Assembly: GCA_002269645.1 (NCBI GenBank)
Contig: NIVC01001965.1
Coordinates: forward strand, 156,254-220,253
DNA from: Macrostomum lignano
Taxonomy: Eukaryota
DNA: 64,000 bases
Direction: 5' to 3'
The position numbers and the translations under genes are program-made. Every line of letters begins with the position of its first letter. The first letter of the stretch is position 1. Positions 1 to 64,000 of this stretch are shown here, in pieces. The notes under the pieces are model-generated. The model made no database searches. It was not told the origin of the DNA and saw nothing but the letters and a program-made list of their open reading frames with translations.

Positions 1-121
1 CTTCTCTCTTCTCTCCTCTCTCTTCTCTCTCTTCTCTCTCTTCTCTCTCTCCTCTCTCCTCTCTCCTCTCTCCTTTTTCCTCTCTACTCTTTCCTCTCTG
101 CTCTCTCATCTCCCCTCTCTC
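1..121. repeat. CT-rich low-complexity/microsatellite tract
   Basis: Almost exclusively C/T (ctctc, ttctct units) from the window start. Confidence 0.95.
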
Positions 122-510
122 TCGTGAAACGCAAGTCAATTAAAATTGTATTAATCTGCGTTTGTGACGACAAAGATGCCAGTCTCGGCTCTACTGGTTG
201 GCCCCAAATAAGGAAGAAACATGCCTTGCATACTTCTGTGTTAAGCTCAGTCGCTATCATCCTTGTTAAAGTTTTGCTCAATTTTCTTACTAGCAACGAG
301 GCAAGGGCACAGCTGAGCCCACTGCAGACAGCAATGGTACTAAAGAACTTACAATCTACTTCAATGCATTGTTGTTCATAAAGAGGCGTTGGTCCGTGCG
401 AAAATTCTCACAAACCGCCTGATTAGTGCAACACTACTAAATAGTGAAGAAGCCTTTGAGTAATTTCTCAGTTTTTCTTCTCTCTCCGAACTCGACCCGA
501 GATCGGCTCC

Positions 511-697
511 ATGGGCGCAGGCGTTCGCTCGGCCAAGTCTCGGCTGCTCCGCTGGCTGCTGGTTGCCGGCTGCATCGGCTGCTTCACCTCAACCGTGGCC
601 GCGGCCGCGCTCGACTTCTGGCGCATGGGCGAGTGCAGCACCAATGCCAGCTGCAAGTGGCATCGCGGCCTGCCTTGGGTCTACGATAATGGCACTG
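511..697 (+). CDS. Claudin/PMP22-like tetraspan membrane protein, exon 1 of 3
   Basis: ATG at 511. MGAGVRSAKSRLLRWLLVAGCIGCFTSTVAAAALDFW...KWHRGLPW: TM1 followed by a W...GL(P)W motif. Donor G|GTGAGT at 697/698, phase 1. Confidence 0.65.
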
Positions 698-736
698 GTG
701 AGTGCGGCATGTCAGCTGGATGGTGCTGCATTGGTG

Positions 737-1175
737 GGTTCCTGATTGGTCATGTGGGTTCCTGATTGCTCATAGTGGTTTCCTCATTGCTCATAGTGGT
801 TCCCTGATTGCTCATAGTGGTTTCCTGATTGCTCATAGTGGTTTCCTGGTTGGTCATAGTGGTTTCCTGATTGGTCATAGTCGTTTCCTGATTGCTCATA
901 GTGGTTTCCTGATTGCTCATAGTGGTTTCCTGATTGGTCATAGTGGTTTCAAGATTGCTCATAGTGGTTTCCTGATTGGTCATAGTGGTTTCAAGATTGG
1001 TCATACTGGTTTCCTGATTGGTCATAGTGGTTTCAAGATTGGTCATAGTGGTTCCCTGATTGGTCATAGTGGTTTCCTGATTGGTCATAGTGGTTTCCTG
1101 ATTAGTCATGGTTTCCTGATTGGTCATAGTGGTTTCCTGATTAGTCATGGTTTCCTGATTGGTCTTAGTGGTCTC
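737..1175. repeat. 21-bp minisatellite (GGTTTCCTGATTGSTCATAGT)n in intron 1 of the claudin-like gene
   Basis: About 20 tandem copies visible directly. It explains the periodic ORFs 702-1205 and 750-1148. Confidence 0.95.
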
Positions 1176-1352
1176 CTACTTCATGAAACCTTCAACAATT
1201 CTTAATGAACATATACTCATAGTTTATTATCTTTATTTTTTAAAGTTTGCATTGTATCTGCATTTTAAAAACGATAAAAACGTGCATCCACTGCTACTCA
1301 TACTTGACCAGCAGTAGTAATTCCAAGCCTCGCTCTCTTGCAACGCCATCAG

Positions 1353-1502
1353 CTTTCGCAGTGATTGTGCTGCTACTAATTGTCCTCTCGCTGCTGCTGC
1401 TGCTGGCGGTCCTGCTGGCGGTCCTGCTGGAGCTGCTGGTGCCCCGGCTGAAGCTCAACAAGCAGCTCATGATGACCATTTTTGCTCTGTTTATCGCTGC
1501 AG
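1353..1502 (+). CDS. Claudin/PMP22-like protein, exon 2 of 3 (TM2-TM3)
   Basis: Phase-1 acceptor CATCAG at 1352 (alternative TTCGCAG at 1361). Hydrophobic FAVIVLLLIVLSLLLLLAVLLAVLLELLVPRLKLNKQLMMTIFALFIAA. Donor CAG|GTATGT at 1502/1503, phase 1. Confidence 0.6.
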
Positions 1503-1567
1503 GTATGTAAAATTGTTAAACAAATTAGCCCGACACTCAGTACAGCAATAAAACAGGCAGGTTTTAC

Positions 1568-1987
1568 CACAGATACTAAAATAACTAGATGAGCCACTAT
1601 TCAGGCATATATACTTATTAAAACAGCTTTCTACTTTCAGTATAAAAATAAAGCCGGCTGAAATGACTTTGATAAGTTTAGAAGCCCAAGCTTGCAGGCG
1701 TAAACAGCTTGCTAATTGGTTCAGCAATAATGTACATTAGCCAGTCCACTGAAATGTACATGGCAGCTTTAGGCTGGAATTCCGAGAAAGGCAATAAAAT
1801 TGGGGCGGGGCGAGGGGGGTAGTGTGAAAAGGCGCGGTTGGAGGGTTTAGCTAGAGGGTAAGAGCCAATAAATGAGCCTTGGCTATAAAAATACATTAAA
1901 ATGCTTACTGTCTAACCTACTACTGAACTGAAAGTAGCTTGCACGCAAATGTGCTGAGTGGCCCATCTAGTTCTTCTAGTACCTGTG
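1568..1987. mobile_element. About 420-bp MITE, family A copy 1 (CACAG...CTGTG termini)
   Basis: TIRs cagatactaaaataactagatg(a/g)gccact / agtggcccatctagtt...ctgtg. The internal sequence is near-identical to 47131-47575 and is the reverse complement of 42389-42804. No TSD recognised. Confidence 0.85.
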
Positions 1988-2114
1988 AGTTTACTAATAT
2001 GAGAACATTCGTTCTGTTTTAAAAACGATCTCTATTATTGCGTCTCTCAGTCCCTCATGTACTACAAAACTCAGCCTTCAAATAATTTTCTAAGCTGAAA
2101 GCTGATAAACTTTT

Positions 2115-2215
2115 GAGAGCAGCTCGGACAAAATGCCTGCTGGCTGCATTTGCAATTTGGAAGTCCAGAAGGTGAGAAATTGGGAATTCAGTGCTGAAGA
2201 ACTGAAAACTTCCCA
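2115..2215. mobile_element. Fragment of MITE family B (right arm)
   Basis: gcagctcggacaaaa..cctgctggctgcatttgcaatttgg..gtccag.aggtgagaaattggg.attcagtgctgaa matches 28270-28365. Confidence 0.7.
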
Positions 2216-2238
2216 TCAAAAGCAGCCCCGATTGCGGA

Positions 2239-4495
2239 AGAATCTCGTCAGGGGAATTTCGGCAGGTGAATCTCGGCAGGGGGAATCTCGGCAGGGGAAT
2301 CTCGGCAGGTGAATCTCGGTGGGAGAATCTCGGCAGGTGAATCTCGGCAGGGGAATCTCGGTGGGAGAATCTCGGCAGGTGAATCTCGGCAGGGGAATCT
2401 CGGTGGGAGAATCTCGGCAGGAGAATCTCGGCAGGAGAATCTCGGCAGGTGAATCTCGGTGGGAGAATCTCGGTGGGAGAATCTCGGCAGGGGAATCTCG
2501 GCAGGAGAATCTCGGCAGGTGAATCTCGGTTGGAGAATCTCGGTGGGAGAATCTCGGCAGGTGAATCTCGGCAGGGGAATCTCGGCAGGTGAATCTCGGC
2601 AGGGGAATCTCGGTGGGAGAATCTCGGTGGGAGAATCTCGGCAGGAGAATCTCGGCAGGTGAATCTCGGCAGGAGAATCTCGGCAGGTGAATCTCGGTGG
2701 GAGAATCTTGGTGGGAGAATCTCGGCAGGTGAATCTCGGCAGGGGAATCTCGGCAGGTGAATCTCGGCAGGTGAATCTCGATGGGAGAATATCGGTGGGA
2801 GAATCTCGGCAGGAGAATCTCGGCAGGTGAATCTCGGTGGGAGAATATCGGTGGGGGAATCTCGGCAGGGGAATCTCGGCAGGGGAATCTCGGTGGGAGA
2901 ATCTCGGTGGGAGAATCTCGGCAGGTGAATCTCGGCAGGTGAATCTCGGCAGGAGAATCTCGGCAGGTGAATCTCGGTGGGAGAATCTCGGTGGGAGAAT
3001 CTCGGTGGGAGAATCTCGGTGGGAGAATCTCGGTGGGAGAATCTCGGTGGGAGAATCTCGGCAGGGGAATCTCGGCAGGAGAATCTCGGCAGGTGAATCT
3101 CGGTGGGAGAATCTCGGTGTGAGAATCTCGGCAGGTGAATCTCGGCAGGGGAATCTCGGCAGGTGAATCTCGGCAGGGGAATCTCGGTGGGAGAATCTCG
3201 GTGGGAGAATCTCGGCAGGTGAATCTCGGCAGGTGAATCTCGGCAGGAGAATCTCGGCAGGTGAATCTCGGTGGGAGAATCTTGGTGGGAGAATCTCGGC
3301 AGGTGAATCTCGGCAGGGGAATCTCGGCAGGTGAATCTCGGCAGGTGAATCTCGGTGGGAGAATATCGGTGGGAGAATCTCGGCAGGAGAATCTCGGCAG
3401 GTGAATCTCGGTGGGAGAATATCGGTGGGGGAATCTCGGCAGGGGAATCTCGGCAGGGGAATCTCGGCAGGGGAATCTCGGTGGGAGAATCTCGGTGGGA
3501 GAATCTCGGCAGGTGAATCTCGGCAGGTGAATCTCGGCAGGTGAATCTCGGTGGGAGAATCTCGGTGGGAGAATCTCGGTGGGAGAATCTCGGTGGGAGA
3601 ATCTCGGTGGGAGAATCTCGGTGGAAGAATCTCGGTGGGAGAATCTCGTTGGGAGAATCTCGGTGGGAGAATCTCGGCAGGGGAATCTCGGTGGGAGAAT
3701 ATCGGTGGGAGAATCTCGGCAGGTGAATCTCGGCAGGGGGAATCTCGGCAGGGGAATCTCGGCAGGTGAATCTCGGCAGGGGAATCTCGGTGGGAGAATC
3801 TCGGTGGGAGAATCTCGGTGGGAGAATCTCGGCAGGGGAATCTCGGTGGGAGAATCTCGGCAGGGGAATCTCGGTGGGAGAATCTCGGTGGGAGAATCTC
3901 GGTGGGAGAATCTCGGTGGGAGAATCTCGGTGGGAGAATCTCGGTGGGAGAATCTCGGTGGGAGAATCTCGGTGGGAGAATCTCGGTGGGAGAATCTCGG
4001 TGGGAGAATCTCGGTGGGAGAATCTCGGTGGGAGAATCTCGGCAGGGGAATCTCGGTGGGAGAATCTCGGTGGGAGAATCTCGGCAGGTGAATCTCGGCA
4101 GGGGGAATCTCGGCAGGGGAATCTCGGCAGGTGAATCTCGGCAGGGGAATCTCGGTGGGAGAATCTCGGTGGGAGAATCTCGGTGGGAGAATCTCGGTGG
4201 GAGAATCTCGGCAGGAGAATCTCGGTGGGAGAATCTCGGCAGGTGAATCTCGGCAGGGGGAATCTCGGCAGGGGAATCTCGGCAGGTGAATCTCGGCAGG
4301 GGAATCTCGGTGGGAGAATCTCGGTGGGAGAATCTCGGTGGGAGAATCTCGGCAGGGGAATCTCGGTGGGAGAATCTCGGCAGGGGAATCTCGGCAGGGG
4401 AATCTCGGTGGGAGAATCTCGGCAGGGGAATCTCGGCAGGTGAATCTCGGTGGGAGAATCTCGGTGGGAGAATCTCGGTGGGAGAATCTCGGCAG
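2239..4495. repeat. 14-bp minisatellite with two main monomers (GAATCTCGGCAGGN / GAATCTCGGTGGGA), about 160 copies
   Basis: Direct periodicity. Lies in intron 2 of the claudin-like gene and generates the spurious 822/788-aa ORFs. Confidence 0.97.
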
Positions 4496-5120
4496 TAAAT
4501 AATCCAGCTAATGCATTTCGCACGAAAAGATACGCTAGTGTAGCGCCCTTTCACTTTAATTATCCGTGATTCTTGTGTATGAACTTTTTTTCTTAGAAAC
4601 TCTTCAGTTGCCACTCACTTCAGTAGTTCAAGTCGATCATAAATTGCATTTAGCACAGCTGACAAAGTCAGACTGAAAGTTAGACTGTCTAGTCATTCAT
4701 AAAAATGAAATTATAGCTATCAATAGTGATATGTGTTCCACTTGAGAATCCTAAAGAAAATAAATCGGGGATCTACTCAGTGCTAACTGTCCCAGTTTCT
4801 GGAACAGCTGTCATGAGAGTAATTGGAGTTTAAACTATTAGGATTTTGAGCTTATTACAGGACAACGATGACAAATTCTGCCAAAAGAATAAGAAAAATA
4901 TAGCTATTGCCTGCAAAGAGAGAGGCTGCGATCGGAGGGTGCAGGGGTCCAGATGAAGCCATGAGAAAATTTTATTTGCATTACACTGACCCCATATGAA
5001 TGAAAACTTCCATGAACTGCTGGCTTAGAGTTTGAGTAGGCTAATAGGACGCTAGATTGCAGTTTAGGAGATAAAATAATCCGCTTTATTTTCGCCATGA
5101 AGCATTCTATATTTACTATT

Positions 5121-5467
5121 AGTCCCTCAGCCAACACCCCATAAACCCCAGTCCCTCAGCCAACACCCCATAAATCCAAGTCCCTCAGCCAACACCCCAT
5201 AAACCCCAGTCCCTCAGCCAACACCCCATAAACCCCAGTCCCTCAGCCAACACCCCATAAACCCCAGTCCCTCAGCCAACACCCCATAAACCCCAGTCCC
5301 TCAGCCAACACCCCATAAACCCCAGTCCCTCAGCCAACACCCCATAAACCCCAGTCCCTCAGCCAACACCCCATAAACCCCAGTCCCTCAGCCAACACCC
5401 CATAAACCCCAGTCCCTCAGCCAACACCCCATAAACCCCAGTCCCTCGGCCAACACCCCAAAACCCA
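5121..5467. repeat. 29-bp minisatellite (AGTCCCTCAGCCAACACCCCATAAACCCC)n, about 12 copies
   Basis: Period 29 (units start at 5121, 5150 and so on). Confidence 0.95.
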
Positions 5468-5561
5468 GGTCATTCTTAACTCCTCACAATAAAAAGTGTA
5501 CAAAAAGTCAACAATATAATTTTGCACCGATTCCCTACGGCGGTAACCATTCCAACTCCAG

Positions 5562-5767
5562 GTGGATCCTATCTACTCACCTGGATTCTCTACCTAATAT
5601 GGTCCGACTACCAGACTGGCTATCCATCATTTGCATTCTGGTTCTGGCTGTCCTCGGGCCTGACGCTGTTCCTGTGCGCCCCGGTGCAGCTGCTGGCCAT
5701 GCGCTGGGACGCCGAACGAGCGGCCAAGGCCGGCCTGAGACAGTCGCAGCCGCAGAAGCTGCAGTGA
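5562..5767 (+). CDS. Claudin/PMP22-like protein, exon 3 of 3 (end of TM3, TM4, tail)
   Basis: Acceptor CTCCAG at 5561, phase 1 matching exon 2. GSYLLTWILYLIWSDYQTGYPSFAFWFWLSSGLTLFLCAPVQLL...LQ*. The YxSFAFW resembles the claudin-family pre-TM4 motif. Confidence 0.65.
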
Positions 5768-6075
5768 GAATGTGGTGAAACAAAGTTAACAGTGAGTGAT
5801 CTTGCCGCCAATTTCACTAACAGACCAAAGCGTGCCCCGTTTTCTTCAACTGTTGTTCATTAAAATACAAGAGAGAACTCAGCCTGACCCAGAAATGCAA
5901 ATCGCGTTTACAGGCAAAAAAAATTTTTCTCGCTAAAACTGCAGCAACTGTAGCAACCCCCACTGCGGCTCCCCTGAGTGCCGGTGACACTTGGAATTAG
6001 TTGCTTGATTCTACTCAGAATGTTTAATCATGGTGCAGTGCGTAACAGCTGTCTGCAGTTGTATGCCTTGTCTGC

Positions 6076-6802
<727 letters not shown>

Positions 6803-8329
6803 TCTGAATAGGGTATGTTTTTTTTCTATTGTTTTCGTCCTCTATTCGATATAGAAAGTGTGCTCCTCAAAAGGGGTAGCAAATACAGCAATTCAGGGAA
6901 GGCCTTTTGAAAAGAATTTTCGAAGATTGAAAACTGCCTCTTATTCCACACTGATTCAACTCTGGCACGCTGCTACAGCCCTAATGTAAAAAAACTCAAA
7001 ATCGTTTCCAATACAACATCGGATCTCTGAGCAATAAAGCTTCGTGCCATTTCCGTACAACGGCAACGGGCTCCCCCCGATACAATGCTTCCTATTCTGC
7101 AACTGTTTCCAACCATTCTCAAATTTCTGAGCTTTTATTGTCTTCAGCGCAACTGTGAGATAGAAATCTTGCAAGGAAGCAATCATCGAACAAACAAGAG
7201 GTGTGAGGGAAGCGCTCTGTCTCGATGGGAACGAGAGAACTGTAGAGGATTAGCGGCAGTTGATTGAAATTTTTTTGGAGAAAATTCCTGGGACTAAAGC
7301 AGTAAACAAAACGGCAGGTCTACGCTCGTAATTGCTACTTGATGCTTGACGAATCGAATGAGATATTGTATGCTTGTTGAATCCATCGAATTACTATATA
7401 TGGATACAGTTTTATTCAGATGAAATTCGAGAAATCTAAATAAAATCGAAGGTTATTTTTAGCTATTTGCCAATTCAACTGAACTGAGTTATTCAAAAGC
7501 GACAACGGATCATTTTGACGGCCATATGTCATGCTCAAAGTTGACCAGCCAATGAGAAATAAGCAGGGGACGGAATTTAAATGTACGTACACCGCTAGGC
7601 ACTGTACAGTGAGGTGATGGCTAAATAAGAAGCAGCCAGCCAATAAGAAGCCAATAAGAAGCCAATACAAGGGGAAGGAGTCTTGATGTACACAGAGGCA
7701 TTGTACAGTTTACAGTGCTGGTTTTTTAGTGGCCAAGCAGCCAATAAGAAGCAAGCAGAGGGTACGACAATTTACTCCTGCCAACAAATCTTACATTTCC
7801 CAGAGTCTCTCAAAATGACAGGTGTTGCAGCCTCAACAATCAATCAATAATCATGACAGTTTCTGCTTCTAATGCACATAATTTAGAGTGTAAAACAATT
7901 AATTTTCAATAGTCCTTGACCTTATAAAACTTATTCTATAATAGCTACAATGATTTTATGCATTTTGCAATATGCATTTCGTAGCAAACCTTCGACATTG
8001 CATGATCACAAAAAACGCATTAAATCTGTGATTAAGATCAAATTAGCCTAGACGGCACGCAGTAAATTCGCCATATCAACCTTGTCATTGAGATGTTTTT
8101 GCCCCGCTTTCATCTTAACAGCGGGCGAAAACAGCAAGGCTTACCGAGGCTGCTGCGTTAGAGAGAACGGGATGTTTGAGAACTGCATTTCTCTGTGGTT
8201 TCGAAGCTCTCTCAGTTGCCTGTTCGAGCCATCTGTTCGTCTTTTGTAACCTTTCCTTCTTAATCAAAGAGTCTTTCAGAGTGCACTCTCGATTGTCAGT
8301 GCATCATGTTGTTTAGTTAGCCATTTAAT

Positions 8330-10757
<2,428 letters not shown>

Positions 10758-11024
10758 CTCCATCAACAGAGCCATAAATCATAGATTATCAATCGCATCA
10801 ATGCTTGACAGATGCAGCAAGTCAGCTGAGCGGACCCAGCTAAATAAGTTATATGTATTTTTTTCAAACTGTGCCAGAAACATCGATGCATATTTTATAT
10901 TTATATATATAATACACACTGGGCCAACGGTGCGACCAATTTGGTGAGTCATTAATGGGGGGGGGGCATCTCAACGATGAAGTCTAACGGCCGGCTAGCA
11001 TTTCATGCGCTCACAGTCTCAAAT

Positions 11025-11257
11025 TTATTTGATGCGCAAAATCTTTTTGAAGGCCTTCCTAAACTCGGTGTTAAAAATAGTGTAAATAAGCGGGTTCATG
11101 AAGCTGTTCACGTAGCCGAGCCAGACTATGAACACGTTGATGCGCCTGTCGTAGCGGCAGATGGGGCCGATGCTGGAGCCGTTGCTCATCTTCTTCAGGC
11201 AGGCCGCCCACATCAAATTCGTGATGAAAAATGGCAGCCAGCAGAGCAGGAAGACGC
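11025..11257 (-). CDS. D2-like dopamine receptor, exon 4 of 4 (TM6-TM7, helix 8)
   Basis: Acceptor CTGCAG at 11258, phase 1. [15 protein letters not shown]...[32 protein letters not shown], with CWxP and NPxxY motifs. Confidence 0.92.
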
Positions 11258-11573
11258 CTGCAGGTGAGGAGGAGAGTTGGTTTGTAGCTGTTCTGTGCTG
11301 CTGTGTTGTGATGTTTCCGAGCACAAGTCTCAGGGGTTATTTAAGTCTATATGAAAATTAAGGTTCAGCTGCAAAAAAATCGACAAAAAAGCGACAGTCG
11401 ATGTGGCAAAGCAGACATGCACATCCCGCTGACCCCTGAGTAAACAGGCGCACGCTCACACAGGGTGTACAGCGGCCCTGGCTAACCATCGTCAGGCATG
11501 CACACTCCTCGTGTTAATCTAACCTAAACTCTAACCTTCGCCCTAGCTCATGTACCCTAACTCTATAGCCCCG

Positions 11574-11862
11574 ACCTAAACCCTAACCAAAACCCTAACC
11601 TAAACAGTAAAACCCTAACCTAAACCCTAAAACCCTAACCTAAACCCTAAAACCTTAACCTAAACCCTAAAACCCTAACCTAAACCCTAAAACCCTAACC
11701 TAAACCCTGTAACCCTAACCTAAAAAGTAAAACCCTAACCTAAACCCTAAAACCCTAACCTAAACCCTATAACCCTAACCTAAACCCTATAACCCTAACC
11801 TAAACCCTATAACCCTAACCTAAACCCTATAACCCTAACCTAAACCCTATAACCCTAACCTA
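11574..11862. repeat. Telomere-like 20-bp array (AACCCTAACCTAAACCCTAW)n in D2R intron 3
   Basis: Tandem units containing CCCTAA, CCTAA and CCCTAAA motifs. Confidence 0.9.
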
Positions 11863-11951
11863 AGAAACTAATCCTAAGCAGACAATTTAATTGCACGACG
11901 CTTCTGAGCACGGAATCGAACCCAAGCGACATTGAAAAAGCGCTTCCCTAC

Positions 11952-12994
11952 CGAGCACGATGGCCAGAGTCTTTGTCGCTTTCTTTTCCCGCCGCGCCGC
12001 CGACCTGTCGCTTTTCTTTTTCTTCGATTTCTTCTTCAGCTTCAGCTGGAACAGGCGCTTCTGCGACTTGCCGCCAACTGGCTCGGAGGCTTTCGACGGA
12101 GCCGACGCCGCCACCGCCGCCGCTGCCTCAGGCGCCGCCGCTTGAACTGTGCCGCTGTTGTCTGAAGTGGACGGTCCAGCTAAGTTCTGGCTCTCGCGCA
12201 GGGGCATCGGCGACTCCGCCATCTCGTTGGCGTAATCCTCCTCTTCCTCCTCTTCCCCTTCTTCGTCTTCCCCTTCGGCTTCGTAGTCGCCCTTGTCTTT
12301 GAAATCAGCCCGGTTGCCATGGTGACCGCCGGAGTCTCCATGGAGGCCACAGCTGTGCGGAATCGGTGCCTCCCCGGTGTAAATGCCGTCAGTGCGACAG
12401 GCCAGGCAGTCCCGGGCGGACACCGCTGAGACGCTCAGCCGGTCCGGCCGGCTCGGGTTCGCCCGCACCAGCAGCACCGCTGGCGTCCCGCCTCCGCCTC
12501 CGCCATCCTTCTTGCTGCTGCTGTTGTTCTTGGCGGTGCTCTTCTTTTGCTCAGTCAATGCGATGGCGACTTCGTCGGTTCGACCGGCAGTGGCGCCGGC
12601 TCCGTCTGGCGGCTGCTGCTCGGCATCGCCGCGGTTTTTCCGCCGGCTGCCGCCGCTGGCCTTGACGTTCTCGTAGACTTTGCCCCGTCTAGTCGCGGCC
12701 GCTTTCTTAGCTCGAGCCCGAATAACGGTGAAGATGCGGTAGTACAGCACCAGCATCACTATGCAGGGGATGTAGAAGCTGCCCAGGCTGGAGTAGATCA
12801 GGAAGTCGCCGTTAAAAAAGGTGCAGACGTTGCGAAATTTCTTCTGATAGCGGACGCCCTGCAGATTCTGCAGGCCGCAGCCGATTGGCAGGGCGATGCC
12901 GATGGACAACAGCCAACTTCCGGCGATGGTCACGTGAGTGCGCTTGGAGTTCTTGTGCTTGGCGTACTTGATGGGCTGCGTGACCGCGATGAAC
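11952..12994 (-). CDS. D2-like dopamine receptor, exon 3 of 4 (end of DRF, TM4, TM5, long ICL3, start of TM6)
   Basis: Acceptor TGGCAG at 12995, phase 2. FIAVTQPIKYAKHKNSKR...YSSLGSFYIPCIVML...SAARREKKATKTLAIVL. Donor G|GTAGGG, phase 1. Confidence 0.92.
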
Positions 12995-13090
12995 CTGCCA
13001 ATGGGACAGCGACGCGTTTGAGTACTGAGCTCTGGTTTTGAATAGCATTCAGCTGACAATGATCCTGAAATATAGATTTCTCAGCAACCC

Positions 13091-13676
13091 TGAGCACATT
13101 CGACCTTGAGCCTCTAGTCTCACCATGAGCACATTCGACCTTGAGCCTCTAGTCTCACCATGAGCACATTCGACCTTGAGCCTCTAGTCTCACCATGAGC
13201 ACAGTTGACCTTGAGCCTCTAGTCTCACCATGAGCACAGTTGACCTTGAGCCTCTAGTCTCACCATGAGCACAGTTGACCTTGAGCCTCTAGTCTCACCA
13301 TGAGCACAGTTGACCTTGAGCCTCTAGTCTCACCATGAGCACAGTTGACCTTGAGCCTTTAGTCTCACCATGAGCACAGTTGACCTTGAGCCTCTAGTCT
13401 CACCATGAGCACAGTTGACCTTGAGCCTTTAGTCTCACCATGAGCACAGTTGACCTTGAGCCTCTAGTCTCACCATGAGCACAGTTGACCTTGAGCCTCT
13501 AGTCTCACCATGAGCACAGTTGACCTTGAGCCTCTAGTCTCACCATGAGCACAGTTGACCTTGAGCCTCTAGTCTCACCATGAGCACAGTTGACCTTGAG
13601 CCTCTAGTCTCACCATGAGCACAGTTGACCTTGAGCCTTTAGTCTCACCATGAGCACAGTTGACCTTGAGCCCTTT
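13091..13676. repeat. 35-bp minisatellite (TGAGCACAGTTGACCTTGAGCCTCTAGTCTCACCA)n, about 17 copies
   Basis: Period 35 (for example 13231, 13266). In D2R intron 2. Confidence 0.95.
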
Positions 13677-13967
13677 TTCTCACCTGGAGGCCTGACCTTT
13701 AGCCTCATCATGACACTCCTTGTTAAAGAGTTTGTGCATCTCAAATTGAGAAGCGAGTGTCAACGATTTCAACAGCAAGAAGGAGAGTATTCAGGCTAGC
13801 TCCCGTTCGAGTCAAAGTCGTGCGGAGGATTAAAATTTCTAAACCAACTTAACAGCCACAGAGTGAGGATGAAAAACTGATAAACAATTTGCCCATGAAG
13901 CTGGAGCTCATGCTCTATTGGACTCTCTCAGCTGCCTTCTCGGGCATTAAGAATTTTATTCTGAGTT

Positions 13968-14398
13968 TATTAGTGAGATCATTAGTGAGTTCATGAGTGA
14001 GTTCATGAGTGAGTTCATGAGTGAGTTCATGAGTGAGTTCATGAGTGAGTTCATGAGTGAGTTCATGAGTGAGTTCATGAGTGAGTTCATGAGTGAGTTC
14101 ATGAGTGAGTTCATGAGTGAGTTCATGAGTGAGTTCATGAGTGAGTTCATGAGTGAGTTCATGAGTGAGTTCATGAGTGAGTTCATGAGTGAGTTCATGA
14201 GTGAGTTCATGAGTGAGTTCATGAGTGAGTTCATGAGTGAGTTCATGAGTGAGTTTATGAGTGAGTTCATGAGTGAGTTAATGAGTGAGTTCATGAGTGA
14301 GTTCATGAGTGAGTTCATGAGTGAGTTCATGAGTGAGTTCATGAGTGAGTTTATGAGTGAGTTCATGAGTGAGTTCATGAGTGAGTTCATAAGTGAGG
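13968..14398. repeat. 12-bp minisatellite (ATGAGTGAGTTC)n
   Basis: About 35 copies. Same unit as 25788-26100 in the opposite orientation. Confidence 0.95.
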
Positions 14399-15334
14399 TT
14401 ATCAGTTCACGACTGACTTTATCAGTTTATGATGGAGTACATAAGTGAGTTTACCCTGAGTTAGTGAGTTTACGAGTAAATTAATAGTTGATTGAGTTCA
14501 TGAGCGACCAAGCACGCCAGCGAACAATTAAAATCGCTAGCATTATTTAGCCGAAAGTGCATCCGCGCCCGCCTGCAATAACAATGGCGGCCCTCGCCGA
14601 GCGCCCGTCGCCCAGGACGCGCCGACTCGCAGCAGCACAAAAAAGTTTTTGCTTTCCCAAAGCAGACCATTCACCCTGGCTGGGATTAGCAGCCTGTTGC
14701 TAGGGGGGGGGGGCAGTGCAGAAAGGGGATCTGGCAGTAGGACTCCACACAAGCTGACTCACTGTAACACCCGCGCACTGATGGGGATGAGAAGCGAGAG
14801 AGGAGCTGAAGCGTTTTTAATTGGCTCACCCCCCCCCGACGCTGCCACGGTGAAATCCCATAAATGCGAAATTAGTGCCGGAAGGCAAAAGCGAAGGTAA
14901 AGCGGGCGAAAGCTTAAGGTAAGGTCAAATTAATGACGCTCTGTCCATCCAAAAAGTTGCCATTTAAAAGCTTGGGCCTGCCTATTGCCTACCGCGGATT
15001 GGATCGGATGAAGTTGAAGCGGTTGAGTAGAAAAAAAGATGAGGTATCGATCGGGTCTGGTCTCCCGCACTCGTGTAGGCCAGCATTTATTTCCTCTGCT
15101 TCTGTCAAGCCCAGGGGGTGGTGCAGACGGCGCGGAGCCCTTACTCCGATTTTATGACCACTACTGGAGTTCTTAAGTAAATACTCTGAGCACATGAACC
15201 ATATTCTCTCAAAAGTTTACAACTATATCATTTTACACTTGCACCATTTTACAACTATATTGCTTGTACACTTACAAAATTGTACCTACAAAATTGTGAA
15301 CCTACTTCACCCTTCTGAACCTACTATATCCTTG

Positions 15335-15925
15335 CAAACCTACAACATCCTTGTAAACCTACCACATCCTTGTAAACCTACCACATCCTTGTAAACCTAC
15401 CACATCCTTGTAAACCTACCACATCCTTGTAAACCTACCACATCCTTGTAAACCTACCACATCCTTGTAAACCTACCACATCCTTGTAAACCTACCACAT
15501 CCTTGTAAACCTACCACATCCTTGTAAACCTACTACATCCTTGTAAACCTACCACATCCTTGTAAACCTACTACATCCTTACAAACCTACCACATCCTTT
15601 TAAACCTACCACATTCTTGCAAACCTTACCACATCCTTGTAAACCTACCACATCCTTACAAACCTACCACATCCTTTTAAACCTACCACATTCTTGCAAA
15701 CCTACCACATCCTTGTAAACCTACCACATTCTTGCAAACCTACCACATCCTACAAACCTATCACATCCTTGTAAACCTACCACATCCTTGTAAACCTACC
15801 ACATTCTTGCAAACCTACCACATCCTTACAAACCTATCACATCCTTGTAAACCTACCACATTCTTGCAAACCTACCACATCCTTGCAAATCTACCACATC
15901 CTTGCAAACCTACTACATCCTTGTA
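15335..15925. repeat. 19-bp minisatellite (CTTGTAAACCTACCACATC)n
   Basis: About 30 copies, degenerating toward the 3' end. Confidence 0.93.
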
Positions 15926-16488
15926 CTCCAGAACCGTGAGCAGCAACATCCCCTCGTACGCATGCGAAGCCAGACTCAAAACATGGCAGATTCGAATGCA
16001 GATGAGGATTTGTCCAACAAGCCCCTTCAACACACGCCCGGAGCCCTGTCAGATGCACGAATCCCAATTGCAAAGCTTCTCCGGCCGGAGCCCCAATGCT
16101 CATCGGGGAAGTCACACTAATCCCGCTGTTTGCAAATAATTAACAAAAAATCAGCTTGGCAAACATCCAGAGACCAATTTGGGCAGCCAGGCTAACTGCA
16201 TCATCTCCTTATCTAATCTACAAAGCCAGCAGGTGTTCCCCCCGACCGCTGGGATTACCTATCCGAGGGGAACAGGATGGGAAAATCGCCAAGTTGTTGA
16301 CTCAAATTGTAGCCGTCTTGACACGCCTTCATTATGGCCGCCCCAGTGAGGCATGAATAATGACTGGAAACCGTCTGGCCAGCTTTGCCTCAGCAATGCG
16401 TTAATAAATAACCCGTACTACTGATCTCGGCCAGCAAGAGTAATTGAACCAGTGGTAAATATTGACCGCTATTATATGCATGCCTTAC

Positions 16489-16601
16489 CTGTCAATGCTG
16501 ATGGCCACTAAGTTGAGAATTGAGGCCGTGCTGAATAATGCGTCACACATAATCCACAGGTCGCACAGGGTGTCGGAGAAATCCCAGTGGCCGTTGCGTA
16601 C
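16489..16601 (-). CDS. D2-like dopamine receptor, exon 2 of 4 (ECL1-TM3)
   Basis: Acceptor TGCCAG at 16602, phase 0. VRNGHWDFSDTLCDLWIMCDALFSTASILNLVAISID(R) with the conserved TM3 Asp. Donor AG|GTAAGG, phase 2. Confidence 0.92.
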
Positions 16602-16805
16602 CTGGCAATAAAATTGTGGGGTGGAGGGGGCGAGTTTCCATTCAAGCTCAGGGATTTTAGATGCCAATTTCCGCTGAATGAATGAGACTTCGGTAATGAG
16701 CTTAATAAGAGCTGCATATCTATGCGAAAGGTATCTAAGGAGTTGCTGTGAGGCAGAAGCCCTTAAAGCGGCATTGCACACTAAATACGGAGTCTTTCTA
16801 AAGCA

Positions 16806-17941
16806 GTGTGCACTATTGCTACAGAGCTTCTATGGTCCAGTGTACACCAATGCTACAGAGCTTCTATGGTCCACTGTGCTCCAATGCTACACAGATTCTA
16901 TGGTCCAGTGTGCACCAATGCTACAGAGCTTCTATGGTCCACTGTGCTCCAATGCTACAGAGCTTCTATGGTCAAGTGTACACCAATGCTACAGAGCTTC
17001 TATGGTCCACTGTGCTCCAATGCTACAGAGCTTCTATGGTCAAGTGTACACCAATGCTACAGAGCTTCTAAGGTCCAGTGTGCACCAATGCTACAGAGCT
17101 TCTATGGTCAAGTGTACACCAATGCTACAGAGCTTCTATGGTCCAGTGTACACCAATGCTACAGAGCTTCTAAGGTCCAGTGTGCACCAATGCTACACAG
17201 ATTCTATGGTCCAGTGTACACCAATGCTACACAGATTCTATGGTCCAGTGTGCACCAATGCTACACAGATTCTATGGTCCAGTGTACACCAATGCTACAC
17301 AGATTCTATGGTCCAGTGTACACCAATGCTACACAGATTCTATGGTCCAGTGTGCACCAATGCTACATAGATTCTATGGTCCAGTGTGCACTAATGCTAC
17401 ACAGATTCTATGGTCCAGTGTGCACTAATGCTACATAGATTCTATGGTCCAGTGTGCACTAATGCTACATAGATTCTATGGTCCAGTGTGCACTAATGCT
17501 ACACAGATTCTATGGTCCAGTGTGCATCAATGCTACATAGATTCTATGGTCCAGTGTGCACCAATGCTACACAGATTCTATGGTCCAGTGTGCACCAATG
17601 CTACACAGATTCTATGGTCCAGTGTGCACCAATGCTACACAGATTCTATGGTCCAGTGTGCACCAATGCTACACAGATTCTATGGTCCAGTGTGCACCAA
17701 TGCTACACAGATTCTATGGTCCAGTGTGCACCAATGCTACACAGATTCTATGGTCCAGTGTGCACCAATGCTACACAGATTCTATGGTCCAGTGTACACC
17801 AATGCTACATAGATTCTATGGTCCAGTGTACACCAATGCTACATAGATTCTATTATCCAGTGTGCACTAATGCTACATAGATTCTATGGTCCAGTGTGCA
17901 CTAATGCTACATAGATTCTATGGTCCAGTGTGCACCAATGC
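16806..17941. repeat. 34-bp minisatellite (GGTCCAGTGTGCACCAATGCTACACAGATTCTAT)n, about 33 copies
   Basis: Direct periodicity with a polarised variant gradient. In D2R intron 1. Confidence 0.95.
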
Positions 17942-18743
17942 GGCATTTGCTAAGAAAGTCATCTAGTTGCCACCCACGCAGGTTAATTAAATGCACAACC
18001 AGCCGATCAGATTGTCGTCATTTCATCCCGCTGGCGCCATAAATCATTGTGCCAGCCCTTCCCCCATAACCGAATTGACAGGTGAAGCTCTGGCACTCCC
18101 AGACTGAGTGTCGGTGAATTTCTGTCAAGGTATACGTTTTGTGAGCGCATGAGAGACAGAGATGGACGTTGAGCTCCGTTTGGGAGCAACAGACAGTCTT
18201 GCGTGGGCTTTAGAGACGTCAGTTTCCGGGGGTTGGGGTGTAGCGGGACCAGCTCACAGGAGAACAACCGATAGGCAATCAAGATTAAGTGGGAGCGGAG
18301 CAGGGCCACACTGCGGTGGCGCCACAGCGTCCTTACAATTCTTTTCTCCCTCGCACACCCCACCCACCGGGGCTGATTGCAGGCTCCGTGCAAACTTTTC
18401 CTTTGCTCAATTATTCATCCCCAAGCAAGCACGAACAAGCTTGGAGCAAAAAATTAATGGTGGGCACCGCCGCGGGTCGTGTGGAGGGTGGGGGGGGGCG
18501 GCGACAGACGGAGGTGAATTTTTTTTGACAAGGAGGCTGCGACTCCGAGGGCTGCAGGAATGCATTTACCGAACAAGGGGCTACTATTGTTGACTTAACA
18601 AGACAGATGTATCATGCAGCTGAAATACAGTAGTTGTGAGGCTGAGCAATACTGCATTGTTACAGCAATTCAGTGTGCGCCTTTCAGACTTTGGGACTGG
18701 GTAAAGTCTTGCGGACTTATGCATGGCTCCATGCACTCTTAGT

Positions 18744-20005
18744 CATAGATTAGCAATCCATTCTAATCCTAATATTTCAATGACTATAAGTTAGCAATTT
18801 ATTCTAATCCTCATATTTATAGACTATAGATTAGCAATCCATCTTAATCCTCATATTTATAGACTATAGATTAGCAATCCATTTTAATCCTCATATTCAT
18901 AGACTATAGATTAGCAATCCATTCTAATCCTTATCTATAGACTATAGATTAGCAATCCATTTTAATCCTCATATTCATAGACTATAGATTAGCAATCCAT
19001 TTTAATCCTCATATTCATAGACTATAGATTAGCAATCCATTTTAATCCTCATATTCATAGACTATAGATTAGCAGTCCATTCTAATCCTTATATTCACAG
19101 ACTATAGATTAGCAATCCATTCTAATCCTCATATTCACAGACTATAGATTAGCAGTCCATTCTAATCCTTATATTCATAGACTATAGATTAGCAATCCAT
19201 TTTAATCCTCATATTCATAGACTATACATTAGCAATCCATTCTAATCCTTATATTCACAGACTATAGATTAGCAATCCATTCTAATCCTCATATTCACAG
19301 ACTATAGATTAGCAATCCATTCTAATCCTTATATTCATAGACTATAGATTAGCAGTCCATTCTAATCCTTATATTCATAGACTATAGATTAGCAGTCCAT
19401 TCTAATCCTTATATTCATAGACTATAGATTAGCAGTCCATTGTAATCCTTATATTCATAGACTATAGATTAGCAATTCATTCTAATCCTTATATTCATAG
19501 ACTATAGATTAGCAGTCCATTCTAATCCTTATATTCATAGACTATAGATTAGCAGTCCATTCTAATCCTTATATTCATAGACTATAGATTAGCAGTCCAT
19601 TCTAATCCTTATATTCATAGACTATAGATTAGCAGTCCATTCTAATCCTTATATTCATAGACTATAGATTAGCAATCCATTCTAATCCTTATATTCACAG
19701 ACTATAGATTAGCAGTCCATTCTAATCCTTATATTCATAGACTATAGATTAGCTATCCATTTTAATCCTCATATTCATAGACTATACATTAGCAATCCAT
19801 TCTAATCCTTATATTCACAGACTATAGATTAGCAATCCATTCTAATCCTCATATTCACAGACTATAGATTAGCAATCCATTCTAATCCTTATATTCATAG
19901 ACTATAGATTAGCAGTCCATTCTAATCCTTATATTCATAGACTATAGATTAGCAGTCCATTCTAATCCTTATATTCATAGACTATAGATTAGCAGTCCAT
20001 TCTAT
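18744..20005. repeat. 40-bp minisatellite (ATAGATTAGCAATCCATTCTAATCCTYATATTCATAGACT)n, about 31 copies
   Basis: Direct periodicity. In D2R intron 1. Confidence 0.95.
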
Positions 20006-20777
20006 AGGTAATTAATTTGCACCGGAGATGGCATGCAATCTATCAGTACTGTGAAATATTCAACTCCCTTTCAAGCGAGAGCACCAGTAATTTAGAAAGC
20101 GGTCATTGGCGTATAGTGACAGAACACGAGCTAGCACCAGAGATTGTGTTACAGAAGGCTGCCCTTGAGCTGCTGCCCCAACTCTAAAGAAAGATTTCTT
20201 TACTACTAACTTTTTTTGAGCAATCAGAATCGCCGACATCTGCGCAGCGGTAGTGGCAAAAGTGGCAGGCGCCCGGCAACCCTTTGATTTCGTAGAATGC
20301 AGTGACAACACACTGCGGCTATGCGGACAACTCCATAGAAGTTTTGGTTGCGTGGTTCTCGCCAAAGTTCTTTTAATACGTCTCTCTCTCCCTCTCTCTC
20401 TCTTTCTCTCCCTCCAGTCCAGGTTTGCTGCGGTGTGGACTGCTGACCCCGCACCCGGTCCCTAGGCGGAAGCTGGCGTCAAAGAACCGGCAGGAGTGGC
20501 GGGGAGTCCAGCAGCAGACCCGGCGTTCAAAAAGAAGAAACTCCCTTTTCAGAAAGCGGGGAAGCAGGCATCTCGATCTGCCCCCGCTGCTGTATCCATC
20601 TTGGCCTCTCTTTCTCTTGTGTATCAGCAAACTCGTTCAGGGCTCTCCCTTCTCTTTATACGTCTGGCGCCAGGGGCACAGCGGGGAACCTCGGCCGCCT
20701 TATTGCTTGAGCACCCCCGACCAGCGCTTTCTATCCTTCTCAGCCGCTGATTTCTTATTTTCCAATATCTGCCAACC

Positions 20778-20779
<2 letters not shown>

Positions 20780-20825
<46 letters not shown>
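20780..20825. repeat. (CT)n microsatellite
   Basis: Direct. Confidence 0.95.
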
Positions 20826-20830
<5 letters not shown>

Positions 20831-21302
20831 ACCGTCTGCACCTGAGTAAAAATTTAATTTCTCTCTGACTGAAGTCTTCTTACTCCTCTTAGAGAATGTG
20901 ACGACGCGCCAAGTAAAAAAGGCTGAACTATATAACTGCAATAGTACGAGTGGTTTGCTTGCACAAAGTCCAATACGGAGGGAGACTGATAGTGTACCCA
21001 ATAATAGGACTCTCTCAGCTAAGACCTCGGACTTCTCAGGCTAGAAAAAGTCCTCAATCTACATGACAGCCCTAAAAACATTGATTTCGAGGCCGAGGCA
21101 AACTAACAAATTGAATTCTGCTATTCGATACAGAAAACTCGATTGTGTCTCGGACTTTTCGAATTTATAATTACTCGTAACTGGACTAGCGCCAACTCAG
21201 CTTTCGGATTTTGTTTTGCAAAACTTTCCGAACTGCTCGATTCCCACTGACAGATGATCTCTCCCATCTCCTAAACTATTTGACAGTTTCTGTCCTATTG
21301 AA

Positions 21303-21964
21303 ATAGATTAGCAATCCATTCTATTCCTAACCCACACACCATAGATTAGCAATCCATTCTATTCCTAACCCACACGCCATAGATTAGCAATCCATTCTAT
21401 TCCTAACCCACACACCATAGATTAGCAATCCATTCTATTCCTAACCCACACGCCATAGATTAGCAATCCATTCTATTCCTAACCCACACGCCATAGATTA
21501 GCAATCCATTCTATTCCTAACCCACACGCCATAGATTAGCAATCCATTCTATTCCTAACCCACACGCCATAGATTAGCAATCCATTCTATTCCTAACCCA
21601 CACACCATAGATTAGCAATCCATTCTATTCCTAACCCACATGCCATAGATTAGCAATCCATTCTATTCCTAACCCACACGCCATAGATTAGCAATCCATT
21701 CTATTCCTAACCCACACGCCATAGATTAGCAATCCATTCTATTCCTAACCCACACACCATAGATTAGCAATCCATTCTATTCCTAACCCACATGCCATAG
21801 ATTAGCAATCCATTCTATTCCTAACCCACACGCCATAGATTAGCAATCCATTCTATTCCTAACCCACACGCCATAGATTAGCAATCCATTCTATTCCTAA
21901 CCCAAACACCATAGATTAGCAATCCATTCTATTCCTAACCCACACACCATAGATTAGCAATCCA
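21303..21964. repeat. 38-bp minisatellite (ATAGATTAGCAATCCATTCTATTCCTAACCCACACGCC)n, about 17 copies
   Basis: Direct periodicity. Shares a core with the 40-mer. Confidence 0.95.
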
Positions 21965-22516
21965 TCTTTCTCAGTCAGCTGACTATCTGGTGCTAGAGAC
22001 TCTCAGAATTTATAAGACTGCTGAGCCAAATAAAGCATTAAGTAGCCAGACAGACTCACCCAGCTAACTGTGGTCCGCTGTCTGCCATTCAGTTCGGAAG
22101 CAATAATTTACTGAGAATTGGGGAGCCAGCGAATTCCTCAGCATCTCAATTCTCGCCCCGTGACGTCTCGCTTACCCTCAGAAACTTCTCCTTAGGAGCT
22201 AAAACTAGTTGATAGCTCCAAGCCTTCCTCTTCTATTCCTCTTTCCCCAAACCTCCCCTCTCCTGTGCCGTTTGTGTTTTCAACCTTCGTTGTTGCCAAA
22301 GGATTCCACGATCAGAAATGTCCACGCTTGGATAATCGGCTTAGCCAAAAGAAACTCGGAGACGTGTCTGGCAACTCACCCCTAGGCCTCATCGCTTGTT
22401 GTGACTCGATTCGAGTGAATCCTGCCCTGCCCAACCGCTCCCATACCGGGGCTTGCAAAACGCACTTGAAAGATTCGCGTGGATAATGATAATTTGCTTA
22501 CCGAGTGGGCACTGGC

Positions 22517-23141
<625 letters not shown>

Positions 23142-23405
23142 TGCCAGGAGCTGCACCGGAGCGGTTACGAAAATTAGATTTCTCGGTAGTTGCTCGCACT
23201 CTTTTGCACTACTTGAGTAGTCTGATTTTCGAACGGCAGGCTGGTTCCAGCAGGTAGTTCCTCTGGATAAAAGCGCTTACCGCGCCCATTGGCTTTCCAG
23301 CTGCCTTAATCGTTTCCGGTGATCTTGTGTGCGTGCATTCAGCTTGATTGGCTGCGGCAAGCAAGCTCAAAAGAGCTCGCTTCGCTCGCTCTTTCTCGCT
23401 ATCTA

Positions 23406-23445
<40 letters not shown>

Positions 23446-23521
23446 ATATCTATCCATCTATCTATCTATGGACATAAAATAGAATATCATAATGTAGAGA
23501 ACGGGACTTCATCGGCCTCAC

Positions 23522-23980
23522 CTCTACATAAACAGACACTGGCATGACGATCGCAGCCACCAGGATGTCGGCAAACGCCAGCGACACAATGAAATAATTG
23601 GTGACGCTCTGCAGTCCTCGCTCTCTGTACACAGCCAGCACCACCAGGATGTTGCCAAAGATGGTGAACACCGGCACCAGGAACATGATCAGCACCCAGT
23701 ACCGATTCTCCATCGCAGTTTTTTCATCGAACTCGTCGGTGCCGTTGCCATGGTGACTAGAATTGCCGACTGACGACGACGACGATGTGCCGTTGAGAAG
23801 CCAGTCGGCAGCAACGGCGGCTGCGGCGGCTGCGGCCCCGGTTGGACTGGCGGAGCCGCCGGCACTCGAAGCTGCGGCGCCAGCAGCCGCAGCACCGGCG
23901 GCGGCCCTGGAAGCGTTCTGGGCGCCATTGCGAAGATCCCGCAGAGCCCGCAGCAGCACAGTTCGATCTGCCTCTGTCAT
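23522..23980 (-). CDS. D2-like dopamine receptor, exon 1 of 4 (N-terminus, TM1-TM2)
   Basis: ATG at 23980. Ala-rich N-terminus with NxS/T sequons, then [24 protein letters not shown]...[22 protein letters not shown] (GN, LAxAD). Donor GAG|GTGAGG, phase 0. Family assignment from SSxxS in TM5 and the REKKATKTLAIVLG/CWLPFF TM6 sequence. Confidence 0.9.
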
Positions 23981-24174
23981 TCAGGCAGGCGAGCCGGAGA
24001 CAAGCAGCTTAGATTGGTTTGATTTACTCGCTTCGGCTCGTAGGGGACGGCTGGTATCCACTGCAGGCTCACCTTGAAATGTTCGGGGACGATCTACTAC
24101 TTTAAAGAAGAAATTGATCTGATTGTCCGTGCGCTGAAGATTAGTTTAGTTGCGAGTGTTTTCTCGCGATAGCG

Positions 24175-24686
24175 CTTTAGCACCAGGGGCTTTAGCACCA
24201 GGGGCTTTAGCACCAGGGGCTTTAGCACCAGGGGCTTTTGCACCAGAGGCTTTAGCACCAGGGGCTTTAGCACCAGGGGCTTTAGCACCAGGGGCTTTAG
24301 CACCAGGGGCTTTAGCACCAGGGGCTTTAGCACCAGGGGCTTTAGCACCAGGGGCTTTAGCACCAGGGGCTTTAGCACCAGGGGCTTTAGCACCAGGGGC
24401 TTTAGCACCAGGGGCTTTAGCACCAGGGGCTTTAGCACCAGGGGCTTTAGCACCAGGGGCTTTAGCACCAGGGGCTTTAGGACCAGGGGCTTTAGGACCA
24501 GGGGCTTTAGCACCAGAGGCTTTAGCACCAGAGGCTTTAGCACCAGGGGCTTTAGCACCAGGGGCGTTAGGACCAGTGGCTTTAGGACCAGGGGCTTTAG
24601 CACCAGGGGCTTTAGCACCAGGGGCGTTAGGACCAGGGGCTTTAGCACCAAGGGCTTTATCACCAGAGGCTTCAGCACCAGGGGCG
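24175..24686. repeat. 15-bp minisatellite (TTAGCACCAGGGGCT)n
   Basis: About 34 copies, about 200 bp upstream of the D2R ATG. Confidence 0.95.
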
Positions 24687-25162
24687 TCAAAGCCGCTGCA
24701 GCGGGGCGCAATAAACTTATGGGGCCCACACCCATGACTACGCCCCTGAACTGTTTTAAACCTGATTTTATGACGCCATGCAACACGCAGGGCCCTGTAA
24801 TTTTTCCATCATAGTAGCAGCGGTTTTGATCAATCCTGCAGCTTCTGTATTGAAGCAGCGGCATTCCAGATTTAGCTGCAGATCTTACAAGATCCCAGGA
24901 GAGGTGGATGGGGGGGAGCTCAGAAAGATCAGCAGGAAATGTTCGAGTGCTGCACCCCTATATATAGAAGGTAACAGAAGGCAGAAGAAAGAAAAGAACG
25001 AAGATGAGAGAGAGCAAGAGAGGAGTGCAATCATTGCAATTGCCAAGCTTTAAGGCAGCCGTGAGGAGGTTGAAGAGGCCAAAATGCCTTGGAAAAATGC
25101 AAATTCATCTGTCATTGCGACCCGAGATGCGGAGCACCAAGGTCGCCTCCGTCTCTCTCCCC

Positions 25163-25209
<47 letters not shown>

Positions 25210-25787
25210 TCCTCTACGCCCGTATTGGTTTTCAGTCTGCGGCACCCCAGTGGATTCCCCAGCGATCATCAGGCCACTATCACTCCTCGTCCATGCAGTT
25301 TCAGCTCCCCTGATTGAGGGGAGGGCGATCCGCTCTCAAGAAATTCCTGAGCCGAACTCTCCGACGAGGGAAGGGGGGTCAAATTGACGGGTCCCCAGCT
25401 GCCTTCAAGTTTGTCTGGCGCGCAACTTTCCAAGCTGTTTATTTGTCCAGCTTTGATATTCAGCTGCGACTCCGCGGGACCCGAACTGGGTGTGGCCGAC
25501 GTAGACATCAATCTAGAACAACAGATTTTTTCCCTGTAGTTGATGTCGAGCAGCAAAATAGGGCATCGAATTTCAGATTCCTGATTCAGCAGCCGATAAG
25601 ATGCTTCAAAAATCAGAAATCAAGCAATGCTTTAAAGGGGAATCCTTCTCAAGGATGCAAGGAGAAATAAAGCTTTAAAAGCATCCCGACTGATTGAGTT
25701 CCAGATTCGGCGACTGACGAGATCTTGAGTTGACAAGGGCTTTTGCTCTTCGCTTCAATTCAGCCGAATGAAACACCGGTTTGCTCG

Positions 25788-26190
25788 CTCATAAACTCAC
25801 TCATGAACTCACTCATGAACTCACTCATGAACTCACTCATGAACTCACTCATGAACTCACTCATGAACTCACTCATGAACTCACTTATGAACTCACTCAT
25901 GAACTCACTCATGAACTCACTCATGAACTCACTCATGAACTCACTCATGAACTCACTCATGAACTCACTCATGAACTCACTCATGAACTCACTCATGAAC
26001 TCACTCATGAACTCACTCATGAACTCACTCATGAACTCATTCATGAACTCACTCATGAACTCACTCATAAAGTCACTCATTAACTCACTCATGAACTCAA
26101 ATAATTGACTCAAATCCTGAACTCCCTGATGAACTCACTGATGAACTCACTCATAAACTTAAATCATAAACTCATGAATTCACTCATGAA
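25788..26190. repeat. 12-bp minisatellite (ATGAACTCACTC)n with a degenerate tail
   Basis: Reverse complement of the 13968-14398 unit. Confidence 0.95.
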
Positions 26191-27429
26191 ATTGTGGACT
26201 CATAAACTTGAGCACTTTATCCTTCAGCGCACCACAGTCCTCAGTGATAATCAGTATTTGCACTGCGGAGCAAAGCTAAGGGAACTGCGACTCCTTCAAC
26301 TGTATTGCATTTTTTCTGCTACACTAAAAATATAAAAATCATATTGCTCTGGCTCACACGGCTGAGTACACACGGATGCATAGTTGCTGAACCCACAACC
26401 CCAGCCACAAAAATTCTCGGCATCTGATACGATTCAGCCGGGAAGAACTGAAAAGAGCTCAGCTCAAAGTTGAGCTGTTCTCTTCCCTCCCAATTCTTTA
26501 GCTTGCTAGTTTTTCCTGGCATTATCTTCGGTCTTAGGTCCCCAATATATTGGTATTGGGCCTTTTTTCTCCCAATTTGCATTTACTCAAATTCGCTTTG
26601 TGTGTGCCTGTGTCTCTGTGTGTGTTTTGCATTATTTCGGCACACAACAAACAGAGCGCCGGTGCCCTGAGCACACAGACAGATTTGTGAGCCGTGACAG
26701 ATGTCCTGCAGGAATCCATGCCGGATGCCACTGGTTGCAGGATGACACACGGATTAGCGGGGGAAAACACCTGCTCAATATTGGAAACTAATGTTCGGGC
26801 AGGCAGATGCTGTTGCTAGGAGAGACGTTTTTCAAGACAGTGACGGAAGCAGCTCACTAGTTGCACTATCATACAATCCGGAGTCAATCATAGCAACCAA
26901 TCATTGTACTTTTCGTCAATTTCGAGGTCAGCGGCGGTGCATTCCAACCTAAATTTGTTAAAGCTGATGCGCAGACACGCTTTCTTAGAAACTAGCTTAT
27001 TTAAATCGGTCACCTGATGCGTGTCTAGAGCGTGAGAATCGGCAAAATTGCATCTCAACTGAGCACAGGACACTAGTTGAGTAGCTGTACTGTACTATAG
27101 GCTACTAAGTCTATTAAGCTAGATTATTTGAAGGAGTGGGTTTCACAACCGCGGAATTTCACAACGGCGAAACTTCACAACCACTAAATCTACTTTCACA
27201 AACGCGAAACTTCACAACCACTGAAAATTTTGCACTCACTGTCATGAACGGCGTGTCTTTTTAGCGGTTGTGAAGTTTCTCTTTGGTGAAAGCAACCAGT
27301 CTACTTTAACCTTATATTTATAGGTCCATCGATATTGTTATTAATAATACTATTATTATTAGAAAATGCACACTCTGAGAGGGAGTTGATTTGTATATTT
27401 TATAATATCATTTGAGGCGAATTAATTTA

Positions 27430-27800
27430 TATACCAAAAGAAGAAAGAGAAAATTTAATGAATAAAAAACATATGAAGACTCAGGGGTTGAATTGTATCA
27501 TCTCTTTGATAAATTTTGCTAGAGTTCCCATTATGTTCTCTAATCTTCTTGAATGATTAGGTAAAATACTTTATCCACTGTAGACAGCATTTTTTATTCT
27601 CAATCAATCCGAGATTTCCTGGTTAAATTTAGCACACAGAGCACTCTAAAAGTTCCAGCTGCACTTGAACAGGAATTGAACTTCACTTTCTACCCCAACA
27701 TGGCACTTTGGACAGGTCCCATCAGTCTCGCAGTCCTCATCGTTTAGCAGGCTTTGATAATCTAAGCTGTGATGGGGTGCGCTTTAATTCTGTATTGGAG
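27430..27800 (-). mobile_element. Degraded non-LTR retrotransposon 3' fragment
   Basis: The minus strand reads CPKCHVGVESEVQFLFKC, resembling the C-terminal CCHC-type motif of CR1/L2-like LINEs. Stops and frameshifts surround it. Confidence 0.45.
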
Positions 27801-27968
27801 ATTTCTGGGTAATGGTGATTAGATATAATATAACTTTCTAATAAATTTACAAACTTGGAATTTTTTAACTAGAATAATGAAGCTTGATGAAGTTTGACTT
27901 GTCTATACTTTTGCTGAAATCATGTACAAAATGAGCAGAATGTCGACACCGTCGGCAGGAGGCTGCCG

Positions 27969-28365
27969 GTTTTCAGTATTTTCAGCACAGAATTTCCAAT
28001 AAGTCACTGTCCGAACTGTCCGAAAGTCAGTGTTTTGTCCGAGCTGCGCTCACAAGTTGGTCAAGAAAACTTTAAAATGCATTTTTGCTGTGTTTCTAAA
28101 ATGATTCCGCAAAGATTTGCAGTTCTGCTTTGAGTGGGGTTTGGCCATAGACAAATCCGTCCAGACAAAACACTGCAGAGACAGGAGCGGCTGCAATTTC
28201 GCCGCAACTTTGCTTGCTTGCCGGTCTCCGGCAGCAGTTCATGAAAAAGCAGCTTAATAAACTTGTGAGCGCAGCTCGGACAAAACACCTGCTGGCTGCA
28301 TTTGCAATTTGGGAGTCCAGCAGGTGAGAAATTGGGGATTCAGTGCTGAATAACTGGAAACTTCC
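27969..28365. mobile_element. About 400-bp MITE, family B
   Basis: Imperfect TIR gttttcagtattttcagcacagaatttccaat / attggggattcagtgctgaataactggaaac. The right part is homologous to 2115-2215. Confidence 0.6.
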
Positions 28366-29653
28366 CCTCTCGCCAGTGCAGTTCGCAGCGAAATCTGCAC
28401 GGTTTCGAGTGCAGCGGCCCTCTGCTTCAGCTGTAAACTTGAATTGCCCAGTCGAAGGCAATAAAACTTATTGGCAATATATACAATAACTTTTCACAGT
28501 AGATGAGCAGTGCTGGCTGAGTAGACAAAAATAATAAAATTGACGGAAACTGGGATGGGAGGATGAAGAAAGAATTTAGCTACTCCCTAGAGCAGAGTAG
28601 TAAGCGCTCCTCATCTAATAAGCATAACTCCCGCGCTCTCAGTGACAACATTCATTCGCGCAGTCATTTTCCAATACCCGGCTATCTGTGTCTCCATGGT
28701 TTGCGCGCGATAATATAACAACGGGCCTTCTCATCAACTGGATTGGCATCTCGCGTCAGATATAGCTAGGGTTCACCGCAGTCTGCGAGTACACTTCTCC
28801 ATGCTCCCGCCAACCCTGTCGGCTGCACATGGCAACTACTGGGGGATGGAGACTACAAAATAGCATCGATTACTTGCAAAGAGCTGCACTATTGGGTGCA
28901 GCCATGCGGTAAACAGCAGTCAGGCTATGGGTGGATATGAAAGCCATTTTAATCGACAAAATTTTCTGCTAATTTGAGAACACTGGTTTGAAATGCAGGC
29001 GGATATCAGCAAGCTTTCATCGCTAGAAGATTGTCTATATTCGAGACCACCCAAACGGACAGCAAAGCTTATTTAATTAAAATTTATTAAATGCAAACAG
29101 TGACTCTGTGTGGCTCACCTCTAGACAGATCGCACCGGCGGTAGCGCAAATCTCGCGGAGTCAGCACAGTAACTTGGTGGTGAGAGCGGCTTCTGAAAGC
29201 AATTGCGACTCTCTCTCAAGGCTTTTGTCTCCGAAGAGCCAGCTGGGAAGAGAAGCGCGGAAAGGAACTGGTGGGATGAGAAGAAGGCGAGCGGCCGGCC
29301 CGACGGGAGTGGAGGCAGGCGCGGATAGGCCGAAGGTGTCGCGTGGAACAGCCAATTGCAAAGCTGAATACTTCAATGCTCAGAGGACAGTGTGAGAACG
29401 AAGGGAGTGGTTGGGATGAAGCACAAACGGCTGGGGTCGCGTATAGCAACTCAGAGAACTCGCGTCTTCTTTAGGGGGGGGGGGTGAATAACGCATGGCA
29501 AGGATCAAGGATCTTCAAAAAACCAACACCCGGACTGAAACCTAATCTAGCAGTTTCACGCAACCATATTGAAAATTGCAGATAAAGCACGTAAAGCTAT
29601 ATATGACTAAAATGAGCTGGAGCTGGAGACCGTTGACTGCTCAGTCTTGAGCA

Positions 29654-29919
29654 CAGTACGCAGGCACGAACTCATACGCAAGCTCACAGGGTTGTACATA
29701 TGGATAGCTATTAAAGTAGAAGGACGCTGCGCTCGGCTTTCTTCGAAATCGAGCTGGAGACCAAATGGGATTTTCTCGACCGGATTTGTTGATGGTGAAA
29801 CCACATCCAGAGCTTGTGTGTCACCACAGCATACGCGACAGCGCCCTTCAGTTTGTTGTCCATGTTCCATATGTACACCCTGTGAGCTTGCGTGCGAGTT
29901 CGTGCCTGCATGCGTACTG
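29654..29919. mobile_element. Tc1/mariner-like MITE (CAGT...ACTG, about 50-bp TIRs)
   Basis: cagtacg-caggcacgaactcatacgcaagctcacagggttgtacatatgga versus tccatatgtacaccctgtgagcttgcgtgcgagttcgtgcctgcatgcgtactg. The right flank is TA and the left flank is CA. Confidence 0.65.
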
Positions 29920-31310
29920 TACTACATCATGAGCACATGCAGCATCTGCTCATGGCTTACGTCTAGTTTAGCATCGAGGGGAAGGCTGCACTTAGCCGGA
30001 AACTTCTTGGAAATTTTCCAGTAATGTAAAAAAGTACATGATCTAGTATAAAGTTTCAGCAGCGAGAATTGACATGTAAGCTAAATTTGAGAACAGAATA
30101 ATTTTGAAGATCACCCTTGGAACCCTGTTCCCAGTCCAGATATATTTTAGCTGCCAGGAGTCCTTGGCCGGGAGTCCACATTCCCATCCCGTCCCAGGAG
30201 TCCTTCAAAACAGGAAGGCTGAGATGAAATTTTATTAGCCCAGTTCAAACGACTTCGGAACAGATGGCGAACACAAATGAGAAGATTAACAGGACTGAAT
30301 GGGGAGGAGGCGGCAGTGGCTGAATGGCAATTCAATTCTGGGGAGGTCAGAGCGCATGATCTCAGGGGCTTTCATGCCGGATTTAATCGAAAAAAAGAAA
30401 AACTTCATTTGCCACAGATGGACGGCGAGGGCCTCAGGTGTGACAATCAGAACTTGGAAGCGCCAGATTTCCCGCGTGCGTTCAAACAAAAATTTTTTTC
30501 TGAAACTCTTGGACAAAAAAGATTAGAAAACCAAATTGCATTTCAGAATTCAACTCTGAAAGACCGAGTGGGAACTCAGATGCAGGATATTAAATTCTTT
30601 CCCCGACCCCACACTTCCCAATTCATTACAATTGGAGGAGTTGAGAACGAAGCAAGGCCACAGAAGACTAAAGTCGTGAAATTTCCTCGTGTATTCGTCA
30701 GAAGACAGAAGAAAGAGTGTACAGCGGCCCTGACTGTCTAAACTTCAGGCATGACCTTGGAGGCTGGCCCTCATGGGTGGGAATCTCACGACATCCCTCC
30801 AGCCAAGAAGTTTTGTAAAATGAAAGCTAAGAAAGACAAATCCTTGCAAAATCCACTTAAAAATTGCAATAGCAAATTTAAAAACTTGAAGACCTGGATA
30901 TTGCGAAATTTGGACCAATACAAAGTGCCAAACTCAGAGCCCACAGCATGGCCTGGTGTGAGCTCGTCAATTCGCAATATCCGAATTTATTTAGACTTAG
31001 TGATTTTTATCCAAAATCGAATTACAAGAAAATCAACTACAACATGCTCATTGCTCAGTAACTCTTTACAATTATTCTATTTCACACTAATTGCTACAAT
31101 TGCTACGCGACCAACAGTTCTGAGAGAGTTCGACAAATAAGCATCGAAAAATATATGCTAGCAGAAAATCGCACTACTATTAGTAGAAACGCAAGAGAGC
31201 AAAATGAAAAATACTTCAAGTAAGTGCGACAGCTAATTAGTGCAGACATAGGATGGGGAGACAAATGGGTCGCCAGGGGTTGCAGGATTTTGCAGTTTTT
31301 TTGCAAATTT

Positions 31311-31632
31311 TAGCGGGACTTGCACGTTTCGTGGTCTTTATAGCGGGACTTGCACGTTTCGTGGTCTTTAGCGGGACTTGCACGTTTCGTGGTCTTTAGC
31401 GGGACTTGCACGTTTCGTGATGTATAGCGGGACTTGCACTTTTCGTGGTCTTTAGCGGGACTTGCACTTTTCGTGGTCTTTAGCGGGACTTGCACTTTTC
31501 GTGATGTTTAGCGGGACTTCCACTTTTCGTGGTCTTTAGCGGGACTTGCACTTTTTGTGATGTTTAGCGGGACTTGCACTTTTCGTGATCTTTAGACTTT
31601 CACTTCTCGTGATCTTTAGCGAGACTTGCAGC
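31311..31632. repeat. 28-bp minisatellite (TAGCGGGACTTGCACTTTTCGTGGTCTT)n
   Basis: About 11 copies. Confidence 0.92.
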
Positions 31633-31880
31633 TTTGTGTGAATTTTAATAGGACTTGTGGTGACTAATTTTATCGGTGTTGTAGATATCAATCTTTAGCA
31701 AATTACACACACATAATTATACTGTAAACCAGATCCTGTACTTCGAGACAAGACACTGTTTCGTCAAATTATCCCATGGCTGAAGCGGTGAATGGAATAA
31801 GCTTTGAGCACGAGCTGATATCAAGATTGGCCAGCACTAGAAAGCAGACTTGCTAATACATATAGCAAATTTGTATCAAT

Positions 31881-32200
31881 TCACCGCTTCTTAGCATGGA
31901 TTCGCCGCTCCAGCTCTCTCAGCTGAGCAGCGTTGGTCTCAGCTATCATTGTGAGCTCATGCACTGAATTCACCAAGTCTTCCACCCTCTGTTTTGCCAG
32001 CTCCTCCTTGGCGCTGTCTCTGCGCGACTGTCGCTGATATTCAGCAATAATGGTGGCCGCGGCGATCAGGTAGATGACAGCCTCGCCAAGAATGGTGGCC
32101 CCGGTGTCCACAGCCTGTTCTGGGTTGAGCTTAGTAACAGCCTTTGGTTTGCCAAGACCCAGTGCCTGCATCTTGAGCCGGGTGTCGTACCAGTGGTGCA
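31881..32200 (-). CDS. OPA3: OPA3-like protein, exon 2 of 2
   Basis: Acceptor CCTCAG at 32201, phase 1. HHWYDTRLKMQALGLGKPKAVTKLNPEQAVDTGATILGEAVIYLIAAATIIAEYQRQSRR, the OPA3 LN..A...GA..LGE...F/Y....EY.R pattern. Confidence 0.9.
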
Positions 32201-33138
32201 CTGAGGATGCGGAAGTTAAAATTGGAATGCTTGTAGATATTCAGATATGAAATTTCTAGTTTGTCAAAAATCAACCCCCATGTAGAAAGCCAGTTGTTGA
32301 AGAAGAAGAATTAAGACATGTATACATTAAATACATTAAATAAATAAGAAAAGTAATATACTATTAAATAATATTTTAAATATTTAACAATATATATACT
32401 TTTAAGCAGTTTAAGCTCATATAACTATTTTTTGAAAAAAAACTAATAAAGAAAATGCCTCTAATAAAGTAAAAAGTGGCCTAATTTTTTAGTATATATA
32501 TCTTTTTAGTATGTTTGTGCAAGTATACCAAGATTCTAGGATTTTATTCCTTAGTATAGATCAAAAGAAAAGGGCAAACAACAATAAAACTATCATTGTT
32601 TGCCCCTTTTCCAAAATTTGCTTAGTCTTTTGCAATCTTTGCCAAAGGAAAGATGGCTATCTTCCCCTTTAGCTATGGCATTGTTAAGCTGTGACATTGA
32701 CAGTTCCTTTGTATCCTTAGTTCTTTGGTTGATATTCACTGGGAAAATTTAATGTGTATTTTGGTTATTTTGGTATTTTGGTAATTTGGTATTTTGTAGG
32801 CCTATATTTAATATGTATTAAGTTGTATTTTTATTTATACTGATGATGGTTAGCAATACTTTTTTATTGGGTTGGCAATACCTTATTTAATATTTTGAAC
32901 TATATGGCTTTGGAGGGACAGTTATTGGGAGCTTGGTTATTAGTCTTACTGCAAACAAGTTCATTATTACATGTATTATTAATGAATGCTACTTGCCAGA
33001 TCTAGAATTGCACCTAATCTAAGTACTACCCTATAAGATCATAATCTCCAAAGCCATCCCAACCTGATTTGTTACTTTGTTGGCTTATTAGTTACATGTG
33101 ATTATTATACTACTACCATCCATTAGAGAAAAAATATA

Positions 33139-34780
33139 GGCAGTGCTTATCCCCACAGTACCGTAGGAATAATTTCTGTCTTATTCCAACGGTACCGTGC
33201 GAATAATTTTCTGCTTATCCGCACGGCATACTGAGGAGATAGCTGCCCTATCTTCTACATATGCTGTGCAAATAATTTTCTGCTTATCCGCACGGCACAC
33301 TGACGAGATAGCTGCCCTATCTTCTACATATGCCATGCGAATAATTTTCTGCTTATCCGCACGGCACACTGACGAGATAGCTGCCCTATCTTCTACATAT
33401 GCCATGCGAATAATTTTCTGCTTATCCACACCTCACACTGACGAGATAGCTGCCCTATCTTCTACATATGCCGTGCAAATAATTTTCTGCTTATCCGCAC
33501 GGCACACTGACAAGATAGCTGCCCTATCTTCTACATATGCCGTGCGAATAATTTTCTGCTTATCCGCACGGCACGCAATTTAAAACATTTGTTACTACAC
33601 AAAAAAATTCTTTCTCATAGAAAAGTTGTTAAATCTTTATTTCTTTAGAACAAATGTTCAAGCCAAGTTATGTTGTTATACTGCACTCAAATTGTATGTA
33701 CTAAACTTCCCACACAGCATATGTAGAAGATAGGGCAGCTATCTCGTCAGTGTGCCGTGCGGATAAGCAGAAAATTATTCGCATGGCATATGTAGAAGAT
33801 AGGGCAGCTATCTCATAGCTCATTCCATATAAGCATGGTCGTAACATGACAGGTTATTTTTACTTATAAAATGAAATCTAATAATAGAATATACTAAACC
33901 AATATTTTAAATGAAAGATTATTTTGTCTAGAATATATTTATAGAGTTTCATATAGATATCATCATTAGTATAGATGCTATTAAACCTTAAATGACACTT
34001 ATGGTCGTAACGACAGGATTTTTGACATATAGAAACTAAAAGGTAAAAGTCTTATAACATTTTTCATTTTTGATATTTTGCAATACATTTTTAAAATTTG
34101 ACTAAGAACATCTTTAGAAATCATACTCTTTTATTAGAATATATAAACTCAAAAGGCAACAAAGATACAAAAGAAAAGGCAGCCTTATGGTCGTAACATT
34201 ATGGTCGTAACATATTTTTTTCTGTCACTTTCAGTAACTTTGAGCCGTTTGAAGTACTAATACATTAAAAATATAATAGATTATTTGGTCACCAATGCTT
34301 TTATCTGATGATGCAAGTACTATACTTTTATCTATAGTTTGTTTCAACCTTCAAAAGCTTTCTATTTGTTTTTAAAAGGTACAAAATCTTAATGATGTCT
34401 TTTGCTTCGAAAAATGTCCAAATTTTTATAAAAATGACTTTTTGCCAATTGATAACATACTAATCCAACATTTTACCATTCCTTTATTCTTAGATTGTAT
34501 ATATTGCACAATATAAACATTTGGTAAAAAAATAGGCTAATTAGGCAATGGCAAGCAAAAATATTGACTTTTTTCTATTTTCCAAATATGTCCATCTTAT
34601 ATGGAATGAGTCTCATCAGTGTGCCGTGTAGATAAGCAGAAAATTATTCGCACGGCATATGTAGAAGATAGGGCAGCTATCTCGTCAGTGTGCCGTGCGG
34701 ATAAGCAGAAAATTATTCGCACGGTACCGTTGGAATAAGACAGAAATTATTCCTACGGTACTGTGGGGACAAGCACTGCC
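33139..34780. mobile_element. Non-autonomous MULE/foldback-like element with long TIRs and 69-bp subterminal tandem repeats
   Basis: GGCAGTGCTT(A/G)TCCCCACAGTACCGTAGGAATAATTTCTGTCTTATTCCAACGGTACCGTGCG is inverted at both ends. 9-bp TSD AAAAATATA at 33130-33138 and 34781-34789. Confidence 0.85.
33819..34610. mobile_element. Nested AT-rich TIR element inside the MULE right arm
   Basis: 15-bp TIR CTCATTCCATATAAG / CTTATATGGAATGAG. Internal ATGGTCGTAAC repeats. It interrupts a 69-bp unit, with TCTCA(T) duplicated on either side. Confidence 0.75.
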
Positions 34781-34991
34781 AAAAATATAAGATCAAACAT
34801 TGGCCAGTTTGTCATTGATCATAATCAAGGTTCTATGTGTTCATCACTAATTATTATGTGTTTTTATGTATTCTTTTTACTCTTGAATATTCATCACAAT
34901 CATTAATAATCACTAATTAGATTTCCATTAACAGGCATACTGCATATATTGCTTAGTCAAATTCAAAGCAGATTTTAAAGATCATACTTAC

Positions 34992-35130
34992 ACTGTGCAG
35001 GTGGTATACAAATGTAATTCCGGAAGAATGAGCTCGATTTTGCTCGTTCCTTCAAAAAATTGGCTATTGGTTTTCCAAGCTGTCGAACAGCAAGGTACAG
35101 AAGTTTAGCAACGGGAAATTCCGCAACCAT
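34992..35130 (-). CDS. OPA3: OPA3-like protein, exon 1 of 2
   Basis: [46 protein letters not shown] matches the OPA3 N-terminus. Donor T|GTAAGT, phase 1. Confidence 0.9.
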
Positions 35131-35904
35131 TATTTTTTTGAAGTGCCAAAACCCATTCAAGAAATGCTAATTGCTATTGCTAAAAGTAAAAGGTAAAAAC
35201 AAAGATTTTATTTGAAACAATTTTGTAGCAAACGGCGAGAGTAGATATATATTAAATTTTGGCTTCAAATAGCAAAGTACTTATTCATCCATCTGACATT
35301 CAATTCAATTCATTCAACAAGCCGCATTTTTGCGTTAGTTTCCACGAAAATTATAATGTTAAATTTAGGTGGTCATCTTAACAAAAATTAGGCCGCAATT
35401 TTCAGACAACAGAAAGCTCAAGATAACACAGTCAAAGCAGAGATAGCGGAGACACTAGATGACGATTATAATGTAATTATATCAGTATCAGTAGGTATCA
35501 GATATCAGTATTTTGAGATTTTGCTTGGGATTTACGAGCTATGGATTTGATTGTCGCGCTAGGATAAGTAGCATCGCCTCAACGCTAGGCTCTACCACAA
35601 ACCCTCAAGCTCCCCAAACTCAAGTACTATACTTCTAAATGTATCTTTGAATATTAAGAAATGGGGTCACGCCAGAGAGTCAAATGATCCAAGGGCTAAT
35701 AGTTATACGATGCTTTAGTCTGCAGTAGTTTTTCACTTATTGATCACTTACTGACCACTTACTGATAGCGTACTCATATCGTGGTGGACATCTAGTCAAT
35801 TCAACCAAAGATATTTCTACCTTAGCTAATTATCTAACCAGCGACAACCTGAACAAGAAAGTCTCTCTGATTATCTGATCTCAATTAGCAGAACCGACCT
35901 CAGG

Positions 35905-36240
35905 CAGATGTGATGGCCCTAACCGGCCAGGATTCTTCCAGAGACATATCTCGTTGCAAAACGGTTCCCACCTGTCCTTTCTGTAGCATAGGAGATGAGA
36001 CCGCGGAGCATCACATCACCTTCTGTCCTACATGTACTTCTCAATAAGAAGGCGCGGCACAAACACCTCGATCACCCCCAGCGGATGGACGAGCTGTCCA
36101 CCCGGACAACATCCGTGAACCTCGCCCTTCTTCCGAGATTCCGGCCGAACGAGGGTTGCCGATGCCTCCTCTGTGAACCTGCCGACTACTGGCGGGGGCT
36201 GGGCGCACAAGCCTTGTATGAATTCTTTTACTGCGATAGG
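35905..36240 (+). mobile_element. Degraded non-LTR retrotransposon 3' end
   Basis: One frame reads [39 protein letters not shown], the LTG(H)...CxxC...ETxEH...CP C-terminal zinc-knuckle pattern of RNase H-containing LINE clades. A frameshift and stop follow. Confidence 0.65.
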
Positions 36241-36713
36241 GGCCTCGCTGGTCACCGCGGTTTAATCACGGCGCTTGCGCCCCCCGCCATACCGATCGTT
36301 ATTCATTTTTATAACGAAATCGAAAAAAATGCATACTATATACATGCACATGTAAAGCTAAAGTTTTTATAAGTTTTATATGCATTAATTAAATCGAGAA
36401 CATGTAGACTGGCCAAAGCACACGTGTATTCATCTTCGTTGATTCGAATCCATACTGCATACACTGCATTTGTACGAGTATTTGAGGAACTTCACGTTGC
36501 TGAGCCAATCAGATCCCGTTGGTCCGTTCGATGTTTGTAACAGAGTAGCGCGCCTATTACTCTGCATACGATATGGGTATAAATACCTCCTAGCACTCAG
36601 TGGTACAGAAGTTGCGCCAAGAAACTATAGTTGCACTCGACTAACCTGCACTCGAAAAGATTTTTTAGTCTCTAGGATCGATAATTCTCTACTAGCCAGC
36701 ATCCAGCAGCACA

Positions 36714-37003
36714 ATGCGATTTGCAATCATCAACGTGTCCATGGCTTTGCTAGCTATGACGCTGCTGCTCAGCACCAGCTGCTCCACAATGCGCATCTCT
36801 GAGCCATCCGAGCTGCTGCGATCTTTGTCAGCCCGTCCGCGCCCGGCGTCGTTCCTGCTGGCTGGCGATCCGGCCGGATTCTTCGGCAACGCCTACAGCT
36901 GGAGTCCCAACTACGTTCAGCGGCGCTCGGACAATAAGAACAAAATGTACAAAGCTCTGTTGGCCTCGCTGAAGCCCAACACGTACAACCCGAGCGATTT
37001 CAG
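36714..37003 (+). CDS. Candidate neuropeptide precursor, exon 1 (signal peptide, propeptide, RR cleavage site)
   Basis: MRFAIINVSMALLAMTLLLSTSCS is a signal peptide. GC-rich codon-like composition, dibasic RR, strong donor CAG|GTGAGA (phase 2 within an Arg codon). Confidence 0.65.
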
Positions 37004-37100
37004 GTGAGAATTTTATTGCTTAAATTCAATCATTTTCTAGTGTCGCTAAATCTATATATAGACACTCAATTCCAACCAAACACAATTTTAAACATTTCAG

Positions 37101-37113
37101 AGTTGGCCGCTGA
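37101..37113 (+). CDS. Candidate neuropeptide precursor, terminal exon (R-V-G-R-stop)
   Basis: Acceptor TTTCAG at 37100 gives AG+A GTT GGC CGC TGA, an amidation signal G-R at the C-terminus. AATAAA at about 37273 and 37317. Confidence 0.55.
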
Positions 37114-37434
37114 GCAAAAGGCCGAAAAAGACCAATTTTATACACTGACTCGCTGGACAGCTGGAATGACATTAAAACTGTAACAAGAAACAAGCGGCTA
37201 ATGAGCATAAGAGCTAGAACTAGATTGTGATTATTAACGCAGGCAAATTTGTACGAACATTAACCTATATAAAAATAAAAGTCATTTAAATCTATCGATT
37301 TAAACTACTATACACAAATAAACTGCTGGAAGTTGTGTTTTTTTAATTTATTGATCTGCAATGCGATGCATAAAAGCATCCGGCCCTCGGGTCATTTAAA
37401 ACTTCACAATAGAAATCCGGCCCGCTTAAGATTT

Positions 37435-37975
<541 letters not shown>

Positions 37976-39418
37976 TCCAAAGGAATAGAGGAGAGAGGAG
38001 ATAGATTCTGAACGATGTTTATGGTCGAAAGGCTTGATTTTTAGCAGACTGCCAGTTCGCGGTTTCATGAGCGTAGCAGTTCTGCTCAAAGGACGCAAAC
38101 TGTAACTGTTAAAGTTTAACATCGACGAGAGGCGGCTATAAGAATGCAGATTCCACTATTCGACGCGCTTCGAGTAGCTGATCTCTCGGTCGATAATCGT
38201 CAGCCGGGAGAGTTCAAAGATCGCGTGACTTCAAGCAGCGCTTCCGAATGAATCCAGAAACGTTCAATCTCGTTGATTCATTGAACTTCCCTCTCGTAAA
38301 CGGCCCAGGTAATCAAATTTTACTATTGCAACGCTTCATGGCCGCCGGGCAGAGTCAGCGACGCTAGAATTCTGAGAAACAGCAGTCTTTCAAAGACAAT
38401 TCGAAGTCACGAAAAGCCGCTTCACTGGCCCTATGTCAAGGAGCTCTGGATATTTGAGCCCTCTCATCTATGTTTGTCTATGTCATAACCCTACTGCTAG
38501 TTAGCAGTGCTTCATGAAATTGTTCCCTAGGGTAAAAAAATTCGTCGAACCTCTGCTTCAAAGGATCGTCGGGGTATTAAGCTGGTTCGAGCTTATAAAA
38601 TTTCGAGTTTTCGAATCGGATCGATCTATAAGATTAGATTATAGATTAGGAATCCTCCAGTCAGTGCTTAATAAATAATTCAGAGTTTGTTAACTTTAAC
38701 TAGCTGCCGAACCCCCAAAGGAGGATTGCAAGATAAAAAATGCATTGGGAAATATTTCAGATGTTCCAATGGCACATCTGCAAAACAATCTTGGAATCAA
38801 AATAGATTATAAAGCTAAGCTTAAATCGTATAATCAAATTAGCAAGAGCAATAAATAGGTGATTAAGAAATGAGCTGAGCCAACTCTCGTTAAGCAGCTA
38901 TTATCTAGAATTGATGTCTTTTCAGCGATAATAAATTGTTGTTTTTTTCATGACTATACAGCCTCTTAGGTAAGCACGAAGTCCCTGATTCACTTGAGAA
39001 TAGATTTACATGTACAGAGGGCTTTCCGCTGAAGGACAACTCTTTGTCACACACGGCTCCTATTGAAGGATAGCCAGTCTGTTATCCAAAAAAGCAGCCA
39101 TAAATGGTGTCCAAAAATAGCAGAAATTAATTGCTAGCAACGAACTCGTAGCTAAAAGCAGCCACCTAAATGAAGAAATGTTGCTGCACTCGGTAGAGCT
39201 ATACAGATACTTGGTCTGTTAGCTTTGCCTGTTCTTCAGTCCTTAGTTCCTTATAGTTTCCCTGGTTCCCCAGTTTCTTACTTTCCTTAGTTTCCCAGGT
39301 TTCTTAGTTCCCCTGGTTCCTATAGTTTTTTTAGTTTATTAGCTTTCTTAGTTCCTTAGTTTCCTTGGCTCCTTAGTTTCTTAATTTCCTACTTTCTTAC
39401 TAGTTTGTTAGCATCTTT

Positions 39419-40424
39419 GTTGTTGTTAAACGGGGGTGGAAAGCCAGGGGCTTACCGCGGATCAGCCCGAAAGGGGCTCTACCGCAGGGATCTGACTGTG
39501 GGCCATACTGCCAGGGGCATGTTAGCCCGAGAGGCCACGATTGGGACCAGAGCTCAGGACTCTGGTGAGAACCTAGTGAATTGGTGCTACTAGCCCAAAC
39601 CTACGGTACAAGACACCGCCAACCCAAAAAGTGGAATCAGGGACGGTGCTAGGACCGAGTTCACCCAGGCCACCACCCAGCAGACAAGTCCTCGGGAGTG
39701 CGCAGAAAAAATTGGAATTAGAGAAAAAAGCTTGGGTTACTACTGAAAGCGGTCCGAGAGCGGGGAAACCCCGAAGTCTACGGAAAAGGGCTTAATTATT
39801 GGAGCGAGTCTGGAAGGCTTGTTTCCGAGGGCGAGACTCCAGGCAGGAAGACCTTCTACCGGCTACAAACCCAAGGGTATCGCCTATCCAGCTCAATAAT
39901 GGAGGCCAGGCCAAGGGGTCGGGAAGGGGCACGAGGAGCAAGAGGACCCGGACTCAGCCGGTATCCCCGATTCGGGACGAACATTCAACCCAGGACACCA
40001 ATCCACTGTCAGGATGAGAGCCAGAGACACTTAGGCAGGGAGACAACCAGAGGAGCCAGCAGATGGACCAAGGACAGCGCAGGATGGACCGGGCAGGGAG
40101 GGCAGAGCTCATAACTCCGGAATATTGGAGCGGCAGTCAAAGGCCTTACATTAAGATAAAACAGATAAAACTGGGGATAAAAACAGGACGGAGGAGCACC
40201 TGAACCCTACTTGCAGGCTACTTACTACCTGCTTCCCGGGGCACAGCCTCAGGGCTGGCGTCAACTAGGCTCTACCGTACACCTTCGTGAATGGTCATTC
40301 TTTCCTGCAGGGCGGGTACGACCGGGGGGCTCAAGTCCCGTTCTAGCCACACTGCAGTCCAGAGTACGCACTCACTCCAGGTACACCCCCCTAAACCAAG
40401 GCCGAGGGCCGAAATAAGTCTCTT
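39419..40424. mobile_element. About 1-kb GC-rich non-coding TE-like insert (solo LTR or retroposon, unclassified)
   Basis: Abrupt compositional switch within a T/C-rich repeat tract. Begins GTTGTTGTTAAAC, has internal GATAAAA repeats, no convincing ORF, and is bracketed by a duplicated flank. Confidence 0.45.
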
Positions 40425-41220
40425 AGCTCCTCAGTTTCTTACTTTCCTTAGTTTCCCAAGTCTCTTCCTCAGTTTCTTACTTTCCTTAGTTTCCCAAGTC
40501 TCTTAGTTCCCCAGTTTCTTACTTTCCTTAGTTTCCCAAATCTCTTAGTTCCCCAGTTTCTTACTTTCCTTAGTTTCCCAAGTCTCTTCCTCAGTTTCTT
40601 ACTTTCCTTAGTTTCCCAAGTCTCTTAGTTCCCCAGTTTCTTACTTTCCTTAGTTTCCCAAATCTCTTAGTTCCCCAGTTTCTTACTTTCCTTAGTTTCC
40701 CAAGTCTCTTAGTTCCCCAGTTTCTTACTTTCCTTAGTTTCCCAAATCTCTTAGTTCCCCAGTTTCTTACTTTCCTTAGTTTCCCAAGTCTCTTAGTTCC
40801 CCAGTTTCTTACTTTCCTTAGTTTCCCAAGTCTCTTCCTCAGTTTCTTACTTTCCTTAGTTTCCCAAATCTCTTAGTTCCCCAGTTTCTTACTTTCCTTA
40901 GTTTCCCAAGTCTCTTAGTTCCCCAGTTTCTTACTTTCCTTAGTTTCCCAAATCTCTTAGTTCCCCCGTTTCTTACTTTCCTTAGTTTCCCAAGTCTCTT
41001 CCTCAGTTTCTTACTTTCCTTAGTTTCCCAAGTCTCTTAGTTCCCCAGTTTCTTACTTTCCTTAGTTTCCCAAGTCTCTTAGTTCCCCAGTTTCTTACTT
41101 TCCTTAGTTTCCCAAGTCTCTTAGTTCCCCAGTTTCTTACTTTCCTTAGTTTCCCAAATCTCTTAGTTCCCCAGTTTCTTACTTTCCTTAGTTTCCCAGG
41201 TTTCTTAGTCCCTTAGTTTC
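40425..41220. repeat. 42-bp minisatellite (AGTTTCTTACTTTCCTTAGTTTCCCAAGTCTCTTAGTTCCCC)n, about 19 copies
   Basis: Direct periodicity. A degenerate related monomer lies at about 39266-39310. Confidence 0.93.
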
Positions 41221-41974
41221 TTAGTTTCTTAATTTCCTACTTTCTTACTAGTTTGTTAGCATCTTTACGAGGTAGTTCCTTTGTTTCTTACTTCCCTTAG
41301 TTCCTTAGTATTCTTATTTTTCTTAGTTCCATAGTTCCTATAGTTTGCTGCCTCTGTGGCGCTCTGGTCAGATGAAGCTGCTCCGAGCCTCAGCCCGCGA
41401 AACCGAAGATCGCTGCGTGCACAGCTGGAATAGAATGGCCGGATTGAGGGCGGGACGAGTCCATGGAGTCAAGAAACGCCTTCTGCAGTAAACGCTCGAT
41501 CTGACTTTCTTCAGCTGGTCTAGAGAGCCAGAAAAGTCAGCAGTCAGATCAGAGGACATGAGTGAGCCATGATCGGGTCGATCTTGGCCAAGTTGGAGGC
41601 AAGGAGCTTACAGTAAGCGGGGAGCAGCTGGAGTGTCGGTGGTGCTCTGGCAACGTTCAGTTGGCGGTTTAAAAATATAAATCATTGCCGGAGGCGTGCG
41701 GACATCTTGGCGCAACGCCTTCTGCGACATCTTCCTGCAAGCATGCAGCGCCGAGTCAGTTCTGCCCATTCTCCGCTGACTCCTAAGCACATGGTACAAG
41801 CGCGCCAATACTGTGTACACACGCTCACACAGGGTGTACAGCGGCCCTGACCTTCTAATCAGCAAGGCATGTTATGTACACTTTCTGTGCCTTGAAGGCC
41901 GGCTCTCGTGGGGTGTGAATCGCACGACAACCCCCCCCCCCGATCCCTACAAGCCAATTTTCGTGCACACGAGC

Positions 41975-42052
41975 CCCGAATGTGGCTGCGCACGGGATCG
42001 AACCAGGGGTCGTGGCGTGAGAGGATTCAGACGGGTCTACCGCTGAGCTGCT
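41975..42052 (-). mobile_element. tRNA-derived SINE head (tRNA-Glu-like), not a functional tRNA
   Basis: The minus strand reads AGCTCAGCGGTAG (A box)...CTCTCACGCCACGACCCCTGGTTCGATCCCG (B box). It resembles tRNA-Glu(CTC) but the stems are poorly paired. Confidence 0.6.
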
Positions 42053-42388
42053 CATTGGTCAATTGGTCACAAAATAACGAATCAATCGAGAGAGCTTCAA
42101 TGAAACTACGAGATCCAATTGTTCCATTTTGTCTGAGCTGGGCTGTGGGGGCTATGTATACTCAGCAACATTGAAAAGTCGCCACCTTTTGCCCCAGTGA
42201 GCAGTGTCTTTTGACCAGCGTCTATCACATGGCCAACCATCTTAGTGTTGAAAATGCTTGAAACAAAATTAAAACCGGGCGGAAGCTTCAATCCATCCAA
42301 TCTTCGCCCCCCGCTCTTCCAAATCTCTTCCTCACCCAGCCCAACGCTGCGTCGCGTGGTGCAAGTTGCGTCACTCAAAAGTCAATAC

Positions 42389-42804
42389 CACAGCTACTAA
42401 AAACCAGATGGGCCACTCAGCACATTTGCGTGTAAGCTACTTTCAGTTCAGTAGTAAGTTAAACTGAAGCTGTTTTAATTACTTTTAAAACCAAGGCTCA
42501 TTTATTGGCTCTTACCCCCCCCCCCCCCAGCCTAAACCCTCCAACAGCCCCTTTCCACACTCCCCTGCTCGCCCCGCCTCAATTTTTACTGCCTTTCTCG
42601 GAATTCCAGCCTAAAATTGCCATGTACATTTCAGTGGACTTGCCAATGCACATTATTGCTAATCAAAGTCGATTCAGTTAGCTTAAATTTTACAAAATAG
42701 CTTATGTATTCTTCATTGCTACTGAACTGAAAGTAGAAAGCTGTTTTACTAAGTAAAATGGCCCAAAATGGCCTGAGTGGCCCATCTAGTTATTTTAGCA
42801 TCTG
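42389..42804. mobile_element. MITE family A copy 2 (inverted relative to copies 1 and 3)
   Basis: Same TIR and internal sequence as 1568-1987, in reverse complement. Confidence 0.85.
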
Positions 42805-43254
42805 ACTTTTTAATTTTGTTTAGTATACACAAAAATAACAAAACAAATCCAATGCGTCGTGAGTGCAGTTTATATTTTTTTAAAAACAGGAGCTAGGGCG
42901 TCCATTGCTGCATTAGTATTTTTTCATACTCCCTAACTTGTTGGATCATTAATTATATTTTTAGGAATAATGATCTTATATTAAAGACGGCTAGTTTGGA
43001 AATTAGGAGAACGTAGAAGCCTGTTACAGAAACATAAGTCGACACTGGTGTAAGCAGTAGACTCTGGATATAAACAGCGGTTTATTTATTAATTTGACCT
43101 TATTTAACCTATTGCCAACCGATGAAGATTCGGGATAAACAAAACGCACACAGAATTCAACTTGCCAAGTGCTTCCCTACCCGCAATAGCACATTGAAAC
43201 AGCATCATATAATAGTAATAAGTTTTCAAGTCACTCATTAGTACCGGGCTAGGC

Positions 43255-43710
43255 TCAAACATCGTCATCGGAGTCGTGCTCCTCCAGTGCGGCCTTGGCA
43301 TAGTTACTGGCCTCGGTCCATTGTTCCCCAGTAACTATCACGTGACGACCGGCCGTCTCGGCCGAGGTCAAGGACAAATCCAATTCGAAATATTTATCCT
43401 TGACCTCGTCGTGGCACGAGTAAATAATTTTAGCGGCCTCTTTCACCCCGTTGGCGGCAGACAACTCGGCTAGTTTTAGTTTCTCAATCTCTGTGCGAGC
43501 GTTCTGCTTGGCCTTGCCAATAGCGTAGCCATGGTAACTATAGTACACGCCAGACGGTTCGACTCCGTACAGCTGGGGCCGGCCGTTCTCGAAGGCGGCC
43601 AGCAGGACGCCGCAGCCGAACGGTCTAACGGCGCTGTACATGGTGTAGGCGTGCATCAGATTGCTGACCCGGCTGGCCAGCTCCGATAGCGGCATCGGCT
43701 CACCGTGCGA
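43255..43710 (-). CDS. PSMA3: Proteasome subunit alpha type-3 (alpha7), exon 2 of 2
   Basis: Acceptor TCGCAG at 43711, phase 0. YTMYSAVRPFGC...PSGVYYSYHGYAIGKAKQNARTEIEKL...HDEVKDKYFELDLS, with an acidic C-terminus. Confidence 0.95.
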   Translation of the reverse strand, partial: SHGEPMPLSELASRVSNLMHAYTMYSAVRPFGCGVLLAAFENGRPQLYGVEPSGVYYSYHGYAIGKAKQNARTEIEKLKLAELSAANGVKEAAKIIYSCHDEVKDKYFELDLSLTSAETAGRHVIVTGEQWTEASNYAKAALEEHDSDDDV

Positions 43711-43895
43711 CTGCGAATAACACATTGTTGTTTATTGGTGTGGTGTTGGTAAAATAATATCTGCTTCAACTACTTCTTAGTAGTAGTTAATAGCCTAGCA
43801 AATGATACATAGATTTTTACTTAATATTCTTACTGACTAAGACGACATTTTAAGATTTATTGGGGGTAGCAATTCCTTTGGAAATCTTAACGAGC

Positions 43896-44110
43896 CCCCG
43901 GATCTCCCAAGAATTTCCTAAGGATTCCCCGGATCTCCCGAAGATTTCCCGGATCACCTGAGGATTCTGTCAGATCTCTTGCGGATTTCCCGGGTCTCCT
44001 GAGGATTCTCCCGGATCTCCTGTGGATTCCCCGGATCTCCCTCCGGATCTCCTTCCTCCGGATCTTTTTAAAATTCCTTTTTTTCTCAAAAGATTCCCCA
44101 GCTTTCAAGA
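43896..44110. repeat. Degenerate CCGGATCTCC-type repeat in the PSMA3 intron
   Basis: Repeated ggatctcc/ggattccc motifs. Confidence 0.6.
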
Positions 44111-44268
44111 AATTTCCCCAGATTTCCTAAGTGCTAACAGACTACCCGAAGATTCCTTGTATTCCTGGAGGATTTCTAGCAGGAATATTTCCAGAGATCT
44201 CCCTTATGATTACTGGTTAATTCTAGGTATTCAGCCGGATTCTAAAGCTCCTAAATAACCCGGCTTAC

Positions 44269-44571
44269 CTGTCGATAATCGGCAGCCTCCTCGCGAGCGT
44301 GCCTAGCAACGGCCCTGGCGTCGGGCAGCAGGCCGGAGGCGGCCATGCCGATGTGCCTATCGATGTGGAACACGCGCCGATTGCAATTAGTCTCGTACAG
44401 CTTCGACGTGACAATATTTTCAACGGCTAATACGACACCATCCCGACAGCAGATGCCGACAGCGGTGCCGCTGGATTCAACAGCCTTGTGCGCGTACTCG
44501 ACCTGGAATAGCTTGCCCTCGGGGCTGTACTCTGATACGTCCAAATCGTAACCTGTTCCGATGCTGCTCAT
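44269..44571 (-). CDS. PSMA3: Proteasome subunit alpha type-3 (alpha7), exon 1 of 2
   Basis: [36 protein letters not shown] is the diagnostic PSMA3 N-terminus. Donor CAG|GTAAGC, phase 0. Confidence 0.95.
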
Positions 44572-44660
44572 TGTTGGATGTGGGCGCGCCGCATCAAAGG
44601 GAAAAGTAGTAGTATGTCAAATAGTAGTATGTATCTACCATAGCTTACAGAGGCTTACAC

Positions 44661-45303
44661 TATATTGAGGCTTCCACTATGGATATTGAGGCTTCCACTA
44701 TGGATATTGAGGCTTCCACTATGGATATTGAGGCTTCCACTATGGATATTGAGGCTTCCACTATGGATATTGAGGCTTCCACTATGGATATTGAGGCTTC
44801 CACTATGGATATTGAGGCTTCCACTATGGATATTGAGGCTTCCACTTTGGATATTGAGGGTTCCACTATGGATATTGAGGCTTCCACTATGGATATTGAG
44901 GCTTCCACTATGGATATTGAGGCTTCCACTATGGATATTGAGGCTTCCACTATGGATATTGAGGCTTCCACTATGGATATTGAGGCTTCCACTATGGATA
45001 TTGAGGCTTCCACTATGGATATTGAGGCTTCCACTATGGATATTGAGGCTTCCACTATGGATATTGAGGCTTCCACTATGGATATTGAGGCTTCCACTAT
45101 GGATATTGAGGCTTCCACTATGGATATTGAGGCTTCCACTATGGATATTGAGGCTTCCACTATGGATATTGAGGTTTCCACTATGGATATTCAGGTTTCC
45201 ATTATGGATATTGACGTTTCCACTATGGATATTGACGTTTCCACTATGGATATTGAGGTTTCCACTACGGATATTGAGGCTTCCACTATGGATAGAGGCT
45301 TCC
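44661..45303. repeat. 21-bp minisatellite (GGATATTGAGGCTTCCACTAT)n, about 30 copies
   Basis: Direct. Gives periodic ORFs in several frames. Confidence 0.96.
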
Positions 45304-45487
45304 ATTTTAGAGGCCATCACACGAAACCAAAAATAAATAATGAAAAAGAATGCAAATTAGAGTAGGATAAATAGTGATCATAGCTTATGTATGCATTTGT
45401 TTAAAACATAAGCTTATTAGGGACATAACAAACCCTCGCGGTTCATTATTATATAGATATTTTTGCAGACCACCAAATAGTTGGATA

Positions 45488-45490
45488 GAG

Positions 45491-45550
<60 letters not shown>
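45488..45550. repeat. (GA)n microsatellite
   Basis: Direct. Confidence 0.95.
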
Positions 45551-45555
<5 letters not shown>

Positions 45556-45944
45556 GGTGAACGCATACGTGTGAAAGCAAGAGACAAAACTTTCTGACAA
45601 AGGGGGAGATAGATATACACTGTATACTCATAAAGAATAAAAAATATCGAGACCCAAATTCCCTAACGCATATATATAGTTACATATTCGTACTGTTAAA
45701 GCCAATTAAAACTCCTACTGCGCAATTCACCTTGCCGAGCAGACAGGTCTGACATGCCAACAAAGATGCATTTATAAGCCTAGGATTCGGAGAGGGCGAA
45801 GGGCACATGCTGTATAAGACGAACGCAAAAGCAAAACAGAAAGAGTGGGACACAAAGTATTCTATTAAACTGTCTAATTGGAGAGGGAGTGCGAAAACGT
45901 GCAGCCTATTACAGCAGCATAGTTTGCATGGATACATTGGCTCG

Positions 45945-46635
45945 CCAAATGGATTCCCCCGTCAATACAGTGGCTTCCCATATGGATTCCCACGTGGATA
46001 TAGTGACTTCCCATATGGATTCCCACGTGAATACAGTGGCTTCCCATATGGATTCCCACGTGGATATAGTGACTTCCCATATGGATTCCCACGTGGATAC
46101 AGTGGCTTCCCATATGGATTCCCACGTGGATATAGTGGCTTCCCATATGGATAAAGTGGCTTTCAATATGGATTCCCACATGGATACAGTGGCTTCCCAT
46201 ATGGATATAGTGGCTTCCCATATGGATTCCCACGTGGATATAGTGGCTTCCCATATGGATTTCCACGTGGATATAGTGGCTTCCCATATGGATTCCCACG
46301 TGGATATAGTGGCTTCCCATATGGATTCCCACGTGGATATAGTGGCTTCCCATATGGATTTCCACGTGGATATAGTGGCTTCCCATATGGATTTCCACGT
46401 GGATATAGTGGCTTCCCATATGGATTTCCACGTGGATATAGTGGCTTCCCATATGGATTTCCACGTGGATATAGTGGCTTCCCATATGGATTTCCACGTG
46501 GATATAGTGGCTTCCCATATGGATACGGTGGCTTCACATGTGGATTCCCACGTGGATATAGTGGCTTCCCATATGGATTTCCACGTGGATATAGTGGCTT
46601 CCCATATGGATACGGTGGCTTCACATGTGGATACA
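45945..46635. repeat. 33-bp minisatellite (GGATATAGTGGCTTCCCATATGGATTYCCACGT)n
   Basis: Direct periodicity with occasional 21-bp sub-units. Confidence 0.94.
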
Positions 46636-47130
46636 GTAGTATTTTCGTTGGACACACAAGGACTCTCCCTGCTACAGAGGTCTTTTTCATAGATAACTTC
46701 TATAAGCCTACTATTAGTATTATAGCAAAATTCGAAAATTTGATATCCACAGCAAATTTTTGTTGCCAGGTAGATAAAGTACGTAGACGCGCAATTGTGT
46801 TCGAGCTACGAGTGCAAATTGGCAGGCAATGACAAAACTAAAATTCAAATTAACATAATTGAGAAAAAACTAAAATTGTACCAATTTGTTAGAACTGAGC
46901 TCTGTAAAGTCTTCCAGAAGCAGAAGTCGAAACAGACTTGCCTCAGTATTTGTAAGGCATAAAAACAAAAAAAACAAACGATATCATTTCGGGGTGGAAT
47001 GGGTTTGAGTTTTCCATTTAAAAAGACAGATAGAAATCTACTATTGACTTGATTTGAAAATTAAACAATAGTAGTCAAATATATAATAGTGAATACACAG
47101 AGCAACATGTTAAAGTTTTCAACCAGAAGC

Positions 47131-47575
47131 CACAGATACTAAAATAACTAGATGGGCCACTACTCAGACATAGTAAATCAGCTGTCTACTTTCAGTTCAG
47201 TAGCAAAGAAGAATACATAAGCTATTTTATAAAAATAAAGCCAGCTAAAACGACTTTGATAATTTTAGAAGCCCAAAGCTTGCAGGCGTAAACAGTTTGC
47301 TAATTGGTTCAGCAATAATGTACATTAGCCAGTCCACTGAAATGTACATGGCAGCTTTAGGCTGGAATTCCGAGAAAGGCAATAAAAATTGGGGCGGGGT
47401 GAGGGGGGTAGTGTGGAAAGGCGAGGTTGGAGGGTTTAAGCTGGGGGTAAGAGCCAATAAATGAGCCTTGGCTTTAAGAATACATTAAAATGCTTCTGTT
47501 TAACTTACTACTGAACTGAAAGTAGCTTGCACGCAAATGTGCTGACTGGCCCATCTAGTTGTTTTAGTATCTATG
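47131..47575. mobile_element. MITE family A copy 3
   Basis: Same orientation as and high similarity to 1568-1987. Ends CTATG instead of CTGTG. Confidence 0.85.
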
Positions 47576-48340
47576 CCAGAAACCAGCGGCCAACTTGTCT
47601 CAGATATCAACCCAAAGTCACAGTTGGATTAAACCTGTCAATCTCAGTTCCTCATGAACTTTGACACGTTACTGAGTGTATACTATCGTCTGGAATACTA
47701 CGAGTATAGATAATCTTTAAATAAAAATAAAGCAAACGATAACGAGCCATCCGACGACAGATATAATAATAGATAATGTACAAGTAAATCGACATTAATT
47801 ATTAACATTTCCAATTTATGATTACATCACCTATGGTAGTGTCATAGGGAAATACTAACTAAAGAAACTTATATAAACTTATAGCATAGTCTAGTATTAA
47901 ACTAACTAAAGTGAAAAGGTGTATTAACACAAAGCAAGATATTAGTTCACTGCAACTGTGGTACTGACTGCCTTTTTAAATAAAAAAGCACAAAGTAAAC
48001 AAACAACCAGATCGCCATACTACTCACAAATAAAAAACGTAAGCAAAAAACACAGAAGGCAATAGATTAGAGACAGAAATTTCTTTCAATTTTGCCAGAA
48101 ACAGAAGCAAAAAACAGACAACGAAAATTAGCAGCAAGTTACAATAGAAAAAAATTTAACAATCTACCTCACACAAAAGTTTTCTGTTGTTTTTTTAACA
48201 ATATAGTTTGATAAACAAAAGGTCAATGATTCACCAATAACAACTTCTAAATAAATATAGTTGAGTCACATTCAGGCAAATATTGTTCGTCACATATTAG
48301 ACAGGGGGGATCAGGTCCTGCGTCTTCCTAGTCTACTGTT

Positions 48341-48490
48341 TCAGTCGATCTTGATCGCGCCGTAGATTCGACGGACAAACCAATAGGAGGCGTAGAAGCC
48401 GACTGTGCCGGTGAAGATCCAGAACACAATCACCATCAGCATGGAGTAGCCGAAGTAGAGGATCACGGATACAAAGTCTGTGAGGCTCAG
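48341..48490 (-). CDS. TM9SF4: Transmembrane 9 superfamily member (TM9SF4-like), exon 4 of 4
   Basis: Acceptor TTTCAG at 48491. LSLTDFVSVILYFGYSMLMVIVFWIFTGTVGFYASYWFVRRIYGAIKID*, with the KxD/E C-terminal motif. Confidence 0.88.
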   Translation of the reverse strand: MSLTDFVSVILYFGYSMLMVIVFWIFTGTVGFYASYWFVRRIYGAIKID

Positions 48491-48539
48491 CTGAAAGGTG
48501 TTAGGTAAGGAAAATGAACCAATGAGTGCTTGTTCAGAC

Positions 48540-49000
48540 TGAGGATCTAGGAAGGATGCCCAGCAATTGAGGATCCGGGATGGTGCCCAGCAACTGAGGA
48601 TCCGGGATGGTGCCCAGCAACTGAGGATCTAAGAGGCTGGCCCAGCAACTGACACTCTGGGAGGCTGGCCCAGCAACTGACACTGGGAGGGGCCCAATAA
48701 CATAGGATCTGGATCTGGGAGGCTGGCCCAGCAACTGAGGATCTGGGAGGCTGGCCCAGCAACTGATCTAGGAGGCTGGCCCAGCAACTGACACTCTGGG
48801 AGGCTGGCCCAGCAACTGACACTGGGAGGGGCCCAATAACATAGGATCTGGATCTGGGAGGCTGGCCCAGCAACTGAGGATCTGGGAGGCTGGCCCAGCA
48901 ACTGATCTGGGAGGCTGGCTCAGCAACTGAGGATCTGGGAGGCTGGCCCAGCAACTGAGGGTTTGGGAGGCTCAGGGAGGTTTGGGAGACTCAGGAGGAT
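48540..49000. repeat. Complex minisatellite (core GGAGGCTGGCCCAGCAACTGA) with an internal duplicated block, TM9SF4 intron 3
   Basis: Direct. Confidence 0.85.
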
Positions 49001-49163
49001 CAGGAAGGGCAGGGGTATCCCAGTTTAAACATCTGGGAGGGTAGCATGTAGCAGTGTAAACTGAAAAGGATAATGTAGAAGGGTGTATTGCCATTATTCT
49101 TTACTGTTACTTTTATTATTCTTAAGCAAGTATTTCAACCCCAGCCGCGAAACGCCATCTCAC

Positions 49164-49253
49164 CTTGGTTACAAAATAGAAGATAGAATAGACCAGAACG
49201 TAGAAGGCGCAGCCGCCCGAGATGATAAACGAGCGCCACCACCAATGATAATC
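49164..49253 (-). CDS. TM9SF4: TM9SF4-like, exon 3 of 4
   Basis: Acceptor TTGCAG at 49254. [30 protein letters not shown]. Donor AAG|GTGAGA. Confidence 0.9.
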
Positions 49254-49347
49254 CTGCAATTAAAGAAACAATACATATAGTTGATGAAGTTATTCGCATT
49301 CGCTAGTTTACATAGACTGTTGATAAGAACAAGTGGGGTTTACAAAC

Positions 49348-50871
49348 CTCTGAGCATAGCTGAAAATAGGTCATGACAACGGAGATCTGCGCGCAGCTAA
49401 TAATGAGGATAATGAATACGGCCAGCAGGAAACCAAATAGATAATAGAACTGCTTCTCCCAGATAGCGGTCAGGATGAAGAACAGTTCAATAAACACGGC
49501 GCCAAACGGTAGAATCCCGGTGATTAGGATGGAGATAAGCACGTTGCTGTACCATTTCTGATCTGGCACAGCGCGCGGGATCTGATTGGTTCGAACCGGG
49601 TGCTCGTACGGCTGCTTGCGGAAGCCGAAGAACGAGCCGGCCATGACCAGCGGGACGGACACGCACAGCCACAGGGCCAGCAGAGCTACCATGGTGCCAA
49701 ATGGCACAGCTCCAGACGAGGCCTTGGCCCATACAAAGAAGTTAATAAAGAATCCGGTGCCAAGCACAATAGCCGGCAGTAGCAGGCCAGTTAGCAGGGC
49801 GGCAGATTTCCACTGTACACCTTTCATTGTCTTGTACATCCTGGCCGAGAAATAGCCGGACACCAGGCCGGAGAACACGTAGAAGAATGTGGCCGCGGTC
49901 ATCAGGCTGCCCCGGCTAGCCGGGCTCAGCATGCCCAGCGCGGCCAGGCAGATGGTGGACAGAAACATCATGAACAGCTGGACGCCGGAGCCCAGCAGGG
50001 CGATCAACAGGCGGGCCCGTCTGGGCGGGCGGAACACGTCGCCGTGGACAAGCTTCCAGCCGGTCTCTTCTAGCGTCTCCTCCAAGTCGTCGTCTCGATT
50101 GTACTTGGCAATGTCACGGCGAAGGGTGCGCACCATGATCATGGTGACAACGCCGGCTAGGAAGAAGATAATAACAATCGAATTGATGATGGAGAACCAG
50201 TGAATCTGGAAGTCTTGCATAGTCAGGTAGATATCCCAACGGCTGGACCAGGGCACCTTAGACGGGCGCCAGACAACTTCGTAGGTGTACACGACCTTAT
50301 CCAGAGTGTTAGTGACCTGCTGAGGCTCCAACCGGCTGCCGGCCTCCTCCTTGAAGACGCACCGATCGACGCCGGAACTGCGATCGAAGCTAACTTGGCT
50401 GGCTTTGATTGAAGACGGCTCAACTTCGAAGCCAACAATTCGATACATCTGATGCTCGTCCAGATTGTAACTGACAATAAACTTGAGGTGATTGTGCACA
50501 AACAGCTGGGCCTTGTCCTTCAGCTCGTAGCCGAGTCTGTAGCCAAGTTCGTATTGAGTCTCCCCTGTGCCCAGCATCTTGAACTTGGTGGCCACTGGCA
50601 GATTGTCGGCCATCAAGTGCACAGTGTACTTATTGTGGATCCGGTCAGTGAGCATAGTGGCCTGTTCAGGTTGCAGCGACACCTCGCATAATTTGCGACA
50701 TTTTTCATCCCTGCCAGCCTTCAATACGTAGGGCGTGTTCACTATGCGGTCGCCTTTGAGAATTTCGCCAAGATTTTCAGCTTTGTACTCGAAGCCCTTT
50801 TCCGGAGTGCAGAACGGCATCGAGTAGTATTCGTAGGGCAGCTGGGTCTTCACGCTAGTCAGCTTCACCGC
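49348..50871 (-). CDS. TM9SF4: TM9SF4-like, exon 2 of 4
   Basis: Acceptor TTGCAG at 50872. AVKLTSVKTQLPYEYYSMPFC...IHWFSIINS...ETGWKLVHGDVFRPP...PVRTNQIPR...GILPFGAVFIELFFIL. Donor GAG|GTTTGT. Confidence 0.92.
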
Positions 50872-51034
50872 CTGCAATGCGAGAGGGTGGGATACTTCTA
50901 TGTAGTTTGTTTGCAATGCACTTTAGCGTGCTTAGGATTAGTAGCAGTTAAGGACTGGGGTTTAGTAGGTCACTGAAGCACATGGAGTTGGTAGCAAAAA
51001 CTGATTGATTTAGTAATAATATTTTAGTGCTTAC

Positions 51035-51145
51035 CTTAACTTCAACATGATCATCTTTGGAAAATTCCACAGGGGCTATTCCAGGAATGTAAAATGCCTG
51101 GGTAGCACCTAGGAAAGCAATCAGCAATAGGACTGGAGCTTGCAT
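51035..51145 (-). CDS. TM9SF4: TM9SF4-like, exon 1 of 4 (signal peptide)
   Basis: MQAPVLLLIAFLGATQAFYIPGIAPVEFSKDDHVEVK carries the AFYxPGxAP family motif. Donor AAG|GTAAGC. Confidence 0.9.
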
Positions 51146-51976
51146 TGCAGCAATTGTTGCTTAACTTTTACTGAAATAACAATATGATGCAAACTTTAAT
51201 TAGTGTGACAAAAACCTAACCTGCATTCACAATTGAATATATATAATAGGATAAATCTTAATCTTGCCTTAAAATTTCTATATTTTTATTTTAGGCAAAT
51301 ATTCAATCCTAAAAAGAGGACAATATGTCTTTACATAAAATATCTATAAACAAGATATGAGTAATTTGGGAATTGTGAATTAAACCTGAAATCTTTTAGC
51401 TATGAGTTTAACACTCTTACCACTAGGCTAAAACCCCCAAACAACTTTATCCTGTCATTTTATTTGTTTATTTCCATCTTTAGACTGCTTAGTGCACTAG
51501 CCTTTAGGAATTGTTAGAAAATATGAAACTGTTCATACTGATAGTTAATCAGTGTCATTAACTGTTTTATGGAAATTTGATATTTTTGTTTTTGACCTGC
51601 AGAGGTTTTTGACCCACATTCATGGTCCCAATGCCAAGGTCAGGTTTTGTGAATTTCAAGGCATTTTTGACTAAGACTCCAAAGTAAAAAACTTGCATAT
51701 CTCTGCCCTTCTATAGAGTGAATATTAGGATCCATGACTAGAACAAATCTTGCAGCTGCTGTCTTGAAACTCTGTGCTTGGTTAGCTCTATTTGTGGTTT
51801 TCTTCTAAGTAAGCATAGAAGCACTATATGCTGTGTATTTCTATAGCCAAGGGTATATGAACAAATACATCTGCTTACAGCAGGAAGCACTTATAAAAAA
51901 TCAGACTTTCTTGGCATGAAAGCTAAAATAAGCTGCTACCTTTTAAGGCATATGACTTTTTAAACATATTAATACT

Positions 51977-52502
51977 CATACATGCGCAACCTCTGAAATT
52001 ATGCTGGCCATGCGACTTAGTTTTGACCAAAAATGCGACTTCATTTTGCAACTTACCTGATCCTTTTTGTGACTTAGCTGCTCTTTTTGCGACTTACCTG
52101 ATCCTTTTTGTGACTTACCTGATCCTTTTTGCAACTTAGCTGCTCTTTTTGCAACTTACCTAATCCTTTTTGCGACTTAGTTGCTCTTTTTGCAACTTAC
52201 CTGATCCTTTTTGTAACTTACCTGATCCTTTTTGCAACTTAGCTGCTCTTGTTGTGACTTACCTGATCTTTTTTGTGACTTACCTGATTATTTTTACAAC
52301 TTAGTTTGCTTCTTTTGCGACTTGTTTTTCTTTTGCTTCACCATTTTCCCTGAACTGCTCTTTCTTTTACTTTCCTTTTGCCTTTCTTTCTTGGTTCTTG
52401 TGTTTTTCTGTTTTGGTCAACTCAATTTTGCGACTTACCCCTGGTCAGCCACAATTTATGGTGGCCAGATTGGCCAGGTTGGCCAGCAGTTGCCCATGTA
52501 TG
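51977..52502. mobile_element. Non-autonomous hAT element (TIR CATACATGCGCAAC) with an internal 21-bp tandem array
   Basis: 8-bp TSD TTAATACT at 51969-51976 and 52503-52510. The TIR has 1 mismatch. Confidence 0.85.
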
Positions 52503-53004
52503 TTAATACTTGTAGAAGCAAGCAAAGGTGATACTACTTCTGGGATACCACTTGTAATATATGCCTATGCATAGCATTTATATATTTTAATATGCTTAAG
52601 AAGTACTAAAAAAGACAGGCCCTAGAAATACCTTAGTACTGATTATGATAATGTTACTAGACCTTTTAAGTCAAGGCAAGGTATCTATAAACAATTATTA
52701 GTTTATAGTTTATTAATAAAATTAGAATAAAACAAACTAAACTATAAATATATATGCTTAAGCTATGAAGTTAATTCTAAGAAACAATCATTATGCTTTT
52801 TATTTTTTAATTGTTTTTAAAAACAAAAATAAAATTCTAATTGATTTAAATTAAAAAAGTAAAAAAATTTAAGTGTTATTTAAGTTATAGACTCTATACT
52901 TATATATAAATTGTAATAGCAAAATTAAGTAAATAATTGAAAAATTACAAATATTTTGTTATCAATTAATAATCAAAAAAACCATACATATAGCTTTTGA
53001 AATT

Positions 53005-53177
53005 CAGGCGCAAATCCGAAAAATTCTTGAGGGAGGCAAGCTTTACTAAGCACTATAACCCAATATTGTAAAATAGCTAGTATAGTTGCAGGCCAAAAAG
53101 TATAGCCAAAACTTTCTTGGTCACTGCTAAGGAAGGGGGAGCATAGCTTGTTTGGCCTACCTCTAGATCTGCCCCTG
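53005..53177. mobile_element. Small degenerate MITE (CAGGGGCRGATC-type termini)
   Basis: caggcgcaaatcc ... gatctgcccctg imperfect inverted ends. Confidence 0.45.
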
Positions 53178-53769
53178 TTGAAATTTTATTATTTTTCATA
53201 TTGCAATTAAAATTTTATTTTTATATAAAATATAGACTATATATTTAACAAAAATAAAGCTGCTAAAAACTATGATAGTTAATAGCTTTGATTTTAAATA
53301 TATATTGCAATAATCAAAAGTAACTATTGTTTGCATCCTATATCCCTATACTAAAAAATTTAATCTAAAAATTATAATCTATAATAATTATAATAATAAT
53401 AATAACTATAATAATTTAGAATAAAATAAAATAATTAGGCCCTATTATTTATTAAAAAATAGCAAAATTAAATAATAATATTAATAAAGATAAGGTTTTG
53501 CCTTTTTAGCTATTGAAATATTAGGCAAGCTGCATTTGTTAAGTATTATAAAGGCCTAGTATTATTAATTATAATTTAGGTTATTACAATACTTATTATT
53601 CTTTTAAAATTTTACCATTTGCTTATAAAACTTAACCTAGATAGGCCTAACTATGTTTTTGCCAAAAACAAAGTGCAAAATTGCACCCTGTGCCTCATTT
53701 AAAGCCTGTGCAATTTTAGGGCTTAAAGTGCAATTTCTCTTACTTTAGAAAACTGAGAATATAGACATA

Positions 53770-55400
53770 TCCTCCTATATACTAAAAATGAAATGTCTGT
53801 ATGTATGTGTGAGATAGATTTTAGAAAAAACGGCTCAACCGATTTTCTTCAAACTTGCACCATTCGATCAGAAATTTTCCTGGGACGGTACATGCATCTT
53901 GGCTAAGAAATTGCTCAATTTTTAAAGGGATTAAATATTCGAAAAACATGCTTTTTTGCAAAGGTCAAGCAGCTCTTTCGACCTGGAATGCATTATAAGA
54001 ATGCTAGAGAAAAAACTGACTGGCTGAATTCCAATTGTGATAAAGATTGCATCACAACAAGTTGAAAACAGTGCCAAAGAAATGCACACACGACTTGATT
54101 TAAATTGCGTAACCAATACTGCTAAATTAAACTGAGACTGATACTGGCTGACTGAGAAATTGATTATGTCATAACTTTTTACTCCAATTGACTTGCTGTA
54201 AGTATTGAATTATAAGGGCCACAATTCATGTTCTCAAATTAAAAACAGATAGCCTAGATGCGAGCAGACTGTCTGCTAATGTGGCGACCTGGGTTTGAAT
54301 CTTAGTAGTGCAAAATTTTTTTATTAAAACACCTTAAAAACACAAAATGCTAAACATAAAAGAAGCGCAATGTCAAACATAGAAGAGCCACCATGTCGAA
54401 CATTAAAGAGCCACCATGCCAAACATTAAAGAGCCACCATGCCAAACATTAAAGAGCCACCATGTCAAACATTCAAGAGCCACCATGTCAAACATAAAAG
54501 AGCCACCATGTCAAACATTTAAGAGCCACCATGCCAAACATAAAGAGCCACCATGTCAAACATTAAAGAGCCACCATGTCAAACATAAAAGAGTCACCAT
54601 GTCAAACATTAGAGCCACCATGCCAAACATTAAGGAGCCACCATGTCAAACATAAAAGAGCCACCATGTCAAACATAGAAGGACCACCATGTCAAACATA
54701 TAAGTGACTCCATGTCAAACATATATACGTGACTCCATGGCCAAAAATTTAAGAGCCATCACTTCAAACATAAAATAGCCACCATGTCAAGCATAAATGA
54801 CTCCATGTCCAACATTAAAGAGCCACCATGTGGAACATTAAGGAGCCACCATGTCAGACATTAAAGAGCCACCATATCGAACATAGAAGAACCACCATGT
54901 GGAACATTAAAGAGCCACCATTTCAAACATTAAAGAGCCTACATATCAAACATTAAAGAGCCACCATGTCAAACATAAAAGAACCACCATGTAAAGCATA
55001 TATGTGACTCCATGTCTAACATTAAAGAGCCACCATGTAGAACATTAAAGAGCCACCATGTCAAACATATAAGAGACTTTATTTCAAACATAAAAGAGCC
55101 ACCATGTCGAACATAAAACCACCATGTCGAACATAAAAGAGCCACCATGTCTAATATAAAAGAGCCACCATGTCGAACATAAAGGAGCCACTATGTCGAA
55201 CATAAAAGAGCCACCATGTTGAAAATTAAAGAGCCAACCTGTAAAACATTTAAAAGATTCACCATGTCAAACATATAAGTCACTTCATTTCAAACATAAA
55301 AGAGCCACCATGTCAAACATAAAAGATACACAATTTCAAATGTAAAAGTGAGCGAATTTTAAAGGAGCCACTATAATGCTAAGGAAATTGTCGCACTAGC
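53770..55400 (+). mobile_element. Helitron-like non-autonomous element (extent uncertain) containing a degenerate tRNA-like box and a tandem array
   Basis: 5' A|TCCTCCTATATACTAAAAATGAAATGTCTGTATGTATG...AAAACGGCTCAACCGATTTTCTTCAAACTT resembles invertebrate Helitron-N 5' ends. The 3' CTAG end at about 55396 is weak. Confidence 0.45.
54385..55320. repeat. 22-23-bp degenerate minisatellite (AAAGAGCCACCATGTCAAACAT)n
   Basis: About 40 variant copies. Confidence 0.92.
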
Positions 55401-55419
55401 TACCTATTGTCTGGTAGAT

Positions 55420-55770
55420 GCTTGCTATTTGGGGATGCTTGCTATCTGGGGATGCTTGCTATTTGGGTAATGCTTGCTATCTGGGGGATGCCTGCTATTT
55501 GGGGATGCTTGCTATTTGGGTAATGCTTGCTATCTAGGGGATGCTTGCTATCTGGGGATGCTTGCTATTTGGGTGATGCTTGCTATCTGGGGATGCTTGC
55601 TATCCGGGGGATGCTTGCTATTTGGGTAATGCTTGCTATCTGGGGGATGCTTGCTATTTGGGGATGCTTGCTATTTGGGTGATGCTTGCTATCTGGGGAT
55701 GCTTGCTATCCGGGGGATGCTTGCAATCTGGGGGATGCTTGCTATCTGGGTGATGCTTGCTGTCTTGGGA
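55420..55770. repeat. 17-20-bp minisatellite (GGGGATGCTTGCTATYT)n
   Basis: Direct. Confidence 0.9.
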
Positions 55771-57052
55771 TGATTTCTTTTTGCATTGCACTTCATTTGA
55801 GTAGTTTGTCTGTTTTCTTTGTGAAAGCTTTATTTGGCTATTTTCTTATTACTTGTAGAGAACAGAGATTCTATACAGATGTCCCCCAACAGGGGGCAAA
55901 GATTGCTAGTCTATTATTCTAAATATGTCTATATATAGGTTATAACTTATACAATTGATATACTAATTATTACAAGCTAATTTCATATTTTTAAGGCAGT
56001 GCAAATAGAGATTAAAGGGTAAAGTAGAAAGCAACACTGCACATACTTTTTTAATTCCAAGGTATAATTTAAAAAATTCAGGGTGTAACTATATAGTATA
56101 TACTTAGATCATCTATTGCAATTTTGGAATTTTCTGATGCTGTGTTGCAGCTAGAGTTAAGGCAGGTAATATTTCAGTGCGCCAGTGCAATGCAATTTTG
56201 GGTAAACAACAGCACAAGTAGGCCTAACTGATTATCTTATTAAAAAGGCTAAATGCCTTGTCATCAATTAGTAGGGCCTACTACACTTGTATTTGCTGCG
56301 AAAGTTAACATGTTCTATGTTGTGTCATGTTTTTGAGCTATAATTTTAGACCCCATGTTGTGTGACTCATGACTGCAGGTTTTATACACACTAGGCTTGC
56401 TAAACAATATACAAGGAAGTACAAGCTTTTAATTTATATTAAATTAAAATCAGCTTGGCATCAAAGTGAAGTGAAACATCAAATTTAGGCTTTAGAACTT
56501 TAGTTAGCACGCCTAGGCTTTGCTTTCACTAAAAAATAAATCTGAGACTGGGAGGTAAGCCTATCCGCCTAGCTAGGCCTAAGTCAAAAAACCATTCAAA
56601 TCTCTTTTTGTTTTTGGTTGGATTCTTAAAATTGCTGTAGCCATAGCCTAGAACAAGCCTATACGGCTATACTTTAAAACAGGAATCTAATAATATAATA
56701 ATGAATAACTTAAAGAAGAGTATAAAAATGACATAGGCATAGGCTTAATCATTAATCAAGCGCTAACAATCAGAATCAGCCGGTGGCCTCAGGAATGACC
56801 CAGGAATGATTTTACAAAATTCACGGAAAAGTAAGCTGAGTATAAAAACAATATGTTCCTCGGTTCTTTCTAATTTTTGAAAGGCATTTCTTTTTATCAA
56901 CATTTATTTGCAACCAAAAATATATTTACTTTTTTGTTTATTATGAGCCTTTGCTATATTGTGTTTTAAAAAGTAAACTTTTTAATATTTTAAAAGAAGC
57001 AAGCAATCTGAGTTAAATAAATAATTTTATTTTTTTAACTTGAACCTGAGAG

Positions 57053-57319
57053 TGGGCCTTTTCATATTGCTTGTTTTGGTTCCAGAACCAGAACCAATTT
57101 GTGAAGTATAACTTTTTGTCTCCAAAACTAGAGGGAGATACGTGCTATAAAGTTTTTATTATTGAATGAATGACAATCGCCAAGAAGAAAGTGAAAAATC
57201 GTGCAAAGTGAGGCTGTTATGGCAGTCAAATATTAACAGAGTTTAATAGTTACACTGCTGTTTTTCTTGGAATTCCGAACCGATTCTGGTTCTGGAATTG
57301 GTAATATGAAAAAGCCCAG
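57053..57319. mobile_element. About 270-bp MITE
   Basis: tgggccttttcatattgc...ttccagaaccagaacc versus gattctggttctggaa...gtaatatgaaaaagccca inverted repeats. Confidence 0.6.
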
Positions 57320-58250
57320 TGAGGTCCGCGCCGGCATGTAACACTTATCATCATCTTTATCAATACTAAATTACTAGGATTACTATCATAATCATACTAT
57401 CATAATTAGTGGCAGTCTGACGGATTCAAAGGGTGGGTCAATGGCCAAGTTTGGTCAAGGACCAAAAATTACTATATCCTGAGCTGAAGCTAATGTTACC
57501 ATTAAGAATCTTAGCCTAGGCGGCCTATCCCCTATCATTTTATTTAAGATTTATCATTTAAATCTTAAGTCTCAAATATATAATCATTTTTATAAATGAA
57601 AGTAATAGAACACAATGATAACTGCTCAGTATAAATTACTAGGCTATAATATTATAGGGCCTAGAGGTAGAGCTAGCTGCTAAGCTGCTAGGCTAAGACT
57701 AGGATTGCCTATCCTATGACCTACACTAGAGCTACGCTACGCCTACACCTAGGCCTTACATTGCTTACAAACAAGTAAATTATTATTAAAACTGACTATG
57801 GCAATTCATAATTTTTACGTTCTATTATGGCCTAAGGCCAGTGAGAGATCCTAGGCCCTAGTAGTTTTGGCTAAAAGTCATTAAAGTCTAATTAGAACAA
57901 GAAGTTGCAATATTACAATAAATACAAATCACAATGTTTTTTTATTTACTTAAGACTAAGTGCCTATACCAAATTTATCTCTTTAGGCCCCTAATTTGTT
58001 CGGTTTTTAAAGAGTTAAGTTAGTCAATTTAACAGTGTTAGTATATAATCAAAATATTTTGGGGGAACTTCTAATATCCATATAATATGATATTGATTTT
58101 AGTTTAAACATTCTTATATAATATATTTCAACTTTTAGCTTAAAATGCAATTAGACAATATTACTAGGCCTATTACTTATTATAAATGAGAAATAAAAAT
58201 TGTCAAAGCTATATGTATATATCCTAGGCTAGATATATTGACTATTTTAA

Positions 58251-60726
58251 TGGGTGTAAGACCAAGATGACCACATACCAAGATGGCCACAGCTGGGGTG
58301 GGGGTCACGGAAAATGACAGCTGGTTTACTATTAGATAGCTTCGGGTGGGGAGATGTGGGATTGCAATGGGGGGGTTTAGATAGGCAGTCAAAATTTTAT
58401 TAGCATATTGCAGGGCTAAAGACAAAATGGTTACGAGTCTTAATTTCCCACTTATAGTAGGGCCCAAAGAGGTATAAACATATTTTGCATTAAACAAATC
58501 TCTTCATATAAAATCTGACAAGAGTGCACTGACCTACGAGGTGCGAACAAACATGAGAAATCAAACTGAAATGTGCTAATTTTAATAGTCCCAGACTTCC
58601 ATTGTTCCTATAAAATTTTAAACAGCGGGACAGGACCTCCTGTGGGGCAGACCCATAGAAATTTTTCCAGTTTCCAAGATAATATTGACTTATAGGGAAT
58701 AAACATATACCGTACAAGCTCAAATTTGACCTCAAATTTCGAGCTCAAATCCTAAACATTTAAACATCGCCACATGAGCACGGGTCACAACATAGTTTGA
58801 ATATAATAGAAAGTGCATGTAAATAAGCAAAAAGCGATATCCAACGGGGCAACATGAGCAAACTTTCAATATGCTAATTGGGAGGGGATTAAGCAATCAC
58901 GGGCTGACTACCATTCTGCCACTCAGCAAGGGTCGAACGGGAGACTAACTCCTAATAAATAAATTTTCTCAGTCCTATAATCTTTAATGGCATGACACGG
59001 CCTTCACACATGGGGGCTCCAAGGCCTCCACACTCCTTTCAGTGATTTTTTTAGAATAGTCTTAGGCTCTTAGCAAAGACAGCGCACTGCCCCCATCCAC
59101 CAGAAGGTGGGTGGGCACATTATTGATTAGATATTCTACAACAATATCTCTCCCGTGTTGCCTTCTAGCTGGCCTCAGCTGGTACAATTTGGGCACTTTT
59201 TCAAACATAGGCTTCTTTCCTATGTTTGCTATCTATCTTTCCTATCTTTCCTTCTTTCCTAAGGGGAGAAAGTGGAAACCAGAGATAAATGAGAAGAGAG
59301 AGCAAAGATGAAAGAGAAAAGAGGTGAGGGAAGATTGACGAAAGAAGATGGGAGAAAGGAGATAGGAAAGAAGAGAAGAGAAGAGAGAGAGGAAACAAAA
59401 GAGAAGATAGAAGTTTCAAAGGATCCGAGGGACATAGAGAGAGACAGCAGGCCAGATATTTTGCCAATACATGTTTTCAAAAGACAAGTTTTTGTTTGAG
59501 TATGACTTCAGATTTTAGAACTAGATATAAGCTGAGCTGAGAGAGAAGATGAAAGCAGAGGCTGAGAGTAAAGAGAGGCTGAGAGCAGAGAGGGGCTGAG
59601 AGCAGAAAGGGGCTGAGAGTAGAGAGGGGCTGGGGATAGAGGTTGAGAGTGGATAGAGGTTGAGAGTAGATAGAGGCTGAGAGTAGAGAGGCTAGTTCAT
59701 GTTGTTCTCAATCCCATTCCACTATAAATGTAGTTTTTATCTAATGTGACTAAGCCAGGTGCTTTTAGTGCAGGGGTTGGCAAACTTTTTACCTCAATTA
59801 AGAACCCAGCTCATGACTGCCCTTCTAGTCCACTTTGTTGGCCCCCAAAGCAAAGCAAGGAGTCCTGATGACAGAGCGGGCCAGATGTGAGGAGAGAGGG
59901 TAAGGAATAGAGAAGAAAAATACAAGCATAGGATAAAAAAGAGGCAAAGGAATAAAGGAGAAGAGAGTTGATGAGAGAAAAGATTAAATATGAGTGGAGA
60001 GAGGAGAAGGGAGATTAATGGAGAGGAGAAAGGAGGAAAGGGAGAAGAGAATGAAGAGGAAAAGGAAGATGAGAGCAAAGAGGTGAGGAGAGGAGAGAGG
60101 AGAGGGCAGAGATGAGAGAGAAAAGATGAGAGGAGAGGGCAGACATGAGAGAGAAAAGATGAGAGAAGAGGGCAGACATGAGAGAGAATAGATGAGAGAG
60201 AGAGAGGGCAAGAGATGAGAGGAGAGGGCAGAGATGAAAGAGAAAAAGATGATATAGGAGAGGGCAGAGATGAGAGAAAGAAAAGATTAGAGACGAGAGG
60301 GCAGAGATGACAGAGAAAAGATAAGAGATGAGAGACAAGAGGGCACTCCAATTTTAGCTTACTTCTATCATAACTAATACCTTTACCTTCTACCTTTAAC
60401 TTTTAACATATACAAACAACACGTCAGTTTTAGTATATTGAGATAGGTTTGAAACTATTATCCATGATACAAAAATCAAATGTCTTGTGCTAGTAGTGCT
60501 ACTAGCTTAAGTAGGTAGTAATACCTGCTGTAAAGGGAAGTGTTTTTTGTTTTACTTAGTCTAATTTCACTAACAAAATCTGTTTTCTCCGAGACTTGAA
60601 GCTATGTCATACCCCACCCCAATCACAGCCAATAAGAAATATGGAAATATATAGACCTACTCCTATCCAAGCAGCCATTCAGAGCTGTGGCCATCTTGGT
60701 GTGTGGCCGTCTTGGTCATGCACCTT
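58251..60726. mobile_element. About 2.5-kb non-autonomous TIR element flanked by TTAA (Kolobok/piggyBac-like)
   Basis: Inverted ends gaccaagatgaccacataccaagatggccacagct / agctgtggccatcttggtgtgtggccgtcttggtc. TTAA at 58247-58250 and 60727-60730. The interior has GA-rich low-complexity DNA and a hAT-like CAGGGGTTGGCAAAC end at 59771. Confidence 0.5.
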
Positions 60727-60949
60727 TTAATGATATTAACCTATAGCAAACAACTTCCAAAGCTAAGATTTTGTAGGTCCTTGACTTTAAAATTTGCCCA
60801 TAGGGCATAGTTATTAAAAGTTATAATGCACTGTTTTAGATGCTTGGCTTACTTTAGGAATCAATCAAACAACTATGACATGATATAGTCACTATATAAC
60901 TTTCATCAGTATCACTAGGTTTCTAAGGTCCACAAATGCTATTTGTAAA

Positions 60950-62060
60950 TCAGCAATCATCTGAATTGGAAATTTAAGGCCAATTTGTTGCCAAAGCAAC
61001 TGACCACAATAAGTCTAAAGTAGTACAATGTAATAATGTATAGCAAGCATTGTAATAAAAATATCAATGCCAAAGCATCAACATCAACATGTTGCATTAG
61101 TAATTTGCAGCTATTGCCATTAAAATTGCCTGCCATGAATTGTCTCTTTGGCAATATGATAACAATGCAGCTATCTTTTATATTCTTGCTATGCTAATAG
61201 CCTTTCACAGTAAATAATGTTTACTACCCTAATTAGCAAGTGCAATTTGGGCAAGGGTACAATTTCTAGCACCAGTGTTTATGATAGGAAATTTTCTAGT
61301 AGACAAGGATATACCATGTTTTCAAAGTTCTTAGTAGTTTCAAGATGGGAGCTAGAAGCCTAGTAGTTTGTATGGCTATTTTATAAAAAGCTTTAGGATG
61401 CTATCTGTGTCCTTTTGCAGTAGCTTATTCTTATAAGCATTGCAACAGCAGTAGGGATAAGTGGTGGTATAAGCTTTGAGGCTTAGTAGCATGTATAATT
61501 TTAAGCTGCTAGTTATAATGGCTATCTTTTAAGACTACTCAGCCAATCTACCCTCTATAGCAACTTCATGTTCCAGTAGCTTTCTTGCATGATTGGTATA
61601 ATGGCTTTAATAAGTATTCCTTTAATACCAAAATGCTTTAGCCAACTGTTGTAGGAGCTGCTACTATAGACTGTCTACCTACTAAGGCTCAATAAAGTCA
61701 ATATACTAGTTGGAATCAAACATAGACCTTCTTGAATCACTATCATTGCTAACCTTGATCATGCAGGTTGATAAGTTTAGTTTTTATTCCATAATCCAAT
61801 AAAAAACAAGCTGAATATGCAAATAGAAAACATAGCCAGATAGGATAATTTTGGTCATAATTCCTTGCTGCATATTGACAAAATCTAACTGCTATAGTTC
61901 AAAAAGCTTTCAAGCTAGTAGTGAATTTTAGATAGCATTTGTTGGAAAATGCAACTCAATAGAATCTGATATTATTCTAATATAGTAAGCCTGCTTCTGC
62001 ATAATATATGTCAGGCATGAATCTTAAGGTATATAAAAGAGCAGGGGTCAAATAAAACTT
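60950..62060 (-). pseudogene. Heavily decayed non-LTR reverse transcriptase fragment
   Basis: The minus strand shows RT motifs in the expected order: (I)TCLT-like CLTYIMQK, YIDF...FGIKGILIKAII, PQS...LSLLL, HVDVDALALI (YADD-like), NKLALN. Many in-frame TAG/TAA codons. Confidence 0.5.
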
Positions 62061-63804
62061 AGTAAAGAAGTATAGTTAGGATCAGCAATGAAAATACCAT
62101 GGAGTTAATTAAATTGTTGGCAGAACTTGTATAATACTATTATTTTGCACAGACTGATTTGTATCTTTGTTAGGCCTCCTAAAGCCAAGTATAATTTCTA
62201 GCACCTTAAGGACATTTTGTATAGTGTAGAAGGTAGTAAAGCTTAGATTTTGTCTTAGGTACCTGATCTAACAATCAATAAATAAGCTTGTACAAAAAGG
62301 CAAATGGCTTCTTTGGTGATGTGACATGGAAAAAAAAAGGAAGTGAAAAGAAAATGTTTAAAATTTCTTTAACTTCACTAAGAATTAACATTTTTCTTTT
62401 AGAATAAACCTAAAGACAATGTAGACAAAAGTATGAGGGTCACCTTTTAGAAAATCATGGAAAAAGTCTAGAGGAAAAAAGAAAGGCATTGTGACATTTC
62501 CTAGCTCAAGAAATGGACAATTGTCCTTCATACTAGCACTTTTATCAATATGCCAAATATCTCCTTTTTGTAATAATTATTACAATAATGATGCATAATT
62601 ACTATGCATCATTATTAGTATAATGCATGCATAGCTTGAAGAAAATTTGCTACCAATTTCAAACAGGGTATTAATAGACAGTTTGTCACCTATATAAAAA
62701 CAAGCAATAACAAGAATCCTGTCCCTGTACTGTAAGATCCATTTTTATTAAAACTTCCAACACTATTTTCATATAGATAATTTAACTCTTGCATTAGGGA
62801 AGCATATGATTCATCTAATTTAATGCCAGTTGGATTGTTGTGAGTAACTTTATAAATTTGCTGTTACTATAAGCTTGTAATTTATTAAATACTATACTAT
62901 GTGAGTTGCAATAAAATATGAGGCTATAATGTTTAATTACTATATACAGATACCAATTGCTAATTGCTCATTTGTTTGTCTTTAAAGTCTTTATTCTCTT
63001 CAGAGAATTGGATAAAATCAAAATTTTAATTTTTTTTTTTGGCCACCAGCTGGCTATGTCCACTTTTGTCTACCATGGGGCCACTTTTGAATTACAGTGT
63101 ACCTAGCAATTGCAAAAAAATTGATAAATGAATTTTGTGAAATCCAATAGTGCACTGCACATGTTTTATTATGAAGCACTGACCTATTGTTCCATTAGTT
63201 ATAAAAGTTACTTTTTAGAATAATAAATGGATTTTAGTTATATTTGCAATATTTTTAGTTTACTTCTAATTACTCACTTAGTTTTTTCTACAGATTTTCT
63301 ACTAGGTTTTTTCACACTTGTGTGTTCCTCCATTGACAAGACAAATGTTACATATTGTCAACTTACCTTTCTTTAAAAGCTATTATTCCTAATTTAGATT
63401 ATTTGCACACTAAAATTACAAAAATAGTTATACTACTAATAGTAGTACTATGGACATACTTGATATATTTGCTGCAAAAGACAGAAAAGATAGCAAAAAT
63501 ATAATTTACAAAAATTATAGAGTAACAGAACAATGTTTTGTAAAATTACATTTTTTCATATTTAACCAGAATTTGCCTATAAAAATTACTTTTTTTTATT
63601 TGCCAAACACTGCTTTTCACCCTCTAAGTTTAGAGGTTAGAATGTAAAACTAGAAAAACTATCATAATTTGCTTTTAGTAGCAATGCTTAGAAGTTGTGA
63701 AATTTCAGTTTAAAACCCTTGGTGCTGACTAAATGTTTGAAAAGATCATTTTTAGGATCAGGTTAGATAAGATTCCTACTTTTGGGATTTGGGATTATTG
63801 GGAG

Positions 63805-63978
63805 CATGCTTGGGAGCAACCTAGGGATTCACCCGGCCGTTTCTATTGGCAACACAGACATGTAAGTCGCTATTGGACAGAATAGTAGTCACGTGACTGC
63901 TCTCAACCAATAGCGACTTACATGTGTGTGTGTTGCCAATAGAAACGGCCGGGTGAATCCCTAGGTTGCGCATGTATG
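63805..63978. mobile_element. Palindromic hAT MITE, same terminus family as 51977-52502
   Basis: About 60-bp near-perfect arms. The right end GGTTGCGCATGTATG is the reverse complement of CATACATGCGCAACC. 8-bp TSD ATTGGGAG at 63797-63804 and 63979-63986. Confidence 0.85.
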
Positions 63979-64000
63979 ATTGGGAGTTCGATGAAGATCC

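What the first reader, a model, noticed from the sequence alone, without database searches (positions are those of the whole stretch)
36714..37113. Candidate novel amidated neuropeptide: SDNKNKMYKALLASLKPNTYNPSDFRV-amide
Seen: a signal peptide, then a propeptide, RR, and 25 residues up to a phase-2 intron inside an Arg codon. A 97-nt intron ending TTTCAG adds V-G-R-stop, and poly(A) signals follow. Known: G-R/K at the C-terminus signals amidation, and NPY/NPF genes have a phase-2 intron in the Arg preceding the terminal F/Y-amide. Inference: a 27-aa single-copy peptide with NPY/F-like gene architecture but an RV-amide end that I cannot assign to a known family. The 13-nt terminal coding exon would be missed by ORF or annotation pipelines.
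Basis: partly seen in the sequence, partly recalled or inferred. Interest (0 to 1): 0.7.

Follow-up and report, generated by a model that had tools for sequence, protein, structure and literature searches.

The report
Orphan flatworm amidated-peptide precursor gene
This is a real gene of the flatworm Macrostomum lignano, already in GenBank as a "hypothetical protein", whose 100-residue product looks like the precursor of an amidated 27-residue signalling peptide; its intron sits where neuropeptide Y/F genes have theirs, but its sequence matches no known peptide family.

Summary
ATG is at 36714, exon 1 is 36714-37003, and a 97-nt GT...AG intron (37004-37100) splits an Arg codon after its second base. 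A 13-nt coding tail (37101-37113) adds V-G-R-stop.

The window is Macrostomum lignano assembly Mlig_3_7. The spliced 100-aa product is identical to GenBank PAA62198.1 (BOX15_Mlig023917g2), so the claim that annotation would miss the mini-exon is wrong. That annotation is built from RNA-seq, which gives the junction indirect transcript support. Two further genomic copies (g1, g3) keep the same splice sites and an unchanged 27-mer.

Signal peptide, a single RR site and a terminal Gly-Arg fit an amidated peptide precursor. The intron position and phase match the published hallmark of NPY/NPF genes, and the overall layout matches planarian npy-10.

Sequence tests for NPY/NPF membership fail. Pfam finds nothing, a family HMM scores about 0 bits, there is no RxRF/Y motif, and no PP-fold is predicted. 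No relatives were found outside M. lignano.

Verdict: a plausible, uncharacterised, lineage-restricted peptide-hormone gene with NPY-type gene architecture. Expression site, processing and receptor are untested. Moderate interest.

The parts
36578..36583 (+). TATAAA box about 135 nt upstream of the ATG; putative core promoter
   Evidence: motif position. The region 36560-36713 is nearly identical among the three genomic copies. Promoter function is inferred.
36714..36785 (+). Start codon and signal peptide (aa 1-24, MRFAIINVSMALLAMTLLLSTSCS)
   Evidence: Arg2 forms the n-region, a 17-residue hydrophobic core follows, and small residues sit at -3/-1 (S-C-S). AF2 models helix 2-24. No SignalP run was available, so the cleavage site is inferred.
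36786..36920 (+). N-terminal propeptide (aa 25-69, TMRISEPS...SWSPNYVQ)
   Evidence: It has no usable internal convertase site, because the Arg residues at 41 and 43 are each followed by Pro. The only 'homologues' of this stretch are repeat-inflated artefacts.
36921..36926 (+). Dibasic cleavage site Arg70-Arg71 (CGG CGC)
   Evidence: It is the only dibasic pair in the precursor. Cleavage is inferred.
36927..37003 (+). Exon-1 part of the predicted mature peptide: S72...F96 plus the first two bases (AG) of Arg97
   Evidence: The amino-acid sequence is unchanged in all three genomic copies, with two synonymous differences only.
37004..37100 (+). 97-nt phase-2 intron (GTGAGA...TTTCAG) inside the Arg97 codon
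   Evidence: 28% GC against 57% in the exon. The same junction is used in the deposited CDS PAA62198.1. Donor and acceptor are identical in copies g1 and g3.
37101..37104 (+). Third base of Arg97 plus Val98, the C-terminal residue of the predicted peptide
37105..37113 (+). Gly99 (amide donor), Arg100 (removed by carboxypeptidase) and the TGA stop
   Evidence: Amidation is inferred from the standard Gly-basic rule.
37114..37322 (+). 3' UTR with poly(A) signals ATTAAA 37171, AATAAA 37274 and AATAAA 37317
   Evidence: A (CT)n array starts at 37449. The actual poly(A) site was not determined here.

Best explanation
The locus is the expressed M. lignano gene Mlig023917.g2. It encodes a 100-residue secretory prepropeptide.

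Proposed mechanism:
1. The signal peptide (about aa 1-24) directs the product into the secretory pathway.
2. A prohormone convertase cuts after Arg70-Arg71.
3. A carboxypeptidase removes Arg100.
4. Peptidylglycine alpha-amidating monooxygenase converts Gly99 into the amide of Val98.

The product would be SDNKNKMYKALLASLKPNTYNPSDFRV-NH2 (monoisotopic 3112.61 Da, net charge about +2.5). It has a short N-terminal helix and a flexible Pro-containing tail ending in Arg-Val-amide. It would be released as a neuropeptide or peptide hormone acting on an unidentified receptor, most likely a rhodopsin-type GPCR.

Splicing of the 97-nt intron is obligatory for this outcome, because the unspliced message stops right after Arg97 and has no amidation signal.

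The gene layout is that of flatworm NPY-superfamily genes such as planarian npy-10: signal, propeptide, dibasic site, one peptide, a phase-2 intron in the penultimate Arg codon, and a terminal mini-exon encoding X-Gly-basic-stop. The peptide sequence itself is an orphan.

Shown: the ORF, the splice junction as used in a transcript-derived public annotation, the motifs, and conservation among three gene copies.
Inferred: cleavage, amidation, cell type and receptor.
For: - Exact anatomy at the stated coordinates.
- The spliced product is identical to PAA62198.1. The Mlig_3_7 GenBank annotation was derived from RNA-seq and transcriptome assemblies plus TransDecoder, not from ab initio prediction.
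- Three genomic copies keep the splice sites and the 27-mer. Among them there are 4 synonymous and 2 non-synonymous differences (about 74 against 226 sites, Fisher p = 0.034), and both replacements lie outside the mature peptide.
- Codon GC3 of 75% matches a bona fide gene in the window, and the intron is AT-rich.
- There is a TATA box, a good Kozak context, no upstream ATG, and poly(A) signals.
- AF2 models a signal helix and helix 65-85 followed by a coil tail.
- Precedent for this architecture in planarians: npy-10 has an N-terminal propeptide, a KR site, and a peptide followed by GKR-stop. npy-11 has the same intron but ends in a non-aromatic RPRL-amide.
- The intron rule is stated.
Against: - There is no direct evidence of translation, processing or amidation, and no expression-site data. 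'Mlig023917' was not found in the supplements I could search, which were partly truncated.
- No orthologue was found outside M. lignano, so conservation rests on recently duplicated copies with few informative differences.
- The signal peptide was judged by eye, not with SignalP.
- A signal peptide, one RR and a C-terminal GR can also occur in small secreted proteins that are not neuropeptides.
Confidence: 0.68

Rival explanations
1. It is by descent a member of the NPY/NPF superfamily. It would be a highly diverged paralogue, like planarian 'atypical' npy-11, that kept the family's diagnostic intron and the penultimate Arg but lost the RxRF/Y motif and the PP-fold. This refines the best explanation rather than excluding it.
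For: - The intron lies between nucleotides 2 and 3 of the codon for the Arg preceding the C-terminal amidated residue, which is the conserved NPY/NPF feature.
- The precursor layout equals Smed-npy-10, and Smed-npy-11 shows that a non-aromatic C-terminus occurs in the family.
- Flatworms have an expanded NPY family.
- Two Leu residues align with conserved Leu positions when the peptides are anchored at the C-terminus.
Against: - Pfam PF00159 gives no hit even at E<=10.
- An HMM built from 42 NPY/NPF peptides scores the peptide at -0.5 to 1.4 bits, no better than shuffles.
- A C-terminus-anchored PSSM gives p of about 0.2.
- The C-terminus is DFRV, not RxRF/Y/L.
- The peptide is 27 aa with no polyproline segment, and the predicted helix ends 13 residues before the C-terminus.
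- Phase-2 introns naturally fall in AG|R Arg codons and occur in basic codons of other peptide genes such as CCWamide/agatoxin-like peptide, so the marker is suggestive, not unique.
Confidence: 0.3
2. It is a small secreted product of a non-neuronal gland, for example a pharyngeal, prostate/seminal-fluid, adhesive or host-defence peptide. It may or may not be processed and amidated, and it is not a neuropeptide.
For: - It is taxonomically restricted, with no homologues.
- M. lignano has many fast-evolving lineage-specific secreted reproductive proteins (titles and abstracts).
- The peptide is cationic (pI 9.7) and partly helical, as many amidated defence peptides are.
Against: - The hydrophobic moment is modest (maximum 0.48) and mean hydrophobicity is low, which is not typical of membrane-active peptides.
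- A dedicated spliced mini-exon that only adds X-Gly-Arg is the layout of neuropeptide genes.
- The gene was not found in the reproduction-related lists I could search, but those files were truncated.
Confidence: 0.15
3. It is a transcribed but functionless or very young orphan ORF. The prohormone-like motifs would be coincidental and no stable peptide would be made.
For: - No orthologues were found anywhere.
- The only conservation is among recent duplicates.
- The window is extremely repeat-rich, and many long ORFs in it are repeat artefacts.
Against: - Gene-like codon bias, with GC3 of 75%.
- dN/dS of about 0.16 among copies.
- TATA box, clean 5' UTR and strong splice sites, with four independent prohormone features in the correct order.
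- The locus itself is not repetitive.
Confidence: 0.1
4. It is a remnant or member of the BBE (berberine-bridge-enzyme-like FAD oxidase C-terminal) domain family, as the UniRef name 'BBE domain-containing protein' implies.
For: - The UniRef cluster name.
- By eye, and from my memory of the domain only, the 27-mer has a Y..L...K...Y-N-P..FR pattern reminiscent of the BBE C-terminal motif.
Against: - Current Pfam gives no hit at E<=10 for the precursor or its parts.
- No PDB chain matched at E<=10 apart from an unrelated PsaL chain at E = 0.12. My expectation that PDB contains BBE-like oxidases is from memory, not from that output.
- No FAD-binding-domain coding sequence lies upstream. The gene is a stand-alone 100-aa unit with its own promoter and signal peptide.
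Confidence: 0.02

Closest known systems
Schmidtea mediterranea npy-10 and npy-11 (planarian NPY superfamily; npy-11 = 'atypical neuropeptide Y')
   Same: - Small precursor of 71-80 aa against 100 aa here, with a single amidated peptide.
- An intron inside the codon of the Arg that precedes the C-terminal amidated residue.
- npy-10 likewise has signal, N-terminal propeptide, dibasic site, peptide, then X-G-K-R-stop with no C-flanking peptide.
- npy-11 likewise ends in a non-aromatic aliphatic amide, RPRL-NH2.
   Different: - All planarian members keep the Y-L-x-x-L-N-x-Y...(G/S/A)RPR-X core, and most hit Pfam PF00159.
- The Macrostomum peptide has none of this. It ends DFRV, gives no Pfam or HMM signal, is shorter (27 aa), and has a Pro-rich non-helical C-terminal half.
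NPY/NPF family in general (vertebrate NPY/PYY/PP, invertebrate NPF)
   Same: A phase-2 intron in the penultimate Arg codon, C-terminal amidation through Gly plus basic residue, and one peptide per precursor.
   Different: - No RxRF/Y-amide motif.
- No PP-fold.
- The peptide does not directly follow the signal peptide.
- There is no C-flanking peptide and no second intron.
PRXamide peptides ending in -PRVamide (insect CAPA/periviscerokinins) and planarian ppl-1 (YFSPRM/L-amide)
   Same: A C-terminal Arg followed by an aliphatic amide. The RV-amide ending is otherwise known mainly from CAPA peptides (ppl-1).
   Different: - Those are short peptides, often multi-copy, with an obligatory F-x-P-R-x-amide core.
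- Here there is no Pro before the Arg, the peptide is 27 aa and single-copy, and the gene structure differs.
PDF-type precursors (recalled from memory, not tested)
   Same: About 100-aa precursor with signal, associated propeptide, dibasic site and one C-terminal amidated peptide followed by Gly-basic-stop. There is a loose L-L-x-S-L-(K/P)-(P/K)-N resemblance.
   Different: PDF is 18-20 aa and ends differently. No significant similarity was detected by any search. This is a lead only.

Membership tests
NPY/NPF superfamily | Intron between nucleotides 2 and 3 of the codon for the Arg that precedes the C-terminal amidated residue | tested here: met
   AG|gtgaga...tttcag|A at 37003/37101. The rule is quoted.
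NPY/NPF superfamily | C-terminal R-x-R-F/Y-amide (RPRF/RPRY; RPRL in the atypical npy-11) | tested here: not met
   The C-terminus is S-D-F-R-V-amide. Only the penultimate Arg is kept. RPR is invariant in the family alignments.
NPY/NPF superfamily | Detectable sequence similarity to the pancreatic-hormone/NPF domain (Pfam PF00159 or a family HMM) | tested here: not met
   No Pfam hit at E<=10. A 42-sequence NPF HMM gives -0.5 to 1.4 bits, and 182-999 of 2000 shuffles score as high. The anchored PSSM gives p of about 0.2.
NPY/NPF superfamily | PP-fold: about 36 aa, an N-terminal polyproline stretch packed on an amphipathic helix that runs to within about 5 residues of the C-terminus | tested here: inconclusive
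   The peptide is 27 aa with no polyproline segment. Single-sequence AF2 (mean pLDDT 63) puts the helix at residues 65-85 and a 13-residue coil with two Pro before the C-terminus. The model confidence is too low to be decisive.
NPY/NPF superfamily | Peptide directly follows the signal peptide and is followed by a C-flanking peptide | tested here: not met
   A 45-aa propeptide plus RR precedes the peptide, and the precursor ends at G-R. Planarian npy-7 and npy-10 are exceptions within the family.
NPY/NPF superfamily | Ligand of an NPY/NPF-type GPCR | not testable with these tools
   Needs receptor pharmacology.
Amidated neuropeptide / peptide-hormone precursor (generic) | N-terminal signal peptide | tested here: met
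   MRFAIINVSMALLAMTLLLSTSCS has a basic n-region, a 17-residue hydrophobic core and small residues at -3/-1. AF2 models helix 2-24. This is a heuristic judgement, with no SignalP run.
Amidated neuropeptide / peptide-hormone precursor (generic) | Convertase site N-terminal of the peptide, and Gly plus basic residue(s) at its C-terminus | tested here: met
   Q-R-R|S at aa 70-71 and V-G-R-stop at aa 98-100.
Amidated neuropeptide / peptide-hormone precursor (generic) | Transcribed and spliced as predicted | tested here: met
   Support is indirect. The public CDS PAA62198.1 equals the spliced translation, and the annotation pipeline was RNA-seq and transcriptome based. Raw reads were not inspected.
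Amidated neuropeptide / peptide-hormone precursor (generic) | Mature peptide conserved more strongly than the rest of the precursor across species | tested here: inconclusive
   Only three recent intragenomic copies are available. The 27-mer is invariant and the two replacements fall in the signal peptide and propeptide, with p = 0.034. No orthologues were found.
Amidated neuropeptide / peptide-hormone precursor (generic) | Expressed in neurons or endocrine cells, and the amidated peptide is detectable | not testable with these tools
   No expression or peptidomic data could be found.
BBE (FAD-oxidase C-terminal) domain, as named in UniRef | Significant match to Pfam PF08031, preceded by an FAD-binding domain | tested here: not met
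   No Pfam hit at E<=10, no PDB relatives, and no upstream coding sequence of that kind.
PRXamide (pyrokinin/CAPA/NMU) | C-terminal F-x-P-R-x-amide | tested here: not met
   The sequence reads P-S-D-F-R-V, with no Pro preceding the Arg.
Prokaryotic Ig-like/cadherin-like repeat proteins (top hits of the exhaustive search) | A domain-level match that is significant on its own | tested here: not met
   The full-sequence E-values of 4e-15 and 3e-13 are sums over 7-9 repeats. Every single stretch scores <=13.2 bits, with an independent E >= 8.8e3.

The most novel reading that the evidence does not exclude
The gene is a genuine descendant of the bilaterian NPY/NPF gene in an early-branching flatworm, and its peptide has diverged beyond all sequence recognition: the RxRF/Y motif is lost, the C-terminus is Arg-Val-amide, and there is no PP-fold. 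It would keep only the family's phase-2 Arg-codon intron and the terminal X-Gly-basic mini-exon. That would make intron position the only surviving homology marker. It would also imply a co-diverged receptor, perhaps one of the expanded flatworm NPY-receptor-like GPCRs.
Probability: 0.3. Interest if true: 0.5.

Novelty: new member of a known kind. Interest (0 to 1): 0.35.

Why it matters
If confirmed, it adds a lineage-specific amidated peptide to the small, poorly charted neuropeptide repertoire of Macrostomum lignano. This is the one flatworm with stable transgenesis, so expression and function could be tested directly.

It is also a useful test case for gene structure as a homology marker in neuropeptide evolution, namely the NPY/NPF phase-2 intron. 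Either an NPY-family gene can lose every sequence hallmark, or the "diagnostic" intron can arise convergently in an unrelated peptide gene.

It is not a surprise in kind. Orphan candidate prohormones turn up in every flatworm neuropeptide survey, and planarians already have an atypical NPY gene with a non-aromatic C-terminus.

Tried and rejected
1. Homology searches
- The word-indexed search of 5.8 billion proteins found only the M. lignano cluster itself.
- The exhaustive HMMER search of 1.84 billion representatives found the protein itself plus prokaryotic repeat proteins. Their E-values are repeat-summation artefacts, with every stretch <=13 bits.
- PDB gave nothing relevant. Pfam and NCBIfam gave nothing at E<=10.
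- The JGI metagenome scan gave no relative.

2. Looking for canonical M. lignano NPF genes to test paralogy
- Two profile searches with planarian and invertebrate NPY/NPF alignments returned planarian, mollusc and arthropod NPFs but no M. lignano protein. No bridge could be built, and all three homology searches are now spent.

3. NPY/NPF similarity tests by HMM and by anchored PSSM were negative.

4. The BBE-domain label from UniRef could not be reproduced.

5. There is no paralogue of the gene elsewhere in the window. The GPCR exon 24 kb away is aminergic-type, not a peptide receptor, so a ligand-receptor pairing idea was dropped.

6. Literature
- No paper in the searchable library mentions Mlig023917.
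- A query that included 'FRVamide' among its terms showed zero occurrences of it in every paper listed.
- There are no -RVG(K/R) precursors in the planarian prohormone catalogue, and no such sequence strings in the main text of two recent schistosome peptide papers.
- Koziol et al. 2016 could not be opened. McVeigh et al. 2009 did not turn up in my searches and I did not try to open it. Prior description there cannot be excluded.

7. Expression data: the gene ID is absent from the supplements of four Macrostomum papers, but several of those files were truncated in storage, so this is uninformative.

Full report
**What is in the sequence**

- A TATAAA box lies at 36578. There is no ATG between it and the start codon at 36714, which has A at -3.
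- The open frame encodes MRFAIINVSMALLAMTLLLSTSCS (a basic n-region, a 17-residue hydrophobic core, and small residues at -3/-1).
- A 45-residue propeptide follows, then the only dibasic pair (Arg70-Arg71, 36921-36926), then 25 residues and the first two bases (AG) of an Arg codon.
- The exon ends at 37003, followed by GTGAGA.
- The acceptor TTTCAG|A at 37100/37101 closes a 97-nt phase-2 intron.
- The remaining 13 coding bases (A GTT GGC CGC TGA) complete Arg97 and add Val-Gly-Arg-stop.
- Unspliced, the frame reads AGG TGA, so the protein would stop right after Arg97. The only thing splicing contributes is Val plus the Gly-Arg amidation/cleavage signal.
- Exon 1 is 57% GC with GC3 of 75%, similar to 71% for the TM9SF ORF elsewhere in the window. 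The intron is 28% GC.
- Poly(A) signals follow at 37171, 37274 and 37317.

**Whose gene it is**
- The spliced 100-aa product hits one protein cluster in 5.8 billion sequences: 'hypothetical protein BOX15_Mlig023917g1/g2/g3' of Macrostomum lignano, all 100 aa.
- Window 33714-40113 is 100% identical to NIVC01001965.1:189967-196366 of assembly GCA_002269645.1.
- The deposited protein PAA62198.1 (g2) is identical to my spliced translation.
- The annotated gene span is exactly 400 nt in all three copies.

The GenBank annotation of this assembly was made from genome-guided RNA-seq assemblies (StringTie/TACO), a de novo transcriptome and TransDecoder (Wudarski et al. 2017). The junction therefore has indirect transcript support. 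I did not see reads myself.

**The three copies**

M. lignano DV1 is a hidden polyploid, and g1, g2 and g3 sit next to the same OPA3 neighbour. Donor and acceptor are identical in all three. The CDS carries four synonymous and two non-synonymous differences: A14V in the signal peptide and A40T in the propeptide. The 27-mer is unchanged, with two synonymous changes. With about 74 synonymous and 226 non-synonymous sites this gives dN/dS of about 0.16 and Fisher p = 0.034. That is a weak hint of purifying selection, not proof.

**Is it an NPY/NPF gene?**

[quoted passage not shown] 2020, citing Mair et al. 2000).
- Collins et al. 2010 found the same in ten of the eleven planarian npy genes, including npy-11. 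They call npy-11 an atypical NPY because it lacks the C-terminal aromatic residue. Its precursor ends ...QIVSRPRL-GKR.
- Planarian npy-10 has the same overall layout as the Macrostomum gene: signal peptide, N-terminal propeptide, KR, one peptide, then Y-G-K-R-stop with no C-flanking peptide. npy-7 also has a long N-terminal extension.

So the gene architecture here is an exact match to known flatworm NPY-superfamily genes.

Every sequence-level test fails, however.
- Pfam (including PF00159, which hits most planarian NPYs) reports nothing even at E<=10.
- An HMM I built from 42 NPY/NPF peptides scores the precursor at 1.4 bits, the peptide at 0.0 bits and the last 36 residues at -0.5 bits. Of 2000 shuffles, 182, 652 and 999 respectively score at least as high.
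- A PSSM anchored at the C-terminus, which is the intron position, gives a score reached by 20% of shuffles. Only two Leu and the Arg line up.
- The invariant RPR core is replaced by D-F-R.
- Single-sequence AlphaFold2 (mean pLDDT 63) places a helix at residues 65-85 and leaves the last 13 residues of the peptide (LKPNTYNPSDFRV) as coil. This is unlike a PP-fold, but the confidence is low.
- Phase-2 introns preferentially fall in AG|R codons, and a phase-2 intron in a basic codon is also described for CCWamide/agatoxin-like peptide genes. The marker is therefore suggestive rather than unique.

I could not find canonical NPF genes of M. lignano to test paralogy. Two profile searches returned planarian, mollusc and arthropod NPFs but no Macrostomum protein. 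I therefore file it as working like, and built like, an NPY-superfamily gene. Membership is unproven, at about 0.3.

**Other identities considered**
- The exhaustive HMMER search listed prokaryotic repeat proteins at E down to 4e-15. Locally re-run, each matched stretch is at most 13.2 bits with an independent E of 1e4 or worse. The matches are a short G-N-x-F-S-W-T-P-x-Y-x-Q motif repeated 7-9 times. This is a summation artefact, not homology.
- The UniRef name 'BBE domain-containing protein' cannot be reproduced. There is no Pfam hit and no PDB relative. No FAD-binding coding sequence lies upstream, and the gene is stand-alone between OPA3 and a (CT)n array.
- The C-terminal RV-amide recalls CAPA-type PRV-amides, but the obligatory F-x-P-R-x core is absent.
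- The planarian prohormone catalogue has no -RVG(K/R) precursor, and the main text of two recent schistosome peptide papers contains no such sequence strings.
- No paralogue exists elsewhere in the window.
- The 7TM exon at 11887-13059 is dopamine/5-HT-receptor-like, not a peptide receptor.

**Most likely mechanism**

The precursor enters the secretory pathway. It is cut after Arg70-Arg71, trimmed of Arg100 and amidated at Val98 using Gly99. The product is SDNKNKMYKALLASLKPNTYNPSDFRV-NH2 (monoisotopic 3112.61 Da, pI 9.7). The other Arg residues of the propeptide are followed by Pro or lack the upstream basic residue expected for monobasic cleavage, so a single bioactive product is expected. 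The ORF, the splice and the motifs are shown. Cleavage, amidation, cell type and receptor are inferred.

Confidence:
- About 0.68 that it is a processed, amidated signalling peptide.
- About 0.15 that it is a non-neuronal gland or defence product.
- About 0.1 that it is a functionless young ORF.

These are separate estimates rather than a partition, and the NPY-descent reading overlaps with the first.

**Novelty and interest**

The gene sequence is public but uncharacterised. I found no paper naming it, and a query that included FRV-amide showed no occurrences of that term in the papers listed. Koziol et al. 2016 could not be opened, and McVeigh et al. 2009 did not turn up in my searches. It is a new candidate member of a known kind, namely flatworm amidated prohormones. 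The twist is that NPY-type gene architecture is combined with an orphan peptide, which planarian npy-11 partly anticipates. Interest is moderate to low (0.35). It becomes more interesting if orthologues or receptor pharmacology show true NPY descent.

Noticed in passing
window 1-64000 (e.g. 2239-4495, 6075-6802, 8313-10756, 16804-17941, 18745-20004): The window is packed with tandem arrays: 36 TRF rows at score >=200, including a 14-nt unit x161, (CTAT)182 and (TTAG)611. Most of the 'long ORFs' in the mechanical ORF list (for example 2055-4523, 822 aa, and the 'extensin-like' 24097-24864) are read-throughs of these repeats, not genes.
   Followed up: partly
window 37449-37854: A (CT)n microsatellite of about 400 bp starts roughly 130 nt after the last poly(A) signal of the peptide gene. 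The three genomic copies diverge strongly here, while the gene itself is nearly identical among them.
   Followed up: no
window 11589-11863: A 20-nt tandem unit AAAACCCTAACCTAAACCCT x13.8, which looks like a degenerate interstitial telomere-like (CCCTAA) array. It lies directly next to the GPCR exon.
   Followed up: no
window 11887-13059 (-): An ORF containing transmembrane helices 3-5 of a rhodopsin-family GPCR. Its best PDB relatives are dopamine D2/D4 and 5-HT1 receptors (E down to 8e-16), so it is an aminergic receptor exon and not a candidate receptor for the peptide.
   Followed up: partly
window 49303-50916 (-): A 537-aa ORF with a full-length EMP70/TM9SF (endomembrane protein 70) domain at E = 8e-191. 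It appears to be an intron-poor housekeeping gene, and I used it as the codon-bias yardstick (GC3 71%).
   Followed up: partly
window 33714-35130 (-): The upstream neighbour is an OPA3-domain gene (152-aa product) according to the public gene calls. The same neighbour flanks all three copies of the peptide gene, which shows they are duplicated blocks rather than dispersed paralogues.
   Followed up: partly
window 37041 and 37062: Two upstream AG dinucleotides inside the intron are in frame with exon 1. If used as acceptors they would insert 20 or 13 residues and still end in ...HFRVGR-stop. The intron's downstream part is therefore open in the coding frame. Whether these acceptors are ever used is unknown.
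   Followed up: no
UniRef entries A0A1I8GCT0 / A0A1I8GCV1 / A0A1I8H1X6 (the product of window 36714-37113 and its two copies): UniRef calls these proteins 'BBE domain-containing protein'. Current Pfam finds no such domain, so the public name looks like a stale borderline automatic annotation.
   Followed up: yes
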